Below, in pieces: positions 1-64,000 of a stretch of 64,000 nt of DNA. Below the pieces are notes generated by a model that saw nothing but the letters and a program-made list of their open reading frames with translations, was not told the origin of the DNA and did no database searches. The stretch is from an uncultured Methanolobus sp. (lineage in GTDB: Archaea > Halobacteriota > Methanosarcinia > Methanosarcinales > Methanosarcinaceae): the NCBI GenBank assembly GCA_963675495.1, contig OY776215.1, positions 2,720,001-2,784,000 on the forward strand, read 5' to 3'. Each line of letters opens with the position of its first letter. The first letter of the stretch is position 1. The position numbers and the translations under genes are program-made.

Positions 1-295
1 GTATCTGTGATATGTTGAACTTTTCCATAATGTGGACTGCAGCATCGATACTCTCATCAGGTGATACGGATATCAGGTCCCTGTTCATTATATCCCTGAG
101 ATAGATGTCTTCTTTTTCAATATCATTGAATACGTTGATTATCTTTTTGAGGGTCGATAACCTGGGGTCTACATCTCCTGCTTCTATCCTGGCTATAAGT
201 GGTTGACTGACACCTGCTCTTTTTGCAAGATCACTTTGTGTAAGACTAAGGTCGATCCTTTTCTGTTTTAATTCATCAGGAGATGGAAGTTGCAT
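1..295 (-). CDS. XRE-HTH + CBS domain transcriptional regulator (3' end runs off the window)
   Basis: Manual translation from ATG at 295: MQLPSPDELKQKRIDLSLTQSDLAKRAGVSQPLIARIEAGDVDPRLSTL (Cro/C1 HTH), then the CBS motif ...SPDESIDAAVHIMEKFNISQI. Confidence 0.88.
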   Translation of the reverse strand, partial: MQLPSPDELKQKRIDLSLTQSDLAKRAGVSQPLIARIEAGDVDPRLSTLKKIINVFNDIEKEDIYLRDIMNRDLISVSPDESIDAAVHIMEKFNISQI

Positions 296-388
296 AGGTA
301 TTACTGATGGTAATTATCCTATTTAAATCCAATTAAAGATAGGGTTATTGAACCTACAAAGGCAGCAGAAAAAAAGTAGAAATGGGGA

Positions 389-859
389 TTATTCATCCTC
401 TGGTATATCCATCTCCATTACAACATTACCTTGGTCGTCTGTCATTGTCATCTTGCCGTTAATGATCTTTGTTTCAGACAGGACATTGTTATCTTTATCA
501 TAGTAGGTCATGATGAAACTTTCATCGTTCTCGTCAACAGGAGTGTACATCTCCATTCTGGCGACGTCATCATCAGCAGCTACATTCATTTCGGCGACTG
601 TATGGCACATTTCTATCCCTTCAATAACCTCAGTACCCACAACTTCCATTGTCATAGTTTCGCCGGTGTTAGGATCAGTTATTTTCATGGTTGTACCTAT
701 CGGACAAGCTTCATTTTCTGAACCTTCTGTATAGGTAATATCTACTTCTTCCCCATCTTCACCATGAATGGTAATGGATTCTTCCTCTTTATCGCTACAT
801 CCGGATATTGCCAGTGACAAAACTAATACTACAAGGAATACAATTATTTTCTTTTGCAT
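389..859 (-). CDS. Acidic hypothetical lipoprotein
   Basis: Lipobox-like signal LAISGC after a hydrophobic stretch; very acidic mature part; GGAG RBS. Confidence 0.75.
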   Translation of the reverse strand: MQKKIIVFLVVLVLSLAISGCSDKEEESITIHGEDGEEVDITYTEGSENEACPIGTTMKITDPNTGETMTMEVVGTEVIEGIEMCHTVAEMNVAADDDVARMEMYTPVDENDESFIMTYYDKDNNVLSETKIINGKMTMTDDQGNVVMEMDIPEDE

Positions 860-930
860 AATAAGCTCCTTTTTAATAAAAAATGATTTGTTTCCTCATT
901 TAAATGTACCGATTTGTTTCGATGATGAAG

Positions 931-1875
931 TTAATTATACAGCGTAAACAGACCAACGATATATCCAAAATAGACTCCCAGTATCAGGCCACCTTCCCAT
1001 TTTTCCAGTTTCCTTCCGGTGATACCGAAGACCAGTAGAAGTATCATTATCAGTAACATGAATGGAAAATCGTATGACAGGGATTGCGGAAGTATTGTCA
1101 AAGGTCTGATCTGGGAAGATGCACCGAGGATCAGTGCAATGTCCATGGTGTTTGCACCCAGTATATTTCCTATGGAAATATCCTGATGTCCTTTTAACGT
1201 GGATGAAACTGCAGTGATAAGTTCAGGTAATGAAGTGCCCAGGGCAACGAGCGTAAGGGCTATGATCATTTCAGGAACTCCTAGCCACTCTGCAATGGTT
1301 ATGCCGGCATCAACAAGGATGCGGCTGCCTACTACAACAAGGAGAGCTCCAGTGATGAAAAGTGCGATCTCTTTTCTCAGCTGGCCAATAGGGACTCTTT
1401 CCCTTATTTCTTCATTTCCATCAAAAATAGCACGCTGAAGACGGAAATTGTAATACATGAATCCGATGAATACCATCAAAAGCAAAATACCGTCAAATGA
1501 AGATATCACGCCATCATATGCTACAACTATCAAAAGGAGTGCAGACCCTAGCATGAACGCACCCTTACGAGTGAAACCGTGAAGCTCTATCGGTATTGCT
1601 TTTATGACTATTATAGCACCTAATACAAGACCTATATTACAGATAGCAGAACCTACAGCATTTCCCACCGTCATTTCCACATGATCAAGGTAAGCTGCCA
1701 TTGCAGAAACTGTGAATTCCGGTGCAGTAGTTGCAAAACTAACGATTGTAGCTCCTATGATTATCTTTGGGATACCACTTTTTTCGGAAATAGACACTGC
1801 AGATTCTACAAACCAGTCGGCACCTTTTGTGATCATCACCAGGCTTACGAGCAATAATGCAACCGTTATAAGCAT
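931..1875 (-). CDS. Ca2+/Na+ antiporter (CaCA/YrbG family)
   Basis: Two alpha-repeats (FATTAPE..GNAVGSAICN; LGTSLPEL..GNILGANT) and about 10 TM helices. Confidence 0.92.
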   Translation of the reverse strand: MLITVALLLVSLVMITKGADWFVESAVSISEKSGIPKIIIGATIVSFATTAPEFTVSAMAAYLDHVEMTVGNAVGSAICNIGLVLGAIIVIKAIPIELHGFTRKGAFMLGSALLLIVVAYDGVISSFDGILLLMVFIGFMYYNFRLQRAIFDGNEEIRERVPIGQLRKEIALFITGALLVVVGSRILVDAGITIAEWLGVPEMIIALTLVALGTSLPELITAVSSTLKGHQDISIGNILGANTMDIALILGASSQIRPLTILPQSLSYDFPFMLLIMILLLVFGITGRKLEKWEGGLILGVYFGYIVGLFTLYN

Positions 1876-1947
1876 GAGAGACTCTATAGATACCCATGGG
1901 ATTTAAAAGTAAGTGAGAATAAAAAAGACTCAAAAATAAAGTGAGAA

Positions 1948-1968
1948 AGAAACCTGAGAAAGGTTTCT
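1948..1968 (-). terminator. Hairpin terminator of the PEF-CTERM gene
   Basis: AGAAACCT-N5-AGGTTTCT inverted repeat followed by T-rich tracts on the minus strand. Confidence 0.5.
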
Positions 1969-1976
1969 GTCATAAT

Positions 1977-2651
1977 TTACTCATTCTTTTTTCCATGGAT
2001 GAATGCAAGTCCGAGAATAGCTATCATTGGAAGCGCTATTGTTGGGAATTCGGGAATACTGGTCTCAACAGGTGTTTCACATTTCTCATCTTCAGCCTCT
2101 TCCAAAACCGGAGTTGTTGATGTTATAGCTCCGACTGCATCCATATCGGCACCTTCATAATATTTGCCCTTATTGAGTCCGGTAACATCAACAAGTTTGA
2201 CGTAACTATATTTTTCATTTTTAAGCACTCCATCTACTGCATCTATATCGAACAATGTTTTCTTATTGGCATTGCCGATCTTTATCCAGTTCTGGCCATC
2301 TTTGCTTATAAAAACCTCTACAAGTTCTTCTGTGGAAGTGCCAGTTTCAAAAACAGCCAGATCAAAGTTACTGTCACCAGAAGTTGTCAGGGAATTGTCC
2401 GTAAATTTTACAATGACATAACCCTTTGTTCCAAGACTTACACATTTGTTGTTTGGTTTTCCAAGTATTTTATTTATATCACCAGCAAATGCACCACCAT
2501 TAAGTTGGTAATCTACGATCTCATCCGCAAAGGATAAAGCGCCGGAAGGAAATTCCACATTTCTATAAGCAGTTCCCAGAACAGGACTGATACTCATGAG
2601 GGATACTATTAAAGTAACAACTAAGACCAATAACAGTTTTTCAAATTTCAT
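1977..2651 (-). CDS. Cell-surface protein with PEF-CTERM sorting signal
   Basis: Signal peptide; C-terminal IPEFPTIALPMIAILGLAFIHGKKNE (PEF + TM + basic tail). Confidence 0.88.
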   Translation of the reverse strand: MKFEKLLLVLVVTLIVSLMSISPVLGTAYRNVEFPSGALSFADEIVDYQLNGGAFAGDINKILGKPNNKCVSLGTKGYVIVKFTDNSLTTSGDSNFDLAVFETGTSTEELVEVFISKDGQNWIKIGNANKKTLFDIDAVDGVLKNEKYSYVKLVDVTGLNKGKYYEGADMDAVGAITSTTPVLEEAEDEKCETPVETSIPEFPTIALPMIAILGLAFIHGKKNE

Positions 2652-2780
2652 TTAAGTAACCACCTTTTTTTATGTACCAAATTATTCGGTTTTACCCGGA
2701 TAAATTATTGTACTAAAGTTAATTACTTATAAAGATTCCTAAATTATTTTTGATTTATATGCTTAACTAACTATAAAATA

Positions 2781-3338
2781 TTATTCAAGTCCAAGCATGG
2801 TAACGGCTGCAACTATCATTATTCCAAGACCCACCATGCGTACAGAATGTTTTATCATACTCTGTTTTGCCAGTTTGCCGGAATATACTCCCAAAATAGA
2901 AAGAACTGAGATGCTGCTAATGATTGATGCTTCCAGCATGTGTTCATCAAGAAGTATAAATGGAAGTATCGGGACAAGTGAGCCGAAAAAACTTGCTCCA
3001 CCGTGGAAGAATGAGTCACTCCATATCTTCTTTTTTGTGTCCTGTTCAAGTATTGTGCTATTGAGGCTTCTCAGTAGGGGTTTTTCCAGTTCTGCGAGAT
3101 TTCCATACTCTACGGCACTTTCAGCAAGATATGAACCAATACCATTGGTGAGTGCCAGGGCAACAGCTCCGCCCAAAGCGGCATTCATAACAATTGCAGG
3201 ATCACTGGAAACGTGGGATGTACCGATTACAACACCAAGAACGGCCAGTATCCCGTCGATACTGCCAAGGATTATGTATCGACCATGTTCAGTTTTCAGC
3301 TTAAAGCCTTTTGTATTAAAACGAGGTATTTTATTCAT
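2781..3338 (-). CDS. VIT1/CCC1 family membrane protein (TIGR00267-like)
   Basis: RYIILGSIDGILAVLG and GSYLAESA motifs; about 5 TM helices. Confidence 0.8.
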   Translation of the reverse strand: MNKIPRFNTKGFKLKTEHGRYIILGSIDGILAVLGVVIGTSHVSSDPAIVMNAALGGAVALALTNGIGSYLAESAVEYGNLAELEKPLLRSLNSTILEQDTKKKIWSDSFFHGGASFFGSLVPILPFILLDEHMLEASIISSISVLSILGVYSGKLAKQSMIKHSVRMVGLGIMIVAAVTMLGLE

Positions 3339-3467
3339 AATAATCTTCTTATCCTAAAGTCAGGTTAAAGACACACACAAAGCTTATTTTGTTTTCGGAT
3401 ATTATCAAGGTTAAACTTATTGCATATGGTAAAATAGAGATTCTATTATTCACAGAGGAATTATCCT

Positions 3468-4343
3468 ATGAAAGTTCACCCAAGATGTTCATATTGTTTG
3501 CTATCCCGGGTTCACCTGGAAGCGGAACTGTCAACTGATGATGAAGAGCTTATGCATAAAGCAATTCTCGGTGGTATAGAAGTATTGAATTCTCTCTATC
3601 AGCCAGGTATGCCTGCAGGAGAGTTATCCACACCTATACACAGGAAAACCTATGAGATACTAAACGACAATGATCCATATCTCAAAATGAAAGAACTGAG
3701 TAGCCAGACCGCAGCCAGGTTCATGCCTGTCATACGCTCACATGTATTTAACGGCGATGGGGACGATGTCGCCACATTCAAACGTGCAGTTCTTGCAGCT
3801 GTAATAGGCAATTATTTCGATTACGGTGTCATGGGACTTGAAGTGCCCATTGATGTTTTTGATGAGACGTTTAAGGAGCATTTCACACGCGGACTGGACA
3901 TAGATGATACTGATAAGATGCTTGACAAGCTCAGCAATGTTGTATATCTGGCTGACAATTCCGGCGAGATCCTGATAGATACTCTTATGTTCGAGATCAT
4001 CAAAAAAATGGGTGGAAAGATAACTCTTGTTGTCAGAGGTGCACCAATATTGAATGATGCAACCATGGAAGATGTCAAAGAGTTCGGTATTGACGAAAAG
4101 GTTGACCGTGTACTTACCACAGGTTCCAATGCAATAGGGATTCGCTTTGAAGAAGCGCCACAGGAGCTTAAGGATGCACTTGGGGATGCGTCACTTATTA
4201 TAAGTAAGGGAATGGCAAATTACGAGACATTGTCAGAAGAGAATTATAGACCAATAGCATATTTACTTAAGGTGAAGTGTGATCCTGTGGGAGAGGATAT
4301 CGGTGCACCTAAAGGCTGTTCAGTAGCCAGGTTATTTGAATAG
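3468..4343 (+). CDS. DUF89/ARMT1-like damage-control phosphatase
   Basis: N-terminal CxxC, DPY, GNYFD, DNSGE and KGMANYE motifs. Confidence 0.9.
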   Translation: MKVHPRCSYCLLSRVHLEAELSTDDEELMHKAILGGIEVLNSLYQPGMPAGELSTPIHRKTYEILNDNDPYLKMKELSSQTAARFMPVIRSHVFNGDGDDVATFKRAVLAAVIGNYFDYGVMGLEVPIDVFDETFKEHFTRGLDIDDTDKMLDKLSNVVYLADNSGEILIDTLMFEIIKKMGGKITLVVRGAPILNDATMEDVKEFGIDEKVDRVLTTGSNAIGIRFEEAPQELKDALGDASLIISKGMANYETLSEENYRPIAYLLKVKCDPVGEDIGAPKGCSVARLFE

Positions 4344-4354
4344 GAGGAACATCT

Positions 4355-4543
4355 ATGTGTGAGCTGAAAGTTATTCTTATCAACGGTGAAACCCGAAGTA
4401 TGGTAATGGAATCCGTTACAAAGATGATCGTTGACGGGGAGAATGTCAATCTATATGGGATACTCGGGGAAAAAGAGACTGTAAAGGGTTTGATAAAAGA
4501 AATCAATTTTGGAACCGGAGAGGCTATTATACTTCATAAATGA
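4355..4543 (+). CDS. CooT-family nickel-binding small protein
   Basis: MCE N-terminus, MESV and GILGE motifs, 62 aa; AGGAGG RBS. Confidence 0.8.
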   Translation: MCELKVILINGETRSMVMESVTKMIVDGENVNLYGILGEKETVKGLIKEINFGTGEAIILHK

Positions 4544-4615
4544 TTTTTTACATGTTAAATATTTATTGATTAATTAAAGTCAAATTCAAATAATATAAGG
4601 TAGGATGGAACTAAG

Positions 4616-5623
4616 ATGTCAAAAGTAAAAGTTGCAATAAATGGATATGGTACAATTGGTAAACGAGTTGCTGATGCTGTCACCATGCAGGATGATATGG
4701 AAATAATCGGCATTGCTAAAACAAGACCAAACTACGAAGCCTTTGTTGCACACGATAAAGGATATGATGTATATACCCTTGCTGACAGGGTCGATGCTAT
4801 GAAACAGGCAGGAATTCCTGCTGCAGGTACGGTAGACGACATGATCGCAAAGGCTGATGTTGTAGTTGACTGCACGCCAGGTGGTATCGGTGAGAAGAAC
4901 AAAGCACTTTACGAGAAAGCAGGTGTCAAAGCTATCTGGCAGGGCGGGGAAGACCATGAACTTGCAGGTTGTTCATTCAACGCGGAGGCAAACTATGCTG
5001 AAGCACTGGGTAAGGACTTTGTGAGGGTTGTATCATGTAATACAACTGGTCTGTGCAGGGTAATCTACCCACTTGATCAGGAATATGGCGTAAAGAAAGT
5101 CAGGGTCACGCTCATGAGAAGAGCTGCTGATCCAAATGATATTAAGACAGGACCTATCAATGCAATTGTACCAAACCCAATTAAGCTTCCTTCACACCAC
5201 GGACCTGATGTGAAGTCCGTTTTGCCACATATTAACATAGCTTCAACTGCAGTGAAGCTGCCTACGACACTGATGCACTTACACACCCTCAACATCGAGA
5301 TGGAAAAGGAATGCACTGCTGATGATGTCAAAGCACTGTTCGCAAAGCAGCCACGTGTAAGGATGATCGGCCAGGGAATAGGTTCTACCGCAGAGGTAAT
5401 GGAGCTTGGAAAGGACCTTGGACGTCCAAGAGGTGACATGTGGGAGAACTGCGTATGGGAAGATTCTGTTACAATGTATGAAGGAGAACTTTATTTCTTC
5501 CAGGCAATCCACCAGGAATCAGATGTCATTCCTGAGAATATTGATGCTATCCGTGCCATGATGGAACTTGAGACTGATGGTGCAAAGTCAGTAGCAAAGA
5601 CCAACAAGGCAATGGGGCTTTAA
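4616..5623 (+). CDS. gap: Glyceraldehyde-3-phosphate dehydrogenase (archaeal type II)
   Basis: NGYGTIGKRVA, VSCNTTGL, SHHGPDV and HQESDVIPENIDAIRA motifs. Confidence 0.97.
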   Translation: MSKVKVAINGYGTIGKRVADAVTMQDDMEIIGIAKTRPNYEAFVAHDKGYDVYTLADRVDAMKQAGIPAAGTVDDMIAKADVVVDCTPGGIGEKNKALYEKAGVKAIWQGGEDHELAGCSFNAEANYAEALGKDFVRVVSCNTTGLCRVIYPLDQEYGVKKVRVTLMRRAADPNDIKTGPINAIVPNPIKLPSHHGPDVKSVLPHINIASTAVKLPTTLMHLHTLNIEMEKECTADDVKALFAKQPRVRMIGQGIGSTAEVMELGKDLGRPRGDMWENCVWEDSVTMYEGELYFFQAIHQESDVIPENIDAIRAMMELETDGAKSVAKTNKAMGL

Positions 5624-5638
5624 TACAAACTCAAGCCC

Positions 5639-6439
5639 ATGCAATGTACAAGTGAGTTCCTGGAGCTTAGTGAAAGGATAGCTGACGCAGTGCATGAGGC
5701 AATTAAAGATCTTGTCGGCACAACTAGTGCTGGCAGGGTTCTTTATATTGGTGCGGATGGAACACCCACCAAACTAATAGATGATGTTTCTGAAAAAGCC
5801 ATTTTTACATTACTTGAAAAGGAAACAACTCCTTTCAGGATCATCAGTGAAGAAGCTGGGGATAAGGTCTTAGGGGCATCTCCCGCTTATACTCTTATAA
5901 TCGATCCAATTGACGGGACCTATAATGCATGTTCGGGAATACCATTTTACAGTCTTTCTATTGCCATTGCAAGAACTGAGCTGAATGACCTTTGTTTTGG
6001 ATATGTAAAAAATCTGGCAACAGGGGATACATTCTATGCAGAGGCTGGTAAAGGTGCTTATCTCAATGGCACAAAACTTAAACCATCAGGAAATTCAGAA
6101 CTTGGTAGGTTATGCATGAGCATTTATGGCTATAGGCCTAATATAAAAGAAGCTGCAATTCTCTCTGAAAATGTCAGAAGGGTAAGAAACCTTGGTAGTG
6201 TTGCACTTGAATTATGTTATGTGGCTTCAGGAATGTTCGATGCTTTTGCAGATGTCAGGGGGACAATGCGTATGACTGATGTAGCTGCGGGAAAGCTCAT
6301 TATAGAGGAAGCTGGAGGTATCGTTACTGATGGATGCGGTGAATCTTTAAAGCTGGAAGACAAAGTAATGAGTAGAGTAAGTGTAATTGCGTCCAATGTA
6401 AATGCACATGAAAATATCTTAAAGCTTTTACAGGGGTAG
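5639..6439 (+). CDS. Inositol monophosphatase/FBPase family phosphatase (NADP phosphatase-like)
   Basis: GADGTPTKLID, SEE, DPIDGTYN and DVAAG motifs; ends in TAG. Confidence 0.9.
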   Translation: MQCTSEFLELSERIADAVHEAIKDLVGTTSAGRVLYIGADGTPTKLIDDVSEKAIFTLLEKETTPFRIISEEAGDKVLGASPAYTLIIDPIDGTYNACSGIPFYSLSIAIARTELNDLCFGYVKNLATGDTFYAEAGKGAYLNGTKLKPSGNSELGRLCMSIYGYRPNIKEAAILSENVRRVRNLGSVALELCYVASGMFDAFADVRGTMRMTDVAAGKLIIEEAGGIVTDGCGESLKLEDKVMSRVSVIASNVNAHENILKLLQG

Positions 6440-6442
6440 TAC

Positions 6443-7276
6443 ATGACAGTCAGTAAAATAGGAATTGTATCACGATTCGATCAGCAAGATGCCCTTGATA
6501 TGGTCAGGAATATCCATGCTACGTTTGGATCAAAGGTGGAAATCTTCCTCTCGCCCAAGACCGGAGATCATCTTGGTATTACAAATAACCTGCTCCCTGT
6601 TGAAAGAATGCGTGAATGTGGCGTGGAATTGATAATCTCTGTGGGGGGTGACGGTACGGTGCTCAGGAATATCTCCAAGATGAAGGATCCTTTGCCTGTA
6701 CTTGGAATTAACATGGGTACACTTGGTTTTCTTGTCGACGTGCCACCTGAAGATGCCATAAAGGATATTGAGGATGTGCTGAGAGGTTTCACATATACTG
6801 AGCGCTCCAGGCTTAGTGTGTGCCTGAACGGGGAGAGGCTGTATGATGCGACAAATGAGATAGTTCTAATAACGGCAAGGCCTGCAAAGATAATTACTTT
6901 CAGGATATCTATTGATGATTCACATATAGAGGATGTGAGGGCAGATGGTGTTGTACTTGCAACTCCTACAGGATCAACTGCTTATGCTATGAGTGCCGGT
7001 GGGCCAATAGTCGATCCTCGGGTGGATGCATCGATAATAGTTCCGCTGGCACCTTTTAAACTTTCTTCAAGGCCATGGATCGTTCCAGGTGACAGTACTC
7101 TAAAAGTGGAAATTATGGTTCCTGAAAAAGAAGCCGCAGTTGTCATAGATGGTCAGCATTCCTATAATATGAAAGAAAATGATGTCGTCACAATAACAAA
7201 GGCTGAGAACCCTGCAAGATTTGTAAGCAGTTCTATAAACGGATTTTATGAGAAGGTACAGAGTAAACTTGCCTGA
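6443..7276 (+). CDS. nadK: NAD kinase
   Basis: GGDGT, GINMGTLGFL, NE and DG..ATPTGSTAYAMSAGGP motifs. Confidence 0.95.
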   Translation: MTVSKIGIVSRFDQQDALDMVRNIHATFGSKVEIFLSPKTGDHLGITNNLLPVERMRECGVELIISVGGDGTVLRNISKMKDPLPVLGINMGTLGFLVDVPPEDAIKDIEDVLRGFTYTERSRLSVCLNGERLYDATNEIVLITARPAKIITFRISIDDSHIEDVRADGVVLATPTGSTAYAMSAGGPIVDPRVDASIIVPLAPFKLSSRPWIVPGDSTLKVEIMVPEKEAAVVIDGQHSYNMKENDVVTITKAENPARFVSSSINGFYEKVQSKLA

Positions 7277-7461
7277 GAATGGCGCAACTTAACCATGGGG
7301 GCAGATTCTGGGCAAATTAACAAAAGATGCATTCAACTGCCTTCTATTCACTAGATAAAAGTTGCTCTTGAAACCTGTCAAAAAAATCGAAACTATCTTA
7401 AAATACCTAAATCTTATATATTGGAACTGGAAATTGACCAGCAATCACAGGAGTCAATATT

Positions 7462-8634
7462 ATGTCAGAAAGTAAAGATTACTCAAGAAACAAGCTTATC
7501 GATCATTTGAATTTGCCACCTCTTGATGTTGAGATTTGTGATGTGACACTGCGAGATGGCGAGCAAACACCTGGGGTAGTTTTTACAAGGGAAGAAAAGA
7601 TTGCTCTTGCGAGGAAACTGGACTCAGTTAATGTGGATATAATTGAAGCCGGGTTTCCGGTAGTTTCTGTTTCTGAAAAGGAAACGGTTAAAGAAATTGC
7701 CAATATGGGACTCAATGCACGAACCTGTTGTCTTTCCAGGTCAAAATTAAGTGATGTCGAAGTAGCTGTTGATTGTGATGTTGACTTTATCAGTATATTC
7801 ATTGCAATGTCAGATATGCATCTCAGATACAAGTATCATAAGAGCTGTGAAGAGATGTTTTCCTGTGCCATGGAAGCTGTTGAATATGCAAAGGACCACG
7901 GAGTAGGTGTCAGGTTTGCAGCAGAAGATGGCAGCAGGACTGATCTAGATGTGTTGAAAACTGCTTTTAAAGCTGCTGAGGAATACAAAGTTGATTATGT
8001 TAGTATTGCTGATACGATAGGTATTCTGACTCCAAGTACAACTCATTATCTTGTCAGTGAGATCAAGAAGGCAGTAAAGACTCCTATTTGTATCCACTGT
8101 CATAATGACCTTGGTCTTGCAACGGCAAATACCCTTGCTGCTGCCGAGGCTGGGGCTAAGCAGCTCCATACTACTGTAAATGGTATAGGGGAGCGCGCAG
8201 GTAATGCTTCACTTGAAGAGTTACTTGTTTCACTTAGAATACAATATGGTATAGACAGGTATGATACCACAAAGTTAACAGAGCTTTCAGGACTCGTAAA
8301 CGAATTTTCCGGGCTTGGTACCGCAGTAACAAAGGCAATTGTCGGAGAGCATGCTTTCTCTCATGAATCAGGTATCCATGTATGTGCAATCCTTGAAGAG
8401 CCACGTACATATGAGCTATTCAGTCCGGAAATGGTTGGTGGTAAGCGCCATCTTATTGTTGGTAAACATACAGGCATGAAAGCCCTGAAAGGAATAGTAA
8501 GCGATATGGGGTATGAGCTTTCAAAAGAAGAACTTACTACACTTCTTGACAGAATAAAAAACTGCACAGAAACAAAACATGGCATCTCACCATCAAAACT
8601 TGAATCGATGGTGATTGAAACAAAGAAGCATTAA
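7462..8634 (+). CDS. aksA: Homocitrate synthase family protein (AksA-like)
   Basis: DVTLRDGEQ, HCHNDLG, GIGERAGN and HESGIH motifs; lacks the LeuA regulatory domain. Confidence 0.75.
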   Translation: MSESKDYSRNKLIDHLNLPPLDVEICDVTLRDGEQTPGVVFTREEKIALARKLDSVNVDIIEAGFPVVSVSEKETVKEIANMGLNARTCCLSRSKLSDVEVAVDCDVDFISIFIAMSDMHLRYKYHKSCEEMFSCAMEAVEYAKDHGVGVRFAAEDGSRTDLDVLKTAFKAAEEYKVDYVSIADTIGILTPSTTHYLVSEIKKAVKTPICIHCHNDLGLATANTLAAAEAGAKQLHTTVNGIGERAGNASLEELLVSLRIQYGIDRYDTTKLTELSGLVNEFSGLGTAVTKAIVGEHAFSHESGIHVCAILEEPRTYELFSPEMVGGKRHLIVGKHTGMKALKGIVSDMGYELSKEELTTLLDRIKNCTETKHGISPSKLESMVIETKKH

Positions 8635-9209
8635 TAATCTATTGAAGCTTCTTTTTTGTTTTGGGAACCGCGTACGAATTCACCATCTCTATCATTTTCC
8701 TGTGAGTGTACATCGTCATTGTAATTCATTTCATCGTTCTCAAGCAGGATAACGTAATCTGCAGAGTTTCTCAAGGCTGTTGAAAAACCGGGTTCGACAC
8801 CGAAGATGATGGTTTCCTTGCCATGTTCGTTTGCTTTATTCAGCAATGGTTTGAAATCTGCATCCCTTGTGACAAGTGCCATAGTGTCGATCGTTGGGTT
8901 GTAAACAAGTTCCATTCCTTCCACGGCAAGCCTTACATCAACATCACTGGAGCATATAATAGGTTCAAATCCATTGTTCTCAATAGCTTCTACAAGTTTA
9001 TCAGATGCATACTGGTTCAGGAACACTCTTCCAATCTTGACATTACCATATTCTTTCAGGACATCCCTGATTTCTTCGAGGTTAACATTAAATTCCTTGC
9101 GCAATACATTGGGACCATCTACAAGAAGACCAATACTTCTTCTTCCCGTTTCTTTTTTAGTACTAAGGTATTTGACAATAGAATTCAGTCCGGTTTTGAC
9201 GTTAGCCAT
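8631..9209 (-). CDS. NYN domain protein (TIGR00288 family)
   Basis: LLVDGPN, DVDV, TRDADF and GFSTALRNSAD motifs. Confidence 0.88.
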   Translation of the reverse strand: MANVKTGLNSIVKYLSTKKETGRRSIGLLVDGPNVLRKEFNVNLEEIRDVLKEYGNVKIGRVFLNQYASDKLVEAIENNGFEPIICSSDVDVRLAVEGMELVYNPTIDTMALVTRDADFKPLLNKANEHGKETIIFGVEPGFSTALRNSADYVILLENDEMNYNDDVHSQENDRDGEFVRGSQNKKEASIDY

Positions 9210-9408
9210 GATTCCTCACTATAATTATAACTGACAATAGGATCGATCATAATGATCATGTTCGATAGTTTCAATAAATACAATAAATACTATAAATATA
9301 ATATATAAGTATGTACATTAAATTTTAAATCACATGCTACTAAAAACACGCTATCCTGATGATGACAAGATAGCAGAAATTTAATTCAGGCCACACTTTT
9401 CCATATAT

Positions 9409-9834
9409 TTAGTGCCTCAATATTTCAGCTAGCGATCTCTTTGTTATACTTGTTTTTGATATTGAATTTGTATTCAGCATGAAATAGTTTACAATCCTCC
9501 CCTGAATTCTTCTTCTTGTGAAAAGAATTTCTCCACCATGTTTTATAAACGTATCCATTACTTCTTCAAACTGATTTTTTTCCATATCCGAAAGTTCTAT
9601 CAGACTTTCTCCATCAAGTATCCAGTTGTAGACTTTAAGGAGGGTCACTTCACGTACTCTTTTGAGTTTCTCCGTGTCTTTAAAGTCATCAACGTAAACC
9701 GAGCGTTTGAGTTCCGGAGACCAGCCTGCAAGTTTCTCTTGCATGTCAATGAACTGTATTGGAATCTCTTCGCCCTCTTCAGGTCTTGGGAAAAGCCTTG
9801 CAAGATGATTTGCATTCCCTGCCAGCAAGATCAC
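9409..9834 (-). CDS. Hypothetical protein, translationally coupled to the rhomboid gene
   Basis: 141-aa ORF with GTG start overlapping the rhomboid stop by 4 nt. Confidence 0.65.
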   Translation of the reverse strand: MILLAGNANHLARLFPRPEEGEEIPIQFIDMQEKLAGWSPELKRSVYVDDFKDTEKLKRVREVTLLKVYNWILDGESLIELSDMEKNQFEEVMDTFIKHGGEILFTRRRIQGRIVNYFMLNTNSISKTSITKRSLAEILRH

Positions 9835-10700
9835 CTTCTGTAATAGTTAGTATCATATGAGTTATATTTTATCTGAGCACGTTTAATCCGCATGCCCATA
9901 AGTACACCTACGAAAATTCCACTCAGATGAGCAGTGTGAGCTATCATGTCATTTGCACCTAGCAGGACAAAATCAAGCAATGCGAAGAGGATCAAAGCCT
10001 GTGTGATCTTCATTGGAATGAAGTAAACATATACCTTGATATCAGGGGCGATTATTGCGAGAGCTGCAAAGACACCCATTATGGCGCCACTGGCACCTAC
10101 GACGGGGATATATGGAGATTTACTTGTTATGGAATATGCTATGGCTGCAACAAGGCCTGCTGTAAAGTACACATACAGGAATATTTTTTTTCCGGCTCTT
10201 CTTTCCAGTTCAGGACCAAAGAAAAAGAGTACCAGCATATTGAATAAAATATGTGTGAAATCTGCGTGGATGAACATATGGGTTACTAATGTCCATGGGC
10301 GTGTAAATATTAAAGCGGGAACCAGCTGGAAAGCCTGTTGAAAGCCGGGTATGATGATCTGCAAAATAAAAGAAAATATGCAAAGGTAAACAATTGCCAT
10401 TGGAGGACTGCTTTTCATGGAATGGCTTATATTTCGGCCTGCGCCTTTTACAGCACTTTTTGCGGCATATTTTGCAGTGTTCTTCAAAGCATCTTTGAAT
10501 ACATCCTCCGTTCCACTGTTTCCGTATCCCGGACTACCGCTATACTGATTGTCTTGCTTGAGATGTTCAAGCCCCACGCATGCATGCTGCTCAGGGAGCC
10601 TGTGCCTCGAACAAAAGTTTTTTCCACAAAAGCGGCACTTAAATGGTATGTTTTCTTCTTTGCCGCATATCCAGCATTTTTTGTCCAAATCATTCACCAT
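9831..10700 (-). CDS. Rhomboid intramembrane serine protease with N-terminal AN1-type zinc finger
   Basis: CWIC..CRFCGKNFCSRHRLPEQHAC; HxxxxHILFN, GASG and AHTAHLSG motifs. Confidence 0.93.
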   Translation of the reverse strand: MVNDLDKKCWICGKEENIPFKCRFCGKNFCSRHRLPEQHACVGLEHLKQDNQYSGSPGYGNSGTEDVFKDALKNTAKYAAKSAVKGAGRNISHSMKSSPPMAIVYLCIFSFILQIIIPGFQQAFQLVPALIFTRPWTLVTHMFIHADFTHILFNMLVLFFFGPELERRAGKKIFLYVYFTAGLVAAIAYSITSKSPYIPVVGASGAIMGVFAALAIIAPDIKVYVYFIPMKITQALILFALLDFVLLGANDMIAHTAHLSGIFVGVLMGMRIKRAQIKYNSYDTNYYRR

Positions 10701-11073
10701 GATATAATGATTCTCTATGGTAAACAGGCATTAAATAAAACAATTTCTGATAAATATGAAATAAGAAGTAACATACTATCAAGAACAATCATGATAAATA
10801 TCGGAAAACTTATATGTGAAAATCGTATATTCTTGTCAATTATTACTCATATGCCCGAAATTGATTATTCTGACTGAATCTTTATGTGGAACATTATACA
10901 AATGGTAACCAATAATCATGATAGATTCCGGAAACATTTTTATATAGGTTGGTATTATTAGAATATCCCATATTACAGTTTCAAACATATTCCTAAAAAA
11001 TATACACATAACAATTTGTCATACGATATTTTTTTCGTAGCACTATTACATCCATAAAGGAGGATAAAACAAA

Positions 11074-13488
11074 ATGAGCGATGATATATCAGCTGGGCAA
11101 TTTTCCATTGATGAATTGGAAAATGTTCAGATTACAATCGGCAAGATCGTAGGTGCCATTGAGAAAACAGCAGAAGGAGAAGGAGTTGAAGTAGGTCCTA
11201 CTCCAAAACCGGGGATTTCAGAATTGAGAGACTGGGATTACAAGCTTCTCTCCCGATACAATCCTGTTTACACTCCTGTTTGTGACCAGTGTTGTTACTG
11301 TACCTTTGGTAAATGTGACCTCGGTGGCAACAAAGAAGGTGCTTGCGGTATCAACATGGAAGCTCATCAGGCACGTGAATTCTTGCTTCGTGTTATCACT
11401 GGTGCAGCTGCACACGCAGGGCACGGACGCCACATGCTTCATCACCTCATAGGTCTTCATGGCCGTGATCATCCCATTGATGTAGGACCTTCAAATCTAC
11501 TGGCTCCAAATACCCAGGCAGTAACTGGTATCAAGCCTGAGACACTTGGTGATCTGGAAGAAGTAATGGATTATGTAGAGGAACAACTTACTCAACTGCT
11601 CGCAACGATTCATGCAGGTCAGGAAGGCTCTGCAATGGATTTCGAATCAAAGGCAATGCATGGTGGAATGCTGGACCACGTTGGAATGGAAGTATCGGAC
11701 CTTGCCCAGATATCCTGTATGGGGATGCCAAAGTCAGACCCTGAAGCACCACTTGCAGAAATCGGGATGGGGTGCATCGATTCGACAAAACCTGTGCTCC
11801 TTGTTATCGGGCATAATGTTGCAGGTGTAACTAATATCATGGACTACATACACGACCATGAGCTCGAAGATAAGATGGAGCTTGCCGGTCTGTGCTGTAC
11901 TGCGATCGATATGACACGTTACCAGATGGAACACGGTGGCAAACCACATGCAAAGATCATCGGTAGTCTGGCAAAGGAGCTCAAAATGATACGCTCAGGT
12001 GTTCCTGACGTAATTGTTGTTGATGAACAGTGTGTCAGAGCTGATGTACTTGATGAGGCAAAAAAGCTTTCAATCCCGGTCATTACTACCAATGATAAGA
12101 TCATGTATGGTCTTCCAAACAGATCAAAGGACAATGCAGCAGCTATAATCGAAGACCTTTCAAGTGGAAAGGAACCTGGTGCACTTATTCTTGATTTCGA
12201 TCTTCTTGCTGACGTTTCAGTAGAACTTGCTATCAAAATGTCCAAGATAAGGGATGAAATGGGCATTACAGCTCTACCAACTGAAGAGGAGCTTCAGGAA
12301 CTTTCAGAAAAATGTGTCCAGTGTGGTGCATGTGAACTGGACTGTCCTGACAACCTTCCAATAATGGCAGCTATGAAGGCAGGAATTGACAAGGATTTCA
12401 GCAAGTTCGAATATCTGCATGACAAATGTATTGCATGTGGCAGATGTGATCAGGCATGTCCAAAAGATATCCCTATTCTTAACATGATAGAGAAAGCATC
12501 CCAGAAACTCATCCGTGAGGAGAGGGGATTCATGCGCGCAGGCAGAGGACAGATAAGTGACCCTGAGATCCGTGAAGAAGGTGTCAATCTTGTTCTTGGA
12601 ACAACGCCTGGTATTGTTGCAATGGTTGGATGTTCCAACTATCCGGATGGTACTAAGGACCTGTACACAGTTGCAGATGAGATGCTTAAGAGGAATTACA
12701 TCGTGCTAATGTCAGGTTGTTCCGCAATGGACCTTGGTATGTACAAGAACGAAGATGGTGAAACCCTTTATGAGAAATATCCTGCAAAATTCCTTGCTGG
12801 TAACCTCATTAATGTAGGTTCATGTGTTTCCAATGCACACATTACGGGAACAACAATTAAAGTAGCTGCGATCTTTGCACAGAGGCAGGTATCCGGTAAC
12901 TACGAAGAGATCGCTGACTACGTCACCAACCGTATCGGTGCGGTGGGTGTCGCATGGGGAGCATATTCACAGAAGGCATCCTCAATTGCTACCGGATGTA
13001 ACAGGCTCGGTATTCCTGTGGTTGTAGGACCACATGGTTCTAAATATAGAAGGGCACTTATTGGTAAGCCATATCAGGAAGAGGACTGGAAGGTATATGA
13101 CGCAAGGGATGGTTCAGAAATGCCTATTCCTGCTTCACCTGAGTTCCTGCTGACAACAGCAGACACCATTGAAGAACTGCTTCCAATGCTTGCAAAGAAC
13201 TGTATCCGTCCATCCGATAACAACATGGGAAGAATGATCAAGCTAACTCATTACATGGAGCTCAGCCAGAAGTACCTTGGTCACATGCCAGAGGACTGGT
13301 ACAAGTTTGTAAGGACAGAGACTGATCTTCCACTTGCAAAACGTGAGACACTTCTCAAGATGCTTGAAAAGGATCATGGATGGGAAATCGACTGGAAACG
13401 CAAAAAGATCCTTTCCGGCCCGGCGATGAAATCAGATGTTTCCGCCCAGCCTACAAACGTAAAGAGACTATGTAAGGGGGAATGCTAA
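11074..13488 (+). CDS. cdhA: ACDS complex CO dehydrogenase alpha subunit
   Basis: [25 protein letters not shown], two 4Fe-4S motifs and GSCVSN. Confidence 0.97.
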
Positions 13489-14001
13489 GTGGTCGATACA
13501 ACTAAGAATACGCAGATCTACACCACATGGGGTAGGAAAGTAGCAAAACCTGTAAATCCGAATGTGGCAGCAAAAATAATCACAAAAGCAAAAAGACCTC
13601 TTCTTGTTGTTGGATCAGAGATCTTAAAAGATGAGTTGCTTATAGAGAAGACGATTGCAATTGCAAAGACAGGTGTTCCGGTAGCTGCTACCGGACATTC
13701 TATTACTGCTCTTGTGGACAGGGATATTGGTGCAAAGTACATCAATGTCCATTCACTTGGTACTTTCCTTGGTGACAAGAACTGGACTGGTCTTGATGGA
13801 CAGGGTTCATATGACACCATCCTTTTTATCGGACACAAGAAGTATTATCTTAATCAGGTGCTTTCCGGTCTCAAGAACTTCACAGACCTAAAGACCATTT
13901 GTATTGAGAGACATTTCATGCAAAACGCTAGTTTGTCCTTTGGAAATCTTAAACCAGAAGTACACCTTGAAGCGCTTGACGAATTTATTGGACATTTATA
14001 A
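13489..14001 (+). CDS. cdhB: ACDS epsilon subunit
   Basis: AKRPLLVVG and [11 protein letters not shown] motifs; follows cdhA; GTG start. Confidence 0.95.
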
Positions 14002-14031
14002 TTTTATTGGTGACTATACGGAGAACTAATT

Positions 14032-15444
14032 ATGGCAGATGAATTCCCTTTTGAAATATCTCCTATGTTTGAAGGAGAGAGAATACGAAAAGATGGCATG
14101 TATGCAGAACTTGCAGGTCCAAAGTCCAAAGGCTTTGAACTGGTAAGGGCAGCAGAAATGGACGATGTTGAAGATGGCAAGTTCACACTTATCGGTCCTG
14201 ATCTTTCAGACATGGAAGTAGGTTCCAGACATCCTCTTGCAATGATCTATAAGATCGCAGGAGAGCTTGTAGAACCTGATCTTGAGTCCATTGTAGAAAG
14301 AAGGAACCATGAATTCCAGAACTATATACAGGGTTTCATGCACCTGAACCAGAGAGACGATGTCTGGATGAGGGTCAGCAAAGATGCAGTCGAAAAAGGT
14401 ATGACATCTTTTGAGCCTGTTGCACAGGCAATAATGATGCTCTTTAAGAACGAACTCCCATTCATAGAGGGTGTCGAAGCCATATATATCACAGATATGG
14501 ATGAGATCGAGAAAGAGATCGAGAATGCAAGAGGGGTCTACAAGGCAAGGGATGAGAGAACCCGTGACCTTCACGATGAGGATGTTGACACATTCTATGG
14601 ATGCACTCTTTGTGCATCATTCGCTCCAACCAATGTTTGTGTAGTAACGCCAGACAGGGTTTCTCTTTGTGGTGCAATCAACTGGTTCGATGGCAGGGCA
14701 GCAGCAAAGGTTGATCCGGAAGGTCCACAGTTCGCTATTCCAAAAGGAGACGTAATTGACGCAGAATCCGGGGAATACACCGGTGTTAATGAAGCTGCAG
14801 AGAGATTATCAAGCGGTGAATACGACCGTATAAGGCTGCACTCATTCCTGGAGTACCCTCACACATCCTGTGGATGCTTTGAGGTTGTAGGATTCTATAT
14901 CCCTGAAGTTGATGGTATCGGATGGGTAGACAGGGACTTTGCAGGTACCGCACCAAACGGACTTCAGTTCTCAACCATGGCAGGACAGACAGGTGGAGGT
15001 AAGCAGGTTGTTGGTTTCCTTGGAATAGGTGTCAATTACTTCCGTTCACCAAAGTTCATCCAGGCAGACGGCGGCTGGGAAAGGGTCGTATGGATGCCAA
15101 AGATGCTTAAGGACAAAGTATATGATAGTATGCCTGAGGATATCCGCGACAAGATCCCAACTGAAGAAGAAGTAGCAGATGTTGATGCACTCAGAAATTT
15201 CCTCAAGGAAAAGAACCACCCAATACTTGAAAGATGGGTAGTGGAAGAAGAGGAAGCACCTGAAGAGGAAGAAGCATCTGAAGCAGCTCCACAGGCTGGA
15301 TTTGCTGCTCCACAGATGATGCAGGCTGCAAATTTCATGCCATCCATGCCAATGATGAGCGGCGGTGGATCTGGCGGTGTAAAGATCGTCCTGAAGAACG
15401 CAAAGGTCAGTATCGACAAAGTGATCATTAAGAAACAGGACTAA
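14032..15444 (+). CDS. cdhC: ACDS beta subunit (acetyl-CoA synthase)
   Basis: GERIRK, FYGCTLCASF, SLCGAINW and PHTSCGCFE motifs. Confidence 0.97.
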   Translation: MADEFPFEISPMFEGERIRKDGMYAELAGPKSKGFELVRAAEMDDVEDGKFTLIGPDLSDMEVGSRHPLAMIYKIAGELVEPDLESIVERRNHEFQNYIQGFMHLNQRDDVWMRVSKDAVEKGMTSFEPVAQAIMMLFKNELPFIEGVEAIYITDMDEIEKEIENARGVYKARDERTRDLHDEDVDTFYGCTLCASFAPTNVCVVTPDRVSLCGAINWFDGRAAAKVDPEGPQFAIPKGDVIDAESGEYTGVNEAAERLSSGEYDRIRLHSFLEYPHTSCGCFEVVGFYIPEVDGIGWVDRDFAGTAPNGLQFSTMAGQTGGGKQVVGFLGIGVNYFRSPKFIQADGGWERVVWMPKMLKDKVYDSMPEDIRDKIPTEEEVADVDALRNFLKEKNHPILERWVVEEEEAPEEEEASEAAPQAGFAAPQMMQAANFMPSMPMMSGGGSGGVKIVLKNAKVSIDKVIIKKQD

Positions 15445-15456
15445 GAGAGGTCTTCT

Positions 15457-16209
15457 GTGGCTAAGATTATTGCAGTGACAGGTAAGGGCGGAACAGGGAA
15501 GACGGCAACGACCAGTCTTCTCATTCGCCATCTTACAAAAGGTGATAAGATCGTTCTTGCCGTTGATGCGGATCCGGACACCAACCTTCCCGAGACACTT
15601 GGGTGTGAAACCAACAAAAGCATTGGAGATATCAAGGAATTCATGCACGATGAGCGTGATAACCTTCCTCCTGATGTGAGCAAGGAATCCATATTGGAGG
15701 GAAAACTCTATGAGATCCTTGAAGAGATGCCAGGATATGACCTGTTGGTCATGGGGAGGCCTGAAGGTTCAGGATGTTACTGTTATGTCAACAACCTGCT
15801 TCGTGGAATCATGAATAAGCTCGTGACAAATTATGACGTGCTCATTATCGACGCTGAAGCCGGGCTGGAACATTTCAGCAGGAAGATATTCAGGAATGTT
15901 GATGAACTTGTAGTTGTCACTGATGGTTCACGCAGGGGAATGCGAACTGCCGAACGTATTCGGGAACTTGTGGGTGAACTGGAAACAGACGTTTCCGACA
16001 TCTATGTTATTGCAAACAAGGTCACAGATGCAAACCGTGAAAGGATTGCCAGTACTGCTAATGAACTTGGTCTTGAACTAATAGGAATGATCCCTGTGGA
16101 TGAGATGATAGTTGAAAGAGATCTCGCCGGGGAACCTTTATTTGATCTTCCGGATGACTCCGTTGCAGTACAGGAAATTGAGAAGATCGCTCAGAAACTT
16201 GGTTTGTAA
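15457..16209 (+). CDS. cooC: CooC/AcsF nickel-insertion ATPase
   Basis: GKGGTGKT, DADPDTNL, GSGCYC and DAEAGLEH motifs. Confidence 0.92.
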   Translation: MAKIIAVTGKGGTGKTATTSLLIRHLTKGDKIVLAVDADPDTNLPETLGCETNKSIGDIKEFMHDERDNLPPDVSKESILEGKLYEILEEMPGYDLLVMGRPEGSGCYCYVNNLLRGIMNKLVTNYDVLIIDAEAGLEHFSRKIFRNVDELVVVTDGSRRGMRTAERIRELVGELETDVSDIYVIANKVTDANRERIASTANELGLELIGMIPVDEMIVERDLAGEPLFDLPDDSVAVQEIEKIAQKLGL

Positions 16210-16236
16210 TAAATATTATCATAAGGTGGAATGCAC

Positions 16237-17562
16237 ATGACAAAGAAAATGAAATTATCGCAACTTAGTGATATGTTGCAAGATCTCGATGTGGAGTCAC
16301 TGGAAGGTGTGACCATTGAAGGTGACGTCGAGCTCAATATCTCAGGTGGTGGAGGACTAAATCCTGCACTTGCCTATGCTTTGGGAAGTGAAATATCCCA
16401 GATATCCCTTCACATGGCAAACATTGGCAGGATGCTTGGATTCCCTGCTGAACAATTATTCGCATCTGCTTTTGGAATGGGTGAGATGCCCCAGCCAGAG
16501 ACACTTCCAACTTCTCCAAAGATACAGGAATTACTTGCTTCTAAATTCGAGGTTGCAAAGGTTGACAACTGGAAGAATCCTATCCAGGAAGTCACACTTG
16601 GTGCAACATCGGGTGACGGTGGCTCAAGGAAGAACACCATAACCCTTGGTGGCGAGAATGCACTTCCTTACTACTTCGATACTGAGATGCCTCACAGGAA
16701 CTATGTGACTATGGATGTCTTCGACATGCCAATAGGTATGGCAAAGTCAGTCAAGAGCAACTATGAGGATGTTATTAACGACCCGGCAGAATGGGCAAAG
16801 AAGGTCGTACGTGAATTCAATGCTGACATGGTAACCATTCACTTGATATCAACTGACCCGCTCATCAATGATACTCCTGCAAAGGAAGCAGCAAAGGTCG
16901 TAGAGGATGTCCTGCAAGCAGTTGATGTGCCTATTGTTATCGGTGGTTCAGGAAACCCTGAAAAGGATCCTGAAGTGCTTGAGAAAGCAGCTGAGGTCGC
17001 AGAGGGGGAAAGAGTACTTCTGGCATCTGCCAGCCTTAACCTTGATTATGAGAGAATAGCAAAAGCTGCCGTGGATTACGGACATGTCGTCCTTTCATGG
17101 ACACAGCTTGAGATCAATGCTCAGAAGGAACTTAACAGGAAGCTCATGAAGCAGTGTAATGTCCCACGAGACAGCATACTGATGGACCCGACCACAGCAG
17201 CACTGGGTTATGGTCTTGACTATGCTTACACCAACATGGAGCGCATAAGGCTTGCTGGTCTTATGGGCGATGACGAGCTTACATTCCCAATGTCATCAGG
17301 TACTACAAATGCATGGGGTGCCCGTGAGTCATGGATGATCTCATCCCCACTTAATCAGGATTCTGACTGGGGACCAAGGGAATACCGTGGACCTATCTGG
17401 GAGATCGTCACTGGTCTTTCACTCGCACTTGCAGGTAACGATTTGTTCATGATGATGCATCCAACATCCGTTCAGGTGCTAAAAGAAATTACGCAGACAC
17501 TCTATGGCTCTATTGAGTCCGAAGAGATAGACATCACCAACTGGATCGGGGCGGAGGTGTGA
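16237..17562 (+). CDS. cdhD: ACDS delta subunit (corrinoid Fe-S protein small subunit)
   Basis: [27 protein letters not shown] and NAWGARE motifs; start chosen from RBS spacing (alternative 16231). Confidence 0.95.
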
Positions 17563-17565
17563 TAA

Positions 17566-18975
17566 ATGAAAATTAACAGTCCACTGGAAGCTTACAAGTT
17601 CCTGCCAGCCACTAACTGTGGTGAGTGTGGTGAACAGACATGCATGGCCTTTGCATCACACCTTATTGACAGGTCTCATAAACTCACAGATTGTACGCCA
17701 ATACTAGAGCCTAAGTTCAAGAAGAAGTATGAAGAACTCGATGCACTCCTTGCTCCTGAGATCAGGGAAGTTTTGATCGGTGTCGGTGAAAATGTCGCAA
17801 AGATTGGCGGAGACGATGTACTTTACCGTCACAAACTGACATTCTTCAACCAGACACAGTTTGCATATGATGTATGGGACACAATGGATGAGAAGGATCT
17901 CGTTGAGCGGGTAAATCATATTCAAAACTTCAAGAAGTTCTATGTAGGTGACTTCCTTACTGTGGATATGGTAGCTGTGCGCTGCACATCCAATGACCCT
18001 GCTAAATTTGGGGCAGCTGTAAAGAAGGTAGTCGAAACAACAGACTTCCCTATCATTCTCTGTTCATTTGATCCTGAAGTCCTTAAAGCAGGCCTTGAAG
18101 CTTCAAAGGGCAGGAATCCACTTCTCTACGCTGCAAACAAGGACAACTGGAAGGAAGTCGGAGAACTTGCACTGGAGTACGATGTGCCTGTGACACTCTT
18201 TGCTCCAAATGACCTTGATCTTCTCAAGTCACTTGCAAAGACCTTTGCAGCAATGGGTACAGAGAAACTTGTACTTGACCCTGGAACATTCCCGACAGGC
18301 AAGCAGCTAAAACAGACCTTTACCAATTTTATAAAGGTACGCCGGGCTGGTATCGACGGTGATCGTGAAATCGCTTATCCTATAATGGCAGTTCCATTTA
18401 CGGCATGGATGGCGCACGATGACCCTGTAAGTGCATCTTACTGGGAAACCGTGGTCGCATCAGTGTTCACCATCAAGTACGGTGACATAATGATCCTTCA
18501 CAGCACAGAGCCTTACGCAATGTTACCTGAACTACACATCCGTGATACTCTCTACACTGACCCGAGAAAGCCTGTAACCGTGGATCCTGGAATGTACAAG
18601 GTAGGAGAACCAACTGCTGATTCACCGGTGCTTGTTACAACCAACTTTGCTCTTACATACTACACAGTAGAGAGTGATCTTGCATCTAACAAGATCGACT
18701 GTTTCCTCTGGGCAATTGATACTGATGGTATTGGTGTAGAGGCTGCAGTAGCTGGAGGACAACTTACCGCTGCAAAGATCAAGAAGGGAATTGATGAATC
18801 AGGATTTGACCTGAAGAAGGACACAACACACGACACCATCATTCTCCCGGGACTCTGTGCACGTCTGCAGGGTGATGTGGAAGATGAGACTGGTGCTAAT
18901 GTTATGGTAGGTCCTGCTGATTCTGGAAGGCTACCTGGCTGGATGGAAAAGAACTGGCCACCACAGAAGAAATAA
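17566..18975 (+). CDS. cdhE: ACDS gamma subunit (corrinoid Fe-S protein large subunit)
   Basis: LPATNCGECGEQTCMAFA, YTDP and TTNFALTY motifs. Confidence 0.96.
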   Translation: MKINSPLEAYKFLPATNCGECGEQTCMAFASHLIDRSHKLTDCTPILEPKFKKKYEELDALLAPEIREVLIGVGENVAKIGGDDVLYRHKLTFFNQTQFAYDVWDTMDEKDLVERVNHIQNFKKFYVGDFLTVDMVAVRCTSNDPAKFGAAVKKVVETTDFPIILCSFDPEVLKAGLEASKGRNPLLYAANKDNWKEVGELALEYDVPVTLFAPNDLDLLKSLAKTFAAMGTEKLVLDPGTFPTGKQLKQTFTNFIKVRRAGIDGDREIAYPIMAVPFTAWMAHDDPVSASYWETVVASVFTIKYGDIMILHSTEPYAMLPELHIRDTLYTDPRKPVTVDPGMYKVGEPTADSPVLVTTNFALTYYTVESDLASNKIDCFLWAIDTDGIGVEAAVAGGQLTAAKIKKGIDESGFDLKKDTTHDTIILPGLCARLQGDVEDETGANVMVGPADSGRLPGWMEKNWPPQKK

Positions 18976-18984
18976 GACTATTTG

Positions 18985-19018
18985 AAAGATGCTATGATGT
19001 TCACATGGCATCTTTTTT
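18985..19018 (+). terminator. Terminator of the cdh operon
   Basis: AAAGATGCTATG/CATGGCATCTTT hairpin followed by T tracts. Confidence 0.7.
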
Positions 19019-19126
19019 ATCTATTTTATTTATCGTTTTGTTCTGTTTTATTTTATTTTATACAGAATAACATAGTTTCTGAACACAAAATTATTATACT
19101 ATCTACATGTCGTTTTACGTTGGGAG

Positions 19127-19477
19127 ATGATGAATTTGATTATACGTAGCCAAAATAGCATTGAAATGACGAAAAACGGTATGCACTGTGTCATGATTGG
19201 TGATGTTCATGATGTTATGGATGAGCATATTGAAAAGATGGCTGAGTGGGCAACGTGCTTATGGGACTATGACAAGATAAGCATGTGGAAAAAATCAGAT
19301 TCCATGAGTCCTGGTTACTTTATACGTGACAGTCCTGAAGGTAGGTATAAAGTACATGTCCTTGATGCCGATCAAAAAGCAGACCTTTTTGGAGGTGCAC
19401 GTAAAGACAGCCCTTTGAAACTGGATAACTGGGAGAAAAGAGAGCTACTTGTTTACATTGACTGGTTCATTGAATAA
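19127..19477 (+). CDS. Hypothetical protein
   Basis: 116-aa ORF with GGGAG RBS; no recognised motif. Confidence 0.6.
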   Translation: MMNLIIRSQNSIEMTKNGMHCVMIGDVHDVMDEHIEKMAEWATCLWDYDKISMWKKSDSMSPGYFIRDSPEGRYKVHVLDADQKADLFGGARKDSPLKLDNWEKRELLVYIDWFIE

Positions 19478-19525
19478 GTATGTTTTAACCAACACTATAT
19501 TTTTAATATGGGCTTCCTGTAAAGG

Positions 19526-19699
19526 TCAATGTCCACATTCATCGATCAGTATTTCTTGAAAATAATCTCTGTTGAGATCTACTGATACCTCTGATTCCAG
19601 ATATTTCAAAAACTCGCATTTACCGGTTTTTACAAAAATAACGCAGTTTTTGCAGTAAAGTTTTTTATTTTCTTCAGAATAACCCAGTTCTTCTATCAT
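19526..19699 (-). CDS. Small Cys-containing protein (57 aa), not in ORF track
   Basis: MIEELGYSEENKKLYCKNCVIFVKTGKCEFLKY...DECGH; ATGA overlap with the upstream gene's stop. Confidence 0.6.
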   Translation of the reverse strand: MIEELGYSEENKKLYCKNCVIFVKTGKCEFLKYLESEVSVDLNRDYFQEILIDECGH

Positions 19700-19863
19700 A
19701 CACATGCTTTTACCCCATTATCATTGATTATGATGGTTACCATATCCTTTGCGGAAGTTATTCTTCCGCATTCATTGCAGTAATAGAATACATTAGAGCC
19801 TATCAGCTGTCGCTTAAGTTCAATCTGGCAATGCTCACAGTATAAATTATCTTTTGTTTTCAT
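19696..19863 (-). CDS. Small zinc-ribbon protein (55 aa)
   Basis: YCEHC..YYCNECG; GGGAGA RBS before the ATG at 19863. Confidence 0.7.
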   Translation of the reverse strand: MKTKDNLYCEHCQIELKRQLIGSNVFYYCNECGRITSAKDMVTIIINDNGVKACV

Positions 19864-19900
19864 AAAAATATCTCCCATATGTATCTAAGTATAAAGATAT

Positions 19901-20053
19901 TTATTTGGAACCTATTCCACCTATCATGAAGCGCATAAACTCCATATCTTCTTTATCTGTTATTTCTTTGAACTGTCCGTTGACTATTAATTGTAAATTG
20001 TTATCAGTTGAAGTATTTGTACATTTTTTCATATAATTCTGAATGTTTGGCAT
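19901..20053 (-). CDS. Small hypothetical protein (50 aa), not in ORF track
   Basis: MPNIQNYMKKCTNTSTDNNLQLIVNGQFKEITDKEDMEFMRFMIGGIGSK; GGAGG RBS. Confidence 0.55.
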   Translation of the reverse strand: MPNIQNYMKKCTNTSTDNNLQLIVNGQFKEITDKEDMEFMRFMIGGIGSK

Positions 20054-20365
20054 AAGTTTCCCTCCACATTTCATCAAATTCTAATACACAACGCACAGAT
20101 ATATACAATATGCATATAATCTATATATATATTCGTTTATTATATAGTCGAAGTGGGATAGGATGTTCTGTAACTGGGGCAATTAATTTCATAATTATAT
20201 AATACTACATTATTATATTTAAATAAGTATCTAATATTCTTTAAATGGTACTTCTTATTAAAAATATCACAGTTATCTTCAATAACCCATTTGTATCCAG
20301 ATCAAATCGCAGAGAGAAACATTATAAATACTGATTTAATGAATTGTATACGCAGAGGTATTGGA

Positions 20366-21427
20366 ATGAATGAAGTCTTTTTCAGTTCAGCAGAAGAAAT
20401 TGGGCCTAAGAACACTCAGATAGACCAGATTGTCGATATTTTCCCTAAGATATCGCCTGTTAATAAAGGGGATATTGTTGCTATAAAGATACACCCTGGT
20501 GAACTGGGGAACACTACGCACATACGTCCTGTTATTGTAAAGACCGTGGTGGACCTTGTGAAAGAAGCAGGTGGTATTCCTTTTGTTACGGATACAACAG
20601 TGCTTTACAGTGGAAAGCGTTTCAATGGCGCTGATCTGCTATGCACAGCGGCTACCAATGGTTTTACGCACGGGAGTATGGGTGCCCCCATCATTTGCGC
20701 CGACGGGCTTTGGGGAGATGATTTTGTGTCCGTGGAAATAGAAGGCGAAACAATAATCGAGATCAGTGTGGCATCAGCTATTGCAAAAGCTGATGCTATG
20801 ATAATGATATCACATTGTAAAGGTCATCCTGCATCAGGATTCGGTGGGGCAATAAAAAACCTGGGAATGGGATGTCTGGATAAGGGAGGTAAGACTACTG
20901 TTCATGAGGTTGGAAAGCCTGACATTGATCACGATAAATGTGTGGGATGTAAAAAGTGCCTCAAAGCTTGTCCATGGGATGCCTTGACTATTGAAAATGG
21001 GAAGGCCGTTGTGAACAAGGATCTTTGCAGAGGTGAACTATCATGCCTTGGAAGCTGTAATTATCATGCAATCGTGCCTCCTGCAGATGCTCCTGTGAAA
21101 ATGCAACAACGTCTTGGCGAAGCTGCCATGGGACCAGTCAAACTTCTACCTGGAAAGATCGGGTACATCAACTGGATATTTGACCTTACTCCCGGATGTG
21201 ACTGCTTTAACTTCTCAGCACCAACTTTTGCAGGAGATGTGGGGATCACGGCTTCAAAAGATCCTGTTGCAATTGATAAAGCAAGTCTTGATCTCATAAA
21301 TGACAAAATGAAACATGAGAGCAAGGGCTGTATCACCAATGTTTGGGGTGTGGATCCTATGGTACATCTTGAGTATGCTGAAAAGATTGGTGCAGGAAGT
21401 ACAGACTACGATCTAATACGCAAGTAA
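20366..21427 (+). CDS. DUF362 domain Fe-S protein with ferredoxin insert
   Basis: VAIKIHPGELGN, HCKGH..GFGGAIKNLGMG, CVGCKKC..CP, CDC and ASKDPVAID motifs; start from GAGGT RBS. Confidence 0.9.
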   Translation: MNEVFFSSAEEIGPKNTQIDQIVDIFPKISPVNKGDIVAIKIHPGELGNTTHIRPVIVKTVVDLVKEAGGIPFVTDTTVLYSGKRFNGADLLCTAATNGFTHGSMGAPIICADGLWGDDFVSVEIEGETIIEISVASAIAKADAMIMISHCKGHPASGFGGAIKNLGMGCLDKGGKTTVHEVGKPDIDHDKCVGCKKCLKACPWDALTIENGKAVVNKDLCRGELSCLGSCNYHAIVPPADAPVKMQQRLGEAAMGPVKLLPGKIGYINWIFDLTPGCDCFNFSAPTFAGDVGITASKDPVAIDKASLDLINDKMKHESKGCITNVWGVDPMVHLEYAEKIGAGSTDYDLIRK

Positions 21428-21471
21428 AACAGACGGTTTTATTGCTGAGCGAAAACAATATCTAACAAACT

Positions 21472-22539
21472 ATGATATCTGAGCCAATGAACAGCACCAT
21501 ATGCCCAAAATGCGGAAATGAAACATATAAATTGTTTCAGGGGCGCTGCAAGGACTGTTTTCTCGAAAATTTCACCCTTGCGGAAATAGCTCCTGTGTTA
21601 CATGCAAGAATATGCGCCAGTTGCGGGGCACGTAATGTAAAGAACAAATGGGTTAATTATGGTAACCTTGGGGATATAGTAATCCAGACGGCAGAGGATG
21701 CACTCTTTGTACACGAAATGGCTGAGAATATTGAGGTGTCCATTGAGCCTAGAGAACTTACTCCTCATATGTACAAGGTGCGTATTGAAGTGACTGCAAC
21801 TTTGCTTGGTGAGGTTTTCAATCAGGAACTTGAGGCTGAGGTTCGTGTATTGCGTGAGTCCTGCGACATGTGTAGCCGCATATCCGGTGGATACTTTGAA
21901 GCGATTTTGCAGATAAGGGCTGACAATCGAATTCCTACTGAAGAAGAGATGACTGAGTGCATAGATATTGCCAACAATGTATTGGGAAGGATGCGTAGCA
22001 AAGGCGACAGGCTTGCCTTTATATCAAATTCCCTTGACATAAAAGAAGGTGCTGATCTTTATGTTGGTTCTTCCAACGCAGGCAGGCATATTTGCAAAGA
22101 AATCGTTTCCCGATTGGGTGGCAGTTTTAATGAATCTGAATCTTTGCAGGGAAGAAAAGAGGGTAAAGATGTTTATCGTATCACTTTTTCGCTAAGGCTT
22201 CCTAAATTTATGCCGCAAGATATTATAGAGCATAAAGGAAGGGTAATAGAGGTCAAGAAGTTTGGGAAAAATGTCATCGGTACTGATATTGAGACTGGGG
22301 CACGATTTACTTCCACAGCTGATTCCCTTAAAGGGGCAACACTTCTCATAAAAAGAAAAGACCTGCAAAAAACAATGCTTGTGGCTATTGAGAATGATGA
22401 CCTTCTTGTACTTGACCCTGATACCTATGAGACGGTAACTATTAGAAAACCAGTCATGTTCAGTTCAGAAGCAGGGGCCGAAATCCCCGTTGTCAGAACA
22501 GAGAATGGACTTCTTGCTGTTGCAGATGGATCCCGATAA
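21472..22539 (+). CDS. nmd3: NMD3 family ribosome biogenesis protein
   Basis: CPKCG..CKDC, CASCG and CDMCSRISGGYFEAILQIR motifs. Confidence 0.92.
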   Translation: MISEPMNSTICPKCGNETYKLFQGRCKDCFLENFTLAEIAPVLHARICASCGARNVKNKWVNYGNLGDIVIQTAEDALFVHEMAENIEVSIEPRELTPHMYKVRIEVTATLLGEVFNQELEAEVRVLRESCDMCSRISGGYFEAILQIRADNRIPTEEEMTECIDIANNVLGRMRSKGDRLAFISNSLDIKEGADLYVGSSNAGRHICKEIVSRLGGSFNESESLQGRKEGKDVYRITFSLRLPKFMPQDIIEHKGRVIEVKKFGKNVIGTDIETGARFTSTADSLKGATLLIKRKDLQKTMLVAIENDDLLVLDPDTYETVTIRKPVMFSSEAGAEIPVVRTENGLLAVADGSR

Positions 22540-22548
22540 AAGATCTTT

Positions 22549-23724
22549 ATGTCTACGAAGAATATACTGGTCATTGGTTTTAGTACTCGCAATATAGTGT
22601 GTTCCGGCACAAGAGCCGGATACAACATGTATTCTATCGATGCTTTCTGTGACCATGACCTTTTGCAGTGTTCTGCAGCTTCAAAGAAGCTGGATATAGG
22701 GGAAGCATTTGATGCTAGTAAGATTAGCCTTGCTGAGTTGGCACAGCTCATTGAAAGCTTTAATGTTGTCTTTGATGGTATAATACCAGGTTCAGGTTTC
22801 GAGACGATAGGTCTGGAAAAGTTACATTACAGGATATTTGGTAATGAACCTAGGGTCACAATGGAAGTGTCAAACAAACATCGTTTTTCTCAATTGCTGA
22901 AAAAATTAAACATAGCTCACCCGAGAACAGTCCTTCTTTCTGAGATAGATAAATTACAGTTACCTGTTATTGTCAAACCATCATGTTCGGGTGGTGGTAT
23001 ATTCAATACAAAAGTTGAGAATGAGAGCGATATCAAAGGTATTTATGAAAGATTAAAAAATATCGATCTTCCGGCAAGTAAAAGCAGTATGATTGCCCAG
23101 GAATACGTCGATGGTACGTCAGCGAGTGTTTCGGTAATATCTACAAAGGACAGGGCTGTTGCAGTCGCTGTAAATGAGCAGCTTATTGGAGTGCCATGGC
23201 TTACAGAAATTCCATTTGCGTATTGTGGCAACGTAACTCCTTACGAAACCCCTTATGACTCAGAGATGAAAAGAATATCTGAAGAATTGATTCTTGAGCT
23301 TGGACTGGTAGGTTCAAATGGTGTGGATTTTATAATGAGTGAAGATGGTCCGGTAGTAATTGAGGTCAATGCACGTTTCCAGGGTAGTCTGGATACTGTT
23401 GAGATGGCAACAGGCATCAATTTAGTGGATTCCCACCTAAAAGCTTTTGAGGGAACTATTGATTTCCAGATAAAGAACAAAACTCAGCATGCATGTAGGG
23501 CGGTCCTTTATGCCGGACAGAAAACAGTAGTAGTAACTGGAGCCACTCAAAAGAAATTGCTTGAAATGAATGTATGTGATATTCCAAGTGTTGGCCAGGT
23601 AATAAATTCAGAAGAACCTGTTATATCGATTTTATGCTCTGGAAATGTTCGTGAGGAAGTTTTATCTGAAATTAAGGAAAGCGTTATGTTTATACGTGAA
23701 TCATTGAATCTACTTGAATCCTGA
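22549..23724 (+). CDS. ATP-grasp domain protein
   Basis: VKPSCSGGG, QEYVDG, GSNGVDF and IEVNARFQG motifs. Confidence 0.88.
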   Translation: MSTKNILVIGFSTRNIVCSGTRAGYNMYSIDAFCDHDLLQCSAASKKLDIGEAFDASKISLAELAQLIESFNVVFDGIIPGSGFETIGLEKLHYRIFGNEPRVTMEVSNKHRFSQLLKKLNIAHPRTVLLSEIDKLQLPVIVKPSCSGGGIFNTKVENESDIKGIYERLKNIDLPASKSSMIAQEYVDGTSASVSVISTKDRAVAVAVNEQLIGVPWLTEIPFAYCGNVTPYETPYDSEMKRISEELILELGLVGSNGVDFIMSEDGPVVIEVNARFQGSLDTVEMATGINLVDSHLKAFEGTIDFQIKNKTQHACRAVLYAGQKTVVVTGATQKKLLEMNVCDIPSVGQVINSEEPVISILCSGNVREEVLSEIKESVMFIRESLNLLES

Positions 23725-23834
23725 ACAAAAGACCTGCAAATAGGTTGATAATGTTCCAAATCAGGCGGGATTTGCAAGCAAAGATTAATATTTGAATACA
23801 TTGCATTAACAAGCACATCATGAGGTGAAATTTT

Positions 23835-24332
23835 TTGATAGATTTGAATGATCCGGTTGTCAGGGGCTATCTCGTTAGGTTGGTGGGTGAAGATGGACTG
23901 CTGATGATAGAGAAGATGCCCGACGGAGAGGTAACTGACGAACAAATAGCAGAAGCCACGGGTATTCTATTAAACATAGTCCGAAGAACTCTTTTTATTC
24001 TCAATGAGAATAAACTCGCTGTATGCAGGCGTGAACGTGATTCCAGTAGTGGTTGGCTTACATACCTGTGGACCCTTGACATGACTGATATTGGTCCGCA
24101 ATTAGCAAAGGAAAAGAAGAGACTTGTAAAACACCTAAGGACCAGAGTTAATTTTGAAGAAGAAAATGTTTTCTACAAATGTCCGGAAGGCTGCGTCCGA
24201 ATGAATTTTAATGAGGCTACAGAATGCGAGTTTCTTTGTCCATACTGCGGTGAGGACATGATGTATGAGGATAATGCTGAATTCATTCATAAGATAGATA
24301 AGCGCCTGGCTTTTTTGGGTAAAGATCAGTAG
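23835..24332 (+). CDS. tfe: Transcription factor E
   Basis: VTDEQIAE..LNIVRRTL winged helix, GWLTYLW and CPEGC..CPYCG motifs; TTG start with GAGGTG RBS. Confidence 0.94.
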   Translation: MIDLNDPVVRGYLVRLVGEDGLLMIEKMPDGEVTDEQIAEATGILLNIVRRTLFILNENKLAVCRRERDSSSGWLTYLWTLDMTDIGPQLAKEKKRLVKHLRTRVNFEEENVFYKCPEGCVRMNFNEATECEFLCPYCGEDMMYEDNAEFIHKIDKRLAFLGKDQ

Positions 24333-24333
24333 A

Positions 24334-24840
24334 ATGCTTTCGCGTGAAGATGCTCTTGATATACTAAAGATTTCGGGTTGCAGTAAAAAGGTTATAGCTC
24401 ATTGCGTGGCTGTAGCTGACCTAGCTCTTTCAATGGGTTTGAAACTGGAAAACGCTGGATTAAATGTTGATTTGGAGCTTGTCGAGATTGGCGGACTCCT
24501 GCATGATCTTGGAAGGGCAAAAAGTCATGGAATCGATCATGCCATAATAGGTGTTGACATCGCAAAGAAAAATAACATTGAACCAGCAGTTCAGGAAATA
24601 ATCAGACGTCATATTGGAGCCGGCATCACAAGGAAAGAAGCGAAAAAAGTGGGACTTCCTGGTGATGACTATATGCCTGTGACTCTGGAGCAGAAAATCG
24701 TGGCCCATGCGGATAATCTTCTGATAGGTACAGAAAGGATATCTATTGACCGGCGTATCCGGAAGATGCAGGAGAAAAATATCGATGAGGGAAGTATTGA
24801 ACGGGTAAAAGCACTTGCTGAAGAAATAGGCATTTACTGA
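24334..24840 (+). CDS. HD domain protein (TIGR00295-like)
   Basis: H..LLHDLGR, HAIIG, RHIGAG and IVAHADN motifs. Confidence 0.88.
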   Translation: MLSREDALDILKISGCSKKVIAHCVAVADLALSMGLKLENAGLNVDLELVEIGGLLHDLGRAKSHGIDHAIIGVDIAKKNNIEPAVQEIIRRHIGAGITRKEAKKVGLPGDDYMPVTLEQKIVAHADNLLIGTERISIDRRIRKMQEKNIDEGSIERVKALAEEIGIY

Positions 24841-24950
24841 ACAAGGGATAAATATATATATATAAATTGCTAATGAGTAACTGATTAATGCATTAAATGC
24901 ATAGTACATTTTTCAAATTTATTTTCTCATTTTTGTATGAGGTATAATTA

Positions 24951-25580
24951 ATGGTTAATGATAAACATTACAAAGGTACAACCACTGTAGGTATAGTTTG
25001 CAATGACGGTGTTGTTCTTGCAACCGAGCAGCGTGCAACAATGGGGAATTTCATTGCAAGTAAAACTGCAAAGAAGGTCTACCAGATAGATGATCTGGTT
25101 GCAATGACCATTGCTGGTTCTGTGGGAGATGCACAGCAGATTGTAAGGGTAATGAGTGTGGAGTCTAAATTATACAAAATGAGACGTAAGGAGACCATGA
25201 CTATTAAAGGTCTTACAACTCTTTTGTCAAATATGCTCAGTGGTCAGAGATACTATCCACTTATGGTGCAGCTTCTTGTTGGAGGATATGACAAGAACGG
25301 ACCTTCAATATACTCACTCGATGCTCTCGGTGGAAGCATCGAAGAGACAAAGGCTGTATCTACAGGTTCAGGTTCTCCTTTTGCATATGGTGTACTTGAA
25401 GATCGCTACAAGGAAGATATGACCACCGATGAAGGCGTCGAGCTGGCTGTCAGGGCACTTCACAATGCGATGAAGAGAGACTCTGCATCTGGTGAGAACA
25501 TAGATGTTGTGGTTATCAATAAGGATAAATATACCAGACTTGACATGGAAGACGTCAAAAAAATGAGGGAAGAATTTTAA
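24951..25580 (+). CDS. psmB: Proteasome beta subunit
   Basis: Short propeptide then GTTTVG; GSVGDAQ, TGSGS and RDSASG motifs. Confidence 0.97.
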
Positions 25581-25692
25581 TTTAATATAATAATTCTTTC
25601 ATTTCTTTCATTTGAACTACCATAAATAATATTTTAAATATAGTTTTCAACTATATTATATTTTTCACTTTTTTATAAGGAAGGCTATTTCA

Positions 25693-27603
25693 ATGGCTGT
25701 AGAAGAAGTACTATCTGATCTTAAGAAGAAAATAGAAGAAAAACTACCAATTGGTACTACTATTTCTAGTGTTGAGTTTGAAGGCCCACAGCTTGTTGTT
25801 TACACAGAAGAGCCTAAGAAGTTTGCAGATAACGGTAATATTGTCAGAACTCTGGCAAAGACACTGAGGACACGTATTGTGGTACGTCCTGATCCCAAAG
25901 TGCTTATGCCTCCAGAGGAATCAATTGAAAAGATCCTGAAAACTGTCCCTGAAGAATCCGGGGTATCCAACTATCACTTTGACCCTGATGTGGGTGAAGT
26001 AATTATTGAAGCTGATAAACCAGGCCTTGTAATCGGAAAACATGGTGAGACTCTCAGGGAAATAACGAAGAAGATAGGATGGACGCCAAAGGTCGTAAGA
26101 GCTCCCCCTATCAAGTCACGTACTGTTAAGAACATACGTGAATTCATGCGTACCAACCACAAAGAAAGGAAGGATATCCTTAAATCAGTGGGAAGAAAGA
26201 TCCACAGGGGTTGTACTTCAAAGGATGAGTGGGTAAGGGTTACCTCACTGGGTGGTGCAAAAGAAGTTGGAAGGAGCTGTTTCATCATCTCAACCCCCGA
26301 ATCGCGCATAATGATCGATTGTGGTGTCAATGTCGGTTCAGATGACAATATGACTCCTTATCTCTATGTGCCTGAAGCATACCCTATTAACCAGATCGAT
26401 GCTGTTGTGTTAACACACGCCCACCTTGACCATCAGGGTCTTGTGCCACTCCTCTATAAATACGGTTTTGAAGGCCCTATTTATTGTACTCCGCCAACAA
26501 GGGATCTTATGGCTCTATTGCAGCTTGACTACATTGATGTTGCTGCAAAGGAAGGTAAAAGGCCTCCATACAGTTCCGCTGAAGTCAGAGAAGGACTCAA
26601 ACATACCATCGTTCTTGATTACGAGGAAGTAACCGATATAGCACCTGATATAAAGCTCACATTCCATAATGCAGGGCATATTATCGGTTCTGCAGTTTCT
26701 CATTTCCACATTGGGGATGGCCTTCACAATGTGGTTGTCACAGGTGACTTCAAATATGAGAAGACAAGGCTCTTTGACGCTGCAGTTAATAAATTCCCGC
26801 GTGTCGAAAGTGTTATCATGGAGTCCACATACGGAAACTCCAATGGTACTCAGCCGAGCCTTCAGGAAGCGGAAAGAAACCTTCAGAACATTGTCAATTC
26901 AACGCTTGAAAAGGATGGTATCGTACTGATACCTGCATTTGCAGTGGGAAGAAGCCAGGAAGTAATGATAGTACTTGAAGATGCTATACGCAAAGGAATC
27001 ATACCAAACGTTCCTGTCTATCTTGATGGAATGATCTGGGAAGCAACGGCTATTCATGCGACATATCCTGAGTATCTCAACAATGACCTGCGCAAGCTCA
27101 TCTTCCAGAAGGGACAGAACCCATTCCTTGCAGAATGCTTCAAGCCCGTTGACTCAAATGAACTGCGCCAGAAGATCATCAATGAGCAAGAGCCATGTGT
27201 GATACTGGCCACATCTGGTATGATGAATGCAGGTCCTGTGATAGAATACTTCAAGGCGTTTGCAGAGAACGAAAACAATACTCTTGTCTTTGTAGGTTAT
27301 CAGGCAGACGGAACTATGGGTCGAAGGATCCAGAAAGGCTGGAAAGAGATTCCTCTCTCAAGCAGCAACGGAACCCATGTTGTCAAAATGAACATGAAAG
27401 CAGAGGTTGTCGATGGTTTCTCCGGTCACTCCGACAGGAGACAATTGATGGACTACATCAAGAAGATGAAACCACGGCCTGAAAGAGTTTATACCGAGCA
27501 CGGAGACGAGCGTTCGTGTGTGGATCTTGCAAGCTCTATTCATAAGAGAAATAAAATGGAAACAAAAGCACTTACAAATCTTGAAACAGTACGGTTGGTC
27601 TGA
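25693..27603 (+). CDS. fttA: Beta-CASP ribonuclease aCPSF1 / termination factor FttA
   Basis: N-terminal KH domains; [22 protein letters not shown] and FSGHSD motifs. Confidence 0.96.
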
Positions 27604-27619
27604 CCGTACTTCTTTTTTT
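27588..27619 (+). terminator. Hairpin + T tract after fttA
   Basis: AGTACGGT/ACCGTACT stem followed by TCTTTTTTT. Confidence 0.65.
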
Positions 27620-27641
27620 GCAGTAACTTGGTATATCTGAT

Positions 27642-28466
27642 CTAAAAAGATATATTTGTGATATTGAATTCAGCAATATCTGGGATATTATACCAGTAAC
27701 CTTCCAATGGGGCTGCAGATCCACAACGAACAAATCTTACTGGAACCTGATAGATGGCTCTTTTTCTTGCCTCAGTATCATATATCTGGTAGATCTCATC
27801 CATTACAGAGGGTTCAGGTTTCACATCACTCGAAATATCTATGTAACCTGTTTTTACATTGTAACCAATTAGAATACTAGTGGCATTTTCAATTTCCGGA
27901 AAAGTACCATCAGCTCTATATGCACCTCTAATTTCACCTACATTGTTCCTGTAAAGCCTTTGTTCTTCACTCAATGGATATGGAAGTTTTCCGTAGGTTG
28001 CGTAAACATCTTCTTTATCCTCCATCGGATCAAGAACATACGCAGCATGGTACAGGATGAGTCCGTCATCACCATAACTCAATTCTTTGAGGGGCTTGAT
28101 CATAGTTTCATCACCTATCTCTCCAAGAGCGAGCATCGAAGCCATCCTCAGATATTTTTCTTCATCTTCGTCCTGGGAAATGTTCAGAAGCATCTCTGCC
28201 GTACTATTACCGCCTATCATGCCAAGAACAGTAATTGCATTTTTCCGTTCTTCAATTGTCCTGTTGTCATCTTTGACCATCTGGTTCAATGATGCAACTG
28301 TTTTTTCATCTCCGATTTCCGCAAGCTTGTCTATTGCAGCGGTTCTGATACTTTCATTTTCGTTGTCTAGATGACTTATAAGGAAATCTACAGAAGTGTC
28401 TTCAACGCAACCCGATGAAAGTATTAATATGATACTCAAAATTAACAGGAAGGGAATTGTTTTCAT
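27642..28466 (-). CDS. HEAT-repeat lipoprotein
   Basis: Signal LSSGC; repeats R..A...L..IG (IRTAAIDKLAEIG, RKNAITVLGMIG, RMASMLALGEIG); start moved to MKTIPF. Confidence 0.8.
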   Translation of the reverse strand: MKTIPFLLILSIILILSSGCVEDTSVDFLISHLDNENESIRTAAIDKLAEIGDEKTVASLNQMVKDDNRTIEERKNAITVLGMIGGNSTAEMLLNISQDEDEEKYLRMASMLALGEIGDETMIKPLKELSYGDDGLILYHAAYVLDPMEDKEDVYATYGKLPYPLSEEQRLYRNNVGEIRGAYRADGTFPEIENATSILIGYNVKTGYIDISSDVKPEPSVMDEIYQIYDTEARKRAIYQVPVRFVRCGSAAPLEGYWYNIPDIAEFNITNISF

Positions 28467-28596
28467 GTAAAGCAGAAAAGACACAATCTGTATTATCTTT
28501 TTTGTAAAAAGTTCTATATTTTTTATCAACTGGCTAACTTCGGAATTCAAAATAAAAAGTGGATTTTATTATAATACTTGTCAGTTATTCACAAGT

Positions 28597-29256
28597 TTAG
28601 TCTGATTGTTCAACATCCTGCAGATTGGTCAGGTATCTGATAAGGGCAGAGTGATCTTTAACTATCAGGTCAGCTTCCTGAAGCTTTATCGCATCAATAT
28701 ATGTCGGGATTCCTACGCAGAACATACCTGCGTTTTTGGCAGATTCTACTCCAAGAGGCGCATTCTCGACAACAAAACATTCGTTCTTGTCCAGTCCCAA
28801 CAGCTCGACTGCCTTGTTATATGGCTCAGGGTCGGGTTTTCCTCTCTTGACATCCTCGCCTGAGATTACAGCATCGAATATTCCAGGATAGAACTTTTCC
28901 ATAAGTGATGTTACAATTGTCCTGTCAGCACCGGATGCAACAGCAAGTTTGAATTTCGGTTTTATTGAACTCAGGCATTTGTACATGCCTTCAAATATCT
29001 CTGAGTGATTATTCTCAAGAAAGTGTGCTCTCTTTTTTTGAAGGATAGTATCGTAAATATCCGCTTCTGGGATCCTGCCTGCTTTTTCAAAAATAAGATT
29101 AATCACACCAACATGATTTGATCCTTCGATCTCATAGATCTCTTCTTCAATGACATTGATTCCAAATTCCGCAAAGACGTCGACCCATGCTTTTGCATGA
29201 TATGGCATTGAGTTGACAAGGACTCCATCAGAGTCAAAAATAATTCCTTTGAACAT
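28597..29256 (-). CDS. HAD-superfamily phosphatase (beta-PGM-like)
   Basis: FDSDGVL, KPDPEPY and VVENAPLG motifs. Confidence 0.9.
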   Translation of the reverse strand: MFKGIIFDSDGVLVNSMPYHAKAWVDVFAEFGINVIEEEIYEIEGSNHVGVINLIFEKAGRIPEADIYDTILQKKRAHFLENNHSEIFEGMYKCLSSIKPKFKLAVASGADRTIVTSLMEKFYPGIFDAVISGEDVKRGKPDPEPYNKAVELLGLDKNECFVVENAPLGVESAKNAGMFCVGIPTYIDAIKLQEADLIVKDHSALIRYLTNLQDVEQSD

Positions 29257-29356
29257 ATGGGTTCCTTGCGGGTATTTATGATAAAAGTTATGGGCTGAAA
29301 AATTCACCAAACAATTATATCGATAATGATATATCTCTGCATGATGAATTTGAATT

Positions 29357-29575
29357 ATGGATTCAAAAGATGCTGTAGATTCGTTCCGGATTTGTCTTAA
29401 CTGTGGTTATGAACGTGGGTTTCACGTCCATTTCAAGGAAATCTCAGATGGAAAAGCAAGACTTGGACTGATATGTCCCGGCTGTGGACAGAGTTATGAT
29501 ATAGGCTGGCTCACAGCGGATATACCAGAGCTCAAACCACAAAAAGAAGAAATATATGGAGAGATGGACCATTAG
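29357..29575 (+). CDS. Small zinc-ribbon protein
   Basis: CLNCGYERGFH..LICPGCGQSYDIGW. Confidence 0.78.
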   Translation: MDSKDAVDSFRICLNCGYERGFHVHFKEISDGKARLGLICPGCGQSYDIGWLTADIPELKPQKEEIYGEMDH

Positions 29576-30573
29576 GTCTTTTTCAATTTCTCCATTTTAC
29601 TTTTGATTTTTAAAGCATTATCACTGTGTTTTTTGTGAAGACTTTCAGACTCTTCCTTGCTTAGTTTATTCTTTTTTCTGTCTTCTTTTATTTGTGCAAG
29701 GACCATAAGCTCCGCTTCGTAACGGTCTTCAAGTTTGCTCATCTCTCCTGAACTTTCCTTTCTATAATGTAGTATTGCAGCGGCTATGATCACGATAATG
29801 ATGCCCAGTATTCCTAACATGATGAATGAATTATATGGTATTGTTGCAGCCCGTTCTTCATTATTTTTTTCGAGTGCTATGCTGAGTTCATTGAACTGTG
29901 GGAATGACCATATGTAGGATGTGTAGTTCTTATCGCTGATGATCTCATCAGCTGCAATTGTAAGCCCTTCTGCTGAAATGATTGCAGGAATCTCATTCTC
30001 TTCGTGGTTGACAACGATTATGAGCCTTGATATTGGATAATCAAAAACCCCGTCTTCCCGGATGACTTTTCTGAAAGTCGGGACTTCTTCATGGCTATGT
30101 GTGGCATATCTGATACCGTAAAGCAGTGGCATTCCACTGGAATCTGTAGTTCCATAATATGATGGGAAATACAGGAAATTACCTTCTTTTGAATAGTTAA
30201 CAGAAGTTGCAGTGCTACTGCCTGCCATATCGGTTACCTGAAATTGCATGATTTCTGCATTTTCCGGAACCCATAATACGAATTCTTCACTGTCATTTGC
30301 TGAACCTGCGGAATAGACTATGGATTCAGATGCAAGCACATAGTCATTCTCTTCAAAATATAGCTCAATAAGATGATTGTATTCTGAGATACCCGTTTGT
30401 TCGTAAATACCTGAAATTGCAGATCGATCGCTGATATTTTCTGATATATTTGCATGTGCAAGAGCAGGGGCTTGTAAAAAAAGACAACAGGTGAATATCA
30501 TTAGGAATACTGGCAAGTATCGTGTTATGCATTTCCTTGATTGTAGGGCATAAGTGAATGATTGTTCTTTCAT
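29572..30573 (-). CDS. Single-pass membrane hypothetical protein
   Basis: Signal peptide, beta-rich ectodomain, TM helix and charged coiled-coil tail. Confidence 0.7.
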   Translation of the reverse strand: MKEQSFTYALQSRKCITRYLPVFLMIFTCCLFLQAPALAHANISENISDRSAISGIYEQTGISEYNHLIELYFEENDYVLASESIVYSAGSANDSEEFVLWVPENAEIMQFQVTDMAGSSTATSVNYSKEGNFLYFPSYYGTTDSSGMPLLYGIRYATHSHEEVPTFRKVIREDGVFDYPISRLIIVVNHEENEIPAIISAEGLTIAADEIISDKNYTSYIWSFPQFNELSIALEKNNEERAATIPYNSFIMLGILGIIIVIIAAAILHYRKESSGEMSKLEDRYEAELMVLAQIKEDRKKNKLSKEESESLHKKHSDNALKIKSKMEKLKKT

Positions 30574-30801
30574 TATATCACAGAAATAAATGGGTAAGGG
30601 CTAATGATGTACATTCTATATGTCAATTATCCTGTCAATTTTGAAATCGATGGCGTTTGAATGATCTTATATAAAGATTTCGTATATTTTTTCAAATTAT
30701 GCTTTTAGAATGATTCATTTGGTAATAATCTGAACATATTCTTCATAAATAATAATTCACATTAATAAACGTTAAATATAGGTACTTGAATTTAGAGTGT
30801 C

Positions 30802-33171
30802 ATGGATTCGTTTACAGCAATTACTCTAGCGGTTTTTTTGCCATTTATTTTGGCCGGTATATTGCCTGCCGTTGAAAAAATTCTAAAGGGTAAAATAGGG
30901 TGGTATGCTTCCGCAGTTGCATTCCTGAGTTTATTATTAATTGCTCAGGCTGCTCCGGAAATTATACATGGGGAGACTATTCAGAACTCTATAGACTGGC
31001 TTCCTTCAATGGGTATAAATCTCTCTTTCTATGCCGATGGCCTGAGTGTCATGTTCGGTTTCATTGTATCCGGCATTGGTGTGATAATCATGTCATACTC
31101 CAACGGATATATGTCAAAGAAAGAGGATCTTCCAAGATACTACCAACAACTCCTCTTCTTCATGGGGTCAATGCTTGGTATGGTCTTTTCAGCTAACACT
31201 ATTCAATTGTTCATTTTCTGGGAACTCACAAGTATCACATCTTTCATGCTTATCGGATACTGGCGCAACAGACCGATGTCAGTATACGGAGCCACAAAAT
31301 CATTACTCATAACCGCAGCTGGCGGTTTGTTCATGCTTGCCGGATTTCTGGTATTACATGCCATCACCGGTACATACGACATTCCCACAATATTGCATAG
31401 CGAATCCATGAGGGAAATGATACTCGGCCATGAACTTTTCCTTGCTGCACTCATTCTCATATTAATCGGTGCTGCCTCTAAATCAGCACAAGGTCCTTTT
31501 TACATATGGCTCCCCAACGCAATGGAAGCACCAACACCGGTCAGTGCATTCCTGCACTCGGCAACAATGGTGAAGGCTGGTATTTATCTCGTAGCAAGGA
31601 TACATCCGATATTTTCAGGAACTGAAGCCTGGTTCATTCTTGTAAGTGGTGTTGGAATATTTACAATGCTTCTTGCAGGTTTCCTTGCTTTCAGACAGAC
31701 GGACATTAAGGGAATACTTGCATATTCCACCATAAGCCAGCTTGCCTATCTCATGACAATGTATGGTTACACCACACACCACGAACCTGGAATTGGTGTT
31801 GCTGCTGCAAGTTTCCATCTTCTCAACCACGCAACTTTCAAGGCATGTCTTTTCCTTGTAGCGGGTATAGTGGCTCACGAGGCTGCAACAAGGGACATTA
31901 CAAAGATGGGAGGGTTGCGCAAGGAAATGCCCATCACTTTCATTGTCGCTACCATCGGAGCGTTATCCATGGCAGGAATACCTCCTTTGAATGGTTTCCT
32001 CAGCAAGGAGATGTTCTATGAATCATCTGTTGAGATGGGGGCACTTCTCGGGGCACCATATAACATACTCATTCCTGCACTTGCAGTACTTGGTGGTGTG
32101 TTCACATTTGCCTATTCCATCAAACTAATAGACGGTATATTCCTTGGAAAGAGACCCTCAAAAGGCTTGCCAGAGCACATACACGATCCATCCATGATAA
32201 TGCTTGCACCTGCGATGTTCCTTGCAGGACTTATAATATTATTCGGACTTGTACCTTCAATACCAGTACATAATTTCATAGATCCAACTGTTTCAGGAAT
32301 ACTGCTTGAAGAAACACATCTGCATGTAAAACTGTGGCACGGGTTCACAACATCACTTATGATGACACTTGTTACCTTTGCACTTGGAATACTAACCTAC
32401 ACGCAATATGGAAAGATCGCAGAATGGCAGAACAGGTTCAACGCAAGGCATCCATGGATAAGTGTCAATTATTACTATGATGCAGCCGTGGATAATGCAA
32501 AGAATGTAACTTCAAAGTTCTCCAACAGGATGCAGCCCGGTCCTATTAAGACTTACGTAATTGCCCTGTTGTTATTGACCATCGCAATGTTTGCGATACC
32601 TGCAATATTATTGGCATCAAGCCTGGTACCAGGAAATCTTAATTTCGATATTCCTCTATATGAAGGTATAATTTTCCTTTTTATGATCATAGTAGCACTC
32701 GGAGCTGCATTCTTACCAAGATATCTACCTGCGATAATATCCCTTTCCGGCTTAGGCTATCTGGTAGCTCTTTTATTCATATATCTACAGGCTCCGGACC
32801 TTGCACTGACACAGGTATTGGTTGAAACACTTTCAACTATAATCTTCCTGCTGGCAATAGCGAAGATCCCACAAAAGTTCAAGGAACATATCTCCGGAAA
32901 AACACTTGTTCGGGATCTGCTCATATCCGTGACAGTGGCCTCAATAGTATTCATTATACTGATAAACGCAACTCAGGGAATAGTTCCACCATTTGAATCA
33001 CTTTCGCACTATTTCATTGAGAAGAGTCTTCCGCTTGCAGGCGGACACAATATAGTAAATGTGATTATAGTGGATTTTAGAGGATATGATACTCTTGGAG
33101 AGATATCCGTTCTCTGTCTTGCAGCATTTGGTGTCTATAACCTGATACACAGCAGGGGTGATGATCAGTGA
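30802..33171 (+). CDS. mrpA: Mrp Na+/H+ antiporter subunit A
   Basis: FWELTS, WLPNAMEAPTPVSAFLHSATMVKAG, APDLALTQ and DFRGYDTLGE motifs. Confidence 0.95.
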   Translation: MDSFTAITLAVFLPFILAGILPAVEKILKGKIGWYASAVAFLSLLLIAQAAPEIIHGETIQNSIDWLPSMGINLSFYADGLSVMFGFIVSGIGVIIMSYSNGYMSKKEDLPRYYQQLLFFMGSMLGMVFSANTIQLFIFWELTSITSFMLIGYWRNRPMSVYGATKSLLITAAGGLFMLAGFLVLHAITGTYDIPTILHSESMREMILGHELFLAALILILIGAASKSAQGPFYIWLPNAMEAPTPVSAFLHSATMVKAGIYLVARIHPIFSGTEAWFILVSGVGIFTMLLAGFLAFRQTDIKGILAYSTISQLAYLMTMYGYTTHHEPGIGVAAASFHLLNHATFKACLFLVAGIVAHEAATRDITKMGGLRKEMPITFIVATIGALSMAGIPPLNGFLSKEMFYESSVEMGALLGAPYNILIPALAVLGGVFTFAYSIKLIDGIFLGKRPSKGLPEHIHDPSMIMLAPAMFLAGLIILFGLVPSIPVHNFIDPTVSGILLEETHLHVKLWHGFTTSLMMTLVTFALGILTYTQYGKIAEWQNRFNARHPWISVNYYYDAAVDNAKNVTSKFSNRMQPGPIKTYVIALLLLTIAMFAIPAILLASSLVPGNLNFDIPLYEGIIFLFMIIVALGAAFLPRYLPAIISLSGLGYLVALLFIYLQAPDLALTQVLVETLSTIIFLLAIAKIPQKFKEHISGKTLVRDLLISVTVASIVFIILINATQGIVPPFESLSHYFIEKSLPLAGGHNIVNVIIVDFRGYDTLGEISVLCLAAFGVYNLIHSRGDDQ

Positions 33172-33584
33172 CAACCTTAATAACAAAAACAGTAACAAAG
33201 ATATGTTTGCCTTTGGTCATATTATTTTCAATATCCCTCTTACTTGCAGGACATAACAATCCAGGGGGAGGATTCATAGGCGGTGTTATGTTTGCTTCAG
33301 TGATTGCACTGACATATGTGGCATACGGTCTGGACTACATCAAGTCATTCTTCGATCCTGATTGGGATAACTGGTTTGGATTCGGCTTATTACTGGCTTC
33401 GGTTACAGCATTTGCAGCAATTGCATTCTCACACAACTTCTTCAGAAGTGCTGTAGAATTTATCCACCTGCCATTTTTTGGTGAGGTGGAACTGGTATCT
33501 GCCGGATTGTTCGATATCGGAGTATACTTTGTGGTAATTGGTGGACTGCTTTCCGTTTTCAAAAACGTAGGTGACGATAAATGA
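33168..33584 (+). CDS. mrpB: Mrp subunit B
   Basis: GHNNPGGGFIGG and FDIGVY motifs. Confidence 0.93.
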   Translation: MTTLITKTVTKICLPLVILFSISLLLAGHNNPGGGFIGGVMFASVIALTYVAYGLDYIKSFFDPDWDNWFGFGLLLASVTAFAAIAFSHNFFRSAVEFIHLPFFGEVELVSAGLFDIGVYFVVIGGLLSVFKNVGDDK

Positions 33585-34009
33585 ACAACACACTGCTTTC
33601 TCTCACCATAGCTATACTGTTCGGTATCGGTACATTTCTTATCCTGCGCCGTGACATTGTCAGGGTGATAATTGGACTTGGTGTACTTTCGCATGCTGTA
33701 AACCTCCTGATCGTTTCAACCGGGGTTTTCGCAGGAACAAAAGTACCAATCATTACAGATGACGGTGGGCACGGAGCTGCCGAAGCAACAGGAACTATAT
33801 TTACGGACACATTGTCCCAGGGTATTTTTGCACCTGTACTTGCTGCAGGCAATCATGTGGACTTCGTGGACCCGCTGGTACAGGCACTGGTACTTACAGC
33901 CATTGTCATAAGTCTTGCAACGACTGCATTCATATTGATACTTGCATATCGTATCTACGAGGAATATGGGACAACTGATATCAACGAACTCCGGAGGCTC
34001 TGGGGATGA
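33581..34009 (+). CDS. mrpC: Mrp subunit C
   Basis: DPLVQALVLTAIVI motif. Confidence 0.93.
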   Translation: MNNTLLSLTIAILFGIGTFLILRRDIVRVIIGLGVLSHAVNLLIVSTGVFAGTKVPIITDDGGHGAAEATGTIFTDTLSQGIFAPVLAAGNHVDFVDPLVQALVLTAIVISLATTAFILILAYRIYEEYGTTDINELRRLWG

Positions 34010-35547
34010 TATCACTGGATACTCACTTACCCATCATACTGATAGCCACGCCAATACTGATGGCGTCGCTCATGGTGTTTTTGAGGAAACAATCAGGGAT
34101 CCAGAAGATTCTGAGCGTTTCAGTTTCATTTTTAATGTTCATAGTGAGCATTCTCCTGCTCCTGCAGGTCTGGTCTGGTGGCATACAGGCATATGAAGTA
34201 GGAGAATGGGGAAAATACGGTATCATACTGGTAGCAGACCTGCTCAGCTCCGGTATGGTTGTACTGACATCTTTCGTATCATTCCTGGCACTCGTTTACT
34301 CACTTGATTATATTGAGAAAAAGTCACTAAGTGCATCATATTATCCGCTTTTCAGTTTGCTGGTGGCAGGACTTAATGGTTCTTTCCTTACAGGGGACAT
34401 ATTCAATCTCTTCGTATTCTTTGAGATACTCCTGCTTTCTTCATGCGGACTTGTAATCGCCAATGAGAAAGGTGGAGTTACAAAAAGCTCGGACAAGATG
34501 GAAGCAACCTTCAAGTATCTTGTACTTAACATGGTCAGTTCCATTGTAATGCTCATAGCAGTCGCTTCCCTTTATGCGACAACGGGCACACTGAACATGG
34601 CAGATATCTCTGTGAAGCTCAGTGCAATGAGCGCGGCCGGAACACTTCCTTGGCATGTTTTTGCCATAGCATTGATGTTTGTGGTGGTATTTGGTAACAA
34701 GGCTGCAATATTTCCACTTCACTACTGGCTTCCTGATGTTCACCCCACAGCACCATCACCCATAAGCGCAATGCTTAGTGGTGTATTGATAAAGGTCGGA
34801 GCCTACGGAATGCTCAGGGTCTTTTTCCTTATATTCATCGATACGCTCTACATTTTCAAACCTGTGATGATCTATCTTGCACTTGCTACCATTGTAGTTG
34901 GAGCCATATCAGCCGTTGCACAGACAGATGTCAAGCGCCTGCTGGCATATTCCAGTGTCAGTCAGATAGGTTATGTATTCCTTGGAATTGGTTTTGGTAG
35001 TGTCTACGGGATTACAGCAGCTCTTGTGTATCTTGTGAACCATGCAATTGCAAAGTCAATGTTGTTCCTTACTTCAGGGGGCATAATTCATCATGCAGGC
35101 ACAAGGGACATGAGAAAAATGGGAGGCATGGTCGATAGTGCCCCACTCATGTCAATGATGTTCCTTATAGGTGCAATGTCCATTGCAGGACTTCCTCCAA
35201 TGGGTGGATTCATAGCTAAATTCCAATTGTTTGATGCAGGAATCAGTGAGGGATATTACTTTGAAATTGCAATAGCACTTATATTTGCAGTACTCACTCT
35301 TTTTTACATGTTCAGAGCAATGCTGCTTATGTTCTGGGGTGAAAAGAGGGATGTTAGTGAATATGGGGAATATTCCACACATGGTGCATCTCCATTGATC
35401 GCTCTGCCGATAATCGTTCTTGCACTTGGGGTTGTTGTCTTCGGACTGTACGCAGAACCGCTGATAGCCTTTGCAAGCGCAACAGCAAATCAGATACTTG
35501 ATCCGCAGGCCTATATTGATGCTGTAATGACGAGGGTGGTAAGATGA
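34006..35547 (+). CDS. mrpD: Mrp subunit D
   Basis: GDIFNLFVFFE, WLPDVHPTAP and KRLLAYSS motifs. Confidence 0.94.
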   Translation: MISLDTHLPIILIATPILMASLMVFLRKQSGIQKILSVSVSFLMFIVSILLLLQVWSGGIQAYEVGEWGKYGIILVADLLSSGMVVLTSFVSFLALVYSLDYIEKKSLSASYYPLFSLLVAGLNGSFLTGDIFNLFVFFEILLLSSCGLVIANEKGGVTKSSDKMEATFKYLVLNMVSSIVMLIAVASLYATTGTLNMADISVKLSAMSAAGTLPWHVFAIALMFVVVFGNKAAIFPLHYWLPDVHPTAPSPISAMLSGVLIKVGAYGMLRVFFLIFIDTLYIFKPVMIYLALATIVVGAISAVAQTDVKRLLAYSSVSQIGYVFLGIGFGSVYGITAALVYLVNHAIAKSMLFLTSGGIIHHAGTRDMRKMGGMVDSAPLMSMMFLIGAMSIAGLPPMGGFIAKFQLFDAGISEGYYFEIAIALIFAVLTLFYMFRAMLLMFWGEKRDVSEYGEYSTHGASPLIALPIIVLALGVVVFGLYAEPLIAFASATANQILDPQAYIDAVMTRVVR

Positions 35548-36038
35548 AAAGATACATCGCCTATTCAATTGTACTTGGTCTTGTATGGTGTTTTGTTCAT
35601 GGTACTGTAAGTGTTAATAATTTCGTACTGGGAGTGATAATCGCACCATTCATAATTAGACCATTCAAACCCCTGTTCAATTTTGATACGGATTTTTCCT
35701 TTGGTAAGGCCATACGGAAGATTCCGGCACAGGCTAAATATATGTATGTGCTTATCAAGGAGATACTAAAGGCAAACATCATGGTTGCAAAAATAGTGCT
35801 TCAGCCAAAGATCAACATAAAACCGGGAATTATTGCGGTTCCAATAGATGCTAAGACAGATGTTGGGATAACAGCTATTGCAAACACAATTACTCTTACA
35901 CCAGGTACGTTGACAATTGATGTGTCTGATGACAGGTCCATTCTGTATGTTCACGCAATAGATGCAACAGATCCCGAAGCTGTAGCCCAATCCATACGGG
36001 ATGATCTGGAAAAATACGTATTGGAGGCATTCGAATGA
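35544..36038 (+). CDS. mrpE: Mrp subunit E
   Basis: ANTITLTPGTLT motif. Confidence 0.93.
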   Translation: MKRYIAYSIVLGLVWCFVHGTVSVNNFVLGVIIAPFIIRPFKPLFNFDTDFSFGKAIRKIPAQAKYMYVLIKEILKANIMVAKIVLQPKINIKPGIIAVPIDAKTDVGITAIANTITLTPGTLTIDVSDDRSILYVHAIDATDPEAVAQSIRDDLEKYVLEAFE

Positions 36039-36301
36039 ACTCAATGTTACTTGAATATTCACTGATTTTCATGGTAATTACCATTATACCCTGCATATAC
36101 AGGGTTATCAAAGGACCAACTATTCCTGACAGGGTAGTGGCTCTTGACGCAATGACAACAGTAATTGTGGTGATGCTTGGTATTTACTCGTTTGTAAAAG
36201 GGTCCGCTTTCTTTATGGATGTGGCACTTGTTCTTGCCATCATATCCTTTGTAGGCACAGTTACAGTTGCAAAGTATCTTGATGAAGGGGTGGTATTTTG
36301 A
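36035..36301 (+). CDS. mrpF: Mrp subunit F
   Basis: GPTIPDRVVALD motif. Confidence 0.93.
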   Translation: MNSMLLEYSLIFMVITIIPCIYRVIKGPTIPDRVVALDAMTTVIVVMLGIYSFVKGSAFFMDVALVLAIISFVGTVTVAKYLDEGVVF

Positions 36302-36669
36302 GCACAATCTCAATGGTCCTGGAAATACTGAGCAATGTTGTCCTGGTGATCGGTTTATTCTTTGTGTTCTTGGCAATGCTTGGACTTGCACGGCTTCCTG
36401 ATGTATATAACAGGTTGCATGCGACCACAAAGATAGGAACTCTTGGCGCTTTCGGAGTTATGCTTAGTATACTGCTGAAGGTGGGTTTTTCTCCCATAGG
36501 TGTAAAGGCAATTACGGTCGCTCTTTTCATCCTGGTGACCTCACCCATAGCTGCCCACATGATAAGTCGGGCAGCACATCGTCATGGGGTAGGTCTCTGC
36601 AAGGAATCTATAATTGATGAATATGGAAAAGCATGTTCGTCTGCATGTTCGATAAATGAGGATGAGTGA
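36298..36669 (+). CDS. mrpG: Mrp subunit G
   Basis: RLPDVYNRLHATTK and PIAAHMISRAA motifs. Confidence 0.93.
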   Translation: MSTISMVLEILSNVVLVIGLFFVFLAMLGLARLPDVYNRLHATTKIGTLGAFGVMLSILLKVGFSPIGVKAITVALFILVTSPIAAHMISRAAHRHGVGLCKESIIDEYGKACSSACSINEDE

Positions 36670-36759
36670 ATACAGTTAACAAGTTCTGGTGTAATGCCAG
36701 AGCAATCCTCTTTTGAGCTGACATTTAGTGCATATGTCCCATATATATATTTTTCCACA

Positions 36760-36855
36760 AAAACCGAATTCTACTCTCCTGTTATTAAGCGTGAGCGGGC
36801 TGGGGAGTGGGGGTTAGTGTGGGAGTGGGGTTAAAAAAACAGACCCGCTCACAGC
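36760..36855 (-). ncRNA. Candidate sRNA with GC-rich stem and C-rich loop
   Basis: GTGAGCGGG(36791-99)/CCCGCTCAC(36844-52) stem enclosing two CCCCACTCCC copies; CTTATATA box at 36883-36876; 3' end approximate. Confidence 0.45.
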
Positions 36856-37101
36856 GTGTGTAGATGGAAGTATCCTATATAAGTATTGCTGTCTTATGAG
36901 GACACAGCCTAAGTATATGTCACAATAGGATAAAATACACGATCTGATGTCATAATTGTCATCTTAAATTTATAATGGTTCTGTTATAGTTCAACAAAAA
37001 AACTTATGAGCATTATCGTCCAATATGGCAGCAGTCTATTTAATTGTCTATGGTTAAATCATTTTGAAAACAAAGTCAATTTTTTAATATAATGCCGAAC
37101 T

Positions 37102-38154
37102 ATGAAAAAGAACACAAGAGTATTCCATATAAGTGATAAAACTCATGAGGTCCAAGTGCGTGAGGCAGCCAGTATATTAAGAGCAGGTGGAACTGTTGCT
37201 TTTCCTACTGAAACAGTCTATGGGCTTGGGGCAGATGCACTTAACGAACAGGCTGTAATGCAAATATTTGAAGCAAAAGGCAGACCTGCTGACAACCCTC
37301 TCATAGTTCATGTGGATTCAAAAGAAAGTTGTTTGAAACTTGTCAGAACTGTCCCTGACAAAGCATCAATTCTTATGGAAGTATTCTGGCCTGGTCCCTT
37401 GACTCTTATAATGGAAAGAAAGGAAATAGTTCCTGATGTAACAACAGGAGGTTTGGACACTGTTGCTGTCAGGATTCCTGAAAATAAGATTGCTCTTGAA
37501 CTAATAAAATATGCAGGAATGCCCATAGCTGCACCAAGTGCAAACCTTTCAGGAAAACCAAGTCCCACAACAGCAGAACATGTTTTGTCTGATCTGTCTG
37601 GAAGGATAGATGCACTTATAGATGGGGGAGAAGTTTTCATTGGAGTTGAATCAACCGTCATTGATATGACCTCCGAGATCCCTGCGATACTAAGACCTGG
37701 AAAAATAAGCAAGGAAGAGCTTGAAAAACACATTGGGGAAGTGAAAGTTGCCTATGATGACAAAGTGCATCCGGAAAGTGAAACGGTTCGCTCTCCTGGA
37801 ATGAAATATACACATTATTCTCCGAAGTCAGGTGTTATCCTGGTTGAAGGGAAACATGATGATGTAGTTCCCCGAATAAAAGAACTAATTGATGATTTTA
37901 GTCTGAGGAATGCAAAAACAGGCTTGCTTCTTACAGAAGAATCCAAAAGTGAATTTCCTGCGCATCTGTCATATTCCATGGGTATGAAAGACAAGCCGGA
38001 ACAGGCCGCAAAGCATCTGTTTTTTGGACTCAGGTATCTCGATGAAAGAGACATAGATGTAATAATAGTTGATGGTTCTTTTACCTCCGGTGGAATAGGA
38101 ATGGCTGTTTTTAACAGAGTTCGCAAGGCTGCGGATATGATAATTAAAGTGTAG
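37102..38154 (+). CDS. sua5: Threonylcarbamoyl-AMP synthase (Sua5)
   Basis: FPTETVYGLG, KGRPADNPLIVH, AAPSANLSG and SPGMKYTHYSP motifs. Confidence 0.95.
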   Translation: MKKNTRVFHISDKTHEVQVREAASILRAGGTVAFPTETVYGLGADALNEQAVMQIFEAKGRPADNPLIVHVDSKESCLKLVRTVPDKASILMEVFWPGPLTLIMERKEIVPDVTTGGLDTVAVRIPENKIALELIKYAGMPIAAPSANLSGKPSPTTAEHVLSDLSGRIDALIDGGEVFIGVESTVIDMTSEIPAILRPGKISKEELEKHIGEVKVAYDDKVHPESETVRSPGMKYTHYSPKSGVILVEGKHDDVVPRIKELIDDFSLRNAKTGLLLTEESKSEFPAHLSYSMGMKDKPEQAAKHLFFGLRYLDERDIDVIIVDGSFTSGGIGMAVFNRVRKAADMIIKV

Positions 38155-38161
38155 TGGTTCT

Positions 38162-38389
38162 ATGAATAAGGAAAAGAAGTATAACATGAATAAAAAGCAG
38201 AAGTATATTGGTATAATCCTGCGTAATCGAAAGTTGCTTAAGATCAATGTACTGATCCTCAGTGTCGGTCTTGGATTATCAATTCTTGGACGTGATAATA
38301 TAGGCGAACCAATAATATGGCTGGGCATAATAATATTTGGATACACCACGGTTACCGGCTTTATGGCCAAGAAACAACTGAAACAATGA
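38162..38389 (+). CDS. Small 2-TM membrane protein
   Basis: Basic N-terminus and two hydrophobic helices. Confidence 0.55.
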   Translation: MNKEKKYNMNKKQKYIGIILRNRKLLKINVLILSVGLGLSILGRDNIGEPIIWLGIIIFGYTTVTGFMAKKQLKQ

Positions 38390-38968
38390 TAACAAATATC
38401 AATTTTCAGTTATGATACATACTAAACAATGTTTCGCACAATAGTTTCTCTAGTGTTTATTTTCTTTAAAGACCAAGTATGGTATGGTGGCAGTACTTTA
38501 TCTCTATTAGTCTAGGATTTTGAGAGATATTTGTTCTTAGTACCACTGCTATCAGGTACCACCAAACAATAAGCAAAGAAGAGATAAGAGACAGGTCTGT
38601 TTTTTCTTACCTGTCTTTTTACTTTTTCATATTGATGGTGACTTATGAATTTCTTTATTGTTCAATATTACTGTTTTACTCTTATTTTTAAGATTATATT
38701 TATCCTTGCAGGTTAGATATAAAATAGTTTTCTACATTTTGAGTCTGAAATCTTGCAAAATTAATATTCAGTATAGTATTTACTTACAAGAAAGTTCTAT
38801 AATCAAGATTTTTAATTACTTCTATGATATTGAGCTGAATTTTGATGAAAAAATAATTAGCATTAAAAGCTGTCTAACAAGGACTCATTCTCGTAAAAGT
38901 AACTATAATTAAGAACAATAATACTAAACATTTTTTCCAACGTTAATTCTGTATTTTTGATTCTTATC

Positions 38969-39124
38969 TTTATATAAGATTCTAATTCATAATATTTTAT
39001 GGGGTTGTCAAAGGGTTATTTTCCCGGACAGCTTAATCCGGTATCATTAGCAGTCCTTGCTTAGACACAGTCTTGTTCGTGGTACCCAACTTAAAAGTAG
39101 TTATATAATAGGAGGATAGGAAAT
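38969..39124 (+). promoter_or_regulatory. TATA box and structured ~125-nt leader of the dockerin gene
   Basis: TTTATATAA at 38969; GGTTGTC..GGG/CCC..GACAGC hairpin near 39003; AGGAGG RBS. Confidence 0.5.
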
Positions 39125-42100
39125 ATGGAGTTAAAAAGCCGGCACAAGCTATTAGTTGTCGCGATTGCCATCCTAATAAGTATGGCAATGGTACAGTCCG
39201 CTTTTGCTGCAGATGTGAATACGATCAGGTTGTATGGTGAAGATAATGTTTCAACACTAAACTTCCCATATACGACGGCTGAAGGACCATTTGATCCACT
39301 AAGTTATGAGGCACCTATTAAGGACTTCATGACATTCAATCCAGCAATTTTGGATGACGGTATTGTGGTCAACCATGCTAACGCTTATGAGAAAGTGTTT
39401 GCAAGGCAATATTTTGTTCCAAACTATAAGGAACCAACAGGCCGTGTGTGGCTTGATGAAGGTGACTTCGTCAGGTACTCAAACGACATTGTTACTGAAT
39501 ACACCTATATGTTTGTTAGCAAAGTAGATCAGCTGCCAATTGAAGGAACCGCAATGGATCCCCAAAACAGTGCATACTGGACCAAGTTCTGGTTCCCAAT
39601 AGCCGATAACGACGATTCACAGATCGGCCTTGACGGTATGGATGCCAATGGAGATGGCATAGATGACATGGTGCATCTGGAAGCAGTCGGGGACTTTGAT
39701 GTTCTGGACAACAATGGCGATGGATATAAGGATGTAAAGATCGCAACGGATTCATTCCAGCTAAGCACATCTGATGCAAGCATGAATACTCTACAGTTCC
39801 TTGACCACATGGTGGTAGTCAAGGATGTAGCAGTCAGTGGCCTTAACGGAAATCCACTTATTACCATAGTTATGGATGTATACTACACAGGTAATGATGA
39901 TCCTGAACTCATACACCAGAACTATCAGGCAAGCATCGTACCAGGTGACTACTTGGTTGCAGGCAGACATGTTGTTGCAGACAGCATGGAACCGGACTTT
40001 GATTATTCATGGTTCTTGAGAGCAGATGCTGCAAGTACTAACTATGTTTACGTAACTGTAGGACGTAGACTCTACCAGGGAGAGACTTTCTTTGTAGATG
40101 GTGCAGAATATGATGTAGCCGCTATCTTTGGAAGTGTCGATGAAGGTGACTGGAGATATGATAATACTGTCAAGTACATAACTATCAGAAACCCAATACC
40201 AGAAGATTATGATGTTGACCTTGGAGATCTTACGGTAGTTAAGGAAAGTGTAAGGGCAAATGAGCTTATTCCAATGCTTCCGCCTTTCAACAAGGACTAC
40301 ACAATGATCGATGATATTGATCTTCCATATCAGTACACAAAACTTGGTCCAGAGGACTACAAGCACACATACACTTGCTATGATGCAGATTTCACATATC
40401 CATTAGTAGGACGCATGCTTGATGCAGAAGCTATGGAGATCTACTTCGTAGATGAAGGATATGAAGAGAGATTTGATACGAACCTGCTGGAAATACTCGA
40501 TGAACATGAAAGATATGAAGATGAAACATATGAAGACTGGCAGTGGCTTGACATTCTGACACTTCCACATCAATACAAGGAATTTGTCTATCCGGAACGT
40601 CCGGATGTTGATGGAAGCTATGCAGACTTCATTTTCACAAGTTCCTTCGAGGCACCATACACAAGGTTCTGTCAGAACCCAAGCTACACCTGCTGGTCAA
40701 TGGAAGGTCTTGACAAGAGACTGATGTTCGAATATGATCAGGAACGTGGTATCGAAGATATCTATGTGAATGAGATCGATGCACAGACCAATGGACTGAG
40801 GCTATATGGTGGATCTGCAGATGTTCCTGACCTGATGGATGCTACATTCCCATATTCAGCAGACAATCCAGAGGGACCATTTGACCCATTGAACGATGAA
40901 GCTCCGCAGATGGACTTCGTAACAATGAACCCTTCACTTCTTACAGGTACCGTTGTCAACAACGCCAATGCCTATGAGAAGGTATTCATCAGACAGTGGT
41001 TCGATCCTGACTACCATGAGCCTGCAGGTGATGTCTGGCTTGATGAGTCATATGATTACGACAGAGTATCTGATGACGTAGTTACTGAGTACACTTACAT
41101 GCTCCTCAGCAAGGATGAATATGGGTACTACATGCCAATTGAAGGTACTGCACTTGACCCACAGGATGCAGATTTCATACTCGATCATGTCGCAACCGGT
41201 GCACACTGGACTAAGTTCTGGTTCCCTGTCGCTGACAATGATGATGCCCAGATAGGTATCGATGGTATGGATGTCAATGGTGATGGCCTTGATGATATGA
41301 CCGTTCTCAAATCAGTTGCTGACTTTAATGATGATGGTCGTGCAGATATAGCAATTTCATCAGAATCATTCCAACTCCAGACCGGAGTACAGAATGCAAA
41401 TGGCAATTCCGACATACAATTCCTTGATCACAGGGTAGTTGTAAAGGACGTTGCTCTTGCCGGTGCAAACTCAAACCCATTGATCTCACTGACAATGGAT
41501 ATCTACTACACTGGTAATGATGAGGATGAGCTTATCGAGCAGAACTATCAGGCAAGCATAGTTCCAGGAGGAGCGGTCTGCGCAGGAAGACACTTCGCAA
41601 TTGTCAACCATCCAGGAATCTTTGATTACCCATGGTTCATTACTGCTGATGCAGCAAGTGATAATTACGTCTACGTAACAGTCGGACGTATACTGCACAC
41701 CGGAGAGACCTTCTTCGTAGATGGAGCAGAATACGATGTTGCTATGATATATGGCAGTACCTTTGAAGATGGAGATGATGGTGGCGTAAACTCCACAGTT
41801 GTCAACACTTTCAAGTACATAACCATCAGAAACCCAATACCTGAAGAGAATGAGGTTGATCTTGGAGACCTGACAATAGTCAAGGAACCAGTACAGCCAA
41901 TGGAAACTATTCCACTGCTTCCACCATTCAATGGTGACTACAGGTTCATTGATGACATAGATGTCGATCTATATGATGCATACGAGACATGTTATTACGA
42001 TGACGATACACCTATCGGAAGTCGTATTTCACCGGTGCATCCAGCACTTGATATCTACTACACAACTGCACCTGAGGTAGAGGACAGATTCCACAGCAAC

Positions 42101-42613
42101 ATCTTTGAGCTACTCTGTGAGGGTACTGTTCTTGCAGCAGCAGATGAGATCGATCAGTATCCTGTTTGGGAATCCTGGAAGTGGCTACACATCCGCACAC
42201 TCCCTGACGAGTACAAGGAATTTGTCTATCCGGATGTATGGGACTACTATGGACTTGGTGACTATCTGGTTACCAGCTCATTCACTGCTCCAAACTCGGA
42301 ACTTTGCTATGAGGACTTCAAGGAGGAATACCGCAGTTCAGATGTCCAGAGACTCATGTTCTACCATGACCCTGCAAACGGTGTTGGTCTGTACATGAAC
42401 CAGGCAGATGGTGTAGTGTTCACAGGTGCTGATGGAACAAAGGGCGATTTCAACGATGATGGAGTCATTGATCTGAAGGACCTCTCAGCCTTTGCACTGG
42501 CCTATAATTCAAGTTCAAGCGATGCAAACTATGATGCATGTGCTGACTTCAATGACGATGGACTGGTTGACCTGAAAGATCTCTCTGCCTTTGCACTTGT
42601 GTACAACAAGTGA
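39125..42613 (+). CDS. Large secreted acidic protein with two ~524-aa tandem repeats and a C-terminal dockerin
   Basis: Signal peptide; repeats start at 39221 (TIRLYG) and 40793 (GLRLYG); duplicated GDFNDDGVIDLKDLSAF/ADFNDDGLVDLKDLSAF. Confidence 0.85.
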   Translation: MELKSRHKLLVVAIAILISMAMVQSAFAADVNTIRLYGEDNVSTLNFPYTTAEGPFDPLSYEAPIKDFMTFNPAILDDGIVVNHANAYEKVFARQYFVPNYKEPTGRVWLDEGDFVRYSNDIVTEYTYMFVSKVDQLPIEGTAMDPQNSAYWTKFWFPIADNDDSQIGLDGMDANGDGIDDMVHLEAVGDFDVLDNNGDGYKDVKIATDSFQLSTSDASMNTLQFLDHMVVVKDVAVSGLNGNPLITIVMDVYYTGNDDPELIHQNYQASIVPGDYLVAGRHVVADSMEPDFDYSWFLRADAASTNYVYVTVGRRLYQGETFFVDGAEYDVAAIFGSVDEGDWRYDNTVKYITIRNPIPEDYDVDLGDLTVVKESVRANELIPMLPPFNKDYTMIDDIDLPYQYTKLGPEDYKHTYTCYDADFTYPLVGRMLDAEAMEIYFVDEGYEERFDTNLLEILDEHERYEDETYEDWQWLDILTLPHQYKEFVYPERPDVDGSYADFIFTSSFEAPYTRFCQNPSYTCWSMEGLDKRLMFEYDQERGIEDIYVNEIDAQTNGLRLYGGSADVPDLMDATFPYSADNPEGPFDPLNDEAPQMDFVTMNPSLLTGTVVNNANAYEKVFIRQWFDPDYHEPAGDVWLDESYDYDRVSDDVVTEYTYMLLSKDEYGYYMPIEGTALDPQDADFILDHVATGAHWTKFWFPVADNDDAQIGIDGMDVNGDGLDDMTVLKSVADFNDDGRADIAISSESFQLQTGVQNANGNSDIQFLDHRVVVKDVALAGANSNPLISLTMDIYYTGNDEDELIEQNYQASIVPGGAVCAGRHFAIVNHPGIFDYPWFITADAASDNYVYVTVGRILHTGETFFVDGAEYDVAMIYGSTFEDGDDGGVNSTVVNTFKYITIRNPIPEENEVDLGDLTIVKEPVQPMETIPLLPPFNGDYRFIDDIDVDLYDAYETCYYDDDTPIGSRISPVHPALDIYYTTAPEVEDRFHSNIFELLCEGTVLAAADEIDQYPVWESWKWLHIRTLPDEYKEFVYPDVWDYYGLGDYLVTSSFTAPNSELCYEDFKEEYRSSDVQRLMFYHDPANGVGLYMNQADGVVFTGADGTKGDFNDDGVIDLKDLSAFALAYNSSSSDANYDACADFNDDGLVDLKDLSAFALVYNK

Positions 42614-42638
42614 AAAGAGGCGCTTAGAAGGTGAAAAC

Positions 42639-44468
42639 ATGAATGAAAATAAACTGAAGGGATTTGCGGAGAAAACCGCATTCCTTTTAATATTTAGTGC
42701 CTGCATCCTGGTGGGAATGGGAGCGGCAGCTGCAACGGCTACCGTAGCAGTTGATGATTCATTTGCACAGGCTCTATCTCCTGGGGATACATTCGACGTG
42801 ATTGTGACCCTTGATTCTGATGGAGTCATCGTGTCAACATTGGGTGTTGAACTCAACTACGATCCAGCTGCACTTCAGGTTAACGATATAACCCAGAACG
42901 GTTTATTCGGTGCCACTGTAAATGCGGATTATTTGTTGGATGCAAACAATGGTGACGATGGCGCAGGAACCATATACTATGCAGTTTCAGGAACAACTGC
43001 AGAAGCAAAGAATGGTGATTTTATCACTGTTGAGTTCGAGGTTCTGCCAGCCATTCCTGATGGGGCTTATCCTCTGGAACTTGGCATGGTGGAATTGCTC
43101 CTCGGCGCAACTGATGTCCCTGCAGATGCCATTGATGGTGTCGCTACAGTCGGAACTGTTGTTGTAGTTAATGGAAATCCTGAAGTATCAGTATTTCCAG
43201 CAACTATCTATGCAAACCCTGGTGACATATTTAACGCAAAAGTTCAACTGGATTCTGACGGTGAAGATGTTTCCACAATGGAAGTAGAACTCACTTACGA
43301 TCCAACAGTTCTTGATGTACTTGGAATTACCCAGAATGGGCTTTTCGGTGCTGTTGAGAACGTGGACTATGTAGTAGTTCCAGGTAATGGTGATGATGGA
43401 GCAGGTACGATAATGTACGGACTTGCTGGCACTGTTGCAGAACCAAAAGATGGAGATTTCATTACTATTGAATTCGAAGTCATAGGAACTGCAGCTGATG
43501 GAAGCTATCCATTGGACCTTATGGATGTAGAACTGCTGAATGGAGCAGATGAGGTCGATGGTGTCGTCGTCAATGACGGGTCTGTTGAAGTCACAAATGT
43601 TCCAAACATTGTTCCGATACCGGATATAACGTCTCACACAGATGGGGAAACAGTTTCACATGTAGAGATTGTTGAAGCTGTTGATAGTTCCACTGAAAAT
43701 GATGTCATGAGCACTACCTTTGAGATCTTTGCAGATCTTGATGCTGATTGCCTGGCTGATGATGTTGGTGAGGAATGGGCCGAGATCGGAACTGATGTTG
43801 ATGGCACAGATGGATGGAAAGCTGTACTTGATACAACAACCGTGCCTGATGGAAAGTATCTCATAAAGGCTACTATGGATGATGGAAGGGACATTGCATT
43901 TGACATTATATGTGTCAATGTGTACAACCCAGAAGGAATCCTGCTGCAGCCTGGATGGAACTTCATATCAGTGCCAGAAACACTGGAGCAGCCACTTGTT
44001 GCCGATGTACTTCGTGACTTTACCATTGCGGAGATCGACTCAGTATTCTACGATGATCTCTCAACCGGTACAAATGTAATGGACATTCCAACAGAATTTG
44101 AACCTCTGAAGGGATACTGGGTACACAGCAGCATGACTGAAGACGTTGTAATTGACGAAAGCTATCTACAGAAGTCAACTACAATGCCAGCAACACCAGC
44201 ATCACTCCAACTCTATCCGGGCTGGAATGCTATTGGACACACAGCACTTGATGAACAGCCAGCAGAGGTTGCCTTGCTGGCAATTGACGGTTGTTATGTC
44301 AAGATACAGGGACCATGGGTTCCTTCTGCCAATGAATATGCATACATTGGCCTTAACACAGAAGATGGATCTGAACTTACCGGTAATCTTGTAACAACCG
44401 GTGATTTCAAACTTGATTCATATGAAGGATTCTATGTCTTTGTTCAGGAGGAGTGCCTGCTAGGTTAA
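42639..44468 (+). CDS. Secreted scaffold protein with two cohesin domains, an Ig-like domain and a C-terminal L.PGWN repeat domain
   Basis: Twice PGD.F...V.LDSDG..VST..VEL.YDP..L.V..ITQNGLFG...GTI.Y...GDFIT.EFEV; LDTTTVPDGKY; LQPGWNFIS/LYPGWNAIG; GAAGGTG RBS. Confidence 0.82.
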   Translation: MNENKLKGFAEKTAFLLIFSACILVGMGAAAATATVAVDDSFAQALSPGDTFDVIVTLDSDGVIVSTLGVELNYDPAALQVNDITQNGLFGATVNADYLLDANNGDDGAGTIYYAVSGTTAEAKNGDFITVEFEVLPAIPDGAYPLELGMVELLLGATDVPADAIDGVATVGTVVVVNGNPEVSVFPATIYANPGDIFNAKVQLDSDGEDVSTMEVELTYDPTVLDVLGITQNGLFGAVENVDYVVVPGNGDDGAGTIMYGLAGTVAEPKDGDFITIEFEVIGTAADGSYPLDLMDVELLNGADEVDGVVVNDGSVEVTNVPNIVPIPDITSHTDGETVSHVEIVEAVDSSTENDVMSTTFEIFADLDADCLADDVGEEWAEIGTDVDGTDGWKAVLDTTTVPDGKYLIKATMDDGRDIAFDIICVNVYNPEGILLQPGWNFISVPETLEQPLVADVLRDFTIAEIDSVFYDDLSTGTNVMDIPTEFEPLKGYWVHSSMTEDVVIDESYLQKSTTMPATPASLQLYPGWNAIGHTALDEQPAEVALLAIDGCYVKIQGPWVPSANEYAYIGLNTEDGSELTGNLVTTGDFKLDSYEGFYVFVQEECLLG

Positions 44469-44527
44469 GAAAAGAATTGAAAGTGAGGTATATGCATATC
44501 TCACTTTTTTATTTCATAGGTGGTAAC

Positions 44528-45178
44528 ATGAATAAAAATCGAATCTTTGCTTTATCAATTCAAATTCTTATATTTTGTATGTTATTAGTAAATCAGGCTT
44601 CCGCAAATCCTCCCATAGTACTGGAAGGGAGTGTTTTGATCGATGGGGCTCCTGCTCCGGTGGGAACAGAGATCAAAGCCATGTGTGAAGGCAGTGTGGT
44701 TGGTACTACTACTGTTGATAATGAAGGTCTTTACAGTGATACAAGGGATAACAGACTTGGTATTTCTTCTGAGTGTTCGACGGTTACATTGCTTGTTAAT
44801 GGCATAGAGGCCAAAGTTATAAATCTTGATGATATTGACGTTGGAGAAATAATGGTCGTTGATCTTCAGATTTCACCCAGCAGCAGCAGCAGTTCGTCAA
44901 CTGAAAAAACCACTAGTAGTGGCGGTGGTGGGGGTTATGTAGCACCACCAGTTGAAGAAGAGACAACCGATGAAATTGTTGATGATACTGAACAGCCAGT
45001 GGAAGAAATGGCTATGAGTAGCACAGACGATCCTGTTGAGGAACAGGAAACTGAATCTGAACCAGTGGAAGATGAGGAACTGGAGGAAGTACAAAGTGCT
45101 GATTTCCCAACAATGGTCGGTATAGGCTCTATGCTCATGGCATTCTGTGTGCTGATATACAGAAGAGCAAAAGATTGA
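44528..45178 (+). CDS. Membrane-anchored surface protein
   Basis: Signal peptide, G.V.IDG.PAPVGT.I domain, Ser/Gly and acidic linker, C-terminal TM + RRAK; AGGTGG RBS. Confidence 0.78.
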   Translation: MNKNRIFALSIQILIFCMLLVNQASANPPIVLEGSVLIDGAPAPVGTEIKAMCEGSVVGTTTVDNEGLYSDTRDNRLGISSECSTVTLLVNGIEAKVINLDDIDVGEIMVVDLQISPSSSSSSSTEKTTSSGGGGGYVAPPVEEETTDEIVDDTEQPVEEMAMSSTDDPVEEQETESEPVEDEELEEVQSADFPTMVGIGSMLMAFCVLIYRRAKD

Positions 45179-45190
45179 ATAGAATAACTT

Positions 45191-45218
45191 AAGTTGGCCA
45201 CGATGCCAACTTTTTTTT
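45191..45218 (+). terminator. Terminator closing the dockerin/cohesin operon
   Basis: AAGTTGGC/GCCAACTT stem followed by a T run. Confidence 0.7.
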
Positions 45219-45294
45219 CAATTTTAGATATTGAAACCTTAAATTCACCTCAAAAACATATAATAAAATGGTAATAATTGGGTAATATTTTGTA

Positions 45295-45534
45295 GTGGAT
45301 GTGGTTATCATAAGACGAAGCAGAACGGCCATAAGTGTGGAAATATTAAGAGCTGCATTAGAAGGGGCAAAAAAAACACACATTGTGTACCGTGCAAATT
45401 TGAACTTTGAAGTTGTGAATAGATACCTGTCCCTGTTAAAAGAAAAGGGCCTGATCGAACAAAAAGGAAATCTTTATGTCACGACCGATAAAGGTAATGA
45501 GTTTCAAGAGGTTGCTAAGGAACTAGGTTTGTGA
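45295..45534 (+). CDS. Winged-helix transcriptional regulator
   Basis: RRSR..I...IL...GAKKTHIVYRANLNF..RYL..L...GLI...Y.TT.KG pattern; start uncertain. Confidence 0.85.
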   Translation: MDVVIIRRSRTAISVEILRAALEGAKKTHIVYRANLNFEVVNRYLSLLKEKGLIEQKGNLYVTTDKGNEFQEVAKELGL

Positions 45535-45540
45535 ATCGAT

Positions 45541-45677
45541 TGAATTTCTTGTAACCTACTATCTATTTTATATCTTTTGCAGGACGTTGGATTAGCATAT
45601 TATTTTTTGAATTTCAATAGGTTTTTAACCGATAACTCGTATAATAAAGCTGAATTTCATGAGTTTTGAATTTCATG
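45541..45677. promoter_or_regulatory. Repeated TGAA-T-TTCA palindromes upstream of sufC
   Basis: TGAATTTC(A) at 45541, 45608, 45651 and 45667. Confidence 0.45.
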
Positions 45678-45708
45678 GATTTTGATTACCAAAAAAGGAG
45701 GCCATATT

Positions 45709-46455
45709 GTGCTGGAGATAAATAATCTAACAGTTGAAATAGGTGGCCGAAGGATACTGAAAGGCGTTGACCTTAATGTTGAAGCCGGTTACACTAATGT
45801 TCTTTTTGGACCGAACGGAGCAGGCAAATCCGCACTTCTTATGACGCTGATGGGCTTCAGTGGTTATAATGTCGTAGAAGGAGAGATAATTTTCAAAGGA
45901 GAGGATATTACAAATATGTCTGTCTTTGAAAGGGCTCAGATGGGCATGGGTATCATGACACAAAGGCCTCCTAATATGAGTGGTGTAAAACTCCATGATC
46001 TTCTGAATGTCATTTCAAAAGAACCGATGGATACAGAGAGTCTTGCTGAAACATTGGACATGGTTCGGTTCTTTGAAAGGGACGTAAATGTAGGATTCTC
46101 AGGAGGAGAGATCAAAAGATCAGAGCTTCTCCAGCTTTCTGCACAGAATCCGGATTTTGTCCTTCTTGACGAACCGGAATCAGGCGTGGATCTCGTGAGC
46201 ATTGAGCAGCTTGGTCACACCATAAAAGAACTCTTAAAGAAAGACTGCAAATGTGCTGGTGATAGATGCAAACATGGAAAATCTGCACTGGTGATCACAC
46301 ATACAGGGCAGGTTCTTGATTACATTGAAGCGGACAGAGGATATATCCTATGCAATGGAACGGTCATGTGCTCAGGAAATCCACGTGAAATGCTGACAGA
46401 GATCAAGCAACAGGGATATGAGGAGTGTATCAAATGCAAGCTGATGAAGATATGA
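45709..46455 (+). CDS. sufC: Fe-S assembly ATPase SufC (SmsC type)
   Basis: GPNGAGKS, NVGFSGGE, LLDEPESG, ITH motifs and C-terminal ECIKC; GTG start after AGGAGG. Confidence 0.9.
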   Translation: MLEINNLTVEIGGRRILKGVDLNVEAGYTNVLFGPNGAGKSALLMTLMGFSGYNVVEGEIIFKGEDITNMSVFERAQMGMGIMTQRPPNMSGVKLHDLLNVISKEPMDTESLAETLDMVRFFERDVNVGFSGGEIKRSELLQLSAQNPDFVLLDEPESGVDLVSIEQLGHTIKELLKKDCKCAGDRCKHGKSALVITHTGQVLDYIEADRGYILCNGTVMCSGNPREMLTEIKQQGYEECIKCKLMKI

Positions 46456-47657
46456 GAAGGAAAGCAGAGAACGCACTCAAGAAGAAAGCTGCCTATGGAG
46501 AGGATTTCGATCTTGATGAATATGGGATTGCATCAGAAAATGCTGAAAAGACCGATGATCTCGAAGAACTCAGTGAAGAGGACCAGAGAACACTCCTGAA
46601 TGTGGGATTCACACCTTCTGAAGATAACAGGTCAGGTAGTCTCATTATGCTTGACAATACAGTGACACATACATCCCTACGTAATGAGGATGTTGTAGAA
46701 TTGATGTCCCTTAAGGATGCAATGAAGACTCATGAATGGGTTGAGGATTATGTTTGGAAGCTTGTTAAGCCGGATGCAGACAAATATACTGCAATGAGCT
46801 ATCTTCAGGAAGCAAACGGATATTTCATAAGAGCTCCAGAAGGTAAAAAATCAAAGATGCCAGTCCAGACATGCTTACTTTTGGGCTCAAAGCAGGTTTC
46901 CCAGACAGTTCATAATATAGTCATCGTTGAGGAAGGAGCAGAGCTTGATGTTATTACTGGATGCTCTACAAAACATGGAGTCGACAAAGGTCTTCACCTT
47001 GGAATTTCAGAGATGTATGTTAAAAAGGGAGCAACCCTTAATTTCACTATGATCCACAATTGGGCAGAGCAAATTGGTGTCAGACCAAGGACTGTTGTTC
47101 ATGTGGAAGAAGGCGGTACGTACATCAGTAATTATATCACTCTTAAACCTGTCAGATCCGTACAGGCTTACCCAACAGTAATTCTTGAGGGCAAGGGTGC
47201 ATTTGCAAGATTGAATACAATAGCTGTGGCACATCCGGGTTCCGAGCTTGATCTTGGAAGCAAGGTTATCTTTGAAGCAGAGGATACAAAAGCTGAACTT
47301 ATATCTAGGACGATCACCACAGGAGGCGATGCAATTGCCCGGGGTGAGATGATAGGTAATGCAAACAATGCCAAAGGACATCTTGAATGTCATGGTCTCG
47401 TGCTTGGCGGTGGAATGCAAAGAGCTATTCCTATACTTGAAGCAAATGTTGAAGATATCGAATTGTCTCATGAGGCTGCTGTTGGCAGGATAGCACGAGA
47501 GCAGATAGAGTATCTTATGGCAAGAGGCCTTACAGAGGAAGAATCCGTGGGTATGATAGTAAGGGGCTTCCTTGATGTTGGCATCCAGGGTATTCCAGAT
47601 GAGCTAAAAGCTGATATCGATGCAACAATAGCGAAGATCGGAGAGAATGCAATTTGA
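46434..47657 (+). CDS. sufB: Fe-S scaffold SufB/SufD family (SmsB type)
   Basis: PVQTCL, TGC, GHLECHGL and LSHEAAVG...YLMARGL motifs. Confidence 0.9.
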   Translation: MQADEDMRRKAENALKKKAAYGEDFDLDEYGIASENAEKTDDLEELSEEDQRTLLNVGFTPSEDNRSGSLIMLDNTVTHTSLRNEDVVELMSLKDAMKTHEWVEDYVWKLVKPDADKYTAMSYLQEANGYFIRAPEGKKSKMPVQTCLLLGSKQVSQTVHNIVIVEEGAELDVITGCSTKHGVDKGLHLGISEMYVKKGATLNFTMIHNWAEQIGVRPRTVVHVEEGGTYISNYITLKPVRSVQAYPTVILEGKGAFARLNTIAVAHPGSELDLGSKVIFEAEDTKAELISRTITTGGDAIARGEMIGNANNAKGHLECHGLVLGGGMQRAIPILEANVEDIELSHEAAVGRIAREQIEYLMARGLTEEESVGMIVRGFLDVGIQGIPDELKADIDATIAKIGENAI

Positions 47658-47701
47658 TATTTCTCTCATTTTTACATTAATTAATTATCTGAGGAGAATG
47701 A

Positions 47702-48556
47702 ATGAATCAAAAATATGTGGCTATTTTTCTCGCTGCTATAATGGTAATGTCAATATTACCATTTTTTTTCAGCGGCAATTCGAACGATTCCAATGGGAAT
47801 GAAGAAGTTACAGACCTGGAGGATGCACCGGGTTTTGAGATTATTGACGGTACTCATTTTAATGCAGAAATAAACTCGATATCTGATGGGCTTGCAATCA
47901 CTCCAGAAGGTGTGTCAAATGCAGCATATATTGATTACTCAAAAGTATACGGCACTCCGCTTCAGGCCTTTGCTCCCAATATCACAGATCTTTATTCAAT
48001 ATATAATACTCTGATTATCAAAAGGTACTCTGCCTATAACGCCGAGGGGTTTGCATTTGAAGCACATGCACTTTCACCAGAGGTCGTCAATTTCCAGTAT
48101 ATAGGAGCAGGAACTTATAATGGATATCAACTTCTTTCAAGAGGTGGAGAACTTTTTAATGTGATTGGCACTCCTACTCTATTAGGTACTTCCAGTAGTC
48201 TTGAATCTGTTATCAATGTCTCATCAGGCATGTCCGATTCTTCTACAGAATATGATGAAATACTTGGATATGTGGTACCAGGGGCTGAATATCAGATGCT
48301 GAGCTCTGATGATCTCATTGCTGAGCAACATTATCTGGAATTCAGAAACATGGAAGATGGAAATTACACAAAGACGGAGATATTCCTGAATCCATTGGAA
48401 GGCACGATCAATACAATCGCAGGCTTTGAAGCCAACAGTACTGAAAGGGGTCTGGTATATAATACGACTATTGAGGATGACGGAAGGATCTTAACAGTTG
48501 TTGTTATGAGCAATGAATCAAATTTCTTTAATCTTGCAATAGAACAATACTGGTGA
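47702..48556 (+). CDS. Hypothetical N-terminally anchored/secreted protein
   Basis: N-terminal hydrophobic helix, acidic body and GAGGAG RBS. Confidence 0.7.
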   Translation: MNQKYVAIFLAAIMVMSILPFFFSGNSNDSNGNEEVTDLEDAPGFEIIDGTHFNAEINSISDGLAITPEGVSNAAYIDYSKVYGTPLQAFAPNITDLYSIYNTLIIKRYSAYNAEGFAFEAHALSPEVVNFQYIGAGTYNGYQLLSRGGELFNVIGTPTLLGTSSSLESVINVSSGMSDSSTEYDEILGYVVPGAEYQMLSSDDLIAEQHYLEFRNMEDGNYTKTEIFLNPLEGTINTIAGFEANSTERGLVYNTTIEDDGRILTVVVMSNESNFFNLAIEQYW

Positions 48557-48784
48557 TATTGTATCGCCATTTTCTCTTTTTTTTTGTTTATTTTTCTGCC
48601 ACAAGCTTTATACCTGAACAAGTTATTAATTGACTCCAATTGCGCATTCAGCAGATTATTATTTGTCCGGATGTAGTAATTCAAAGCCAATATTTGGCAT
48701 TGAACTTTGTGTCAGTTAATTATTGATAATATTATTGCAATCATAATTGGCCAAATTAACCGGGATTACCGGCATACAATGAAT

Positions 48785-48824
48785 AATGAAAAACCATAGT
48801 ATATAATTGTGGTTTCGAAGGAGA
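48785..48824 (+). promoter_or_regulatory. K-turn-like element abutting the rpl7ae RBS
   Basis: AAU-GA, AAACCAUAG/UUGUGGUUU stem, C-GA, then AGGAGA. Confidence 0.45.
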
Positions 48825-48831
48825 ATATAAT

Positions 48832-49188
48832 ATGGCAGCTAAATTTGATGTTCCAGAAGAACTTGTAATTAAAGCACTTGAGAGTGTAGAACTGGCGAGA
48901 GACACAGGTAAATTAAAAAAAGGCATAAATGAAGTGACAAAAGCTATCGAGAGAGGCATCACAAAGCTTGCAGTAATTGCAGAAGATGTTGATCCTGCTG
49001 AAGTTATTGCACACATTGCACCACTCTGTGAAGAGAAGAATGCTGCTTATATCTATGTTAAAGAGCAGAAAGAGCTCGGTGCTGCCTGTGGAATAGGTGT
49101 TGCTTGCTCCGCTGTCGCTATTATCGACGCTGGCAAGGGCGGCGAACTTGTTGAAGACATTGCACAGAAAGTAAGTGCGCTTAAATAA
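48832..49188 (+). CDS. rpl7ae: 50S ribosomal protein L7Ae
   Basis: [21 protein letters not shown] and ELGAACG motifs. Confidence 0.97.
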
Positions 49189-49210
49189 TTCTGATACGTG
49201 AGGTATCGCT

Positions 49211-49426
49211 ATGGCAGATGAAGATACAGGCTATGCGGCTGAAGTCATCGATGTTATCGGGAATACCGGTATGCATGGTGAAGCCAGCCAGATCCAGTGC
49301 CGTGTGCTTGAAGGCCGTGATAAGGGCCGTATAATCACCCGAAATTGTGTTGGTCCTGTAAGGATCGGTGACATTATGATGTTAATCGAGACTTCCAGAG
49401 AGGCTAAAAAACTGACTACCAGATGA
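49211..49426 (+). CDS. rps28e: 30S ribosomal protein S28e
   Basis: GNTGMHGE and [21 protein letters not shown] motifs. Confidence 0.97.
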
Positions 49427-49436
49427 GGTGACTACA

Positions 49437-49625
49437 ATGGAACAAAGAAAATGTTCTTTTTGCGGTGAATTTCTTGAACCAGGAACCGGTAAGCTCTTCG
49501 TAAAGAAGGATGGCTCTTCCTATTACTTCTGTTCATCCAAATGCGAAAGCAACTTCGAGCTTGGAAGGTTACCAAGACGTACAGTCTGGACCGAACAGGG
49601 CAGAATTTACTTGAAGAAAGCATAA
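49437..49625 (+). CDS. rpl24e: 50S ribosomal protein L24e
   Basis: CSFCG..EPGTG..FCSSKC..WT motif; GAGGTG RBS. Confidence 0.97.
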
Positions 49626-49638
49626 TTGGGTGTTCTAA

Positions 49639-50088
49639 ATGGAACAAACATACATTATGATCAAACCTGATGCAGTACAGCGTGGACTGATGGGTGAGAT
49701 CATATCAAGGATAGAGAACCGTGGTCTTAAGATCGCAGCTATGAGACTGGGTGTCATGAGTGAAGAGAGTGCAAAGGAGCACTACAAGGAGCATGCTGAA
49801 AGGCCCTTCTTTGTTTCACTTATAGAATATGTGACATCAGGTCCTTCTGTTTCCATGGTGGTGGAAGGAAAGAATTCCATTGCTATCATGCGTGCAGTGA
49901 ACGGTGCAACAAATCCTGTTGATGCACTCCCAGGTACAATAAGGGGAGACCTTGCAATTGAAACAGGCAGAAATGTAGTACATGCTTCTGATTCGACAGA
50001 ATCCGCACAGCGTGAGATAGCTATTCACTTCAAGGATTCAGAGATAGTTAACTATTCAAAGATCGATGAGGTCTGTCTATACGAGTAA
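49639..50088 (+). CDS. ndk: Nucleoside diphosphate kinase
   Basis: IKPDAVQRGL, PGTIRGD and NVVHASDS motifs. Confidence 0.97.
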   Translation: MEQTYIMIKPDAVQRGLMGEIISRIENRGLKIAAMRLGVMSEESAKEHYKEHAERPFFVSLIEYVTSGPSVSMVVEGKNSIAIMRAVNGATNPVDALPGTIRGDLAIETGRNVVHASDSTESAQREIAIHFKDSEIVNYSKIDEVCLYE

Positions 50089-50192
50089 GTATGGACAGTC
50101 GGGATGTTTGCAATTATAATGCAAATATCCTGAAGTATCCTTTACTGTAAATTATTTTCCAATCATCCAAATATCTTTGAAGGGGCTTGTTC

Positions 50193-51971
50193 ATGGTTGT
50201 AAATGAAGATCTACGTACACCAATAGTTTCTGTGATGGGACATGTCGATCACGGAAAAACGACTTTGCTTGATATAATCAGGGGAAGTGCCGTTGCCGAA
50301 GGAGAGGCAGGTGCCATTACTCAGCACATAGGTGCAACTGAGGTTCCTATTGATAATATTGTTAACAAATGCGGGGATCCATCACTTAAGGAGAGGTTCA
50401 TCGTCCCGGGGCTTTTGTTCATTGACACGCCCGGGCACCATGCATTCACTTCCCTGAGAAGTAGGGGAGGAGCGCTTGCAGACCTCGCTATTGTGATTGT
50501 CGATATTAATGAGGGATTTATGCCTCAGACGATCGAAAGTCTTCACATACTTAAGAGATTCAAGACTCCTTTTGTAGTTGTTGCAAATAAGATTGACAGG
50601 ATACATGGTTGGGAACCCAATAAGAATACACCTTTCCTTACTACATACAACAAGCAGAGTGAACGTGTAAAGACTGATCTTGACAACAAATTCTATGAAA
50701 TTGTTGGTGAGTTGTACAATCTTGGGTTCAATTCTGAACGATATGACCGGGTAAATGATTTCCAGCGTAACATCGGAGTCATTCCGATAAGTGCAGTAAC
50801 TGGCGAAGGTATTGCTGATGTGCTCATGATCCTTCTCGGACTTGCCCAGAAATTCCTCGAGGGAAGCCTGCATTATAATGCAAAGAGCCCTGGAATTGGA
50901 ACAGTCCTTGAAGTAAAAGAAGAGAAAGGTCTTGGAACAACTATTGATACTATACTTTATGATGGAATCATCAAAAAAGGTGATACTATAGTTGTAGGAA
51001 GCCTTGGCGACCCCATCCAGACAAAGATAAGGGCATTATTGAAACCACGTCCGCTTTCAGAGATCAAAGCTGAGGAAAAATTCAAGCAGGTGGCTGAAGT
51101 CACAGCTGCGGTTGGAGTTAAGATTTCAGCTCCGAACCTTGAAGGCGCACTTGCAGGAGCTCCTGTAAGGGTTGTGAACCTGGAAACCATCGAAGCTGTT
51201 ACCGCAGAAGTAAAAAGCGAAATAGCAGATGTCCAGATTGATACTGACTCTGTTGGTGTCACAATAAAAGCTGATACCATAGGTTCTCTTGAAGCTCTTG
51301 TAAACGAGCTCAAGAAAGAAGAGATCCCTATAAGAAAAGCACATGTAGGTGACGTCAGCAACAGGGATATCGTGGAAGTTTCAGCAATTGAAGATCCATT
51401 CTATTCGGTAATTATCGGATTCAACGTAAAGGTTCTTCCTGATGCAAAAGAGAAGCTCCAGACTACTTCGGAAGTAACACTTTTCAGGAACGATGTGATA
51501 TATCGCTTGATAGATGATTACAAAGACTGGGTCAAGAAGCAAAAGGAACTTGCGGAAAAAGAGATCTCCGATACCATCACCAAACCCGGACGGTTCCAGA
51601 TAATGCCAGATTGTATATTCCGTCAAAGCAAACCCGCTGTGGTTGGTGTTAAGATCGTTAGCGGAACTGTTAAGACGAACGTAGATGTGGTTAACACAAA
51701 CGGTGAAGTCATTGGTAAGGTCAAAGGTCTTCAGCTAAGGGGAGAGAACATTTCCGTGGCTAAGATCGGTATGGAAGTTGCAATGGCTCTTGAAGGACCG
51801 ACGGTTGGAAGACAGATAAAGGAAGAGGATACGCTCTTTGTGAATGTCCCTGAAAGACACGCAAAGAAAATCGAACATGATATTTACGACTCAATGACTG
51901 CAGATGAATTAGAAGCACTGGATGCGTTTCTTGCAATTAAGAGAAGGGATAATCCTTTCTGGGCGAAATAA
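50193..51971 (+). CDS. infB: Translation initiation factor aIF5B (IF-2)
   Basis: LRTPIVSVMGHVDHGKT, ITQHIGA, DTPGH and NKID motifs. Confidence 0.97.
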   Translation: MVVNEDLRTPIVSVMGHVDHGKTTLLDIIRGSAVAEGEAGAITQHIGATEVPIDNIVNKCGDPSLKERFIVPGLLFIDTPGHHAFTSLRSRGGALADLAIVIVDINEGFMPQTIESLHILKRFKTPFVVVANKIDRIHGWEPNKNTPFLTTYNKQSERVKTDLDNKFYEIVGELYNLGFNSERYDRVNDFQRNIGVIPISAVTGEGIADVLMILLGLAQKFLEGSLHYNAKSPGIGTVLEVKEEKGLGTTIDTILYDGIIKKGDTIVVGSLGDPIQTKIRALLKPRPLSEIKAEEKFKQVAEVTAAVGVKISAPNLEGALAGAPVRVVNLETIEAVTAEVKSEIADVQIDTDSVGVTIKADTIGSLEALVNELKKEEIPIRKAHVGDVSNRDIVEVSAIEDPFYSVIIGFNVKVLPDAKEKLQTTSEVTLFRNDVIYRLIDDYKDWVKKQKELAEKEISDTITKPGRFQIMPDCIFRQSKPAVVGVKIVSGTVKTNVDVVNTNGEVIGKVKGLQLRGENISVAKIGMEVAMALEGPTVGRQIKEEDTLFVNVPERHAKKIEHDIYDSMTADELEALDAFLAIKRRDNPFWAK

Positions 51972-52038
51972 TTCGAATGCATATTCATAAAGACAGATCA
52001 TAACAACAGGAACAATAAACTAATAAGGAGGAAAAAAT

Positions 52039-52458
52039 ATGGCAGATTTCAAAGTAGTGGTAGCAGATCCTAAGACAAAGTCATACCAATTCGATGTCAC
52101 AGGCGCTGAAGCTAATAAATTAGTTGGTAAATCTATTGGAGAGACCGTTGATGGAGCAATCACTGGTTTACCCGGATACACACTTAAGATTACCGGAGGA
52201 AGCGACAAGAGCGGAATGGTCATGAGACCGGACCTTCCTGGACCAAGTAGAAGGAAAGTACTCGTTGCAGAAGGAACTGGTTATTCACCAGTCGCAAAAG
52301 GTGTACGCCGCAGAAAGATGATGCGTGGAAAGGAAATTGCACCTGACATCATTCAGATCAACACAGTTGTTGTCGAATATGGTGACAAGACCATAGAGAA
52401 GATCCTTGGTGGCGACGAAGAGCCAGCTGAAGAAGTTGAAGCAGCAGCAGAAGAGTGA
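52039..52458 (+). CDS. rps6e: 30S ribosomal protein S6e
   Basis: [11 protein letters not shown] and [13 protein letters not shown] motifs. Confidence 0.96.
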
Positions 52459-52485
52459 GTTTCTCACTCTCTGATGCATTTTTAC

Positions 52486-53799
52486 TTATTTTTTAATTCC
52501 AGTGTAACTGGATGATCCAAATCCCAGATCAATGATCTTATTTCTGGAAATCATTATTGAAATGACGTTTTTAGCTCCGTTGATGCTCAATCCTGTCCTT
52601 TCAGCTAGATCTTCAGCATCAAATGAATCCTTTTGCTCGATAAGGGATGAAATTTCATTTTCAAGAGTTACGTAGGTGTCTAAATTGTGCCATACTTTAA
52701 GCTGGTCTGCATGTTCCACGTTTTTATTAAATAGTACTTCGCCTGTTTCAAGATCATAGAGATAGAGAATCAGTCGAGGGTGAATATAATTTTGTGACCA
52801 GACTTTAATGTCATTTTTCCACTCTGAATTCAAAAGACAAATACTTTTATGTTGACCTTTTGGAACTACGTCTGCTTCTCTTTGCACGAACTGCATCATA
52901 GTTCTTACATCCTCAAATGGATGCCAGCAAGTCTCAAACGTGAGGAGGGGTTTCAAAACAGTATCCATTATGCTTCCGGAAATGAATTTCTCGGATTTGT
53001 TTATTTTCCATTTTCTATCTCCGATGTAGTCCCCATTTAGTGATATTTCGGGCTGGCATGCAGAATATTTGTGTTCCAGTACGTTCATGTAATTATAAAG
53101 TCTCGAAAGTACTTCCGTATCGATGCTTTCCTCTGAAGTTCTCTCGATTTGACCTGAAACAAATCTTTCCGAACTCATTGAAGGTGCCAATATATTTTTT
53201 GAGAGTTTTGAAGATCCAGATGATTTTCCTATGGTATCTACCAGGGATGGTGCTGAAGTCTCATCATCAGTTTCAATTGGAATCTGTTTCTTGCCGGAAA
53301 TCAAACGTTCTGAGCTGTTTAATTCCATTTGTTTTAGTTTGAATTCTTTAAGAAGATTCTTGTCTACAATAATGCGCTGCTCAATATCTTTTTTGAAGTT
53401 GTCAAGAAGATCTTCCAACAGAAAAATGTCAATCGTTCCTGTTGAACTGACCAGTGAAGAGAAAATTTCTTTCAATTTGGCAGAGTCCTCCAACAAGTTG
53501 TCTTCTTTCCTGTAAAAATCCTCCAGTGTACCCTCTCTGCCAGAAAACCCATCAAGCTCTTTGTTTTTTATATCTGAAAGAAGCTGGGATACATTTGTCC
53601 TGATATTGCGAAGCTGAAAATTGATCTCTGTAGCTTTTTGTGCATAAGTTCGCTGAATAAGTTTTTCAACAGAGCTATAAACATCGTTCAGGTTCTTGAT
53701 TACAATTTGCCGATTATTCTGTTCCAGAGCTTCGGGGTCTTTTAACACTTCCATCTTAATCTTTTCCTGATTATTTAGACCATAGTCAACTTTGTTCAC
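52486..53799 (-). CDS. Hypothetical protein: N-terminal helical/coiled-coil region, alpha/beta domain, C-terminal winged helix
   Basis: C-terminal FDAEDLAERTGLSINGAKNVISIMISRNKIIDLGFG wHTH-like pattern; start uncertain (GTG 53799 or ATG 53754). Confidence 0.7.
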   Translation of the reverse strand: MNKVDYGLNNQEKIKMEVLKDPEALEQNNRQIVIKNLNDVYSSVEKLIQRTYAQKATEINFQLRNIRTNVSQLLSDIKNKELDGFSGREGTLEDFYRKEDNLLEDSAKLKEIFSSLVSSTGTIDIFLLEDLLDNFKKDIEQRIIVDKNLLKEFKLKQMELNSSERLISGKKQIPIETDDETSAPSLVDTIGKSSGSSKLSKNILAPSMSSERFVSGQIERTSEESIDTEVLSRLYNYMNVLEHKYSACQPEISLNGDYIGDRKWKINKSEKFISGSIMDTVLKPLLTFETCWHPFEDVRTMMQFVQREADVVPKGQHKSICLLNSEWKNDIKVWSQNYIHPRLILYLYDLETGEVLFNKNVEHADQLKVWHNLDTYVTLENEISSLIEQKDSFDAEDLAERTGLSINGAKNVISIMISRNKIIDLGFGSSSYTGIKK

Positions 53800-53865
53800 A
53801 TATAAATTTTTATAACTGTCAATTGGATGTTCTATATTTAATAATTGGGAGGTTAATATACATAT

Positions 53866-55131
53866 TCATACTACCTCGTGTGTTCCAAGGTCAATGGGCT
53901 CTTGCTGGCAAAGAATCTCATTCACCTCAAAGGAGAAATTGAGATTGCCAAGATCTATCTTTCCAGCACTAATCGGTTTTATTGCAAGGGATGTATATGC
54001 CGATGCATGTGGCTGTATTTCAGGTATGCAAGTGCCAGTATTATGACATTCTATAAAGGAAGAGAAGCAGCTATTGAAGCAAACATTGCTGACAATCTCA
54101 TCAGATATGTTCTCTACATAAATACTCAATGTGTTACCAACTTCACAGTATAGTGTTTCGGGGACATTGACCTTTACTTTTACATCAGGGATTCCTATGT
54201 GTTGCTCTCCAAAAGCCACCGGTCCTATCTTGCAATTGTTGCCACCCAAGGTAAATAGAATTTCAAAATATCCAATGTCCAATGTACCTGGAATTGTTGG
54301 CATGACCTGATATGTAACACTATAAGATGAACCAGGAGTCATATTTTTTGTATCTGAAAACGCCGTATCATATTTTAGTCCTTCTGGGAAAGAAGACATT
54401 ATATGCAGATTCGTCAGGTCAACATTTAATGTATTTTTCATTTTAACAGAGATTGTAGAACTATGCCCTAATCGAAGCTCTTCCAGAATCTCAATGTTCA
54501 ATCCAAAGTATGAGTGAACAATGTCAATATTTCCGAAAAATATTGGAGATTTTTGGTGTTTGTTATTGTTAATCTCAAGGTAAAGGTCACAATAGCCTGT
54601 GGATACGTTTCCTGCTAGTAGAGGTATAAAAGAGAAAGACGACGGTACTGAAGACATTGGTTCAAGGTCACCAAGATTCAAAATAGGTTTATCACATCGA
54701 ATAGTTCCCGGGAATACTGCTCTTATCCATATATTCTCTATCCTTTTTTCAGTGGGGTTATTTACCCTGAAGAAAAGCATATTATTAAATCCCAGCTCAG
54801 CAGGTTCTGTAAATTTATATTCCAGGTTTACAGAATCTACAACCTGTAATTCTTTAACTCTTCTTCTTTCAATGCCGACCTTCTTTTCGTATGTCCAGAA
54901 AATGTAGATTATGGTATAAAGAAGAAAAATGTATATCGGTGCACTGGCAACATATACCAGGTCAAGTTTATTGTTAATAGATAGTATGAGACTAACAATA
55001 AGGTATGTGGAAAGCACGATCCATAAGAACGCATATGCCTGGAAAAAAAGTCCAGTCCTGCCCCCTGCTTTGTTCTGAAGCGCATGGGAGAGTGATTTAA
55101 ATATATCCTCCAGAGGTCCAAACTTCATCAA
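53866..55131 (-). CDS. 2-TM membrane protein with three tandem Ig-like beta-sandwich repeats
   Basis: Three repeats with N....i.Ni.....F...i.c..........P...G.i.lG.......n......pi.lG pattern. Confidence 0.75.
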   Translation of the reverse strand: MMKFGPLEDIFKSLSHALQNKAGGRTGLFFQAYAFLWIVLSTYLIVSLILSINNKLDLVYVASAPIYIFLLYTIIYIFWTYEKKVGIERRRVKELQVVDSVNLEYKFTEPAELGFNNMLFFRVNNPTEKRIENIWIRAVFPGTIRCDKPILNLGDLEPMSSVPSSFSFIPLLAGNVSTGYCDLYLEINNNKHQKSPIFFGNIDIVHSYFGLNIEILEELRLGHSSTISVKMKNTLNVDLTNLHIMSSFPEGLKYDTAFSDTKNMTPGSSYSVTYQVMPTIPGTLDIGYFEILFTLGGNNCKIGPVAFGEQHIGIPDVKVKVNVPETLYCEVGNTLSIYVENISDEIVSNVCFNSCFSSFIECHNTGTCIPEIQPHASAYTSLAIKPISAGKIDLGNLNFSFEVNEILCQQEPIDLGTHEVV

Positions 55132-55193
55132 AATCGCCTATCTATGAGTGAATAGTTAGTTTATGGAAGTTTAATTATAAATATATTATTGAA

Positions 55194-56936
55194 TTAATTG
55201 TCTTGTATGGTCTTTGTGCCACATTCACTGCAAAAGTTTGCACCTTGAACTATTTTTGAACCGCATGAAGGACAATAATTAGCCATAAACTCTGATTTTT
55301 GTATCACACTATCCTCCACAACAACATCATCCGTACAATTTCCATTAAGGCCACATGAGTTTAACAGGTTGCTGCGCTGGATTATGGAATCCTTTATGGT
55401 TACATTTACAACCTGCTTAACATTGCTTTTTCCATTCGAATTAGATTTCATCTCCCTGCAAAGTTCGCGACCGAATTCTGCAAGCATGCCTACAAGTGAC
55501 TCTGCGGTTCGTGTTGCACCAAAAAGTTCGATACTCCCAGTCTCTTCAGAAATTGTGATCTTCAGGATAATATCATGATCATTAACCTTTGTCTTGCCAT
55601 AATACCAGGTTTCATAATGATTCCCATCTTTGTTTCTCAAAGTCCTAACATGCCTCACATCATGACGCTGAACCATCTCGCGACATATGTTCATAAGGGT
55701 TGCAGTGTCAAAGTCTGATCTCATTTGGTATACTTTACTATCCCTGAAAGGTAGCGCAGACAAAAGTTCTTTAAGAATTCCTATATTGATATCAGAACCT
55801 GTTTTCATGATCGGGCATGTCACTGCAATTCTTTTTGGTTTCATCTCTGTGTTCAGTAGTTTCCCTTTCGCATCCTTGTAGAATATTCTGCATTTTATCT
55901 CAGAGGACTTCGAACAGATGAGAGGATCAAAATAAATCATAACTGATTTTGAATTGTTGCCTTCTATGCTTCCCAGTAGTAATCTGTCATTTTTTACTGA
56001 GTACATTGGTTCAAATCTGTCTATCCTGAAAAGGTGTTCATCAAAATCAAAATCCAATGCCACATCATTGACCACAAGTGTAGAGATATTGTTGACAGCC
56101 ATTTTTAAGCGGACAAAACCCTGGTAGAACTCGGTTTCCCTGAATACCTGCAGTTGAGTTGTAAATTCTGGAGCATCGCTATTCGCTGCAGGTATATTCT
56201 TTGATACTTCACAAATTCCTATATTAAGAGGTTCCTTATTGTAATAATCTCCATTGATAAGGTATGAAATATAAATTTTACCGAGATCTATATTGTCTGC
56301 GAGCCTTGGATACAGAAAAATAGCAGTATAGCCGGAAGAACCTGCATTTACAACGTCAATACTTACAACGTTTTCTTCACAGCGAACGAGGCGTGAGCAC
56401 TCCGCCCTTATTGAGATGTTGGTTATTGGTATGTCTGAAGGGTTTATTATGGTTATCTTTACTGGGTTTTCTGTTTCTGCTTTCAAAGGTTGTTGTATGT
56501 CTACAACAACATTGACTGCTTCACTTATCCGTTTTTCATGATTGAGTTTATTGGCCCTTTTGATTTCATTTTCAGCATTAGTTTCTTTTATGGTTTTTCG
56601 GATTCTGGAACCTGATCTAAGTGCAACAAGAGGGCAGACAAAAATTGCGATTAAAGGAGCGGGTTCGAATGAAGAGAACACCAAAGCACCGAATATTGCT
56701 ATTATGGCTCCTGCAAAAACTGCATGGGAGAGAATGTTATCTTCATTTTTTCTATTCGTAGAATTTCCGTTAATGGCTTTTGGAATAACATATGCAGTGG
56801 TAGCTGCAAGTACAACCCCTATCATTCCGCCTGCTATAACATGTGGGAATCCTCCTCCGAGGCCAAAGAAGAGGCCTATGTAAATACCTATACGCAGGTT
56901 GTCACGGGGGTCTAAATATGACCATTTAAAAGTCAT
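55194..56936 (-). CDS. Multi-TM protein with Ig-like, coat-appendage-like and zinc-ribbon domains
   Basis: About 4 N-terminal TM helices; beta-sandwich + platform region paralogous to 60402..61919; C-terminal CPSCG..CSECG. Confidence 0.75.
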   Translation of the reverse strand: MTFKWSYLDPRDNLRIGIYIGLFFGLGGGFPHVIAGGMIGVVLAATTAYVIPKAINGNSTNRKNEDNILSHAVFAGAIIAIFGALVFSSFEPAPLIAIFVCPLVALRSGSRIRKTIKETNAENEIKRANKLNHEKRISEAVNVVVDIQQPLKAETENPVKITIINPSDIPITNISIRAECSRLVRCEENVVSIDVVNAGSSGYTAIFLYPRLADNIDLGKIYISYLINGDYYNKEPLNIGICEVSKNIPAANSDAPEFTTQLQVFRETEFYQGFVRLKMAVNNISTLVVNDVALDFDFDEHLFRIDRFEPMYSVKNDRLLLGSIEGNNSKSVMIYFDPLICSKSSEIKCRIFYKDAKGKLLNTEMKPKRIAVTCPIMKTGSDINIGILKELLSALPFRDSKVYQMRSDFDTATLMNICREMVQRHDVRHVRTLRNKDGNHYETWYYGKTKVNDHDIILKITISEETGSIELFGATRTAESLVGMLAEFGRELCREMKSNSNGKSNVKQVVNVTIKDSIIQRSNLLNSCGLNGNCTDDVVVEDSVIQKSEFMANYCPSCGSKIVQGANFCSECGTKTIQDN

Positions 56937-56940
56937 AGAA

Positions 56941-58104
56941 TCACTTTTTCAGCAGTTCGGAAAAAACATCTTCTTCACCGGTCTTCTGGATTGAAGTTCT
57001 GGCTTCTATATACCAGCTGACGATGGAAGGCTTTCTTTTCTGTAATACGGTTTCGAAGTCCCGTAGTTTTATCTTTCTTGGTTCGCCGCCTCTTAAAGCC
57101 TCTCCAAGGGGGATGTCTGCAGCTTCCTTACATATGGCTGCCAGATCTGCACCGGAATAAGAATTTGTGATCGTAGCCAGGTACTTTATATCGAGATCAT
57201 CATCAATGGGCCGCTTTTTCAAATGTATATTTAGAATCGCTATCCTTGCATCCATATCTGGTTCAGGAACAAAGACAAGTTTGCTGAAACGCCCCGGGCG
57301 TCTCAGGGCAGGATCGATGGCCCATGGTTCATTTGTGGCTGCAAGCACCAGAAGATCATCGGAATCAGTATCCACGCCATCCATTTGTGCTAACAGTTCG
57401 TTTACAACTCTCTTTGCATAGTCTTCACTTTCGCTGCGTCTTCCGGCAATGGAATCAATTTCATCAAAAAAGATAATAGACCTGTTTCCCTGACGGGCAA
57501 TGTCAAAGACCTGTTTGACATTCTTTTCCGAAGCACCCACCCATTTACTTACAATACTGCTGGTCTTGACGCTGATGAACTCCGCCCCGCATTCTTTTGC
57601 AGCCGCTTTTGCCATCATGGTCTTGCCACAACCCGGGGGACCATAGAGTAAAATTCCCTCTCCGGCCTTTTGACCGTACATATTGTAGAGTTCCTTATGT
57701 GTGAAAGGGTAGATTATAGCTTTCCGTATTTCCTCTTTTACCTGTTCAAGCCCGCCGATGTCTGGAAAACCAATATCAGGCATTTCTTTGAGAAACACAT
57801 CATCTTTTGAAAGAGAAGACTCATCGTTGCTTCCGGAATTCTTCCTGGTCTGGTTATTCCCGTCAGAAGACAAAACAGCGGAACCTTTTTTTAGTGCCTG
57901 GGCTCTGGCAAACAGATGTTCTGCAAGGTCGCGCTGGGTATTGCGGTCAATAGAATCGCCAGGTATGGTGGAAGCATCATTATAGAGCTTGGCAGCTTTG
58001 AGGTATAATTCACGTGCCCTTTCAGATTCTCCTCTGTCTTCCAGGTCTTTTGCAGCTTTTGCATATCCTCGGGCCTGGGCAGCAAATGTTATGGCTGAGT
58101 TCAA
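56941..58104 (-). CDS. MIT-domain AAA+ ATPase, Vps4/CdvC-like
   Basis: N-terminal three-helix A..A...E..G....A..LY..A MIT pattern; single AAA module with GPPGCGKT, SKWVG, FFDEID and ATNEPW; TTG start. Confidence 0.85.
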   Translation of the reverse strand: MNSAITFAAQARGYAKAAKDLEDRGESERARELYLKAAKLYNDASTIPGDSIDRNTQRDLAEHLFARAQALKKGSAVLSSDGNNQTRKNSGSNDESSLSKDDVFLKEMPDIGFPDIGGLEQVKEEIRKAIIYPFTHKELYNMYGQKAGEGILLYGPPGCGKTMMAKAAAKECGAEFISVKTSSIVSKWVGASEKNVKQVFDIARQGNRSIIFFDEIDSIAGRRSESEDYAKRVVNELLAQMDGVDTDSDDLLVLAATNEPWAIDPALRRPGRFSKLVFVPEPDMDARIAILNIHLKKRPIDDDLDIKYLATITNSYSGADLAAICKEAADIPLGEALRGGEPRKIKLRDFETVLQKRKPSIVSWYIEARTSIQKTGEEDVFSELLKK

Positions 58105-58155
58105 ATACGCACCCCTGATACGAACTTAATACAGTTCAGAAAATAAGATACAGGA

Positions 58156-58725
58156 TTATTCAGTATCTGCCATCTCTGATTCTATCTTCCTGGAAAGTTC
58201 ATCCTTTTCAGGTTCTTCACTTGATAGTTCTGCAAGTAGCTCCGATCTGAGTGAATCCTGCATTTCAGAGAGTTCATTCCCACCACTCATTGCTGCATCC
58301 ATGGAGGATGTCATCATATTTGTTGCCGTGTTCACCTTTTCCATAGAGGTTCTTATGTTTGTTACAGCACCTTCGAGTTTATTGGTATCAAAGCCAAGCT
58401 GTTTCTGCCATTTTCCCAGATCTTCGCCAATTTCAACAACTTCCTTAAGACCGGTTTGCATCTCAATTACATCGGTCATGGATTGTGCCATCTCTACCAT
58501 ACTACTAATGGTGTTGACCTGTCCTTCAACAAGGGAATGTCTTCTCGATGCTACCCTGAACTCTCTGTCGTTTCCATTTGCAAGAGCTTCTTTTGCCTGT
58601 TCCCTGGATTTCTGTTGCTTTTTTATGAGTTCCTTTTCACGGCTTGTGAGTCTTTGCTCTGAAATGCTAAGTTTTGTTTTCAGCTCTTCGGGCGATACCT
58701 TCTTAAATGGATTCTTTAATGCCAT
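58156..58725 (-). CDS. Snf7/ESCRT-III (CdvB/CHMP-like) protein
   Basis: 189 aa, predicted helical, basic N-half and acidic C-half; AKEALANGN hairpin turn; C-terminal DELSRKIESEM; directly upstream of the MIT-AAA gene. Confidence 0.78.
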   Translation of the reverse strand: MALKNPFKKVSPEELKTKLSISEQRLTSREKELIKKQQKSREQAKEALANGNDREFRVASRRHSLVEGQVNTISSMVEMAQSMTDVIEMQTGLKEVVEIGEDLGKWQKQLGFDTNKLEGAVTNIRTSMEKVNTATNMMTSSMDAAMSGGNELSEMQDSLRSELLAELSSEEPEKDELSRKIESEMADTE

Positions 58726-58880
58726 TACAATTCCTCTTCCATTCTTTTCTGCTTTGCATATCGTATACACAGTTTCATAGCTTCAGATTTATTGATAGCT
58801 ATTCCCATTTCTACTAATGTATCCAGATATAGTTTACTGTCTTCTGAGATTCTTGCACTCACCGGGTAAGAATTAGCCAT
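58725..58880 (-). CDS. Ribbon-helix-helix (CopG/Arc-like) regulator, 51 aa, not in ORF track
   Basis: MANSYPVSARISEDSKLYLDTLVEMGIAINKSEAMKLCIRYAKQKRMEEEL; TAATG overlap with the ESCRT-III start. Confidence 0.78.
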   Translation of the reverse strand: MANSYPVSARISEDSKLYLDTLVEMGIAINKSEAMKLCIRYAKQKRMEEEL

Positions 58881-59003
58881 TGTTATTCCAACTTTACGTT
58901 GATTTGTATGCTTATGTATACAATGGAAAACAATATATATAATACTTCCTCAATACCTAAATAGAAGTAAAAATCAAACATTGATAAAAAAGGTGTTAAG
59001 ATT
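58881..59003. promoter_or_regulatory. Divergent promoter region of the ESCRT-like cluster
   Basis: AT-rich spacer with AATATATATAAT near 58932 between divergent starts. Confidence 0.5.
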
Positions 59004-60296
59004 ATGGCATTCAAATGGAAAAGAGAATCAGATGATATTGCCAGGGTGGTTCCTAAAAAAGAGGTTGGGGGTTTTTTCAGTAAAGCAGTGATCCTCTCTC
59101 CGAATGAAAAGGCAGCCATGGTAAAGAATGGAGTTGTTGATAAAATAGTGGATAGCGGCAAATTGCATGTCGGCGGTCTTTTAAAACCAGGTAATGTTGG
59201 AAAAGATGTGGATGTTGCCCTGATGGATACGTCTCCCAAGGATCTGCAATGGACGCAATCCGAACTATGGACCAGGGATAATCAAAAAGTAGCCTGTAGT
59301 GGACTGCTTCGATTCAGGATACAGGAACCAAAACGTTTCTTCCAGATGCTCTACGCCTATACAACACCTGATAAAAAGGGAGTCAGGGCACTTTCCATAC
59401 AGGATGTATATTCTCGTCTTGAAAGTGAAGTGCTCACCCTTGTCCTTGAACCTGAGGTCAGGCAGGAAGACATAGAAAATCTCTATGGTAACAGGGACCT
59501 TCGCCTTAATATAGAGAATGAACTTGAAATGAGGGTCAGGTCCACATTATCTATGTGGGGGTTGGAAATGCTGAAATATACAGCCCAGTGGGAGCTTGGT
59601 TCTTATGGAAAGGTTATGCAGGCGACCAATGATTTCCAGACCAAGGAAGAACTTGCTGAGCTTGATACTCTTGCAACAGAAGGGTATTCTGAACGCAGGG
59701 GAAGGGAAGAAGTTGCAGAAATGCGCGCCGGTCATGCAGCAATTTCAACAGAAAAGGATTTTCAGCGTAATCAAAAACTGGGGGATGTTAAATCTGAGCT
59801 TGAGATCGAAAGGTTGCAACATGAAGCAGACATGCGGGAAGCAAGGGAAGCAATCGGCCTTAAAGAAGAATTAAAACTTGCAAAGGCACGGGGCATGCGA
59901 GTGGAGCTTGAAGTCGAACAGGACATGAAAGACCGTGATCATGGTCGTGATATGGAATACCTGAAACATATTACAGAAGCTGGCGGAACTGATGTTGCAA
60001 AGACTGTGAGTGAGGGTCGCGAATACGGACGTATGTCGCCGGAGCAACTGGAAGCCCTTGCAAAGGTCAAACAGAGTGAAGCTGTTGCAAAGGAAGATAA
60101 GGTTAATTTTATGATGGAAGTTGAGGACAGGGAACGCGCCGATTCATATCGAAGGCAGGAGCTTGATGCTTCTATGATGGGTGCAGCAAAGGGCAAGACT
60201 TCACCCACCGTGAGAAAATGTCCGGGCTGCGGTTCAACAATTCCTTTAGAATCAAGTTTTTGTAGTCAGTGTGGGAAGAAACTTACTGATATTTGA
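59004..60296 (+). CDS. SPFH (band 7/flotillin-like) protein with coiled coil and C-terminal zinc ribbon
   Basis: ILSPNEKAAMVKNG, TRDNQKV...LRFRI..P..F and L..WGLE SPFH pattern; E/A/R-rich coiled coil; CPGCG..CSQCG; no TM. Confidence 0.82.
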   Translation: MAFKWKRESDDIARVVPKKEVGGFFSKAVILSPNEKAAMVKNGVVDKIVDSGKLHVGGLLKPGNVGKDVDVALMDTSPKDLQWTQSELWTRDNQKVACSGLLRFRIQEPKRFFQMLYAYTTPDKKGVRALSIQDVYSRLESEVLTLVLEPEVRQEDIENLYGNRDLRLNIENELEMRVRSTLSMWGLEMLKYTAQWELGSYGKVMQATNDFQTKEELAELDTLATEGYSERRGREEVAEMRAGHAAISTEKDFQRNQKLGDVKSELEIERLQHEADMREAREAIGLKEELKLAKARGMRVELEVEQDMKDRDHGRDMEYLKHITEAGGTDVAKTVSEGREYGRMSPEQLEALAKVKQSEAVAKEDKVNFMMEVEDRERADSYRRQELDASMMGAAKGKTSPTVRKCPGCGSTIPLESSFCSQCGKKLTDI

Positions 60297-60401
60297 TACG
60301 AATTGTATGAACTTAGTTCATACTTCCTTTTTTAAGCGAAGACTAAATATCACTATGGCTAAAACAGTAAAACGGTAATATGGAAAGATAAAGGTGAAAT
60401 A

Positions 60402-61919
60402 TTGGTACAAAAGTCTTCCAAATCTCTGATCGTAATGCTTCTTGCATGCAGCATCTTTTGTCTGACTTCCGGGTTCGCATTTGCGAATGACTATGAAATT
60501 ACGCTTTCTGAAGGTGAGGTAGTAGAGATTCAGGATGGTTACTACCTGACTGTAATGGATATTGATACATATGATGAAACGGTAAGATTTGTAGTATCAT
60601 ATTATGACACCATGGTATGGGACAATTATTACCCACGAGGAGAGTATTTTTCTTATCAGGACGATTATTTGGTTCTCCAATTCAAAATTGATGATGTTTA
60701 TTATGATTCTTTTTATGGTTACGATTACTTAGTTCTCTCAGATATCTACATCTATCCTGATTATACTGTTACTTACGATGAAAATGAACATGACTGGCAA
60801 CCTGAGTACTCAACGGACTATTCAGACCACTCCGATACTTCTGCGGAAGATGAGCTATATGATATGCTTGGAATCCTTGCCATAGTTATTGTGGCAGTTT
60901 TTCTGATGCGTAAAATATCAAAGAAAAGCAAAGATAAAAAAGCTCTCAAAAAAGATAAAAAGGAGGCTACCTTTTCTCCTTCATCTGGAAAAGAAAATAC
61001 TTCAAAAACAGCTGGCAATGTCGAAGCTGGAATTGTGAAAACAGCAGCTTCAAAACGTGATCCTGTACTAGTCAAATCAGCTATCCAGTACAAAGGCGCA
61101 AATATTCTTTACAAAATAAAAGTTGAAAACGCGTCTGAAGAGCCCATGGGCGATATAACCATAAGTCTCTTTGTTCCCGAGGTCTTCCATATCAAGGATA
61201 ATCAGAAGACTATGTCTATGCTGCAGTCTGGAGAAGGAAAAACTGTAACTTTCCTGATCAGGCCAACTGGTGAGTGTGGAAATTGTATATTAGCAGGAAA
61301 CATTCGTTATTACGATTACAGCCAGAAAAAGCATGTTCAGTTCGATCTTAGTAATAAAATGGTGGATATAGTCTGTCCTGTACTTAAGATAAAAGAAGTC
61401 GATGAGGCCGAGTGGAGGCTGAAAGTCAGTTCTATGATAATTGCAGAAGAGGATACTAAGGATGTTGAAATTCCGGCTGAGAATCTTTTTGATATGGCCA
61501 CACGCATACTGAAAGATATGAACATGTTTATGATCGCACCTGAGGTAACATCCACACAGCAACTGTTCACCGGTGTGGCAAGGTTCTATGCACATGGTGT
61601 GGCTGGCCTGAAGTATGCTGCATATGTTGAAGTGGTGGGTAAACGTAAATCGAGGCTGATTGTAAAAGCCTGGGCTGAAAAGGAAGAAGCACTTACAGGT
61701 TTCTATCATAAGATCCTTGAAGAGATCGAAAAGAGAACTGATATCAAACTCTTTGTTGATGATTCCGTAACCCAGTACAATATAAGCAACACCACTATAC
61801 AGGATAGTGTGATCCAGCGCTCGAATATTGGCAGCGGTAAAAGAAAGTGTCCTCAATGCGGAAGGGAAGTTGAAGGTAGCGAAAAATTCTGTATCAATTG
61901 TGGCCGGAAGCTTGACTGA
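60402..61919 (+). CDS. Type I membrane protein with acidic ectodomain, cytoplasmic coat-appendage-like domain and zinc ribbon
   Basis: Signal peptide, Y/D-rich ectodomain, TM, Lys-rich linker, DPV...GNIRY...ILKDMNM...FYA region, CPQCG..CINCG; TTG start with AGGTG RBS. Confidence 0.78.
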   Translation: MVQKSSKSLIVMLLACSIFCLTSGFAFANDYEITLSEGEVVEIQDGYYLTVMDIDTYDETVRFVVSYYDTMVWDNYYPRGEYFSYQDDYLVLQFKIDDVYYDSFYGYDYLVLSDIYIYPDYTVTYDENEHDWQPEYSTDYSDHSDTSAEDELYDMLGILAIVIVAVFLMRKISKKSKDKKALKKDKKEATFSPSSGKENTSKTAGNVEAGIVKTAASKRDPVLVKSAIQYKGANILYKIKVENASEEPMGDITISLFVPEVFHIKDNQKTMSMLQSGEGKTVTFLIRPTGECGNCILAGNIRYYDYSQKKHVQFDLSNKMVDIVCPVLKIKEVDEAEWRLKVSSMIIAEEDTKDVEIPAENLFDMATRILKDMNMFMIAPEVTSTQQLFTGVARFYAHGVAGLKYAAYVEVVGKRKSRLIVKAWAEKEEALTGFYHKILEEIEKRTDIKLFVDDSVTQYNISNTTIQDSVIQRSNIGSGKRKCPQCGREVEGSEKFCINCGRKLD

Positions 61920-62104
61920 GGTAGTTAAAGGTAGTGTTTCCTGTTTATATATGGTGGGAATCCTGTATCTCTGTCATTCATTTTTATTTTTGTAATTTTA
62001 ACAGTCAACCATTAACTCTAAATAATATAATACGGAAATAACATTCCTTGCATGCTGATTTAAAGAAAGCATATAATTTTTCGAATCACAATAGGAGGTA
62101 TCGG

Positions 62105-62545
62105 ATGAGACTGGAATTTATGGAGAAAAAATCAAGATTTGATGAATTTGAACAGGAATATCGTCACTCAAAGGCATACCTTCGCAGAGCAAGACAGTTC
62201 CAGAAAGAAGGGCAGAATCACAGTGTTGTATTCAACGTGTCCTCACTTGCGCTTGAACGTTATCTAGTTGCTTTGTGCTACTTGTATGACACGGAACCCT
62301 TTAATCACAATTACGCCAGTCTGATGGATACTGTGGAAAAGATTGTTGAAGTTCCTGTAGAATTGAACAAAGAGATTAGGTCTCTGGATGAGATATTCGG
62401 TATTTGTTCTATTGACGATTATTATCATGGTGAACCTGAGCTATCCGATACTGATAGGATTCTGTCAATGTGCGATTCAGTTGAGGGATTGTTCGATCAG
62501 GAAAAGATATCCTCAATTAGAGATTCTTTAGAGGAATGTGAATGA
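62105..62545 (+). CDS. HEPN-like domain protein
   Basis: AYLRRARQF..VVFNVSSLALERYLVAL..P.NHN pattern; AGGAGG RBS. Confidence 0.6.
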   Translation: MRLEFMEKKSRFDEFEQEYRHSKAYLRRARQFQKEGQNHSVVFNVSSLALERYLVALCYLYDTEPFNHNYASLMDTVEKIVEVPVELNKEIRSLDEIFGICSIDDYYHGEPELSDTDRILSMCDSVEGLFDQEKISSIRDSLEECE

Positions 62546-62686
62546 ACATTTCCTGATATCTCTTTTTTAAGACGCGTTATCTTTTTTGAATAGTACTTAT
62601 TTAGAAATCTATCTTTTTGGCTGCTCTTTAACTTAACAGAATCCTCTGATGGATACTTATTATATAAGGCGTATCAAGGAAGCTTC

Positions 62687-62790
62687 GTTATGTTTTGTCG
62701 GACATAACACTCCAAACATTGCTACTTCGGATGATGTTGTGCTCGAAAGGGCATAACATGCATTCTGCTTTTACTCAAAGCATCTGCTAC
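62687..62790 (+). ncRNA. Candidate structured sRNA
   Basis: TTATATAA box at 62660; GUUAUGUU/GACAUAAC stem; C-UUCG-G; 11-bp stem with GAAA tetraloop (62734-62759); 3' end approximate. Confidence 0.45.
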
Positions 62791-62842
62791 ACATATTATC
62801 TAAAACGATGTAAAAAAAGAAAAAAGAAGTTTGAAGATACAA

Positions 62843-63247
62843 TTAAATTAACTTCTTTCCTGCGTCAGATCCGCTTTTACATTCAAAGACATCTGTTATC
62901 TTCATTTTCATGAGTAATTTTGCAGGGTAGTCACCTTTTGCTTTTACTATCTTGCGCATCTCATCATATTCCTCACCACTGTCTATGGCTTCAATGTCAC
63001 CTTTTACCTGGAAGCATCCGTTGATTCCCGGTCCCCAAACATAGATGGCACCTTTAGGATTTGCCTTGAGGTTTTCCTTTGTCTTGAGGAAGAAATTGTC
63101 AACGATCCATATGGTCTCTGCATCTTCCTGAAGCATGCACATACCAATAGGGATTACGTTTGGTACGCCGTCCTTTGAAGCTGTTGCGAATGGGAATATC
63201 TTCATCTTTGCGAATTCTTCTTTCATCTCATCAGTTAGTTTTACCAT
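62843..63247 (-). CDS. Pyridoxamine 5'-phosphate oxidase family FMN-binding protein
   Basis: ATASKDGVPNV, DNFFLKTKENLKANP and FQVKG motifs. Confidence 0.88.
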   Translation of the reverse strand: MVKLTDEMKEEFAKMKIFPFATASKDGVPNVIPIGMCMLQEDAETIWIVDNFFLKTKENLKANPKGAIYVWGPGINGCFQVKGDIEAIDSGEEYDEMRKIVKAKGDYPAKLLMKMKITDVFECKSGSDAGKKLI

Positions 63248-63390
63248 TTATGTCACCTCTGCATATCAAAATGAATATACGGATAATCTACACATTAATG
63301 AAGCTTAAGCTTTTTCATCATTGCTGTTTCAGCATGATAAAAAGGCTATATGTCAAAGAAAAACTAAAAATGTGAAGTGATAAAAGAAAA

Positions 63391-63984
63391 TCAAAACAAC
63401 TTATCTAAAAAATATTGGTGAACCCTTGTATCATGTGTAAGTTCAGGATGGAAAGCCAGTGCTAAAATATTACTCTGTTCGGCAGTCACTATCATATCGT
63501 CTATTTTGGCAAGGACTGTGACATTATTCCCTGCTTCCACAATTCCTGGTGCTCTGATAAATACTGCATTGTAAGGCTCGTCAAGGAATGGAAGCTCAAG
63601 TTCTATCTCAAAAGAATCACGCTGTCTTCCAAAAGCATTCCTGTTGACCTTTGTATCCATAAGCCCGAGAAGATGCTGGTGCGTTTTTGCTACCTGCTCA
63701 TCGCCTGCTGTTGCAAGCAAGATGAGACCTGCACATGTGCCCATTATTGGTTTGCCAGCTACATTCATGTCGCGTATCTCATCTGCAATACCTTCACGTA
63801 TCAGCAGTTTTCCAAGTGTCGTGCTTTCGCCACCCGGAAGTATGAGTGCATCACATTCAGGGACAATGCCTTTATGTTTGATAGTGACAATCTCGGCTTC
63901 TTCATCACGCTGAGCTAGCGCTCTTTCAAGAGCTTCAACGTGTTCAGAAACATCTCCCTGAATAGCAATAACACCAATTAGCAT
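63391..63984 (-). CDS. pdxT: PLP synthase glutaminase subunit
   Basis: GVIAIQG, PGGESTT, GTCAGLI, RNAFGRQ, FIRAP and FHPEL motifs. Confidence 0.96.
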   Translation of the reverse strand: MLIGVIAIQGDVSEHVEALERALAQRDEEAEIVTIKHKGIVPECDALILPGGESTTLGKLLIREGIADEIRDMNVAGKPIMGTCAGLILLATAGDEQVAKTHQHLLGLMDTKVNRNAFGRQRDSFEIELELPFLDEPYNAVFIRAPGIVEAGNNVTVLAKIDDMIVTAEQSNILALAFHPELTHDTRVHQYFLDKLF

Positions 63985-64000
63985 AAAGATCCCGTTTAAA

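What the first reader, a model, noticed from the sequence alone, without database searches (positions are those of the whole stretch)
52486..61919. Candidate ESCRT-III/Vps4 + SPFH + coat-appendage membrane-remodelling system in a methanogen
Seen: eight genes in two divergent units. The minus unit is RHH regulator - Snf7-like protein - MIT-AAA ATPase - TM/Ig/appendage/Zn-ribbon protein - TM/3xIg protein - wHTH protein. The plus unit is SPFH/Zn-ribbon protein - receptor-like TM/appendage/Zn-ribbon protein. Shared domains and motifs tie the two units together. Established: ESCRT-III/Vps4 are characterised in eukaryotes, Asgard and TACK archaea, while Methanosarcinales divide with FtsZ. PspA-type ESCRT-III relatives co-occur with SPFH proteins (e.g. 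Bacillus subtilis pspA-ydjGHI). Inference: a self-regulated accessory module in which membrane receptors with coat-like cytoplasmic domains and an SPFH scaffold recruit an ESCRT-III polymer that the ATPase recycles. Possible roles are vesicle release, membrane repair or antiviral response. Comparative surveys have noted scattered Snf7/Vps4 pairs outside TACK/Asgard, so the degree of novelty must be checked.
Basis: partly seen in the sequence, partly recalled or inferred. Interest (0 to 1): 0.95.

Follow-up and report, generated by a model that had tools for sequence, protein, structure and literature searches.

The report
Known archaeal ESCRT-adaptin gene cluster
This is a real, conserved gene cluster for an ESCRT-type membrane-remodelling machine in a methanogen, with coat-like receptors and a scaffold protein, but a 2024 comparative study already described this class of system.

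Summary
Window 52486-61919 carries eight genes in two divergent units, and the domain calls were confirmed with tools. The 189-aa protein is an ESCRT-III relative: a family profile hits solved SNF7, Asgard ESCRT-IIIB, CHMP1B and CdvB. The ATPase is a catalytically intact single-AAA protein with an N-terminal MIT domain. The 505-aa receptor has a cytoplasmic COPI/AP2-type appendage (Foldseek E 1e-11), and the 580-aa protein shares it. The 430-aa protein is SPFH plus a zinc ribbon. The RHH and winged-helix calls are only weakly supported. The cluster is syntenic in Methanosarcinaceae and Methanoperedens relatives. It is patchy: 52 of 284 genomes of the order. The genome has two FtsZ genes, so the cluster is accessory. 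This combination was published as the 'Meth_adaptin' ESCRT class by Makarova et al. 2024 (mBio, PMC10936438; passages read), so the finding is already known as a computational prediction; I found no experimental work on it. New details: ProX is not a conserved part (1 of 62 loci), the receptors swap ectodomains around a constant appendage, and the TM/3xIg gene survives where the core is lost.

The parts
52486..53799 (-). g1: soluble 437-aa protein. It has an N-terminal helical region (~1-170), a variable linker, a conserved middle domain (~230-375) and a C-terminal winged-helix-like ~60 aa. It is a candidate ESCRT-II-like adaptor (inference).
   Evidence: No Pfam family. The alignment of 17 orthologues shows the domain layout. 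There are only weak winged-helix-type hits: SelB wH and AsnC at E~1, PCI at 0.09, and Atlas wHTH clusters at 0.75-0.77. It is present in 30 of 38 related loci.
53866..55131 (-). g2: membrane protein with two N-terminal TM segments and three Ig-like repeats. Its link to the system is loose.
   Evidence: Transglut_C 7.7e-8, TRAPPC13_C 7.5e-6 (below that family's cut-off: 26.4 bits against 27.9, with no single stretch passing), BatD 0.006. TM segments at 34-52 and 59-77. Three repeats match the g3 Ig domain. It is present in 14 of 38 related loci. It is retained in 5 of 5 same-genus genomes that lack the ESCRT core.
55194..56936 (-). g3: 580-aa membrane protein. It has 2-3 TM segments, an Ig-like domain (141-244), an appendage-like region (270-~500), two DSxIQ(R/K)S motifs and a C-terminal zinc ribbon. 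It is a variable component.
   Evidence: hhalign of the g3 family against the g8 family gives probability 98.1, E 1.1e-13 over 253 columns. Zn_Ribbon_1 3.5e-7. TM segments. It is full-length in 6 of 12 same-genus loci and present in 15 of 38 related loci.
56941..58104 (-). [quoted passage not shown] The catalytic motifs are intact.
   Evidence: AAA 5.4e-45 and AAA_lid_3. The NCBIfam CdvC model is matched end to end at 240 bits, below the equivalog cut-off of 650. It is the best CdvC-model match in its genome and the only one that covers the MIT part. MIT in 19 of 19 orthologues. The MIT profile hits calpain-7 MIT at 1.3e-4. GPPGCGKT, DE, TN and RR are invariant in 19 orthologues. Vps4_C is weak at 0.0087.
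58156..58725 (-). g5: 189-aa ESCRT-III (Snf7/CdvB superfamily) protein. It is the only such gene in the genome.
   Evidence: The AF2 model has pLDDT 76 and helices 12-49, 53-110, 115-146, 152-169 and 176-188. Best Foldseek matches are CdvB, Asgard ESCRT-IIIB, CdvB2, CHMP1B and the Snf7 core, all at E>=0.07. The family profile against PDB gives SNF7 5.8e-7, ESCRT-IIIB 1e-6 and CdvB 2.4e-4. Pfam Snf7 matches 24 of 30 relatives. It is single-copy in the genome.
58728..58880 (-). g6: 51-aa, very conserved small protein. It is a probable ribbon-helix-helix DNA binder, and its stop codon overlaps the g5 start codon (TAATG).
   Evidence: Mean identity is 87% over 15 orthologues. RHH_1 in 7 of 15 (best 0.0016) and RelB in 9 of 15. 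NCBIfam AbmR C-terminal part 1.6e-6. The overlap was read. It is present in 35 of 38 related loci.
58881..59003 (.). Divergent promoter region between g6 and g7. It holds an invariant block with the palindrome TGTATACA next to an A/T-rich TATA-like stretch (about 58915-58947). The palindrome is a candidate operator for g6.
   Evidence: Alignment of 11 same-genus intergenic regions: columns 35-67 are almost fully invariant while the flanks vary. That it acts as an operator or promoter is inference.
59004..60296 (+). g7: SPFH (Band 7) domain (30-190), a long charged helical region and a C-terminal zinc ribbon. No TM segment is predicted.
   Evidence: Band_7 5.5e-7, above the cut-off. It matches in 19 of 19 orthologues, best 8.2e-13. 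No hydrophobic segment was found. It is present in 33 of 38 related loci.
60402..61919 (+). g8: type-I receptor-like protein. It has a signal/TM segment (4-20), an extracellular beta-sandwich (33-118), a TM helix (149-178), a cytoplasmic adaptin/COPI-type appendage (Ig 222-330 plus platform 335-446), a DSVIQRS motif and a zinc ribbon (481-505).
   Evidence: AF2 model. Foldseek against PDB: COPI appendage 9qpq_H 1e-11, 1pzd 2.8e-10, AP2 beta2 1e42 2.2e-8, AP2 alpha 1w80 1.1e-7, each over 240-250 columns. The cytoplasmic part is conserved while the ectodomain is swapped between lineages.
62048..62545 (+). g9: HEPN-domain protein just downstream. It is a frequent neighbour but probably not part of the system.
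   Evidence: HEPN 8.4e-5. It is present in 8 of 12 same-genus loci and 7 of 38 related loci. It is also kept in genomes that lack the core.

Best explanation
The cluster is a chromosomal, vertically inherited, dispensable ESCRT-type membrane-remodelling module. It belongs to the class published as 'Meth_adaptin'.

Shown here:
- an ESCRT-III protein (g5), encoded directly upstream of a catalytically intact MIT-AAA ATPase of the Vps4/CdvC type (g4);
- an SPFH protein with a coiled-coil-like region and a zinc ribbon (g7);
- one or two membrane proteins whose cytoplasmic part is a two-lobed adaptin/COPI-type appendage followed by a zinc ribbon (g8, g3);
- a conserved soluble protein (g1) and a small DNA-binding-like protein (g6) that is translationally coupled to g5.

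Inferred mechanism:
- The appendage-bearing membrane proteins act as receptors or cargo. Their ectodomains are swapped freely between lineages while the cytoplasmic handle stays constant.
- g7 forms a membrane-associated oligomeric platform.
- Together, probably through g1 and the shared zinc ribbons, they nucleate g5 polymers on the cytoplasmic face of the membrane.
- g4 binds the C-terminal helix of g5 through its MIT domain and disassembles or remodels the polymer with ATP.
- The result is outward budding or sorting of selected membrane proteins into vesicles.
- g6 probably controls both divergent units from the conserved palindrome in the shared promoter.

The module is not the cell-division machine.
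For: Identity of the parts:
- g5 is ESCRT-III.
- g4 is MIT plus AAA, with invariant Walker A/B, sensor-1 and arginine fingers, and an aromatic pore-loop residue (W, or F/Y in two distant orthologues).
- g8 has an appendage: 46 PDB fold matches at E<=1e-3, headed by COPI gamma/beta and AP2 alpha/beta2 appendages that cover both lobes.
- g3 shares the appendage.
- g7 is SPFH.

Linkage:
- The order g6-g5-g4 with divergent g7-g8 is kept in 12 of 12 same-genus loci and in other genera.
- The g6 stop overlaps the g5 start.
- The promoter block is invariant.

Receptor reading:
- Relatives of g8 carry PEGA, CARDB, CarboxypepD_reg, PQQ or NHL ectodomains on the same cytoplasmic part.
- In one related locus a ProX solute-binding domain and another domain sit C-terminal to an N-terminal appendage.

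Accessory role:
- The genome has two FtsZ genes above the cut-off.
- The g5 family occurs in 52 of 284 genomes of the order and in 20 of 36 of the genus.
- One relative has a decayed locus.

Interaction test: the MIT domain with the g5 C-terminus scored 0.35 against a best control of 0.10, verdict 'weak support'. In the tool's calibration 58 of 80 solved complexes and 2 of 110 mismatched pairs reached the mark, but at 0.60 or under only 7 of those 80 and both mismatches. The runs agreed in at least 89% of contacts, and the partner's pLDDT was at least 57.

Published reading: the same composition and the same inference are in Makarova et al. 2024 (passages read).
Against: - There is no functional or expression data. 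No RNA run was listed.
- g4 scores as well on the CDC48 (267 bits) and PAN (250 bits) models as on the CdvC model (240 bits, far below its 650 cut-off).
- Vps4_C is only a weak partial hit.
- MIT and Snf7 are below Pfam's gathering scores for the window's own proteins.
- The Foldseek E-values for g5 are not significant (>=0.07).
- One non-ESCRT coiled-coil chimera scores as high as SNF7, so helical bias contributes to that result.
- g7 has no predicted membrane anchor, and its family profile found no solved SPFH structure.
- The roles of g1 and g6 rest on weak hits.
- g2 persists without the core, so it may not belong to the system.
- The interaction test is a textbook-type pair, and its pass is weak.
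- The direction of budding and the cargo are unknown.
Confidence: 0.7

Rival explanations
1. The module is a membrane-stress or repair system rather than a sorting or budding system. In this reading g7 (SPFH) and the membrane proteins sense envelope damage and recruit g5 to seal or stabilise the membrane, as SPFH YdjI localises PspA in Bacillus subtilis. g4 then recycles the polymer.
For: SPFH and an ESCRT-III-superfamily protein are neighbours, as in pspA-ydjGHI. The analogy is drawn in the paper passages and in the review PMC7619361 (passages), which argues that repair is the primordial ESCRT-III role. The system is dispensable and patchy. The carriers that bear names are Methanolobus, Methanococcoides, Methanohalophilus and Methanosalsum. 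That these genera live in saline or marine habitats, where osmotic stress is plausible, is my recollection and comes from no call.
Against: g5 matches Snf7-type rather than PspA-type proteins. PspA and Vipp1 appear only low in the fold list and are not among the best 60 of the 96 PDB matches shown. The coat-type appendages with swapped ectodomains are hard to explain by damage sensing alone. A Vps4-type ATPase is not part of bacterial Psp systems (PMC7619361 passage).
Confidence: 0.17
2. The module is an antiviral, or virus-related, surface system. Hypervariable ectodomains would sense virions or decoy them, and ESCRT would shed infected or receptor-laden membrane as vesicles.
For: The ectodomains of the g8 family are swapped even between close relatives. 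The distribution is patchy, with repeated loss. A HEPN gene lies next door in 8 of 12 same-genus loci. g4 resembles the IetA/IteA defence ATPase at the level of the AAA domain.
Against: No component other than the generic AAA domain matches any PADLOC model. The locus sits in one conserved chromosomal slot between rpS6e and PNPOx across several genera, not in a variable island. HEPN persists without the system.
Confidence: 0.07
3. The cluster is a cell-division (Cdv-like) machine, or a back-up for one.
For: ESCRT-III and Vps4 homologues divide Sulfolobales. Some Thermoplasmata that lack FtsZ may use them for division (paper passages).
Against: The genome has two FtsZ genes above the cut-off. 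The g5 family is missing from 16 of 36 genomes of the same genus and from 232 of 284 genomes of the order. The locus encodes only one ESCRT-III paralogue and nothing that I recognised as CdvA.
Confidence: 0.02
4. This is not an ESCRT system at all. A CDC48-type AAA unfoldase and an unrelated coiled-coil protein happen to be linked to surface-protein genes.
For: The window's own proteins score below Pfam's cut-offs for Snf7 and MIT. g4 scores at least as well on the CDC48 and PAN models. Helical proteins give unreliable similarity scores.
Against: Twelve of the 14 best PDB matches of the family profile are ESCRT-III proteins aligned end to end. Snf7 is the only Pfam family that recurs among relatives. 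MIT is found in 19 of 19 orthologues. The gene order, ESCRT-III directly upstream of the ATPase, is the archaeal ESCRT signature (paper passage).
Confidence: 0.04

Closest known systems
'Meth_adaptin' archaeal ESCRT systems (Makarova, Tobiasson, Wolf, Lu, Liu, Zhang, Krupovic, Li, Koonin 2024, mBio 15:e00335-24; PMC10936438; outline and passages read, figures and supplements not seen)
   Same: The composition matches: a Vps4-like ATPase, an ESCRT-III gene upstream of it, two proteins with an adaptin appendage region (Ig plus TBP lobes), one of them with a zinc ribbon and an extra N-terminal domain, one with an ectodomain joined through a TM linker, and an SPFH protein with a coiled coil and a zinc ribbon. 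The functional inference is also the same (protein sorting or vesicles, with the PspA-YdjI parallel). A related locus (L081) has eight genes from the g3-like gene to the second appendage protein. That matches the span of the two accession numbers the paper cites.
   Different: - There is no ProX gene in this locus. The genome's OpuAC genes lie about 0.9-1.1 Mb away, and ProX was found in only 1 of 62 related loci.
- Here the main receptor is type I, with an N-terminal ectodomain and a C-terminal appendage plus zinc ribbon. In L081 the appendage is N-terminal.
- The paper's text assigns the clade to 'Methanobacteriales'. Every named locus I found is Methanosarcinales or Methanoperedens, plus one Thermoplasmata-labelled MAG and one unclassified archaeon.
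- g1, g2 and g6 are not mentioned in the passages I read. They may be in Fig. 3B or Table S2, which I could not see.
Crenarchaeal CdvABC and eukaryotic/Asgard ESCRT-III with Vps4
   Same: Both have an ESCRT-III polymer-forming protein with a five-helix core and an MIT-AAA ATPase encoded next to it. The g5 family profile aligns with SNF7, Asgard ESCRT-IIIB, CHMP1B, CdvB and CHMP3.
   Different: There is a single ESCRT-III paralogue. No CdvA, ESCRT-I or ubiquitin parts were seen. g4 is far below the CdvC equivalog cut-off. FtsZ is present. The system is dispensable within the genus.
Bacillus subtilis pspA-ydjGHI (PspA with SPFH protein YdjI), as cited in the paper passages
   Same: An ESCRT-III-superfamily protein is genetically linked to an SPFH protein and to membrane or zinc-ribbon proteins.
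   Different: g5 is Snf7-type rather than PspA-type. A Vps4-type ATPase and coat-type appendage receptors are present here and absent there.
Appendage ('ear') domains of AP2 alpha/beta2 adaptins and COPI gamma/beta subunits
   Same: The two-lobed fold, an Ig beta-sandwich plus a platform (TBP-like) lobe, is matched over 240-250 columns at E 1e-11 to 1e-6.
   Different: Here the appendage is the cytoplasmic domain of a single-pass membrane protein and is followed by a zinc ribbon. It is not the end of a HEAT-repeat trunk subunit. Sequence identity is 9-18%.

Membership tests
Meth_adaptin ESCRT system (Makarova et al. 2024) | Vps4-like ATPase with an ESCRT-III gene directly upstream | tested here: met
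   g5 lies 51 nt upstream of g4 on the same strand. The identities of both proteins rest.
Meth_adaptin ESCRT system (Makarova et al. 2024) | Two proteins with an adaptin appendage region (Ig plus TBP lobes), one of them with a zinc ribbon | tested here: met
   g8: Foldseek matches to COPI and AP2 appendages, E 1e-11 to 1e-6. g3: hhalign to the g8 family, probability 98.1, E 1.1e-13. Both carry zinc ribbons.
Meth_adaptin ESCRT system (Makarova et al. 2024) | Appendage joined to a GOLD domain through a TM linker | tested here: inconclusive
   g8 has an 86-residue beta-sandwich ectodomain joined to the appendage by a TM helix. Pfam found no GOLD match, and no GOLD structure was among the 50 listed fold matches.
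Meth_adaptin ESCRT system (Makarova et al. 2024) | SPFH protein with a coiled coil and a zinc ribbon | tested here: met
   Band_7 in 19 of 19 orthologues and a zinc ribbon in 18 of 19. The helical middle part was read from the sequence only.
Meth_adaptin ESCRT system (Makarova et al. 2024) | ProX (OpuAC) gene in the locus | tested here: not met
   The OpuAC genes of the genome lie at 1.68 and 1.84 Mb, and the cluster lies at 2.77 Mb. ProX was found in 1 of 62 related loci. I treat it as a lineage-specific cargo domain, not a defining part.
Meth_adaptin ESCRT system (Makarova et al. 2024) | ATPase falls in the Meth_adaptin clade of the Vps4 tree | not tested
   I built no tree with reference Vps4, CdvC and Cdc48. 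Indirectly, g4 is 66% identical to the ATPase of the exemplar-like locus L081.
ESCRT-III (Snf7/CdvB/CHMP superfamily) | Helical hairpin (alpha1-alpha2) followed by alpha3-alpha5 in about 170-220 aa | tested here: met
   AF2 model with helices 12-49, 53-110, 115-146, 152-169 and 176-188. The best fold matches are CdvB and ESCRT-IIIB, but at E>=0.07.
ESCRT-III (Snf7/CdvB/CHMP superfamily) | Detectable sequence homology to known members | tested here: met
   Family profile against PDB: SNF7 5.8e-7, ESCRT-IIIB 1e-6, CHMP1B 2.7e-5, CdvB 2.4e-4. Pfam Snf7 matches 24 of 30 relatives and 11 of 45 of the broader set. The window protein alone is below the cut-off (17.3 against 27.3 bits).
ESCRT-III (Snf7/CdvB/CHMP superfamily) | C-terminal MIT-interacting motif bound by the ATPase | tested here: inconclusive
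   There is a conserved C-terminal helix (L..KI..E). The complex prediction gave weak support: 0.35 against a best control of 0.10.
ESCRT-III (Snf7/CdvB/CHMP superfamily) | Polymerises on membranes | not testable with these tools
   This needs biochemistry or cryo-EM.
Vps4/CdvC ATPases | N-terminal MIT three-helix domain | tested here: met
   PF04212 in 19 of 19 orthologues (best 2.1e-6; window copy 0.0011, below the cut-off). The profile hits calpain-7 MIT at 1.3e-4 and VPS4B MIT at 0.4-1.3.
Vps4/CdvC ATPases | One active AAA+ cassette (Walker A/B, sensor 1, arginine fingers, aromatic pore loop) | tested here: met
   GPPGCGKT, DE, TN and RR are invariant in 19 sequences, and the pore-loop position is K-(W/F/Y)-x-G. 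The motif names are recalled, not taken from a call.
Vps4/CdvC ATPases | Vps4_C C-terminal helix / oligomerisation domain | tested here: inconclusive
   PF09336 E 0.0087, 16.5 bits against a cut-off of 21.3, partial match 8-45 of 61.
Vps4/CdvC ATPases | Reaches the NCBIfam CdvC equivalog score | tested here: not met
   240.5 bits against a cut-off of 650. The CDC48 (266.6) and PAN (249.5) models score similarly on the AAA part. g4 is therefore Vps4-like in architecture but is not a CdvC orthologue.
SPFH / Band 7 | SPFH domain | tested here: met
   30.2 bits against a cut-off of 23.6. It matches in 19 of 19 orthologues.
SPFH / Band 7 | N-terminal membrane anchor | tested here: not met
   No hydrophobic 19-mer reaches the threshold in g7. 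Membrane association would have to be peripheral or through partners.
CdvABC cell-division system | Universal in the lineage and replaces FtsZ | tested here: not met
   Two FtsZ genes are present. The g5 family is present in 20 of 36 genomes of the genus.
Known anti-phage defence systems (PADLOC) | Components match defence-system models | tested here: not met
   Only the AAA domain of g4 matches IetA/TRIP13 models. g5 has a marginal coiled-coil hit, and 7 of 9 proteins have none.

The most novel reading that the evidence does not exclude
The adaptin-type appendage is a portable cytoplasmic 'sorting handle'. Any surface module fused to it through one TM helix becomes a client or receptor of the ESCRT-III/Vps4/SPFH machine. 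The modules seen include a beta-sandwich, PEGA, CARDB, a PQQ propeller and, in one relative, a ProX solute-binding domain, in either membrane orientation. This would give these methanogens a receptor-specific vesicle or membrane-protein sorting pathway, a working prokaryotic counterpart of adaptor-coupled ESCRT sorting. The SPFH cage would define the budding patch. The small g6 protein would give feedback control from the shared promoter.
Probability: 0.25. Interest if true: 0.75.

Novelty: already known. Interest (0 to 1): 0.3.

Why it matters
If the predicted function is right, this system is among the most complete ESCRT-like sorting machines outside Asgard archaea and eukaryotes. Its describers argue that it resembles the ESCRT system of the last archaeal common ancestor (paper passage). 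Named species such as Methanolobus vulcani, M. bombayensis, M. profundi and Methanococcoides alaskense carry it. That such strains can be grown in the laboratory is my recollection and comes from no call. Natural carriers and non-carriers exist within one genus, which makes the hypothesis open to experiment. As a discovery claim it adds little, because the composition and the inference are in print. The useful additions here are these:
- ProX is not a conserved member.
- The receptors are modular around a constant appendage.
- The TM/3xIg gene is separable from the core.
- There is a candidate operator.
- There is a map of which relatives have lost the system.

Tried and rejected
- Single-sequence and narrow-profile searches of g5 against PDB gave only noise or weak IST1 hits. 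Only the broadened profile worked.
- The g7 family profile against PDB found no SPFH structure, only zinc-ribbon noise.
- g6 against PDB gave nothing as a single sequence and weak histone-fold hits as a profile.
- g1: Pfam found nothing. The PDB profile gave only E~1 winged-helix hits. Both Atlas calls scored below 0.9 and are leads only.
- The g8 ectodomain matched no Pfam family.
- No RNA holder was listed for the locus, so expression and co-transcription could not be examined, and read laying was not used.
- I did not build an AAA phylogeny. No reference Vps4 or CdvC sequences could be drawn from the tools, and the top PDB matches are dominated by two-domain CDC48 proteins.
- I could not link the paper's two accession numbers to sequences with the tools. 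The correspondence to L081 rests on gene count and architecture only.
- The paper's supplements (Tables S2 and S3, Fig. S6) are closed. They may list this genome and annotate g1, g2 and g6.
- The term 'Meth_adaptin' occurs in the library only in that paper and its copies.
- Cell division, a defence system and 'not an ESCRT' were considered and rejected, as set out under the rival explanations.

Full report
**What is there**

The window lies at 2,720,001-2,784,000 of a single-contig 2.87-Mb genome. The closest named relatives of its proteins are Methanolobus species. On the minus strand, in order of transcription, are g6 (51 aa), g5 (189 aa), g4 (387 aa), g3 (580 aa), g2 (421 aa) and g1 (437 aa). 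On the plus strand are g7 (430 aa) and g8 (505 aa). A HEPN gene follows.

**ESCRT-III (g5)**

The window protein alone matches Pfam Snf7 only weakly (E 0.004, 17 bits, but across 4-158 of 171 model positions). It has no significant PDB hit.

- Snf7 is the one family that recurs among relatives: 24 of 30 at E<=0.1, best 3e-5, and 11 of 45 of a broader set at E<=0.01, best 7e-7.
- An AlphaFold model built on 30 homologues (pLDDT 76) has a long hairpin and three further helices.
- Its best fold matches are S. islandicus CdvB, Asgard ESCRT-IIIB, CdvB2, CHMP1B/IST1 and the Snf7 core. None has E below 0.07.
- The decisive result came from the family profile. Searching 1.84 billion representatives found only 79 relatives. 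A profile of 45 full-length ones then hit solved ESCRT-III proteins end to end: SNF7 5.8e-7, Heimdall ESCRT-IIIB 1e-6, Loki Vps20/32/60-like 1.2e-6, CHMP1B 2.7e-5, CdvB 2.4e-4 and CHMP3 5.6e-4.
- One coiled-coil chimera scored equally high, so some helical bias is present.
- g5 is the only Snf7-like gene in the genome.

**ATPase (g4)**

g4 has one AAA cassette (5e-45) and an AAA lid.

- The NCBIfam CdvC model aligns from residue 2 to 367, but at 240 bits, far under the equivalog cut-off of 650. The CDC48 and PAN models score 267 and 250 bits on the AAA part.
- In its own genome g4 is the best CdvC-model match and the only one that covers the N-terminal part.
- The N-terminal 90 residues match Pfam MIT in 19 of 19 orthologues (best 2e-6; window copy 1e-3, below the cut-off).
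- The N-terminal profile hits the calpain-7 MIT domain (1.3e-4) and, weakly, VPS4B MIT.
- Walker A and B, sensor 1 and the arginine pair are invariant, and the pore loop keeps an aromatic residue.
- Vps4_C is a weak partial hit.

g4 is therefore Vps4-like in architecture and context. It is not a CdvC orthologue, and I did not test its position in a tree.

**Appendage receptors (g8, g3) and the Ig protein (g2)**

The g8 model (pLDDT 69 overall, 76-93 in the folded parts) has these elements:
- a signal/TM helix;
- an 86-residue beta-sandwich;
- a TM helix;
- a disordered linker;
- an Ig-like sandwich (222-330);
- an alpha/beta lobe (335-446);
- a zinc ribbon.

Foldseek against PDB gave 46 matches at E<=1e-3. 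They are headed by COPI gamma/beta appendages (1e-11 to 1e-9) and AP2 beta2 and alpha appendages (2e-8 to 3e-6), each over 240-250 columns, that is, both lobes. The 'coat-appendage' reading is thus confirmed.

The g3 family aligns to the g8 family over the appendage, the DSxIQRS motif and the zinc ribbon (hhalign probability 98, E 1e-13). g3 also has an extra Ig domain related to the three repeats of g2. Hydropathy gives two TM segments in g2, two or three in g3, two in g8 (signal plus anchor) and none in g1, g4, g5, g6 or g7.

**SPFH protein (g7), g6 and g1**

- g7 matches Band_7 above the cut-off in the window protein and in 19 of 19 orthologues, and it carries a zinc ribbon. It has no predicted anchor, and its profile found no solved SPFH structure.
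- g6 is 87% conserved on average. It has only weak RHH-type hits. Its stop codon overlaps the g5 start.
- The 123-bp divergent intergenic region holds an invariant block with an 8-bp palindrome beside a TATA-like stretch in 11 same-genus loci. This is a plausible operator and promoter, but that is inference.
- g1 has no family. Its alignment shows a helical N-terminal part, a variable linker, a conserved middle domain and a C-terminal ~60 residues that give only weak winged-helix-type hits.

**Conservation**

- A full-length g4 orthologue is present in 13 of 25 genomes of the genus in the first sample.
- All 12 fetched same-genus loci keep g6-g5-g4, the divergent g7-g8 and g1 in the same chromosomal slot. 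g3 is full-length in 6 of 12 and HEPN is present in 8 of 12.
- In 38 loci seeded on g5 from a collection of one genome per species, at 40% coverage or more, g6 occurs in 35, g7 in 33, g4 in 30, g1 in 30, g8 in 29, g3 in 15, g2 in 14 and HEPN in 7. Many misses lie at contig ends. Several Methanoperedens loci lack an adjacent ATPase.
- Across the order, the g5 family is in 52 of 284 genomes. By family the counts are 40/176, 6/20, 5/53, 0/27, 0/6 and 0/1. In the genus it is 19 of 35 besides the window's genome. The largest genus sampled has 0 of 59.
- Five same-genus genomes without the core still keep a g2-like gene in the slot, two of them with HEPN. One has fragments of g1, g3 and g8, which is a decaying locus.
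- The genome has two FtsZ genes.

The module is therefore inherited vertically, lost repeatedly, and not the division machine.

**Comparison with what is known**

Makarova et al. 2024 (PMC10936438; I read the outline and passages, not the figures or supplements) define a 'Meth_adaptin' clade of archaeal ESCRT systems. According to those passages it has these parts:
- a Vps4-like ATPase and an ESCRT-III gene;
- two adaptin-appendage proteins with Ig and TBP lobes;
- a zinc ribbon and an extra N-terminal domain on one appendage protein;
- a GOLD domain on the other, joined through a TM linker;
- an SPFH protein with a coiled coil and a zinc ribbon;
- ProX.

They propose protein sorting or vesicle formation and draw the PspA-YdjI parallel.

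The differences I found are these:
1. ProX is absent here. It occurs in 1 of 62 related loci. There it is the C-terminal half of a 628-aa protein whose N-terminal half is an appendage.
2. That locus (L081) has eight genes between its g3-like gene and a second protein with an N-terminal appendage. This matches the span of the two accession numbers in the paper.
3. The receptor family is modular. The cytoplasmic part is constant, while the ectodomains carry PEGA, CARDB, CarboxypepD_reg, PQQ or NHL domains.
4. The paper's text says 'Methanobacteriales'. The named loci I found are Methanosarcinales or Methanoperedens, with two exceptions.

Other papers, read as passages, note scattered and unexplained CdvB/CdvC pairs in Euryarchaeota (PMC8970359) and summarise ESCRT-III evolution (PMC7619361; PMC11237479). 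The term 'Meth_adaptin' occurs only in the 2024 paper and its copies. I found no experimental work on this system.

**Mechanism and rivals**

The identities and the linkage of the parts are shown. The rest is inference:
- The appendage-bearing membrane proteins and the SPFH platform recruit g5, perhaps through g1 and the zinc ribbons.
- g4 engages the g5 C-terminal helix through its MIT domain and remodels the polymer.

The single interaction test gave 'weak support'. The score was 0.35 against a best control of 0.10. In the tool's calibration 58 of 80 solved complexes and 2 of 110 mismatches reach the mark, but such low passes are more often wrong than right unless the pair was already likely. 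Contact agreement between runs was at least 89%, and the partner's pLDDT was at least 57. Because this is a textbook-type pair, the pass may reflect likeness to known complexes.

A stress or repair role is the main rival. An antiviral role is possible but has no support from PADLOC. Division is excluded as the main role.

**Verdict**

The feature is real and was read correctly, but it is already published as a computational prediction. Interest is low to moderate. Its residual value lies in the refinements listed above and in the natural set of carriers and non-carriers available for experiments.

Noticed in passing
L065-L069 (same-genus genomes without the ESCRT core), slot between rpS6e and PNPOx: Five of five genomes that lack g4 and g5 still keep a g2-like TM/3xIg gene (34-61% identity) in the same slot, two of them with the HEPN gene. 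In L067 there are fragments of g1 (17% coverage), g3 (44%) and g8 (9%), which looks like a decaying locus.
   Followed up: partly
L081:12265-14151 and L081:14252-15901: In one related locus a 628-aa protein joins an N-terminal appendage region to a C-terminal ProX-like solute-binding domain. The next gene (549 aa) also starts with an appendage. This membrane orientation is the reverse of the window's g8.
   Followed up: partly
window 60402-61919 relatives (P0116-P0210): Relatives keep the cytoplasmic appendage and zinc ribbon at 54-70% identity but carry different ectodomains: PEGA, CARDB, CarboxypepD_reg, PQQ propeller, NHL-type and S-layer-type. One relative (P0178) has a precomputed Pfam Alpha_adaptinC2 hit.
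   Followed up: partly
window 58915-58947: There is an invariant block in the g6|g7 divergent intergenic region: an 8-bp palindrome next to an A/T-rich TATA-like stretch. It is conserved in 11 same-genus loci while the flanks vary.
   Followed up: partly
window 62048-62545 (+): A HEPN-domain protein (E 8.4e-5) lies directly downstream of g8. It is present in 8 of 12 same-genus loci and persists where the ESCRT core is lost. I did not look for a partner nucleotidyltransferase.
   Followed up: partly
L057, L059, L061 (Methanoperedens-type loci): These loci have g1, g8, g7, g6 and g5 but no Vps4-like gene within the stretch fetched. In L056 the ATPase lies about 5 kb from g5, with other genes in between. 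I did not check whether the ATPase is elsewhere in those genomes.
   Followed up: no
Makarova et al. 2024, text passage on clade names: The paper's text assigns Meth_adaptin to 'Methanobacteriales'. None of the 38 related loci with record titles is from that order; they are Methanosarcinales or Methanoperedens, plus one Thermoplasmata-labelled MAG and one unclassified archaeon. This is probably a slip in the text. I did not search Methanobacteriales genomes separately.
   Followed up: partly
window 56941-58104 (g4), arginine-finger region: The region around the arginine fingers reads ALRRPGRF. As far as I recall, this is the form typical of CDC48/PAN rather than of Vps4/katanin-type ATPases. 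It fits the near-equal HMM scores for CDC48, PAN and CdvC. The motif assignment is recalled and was not tested.
   Followed up: no
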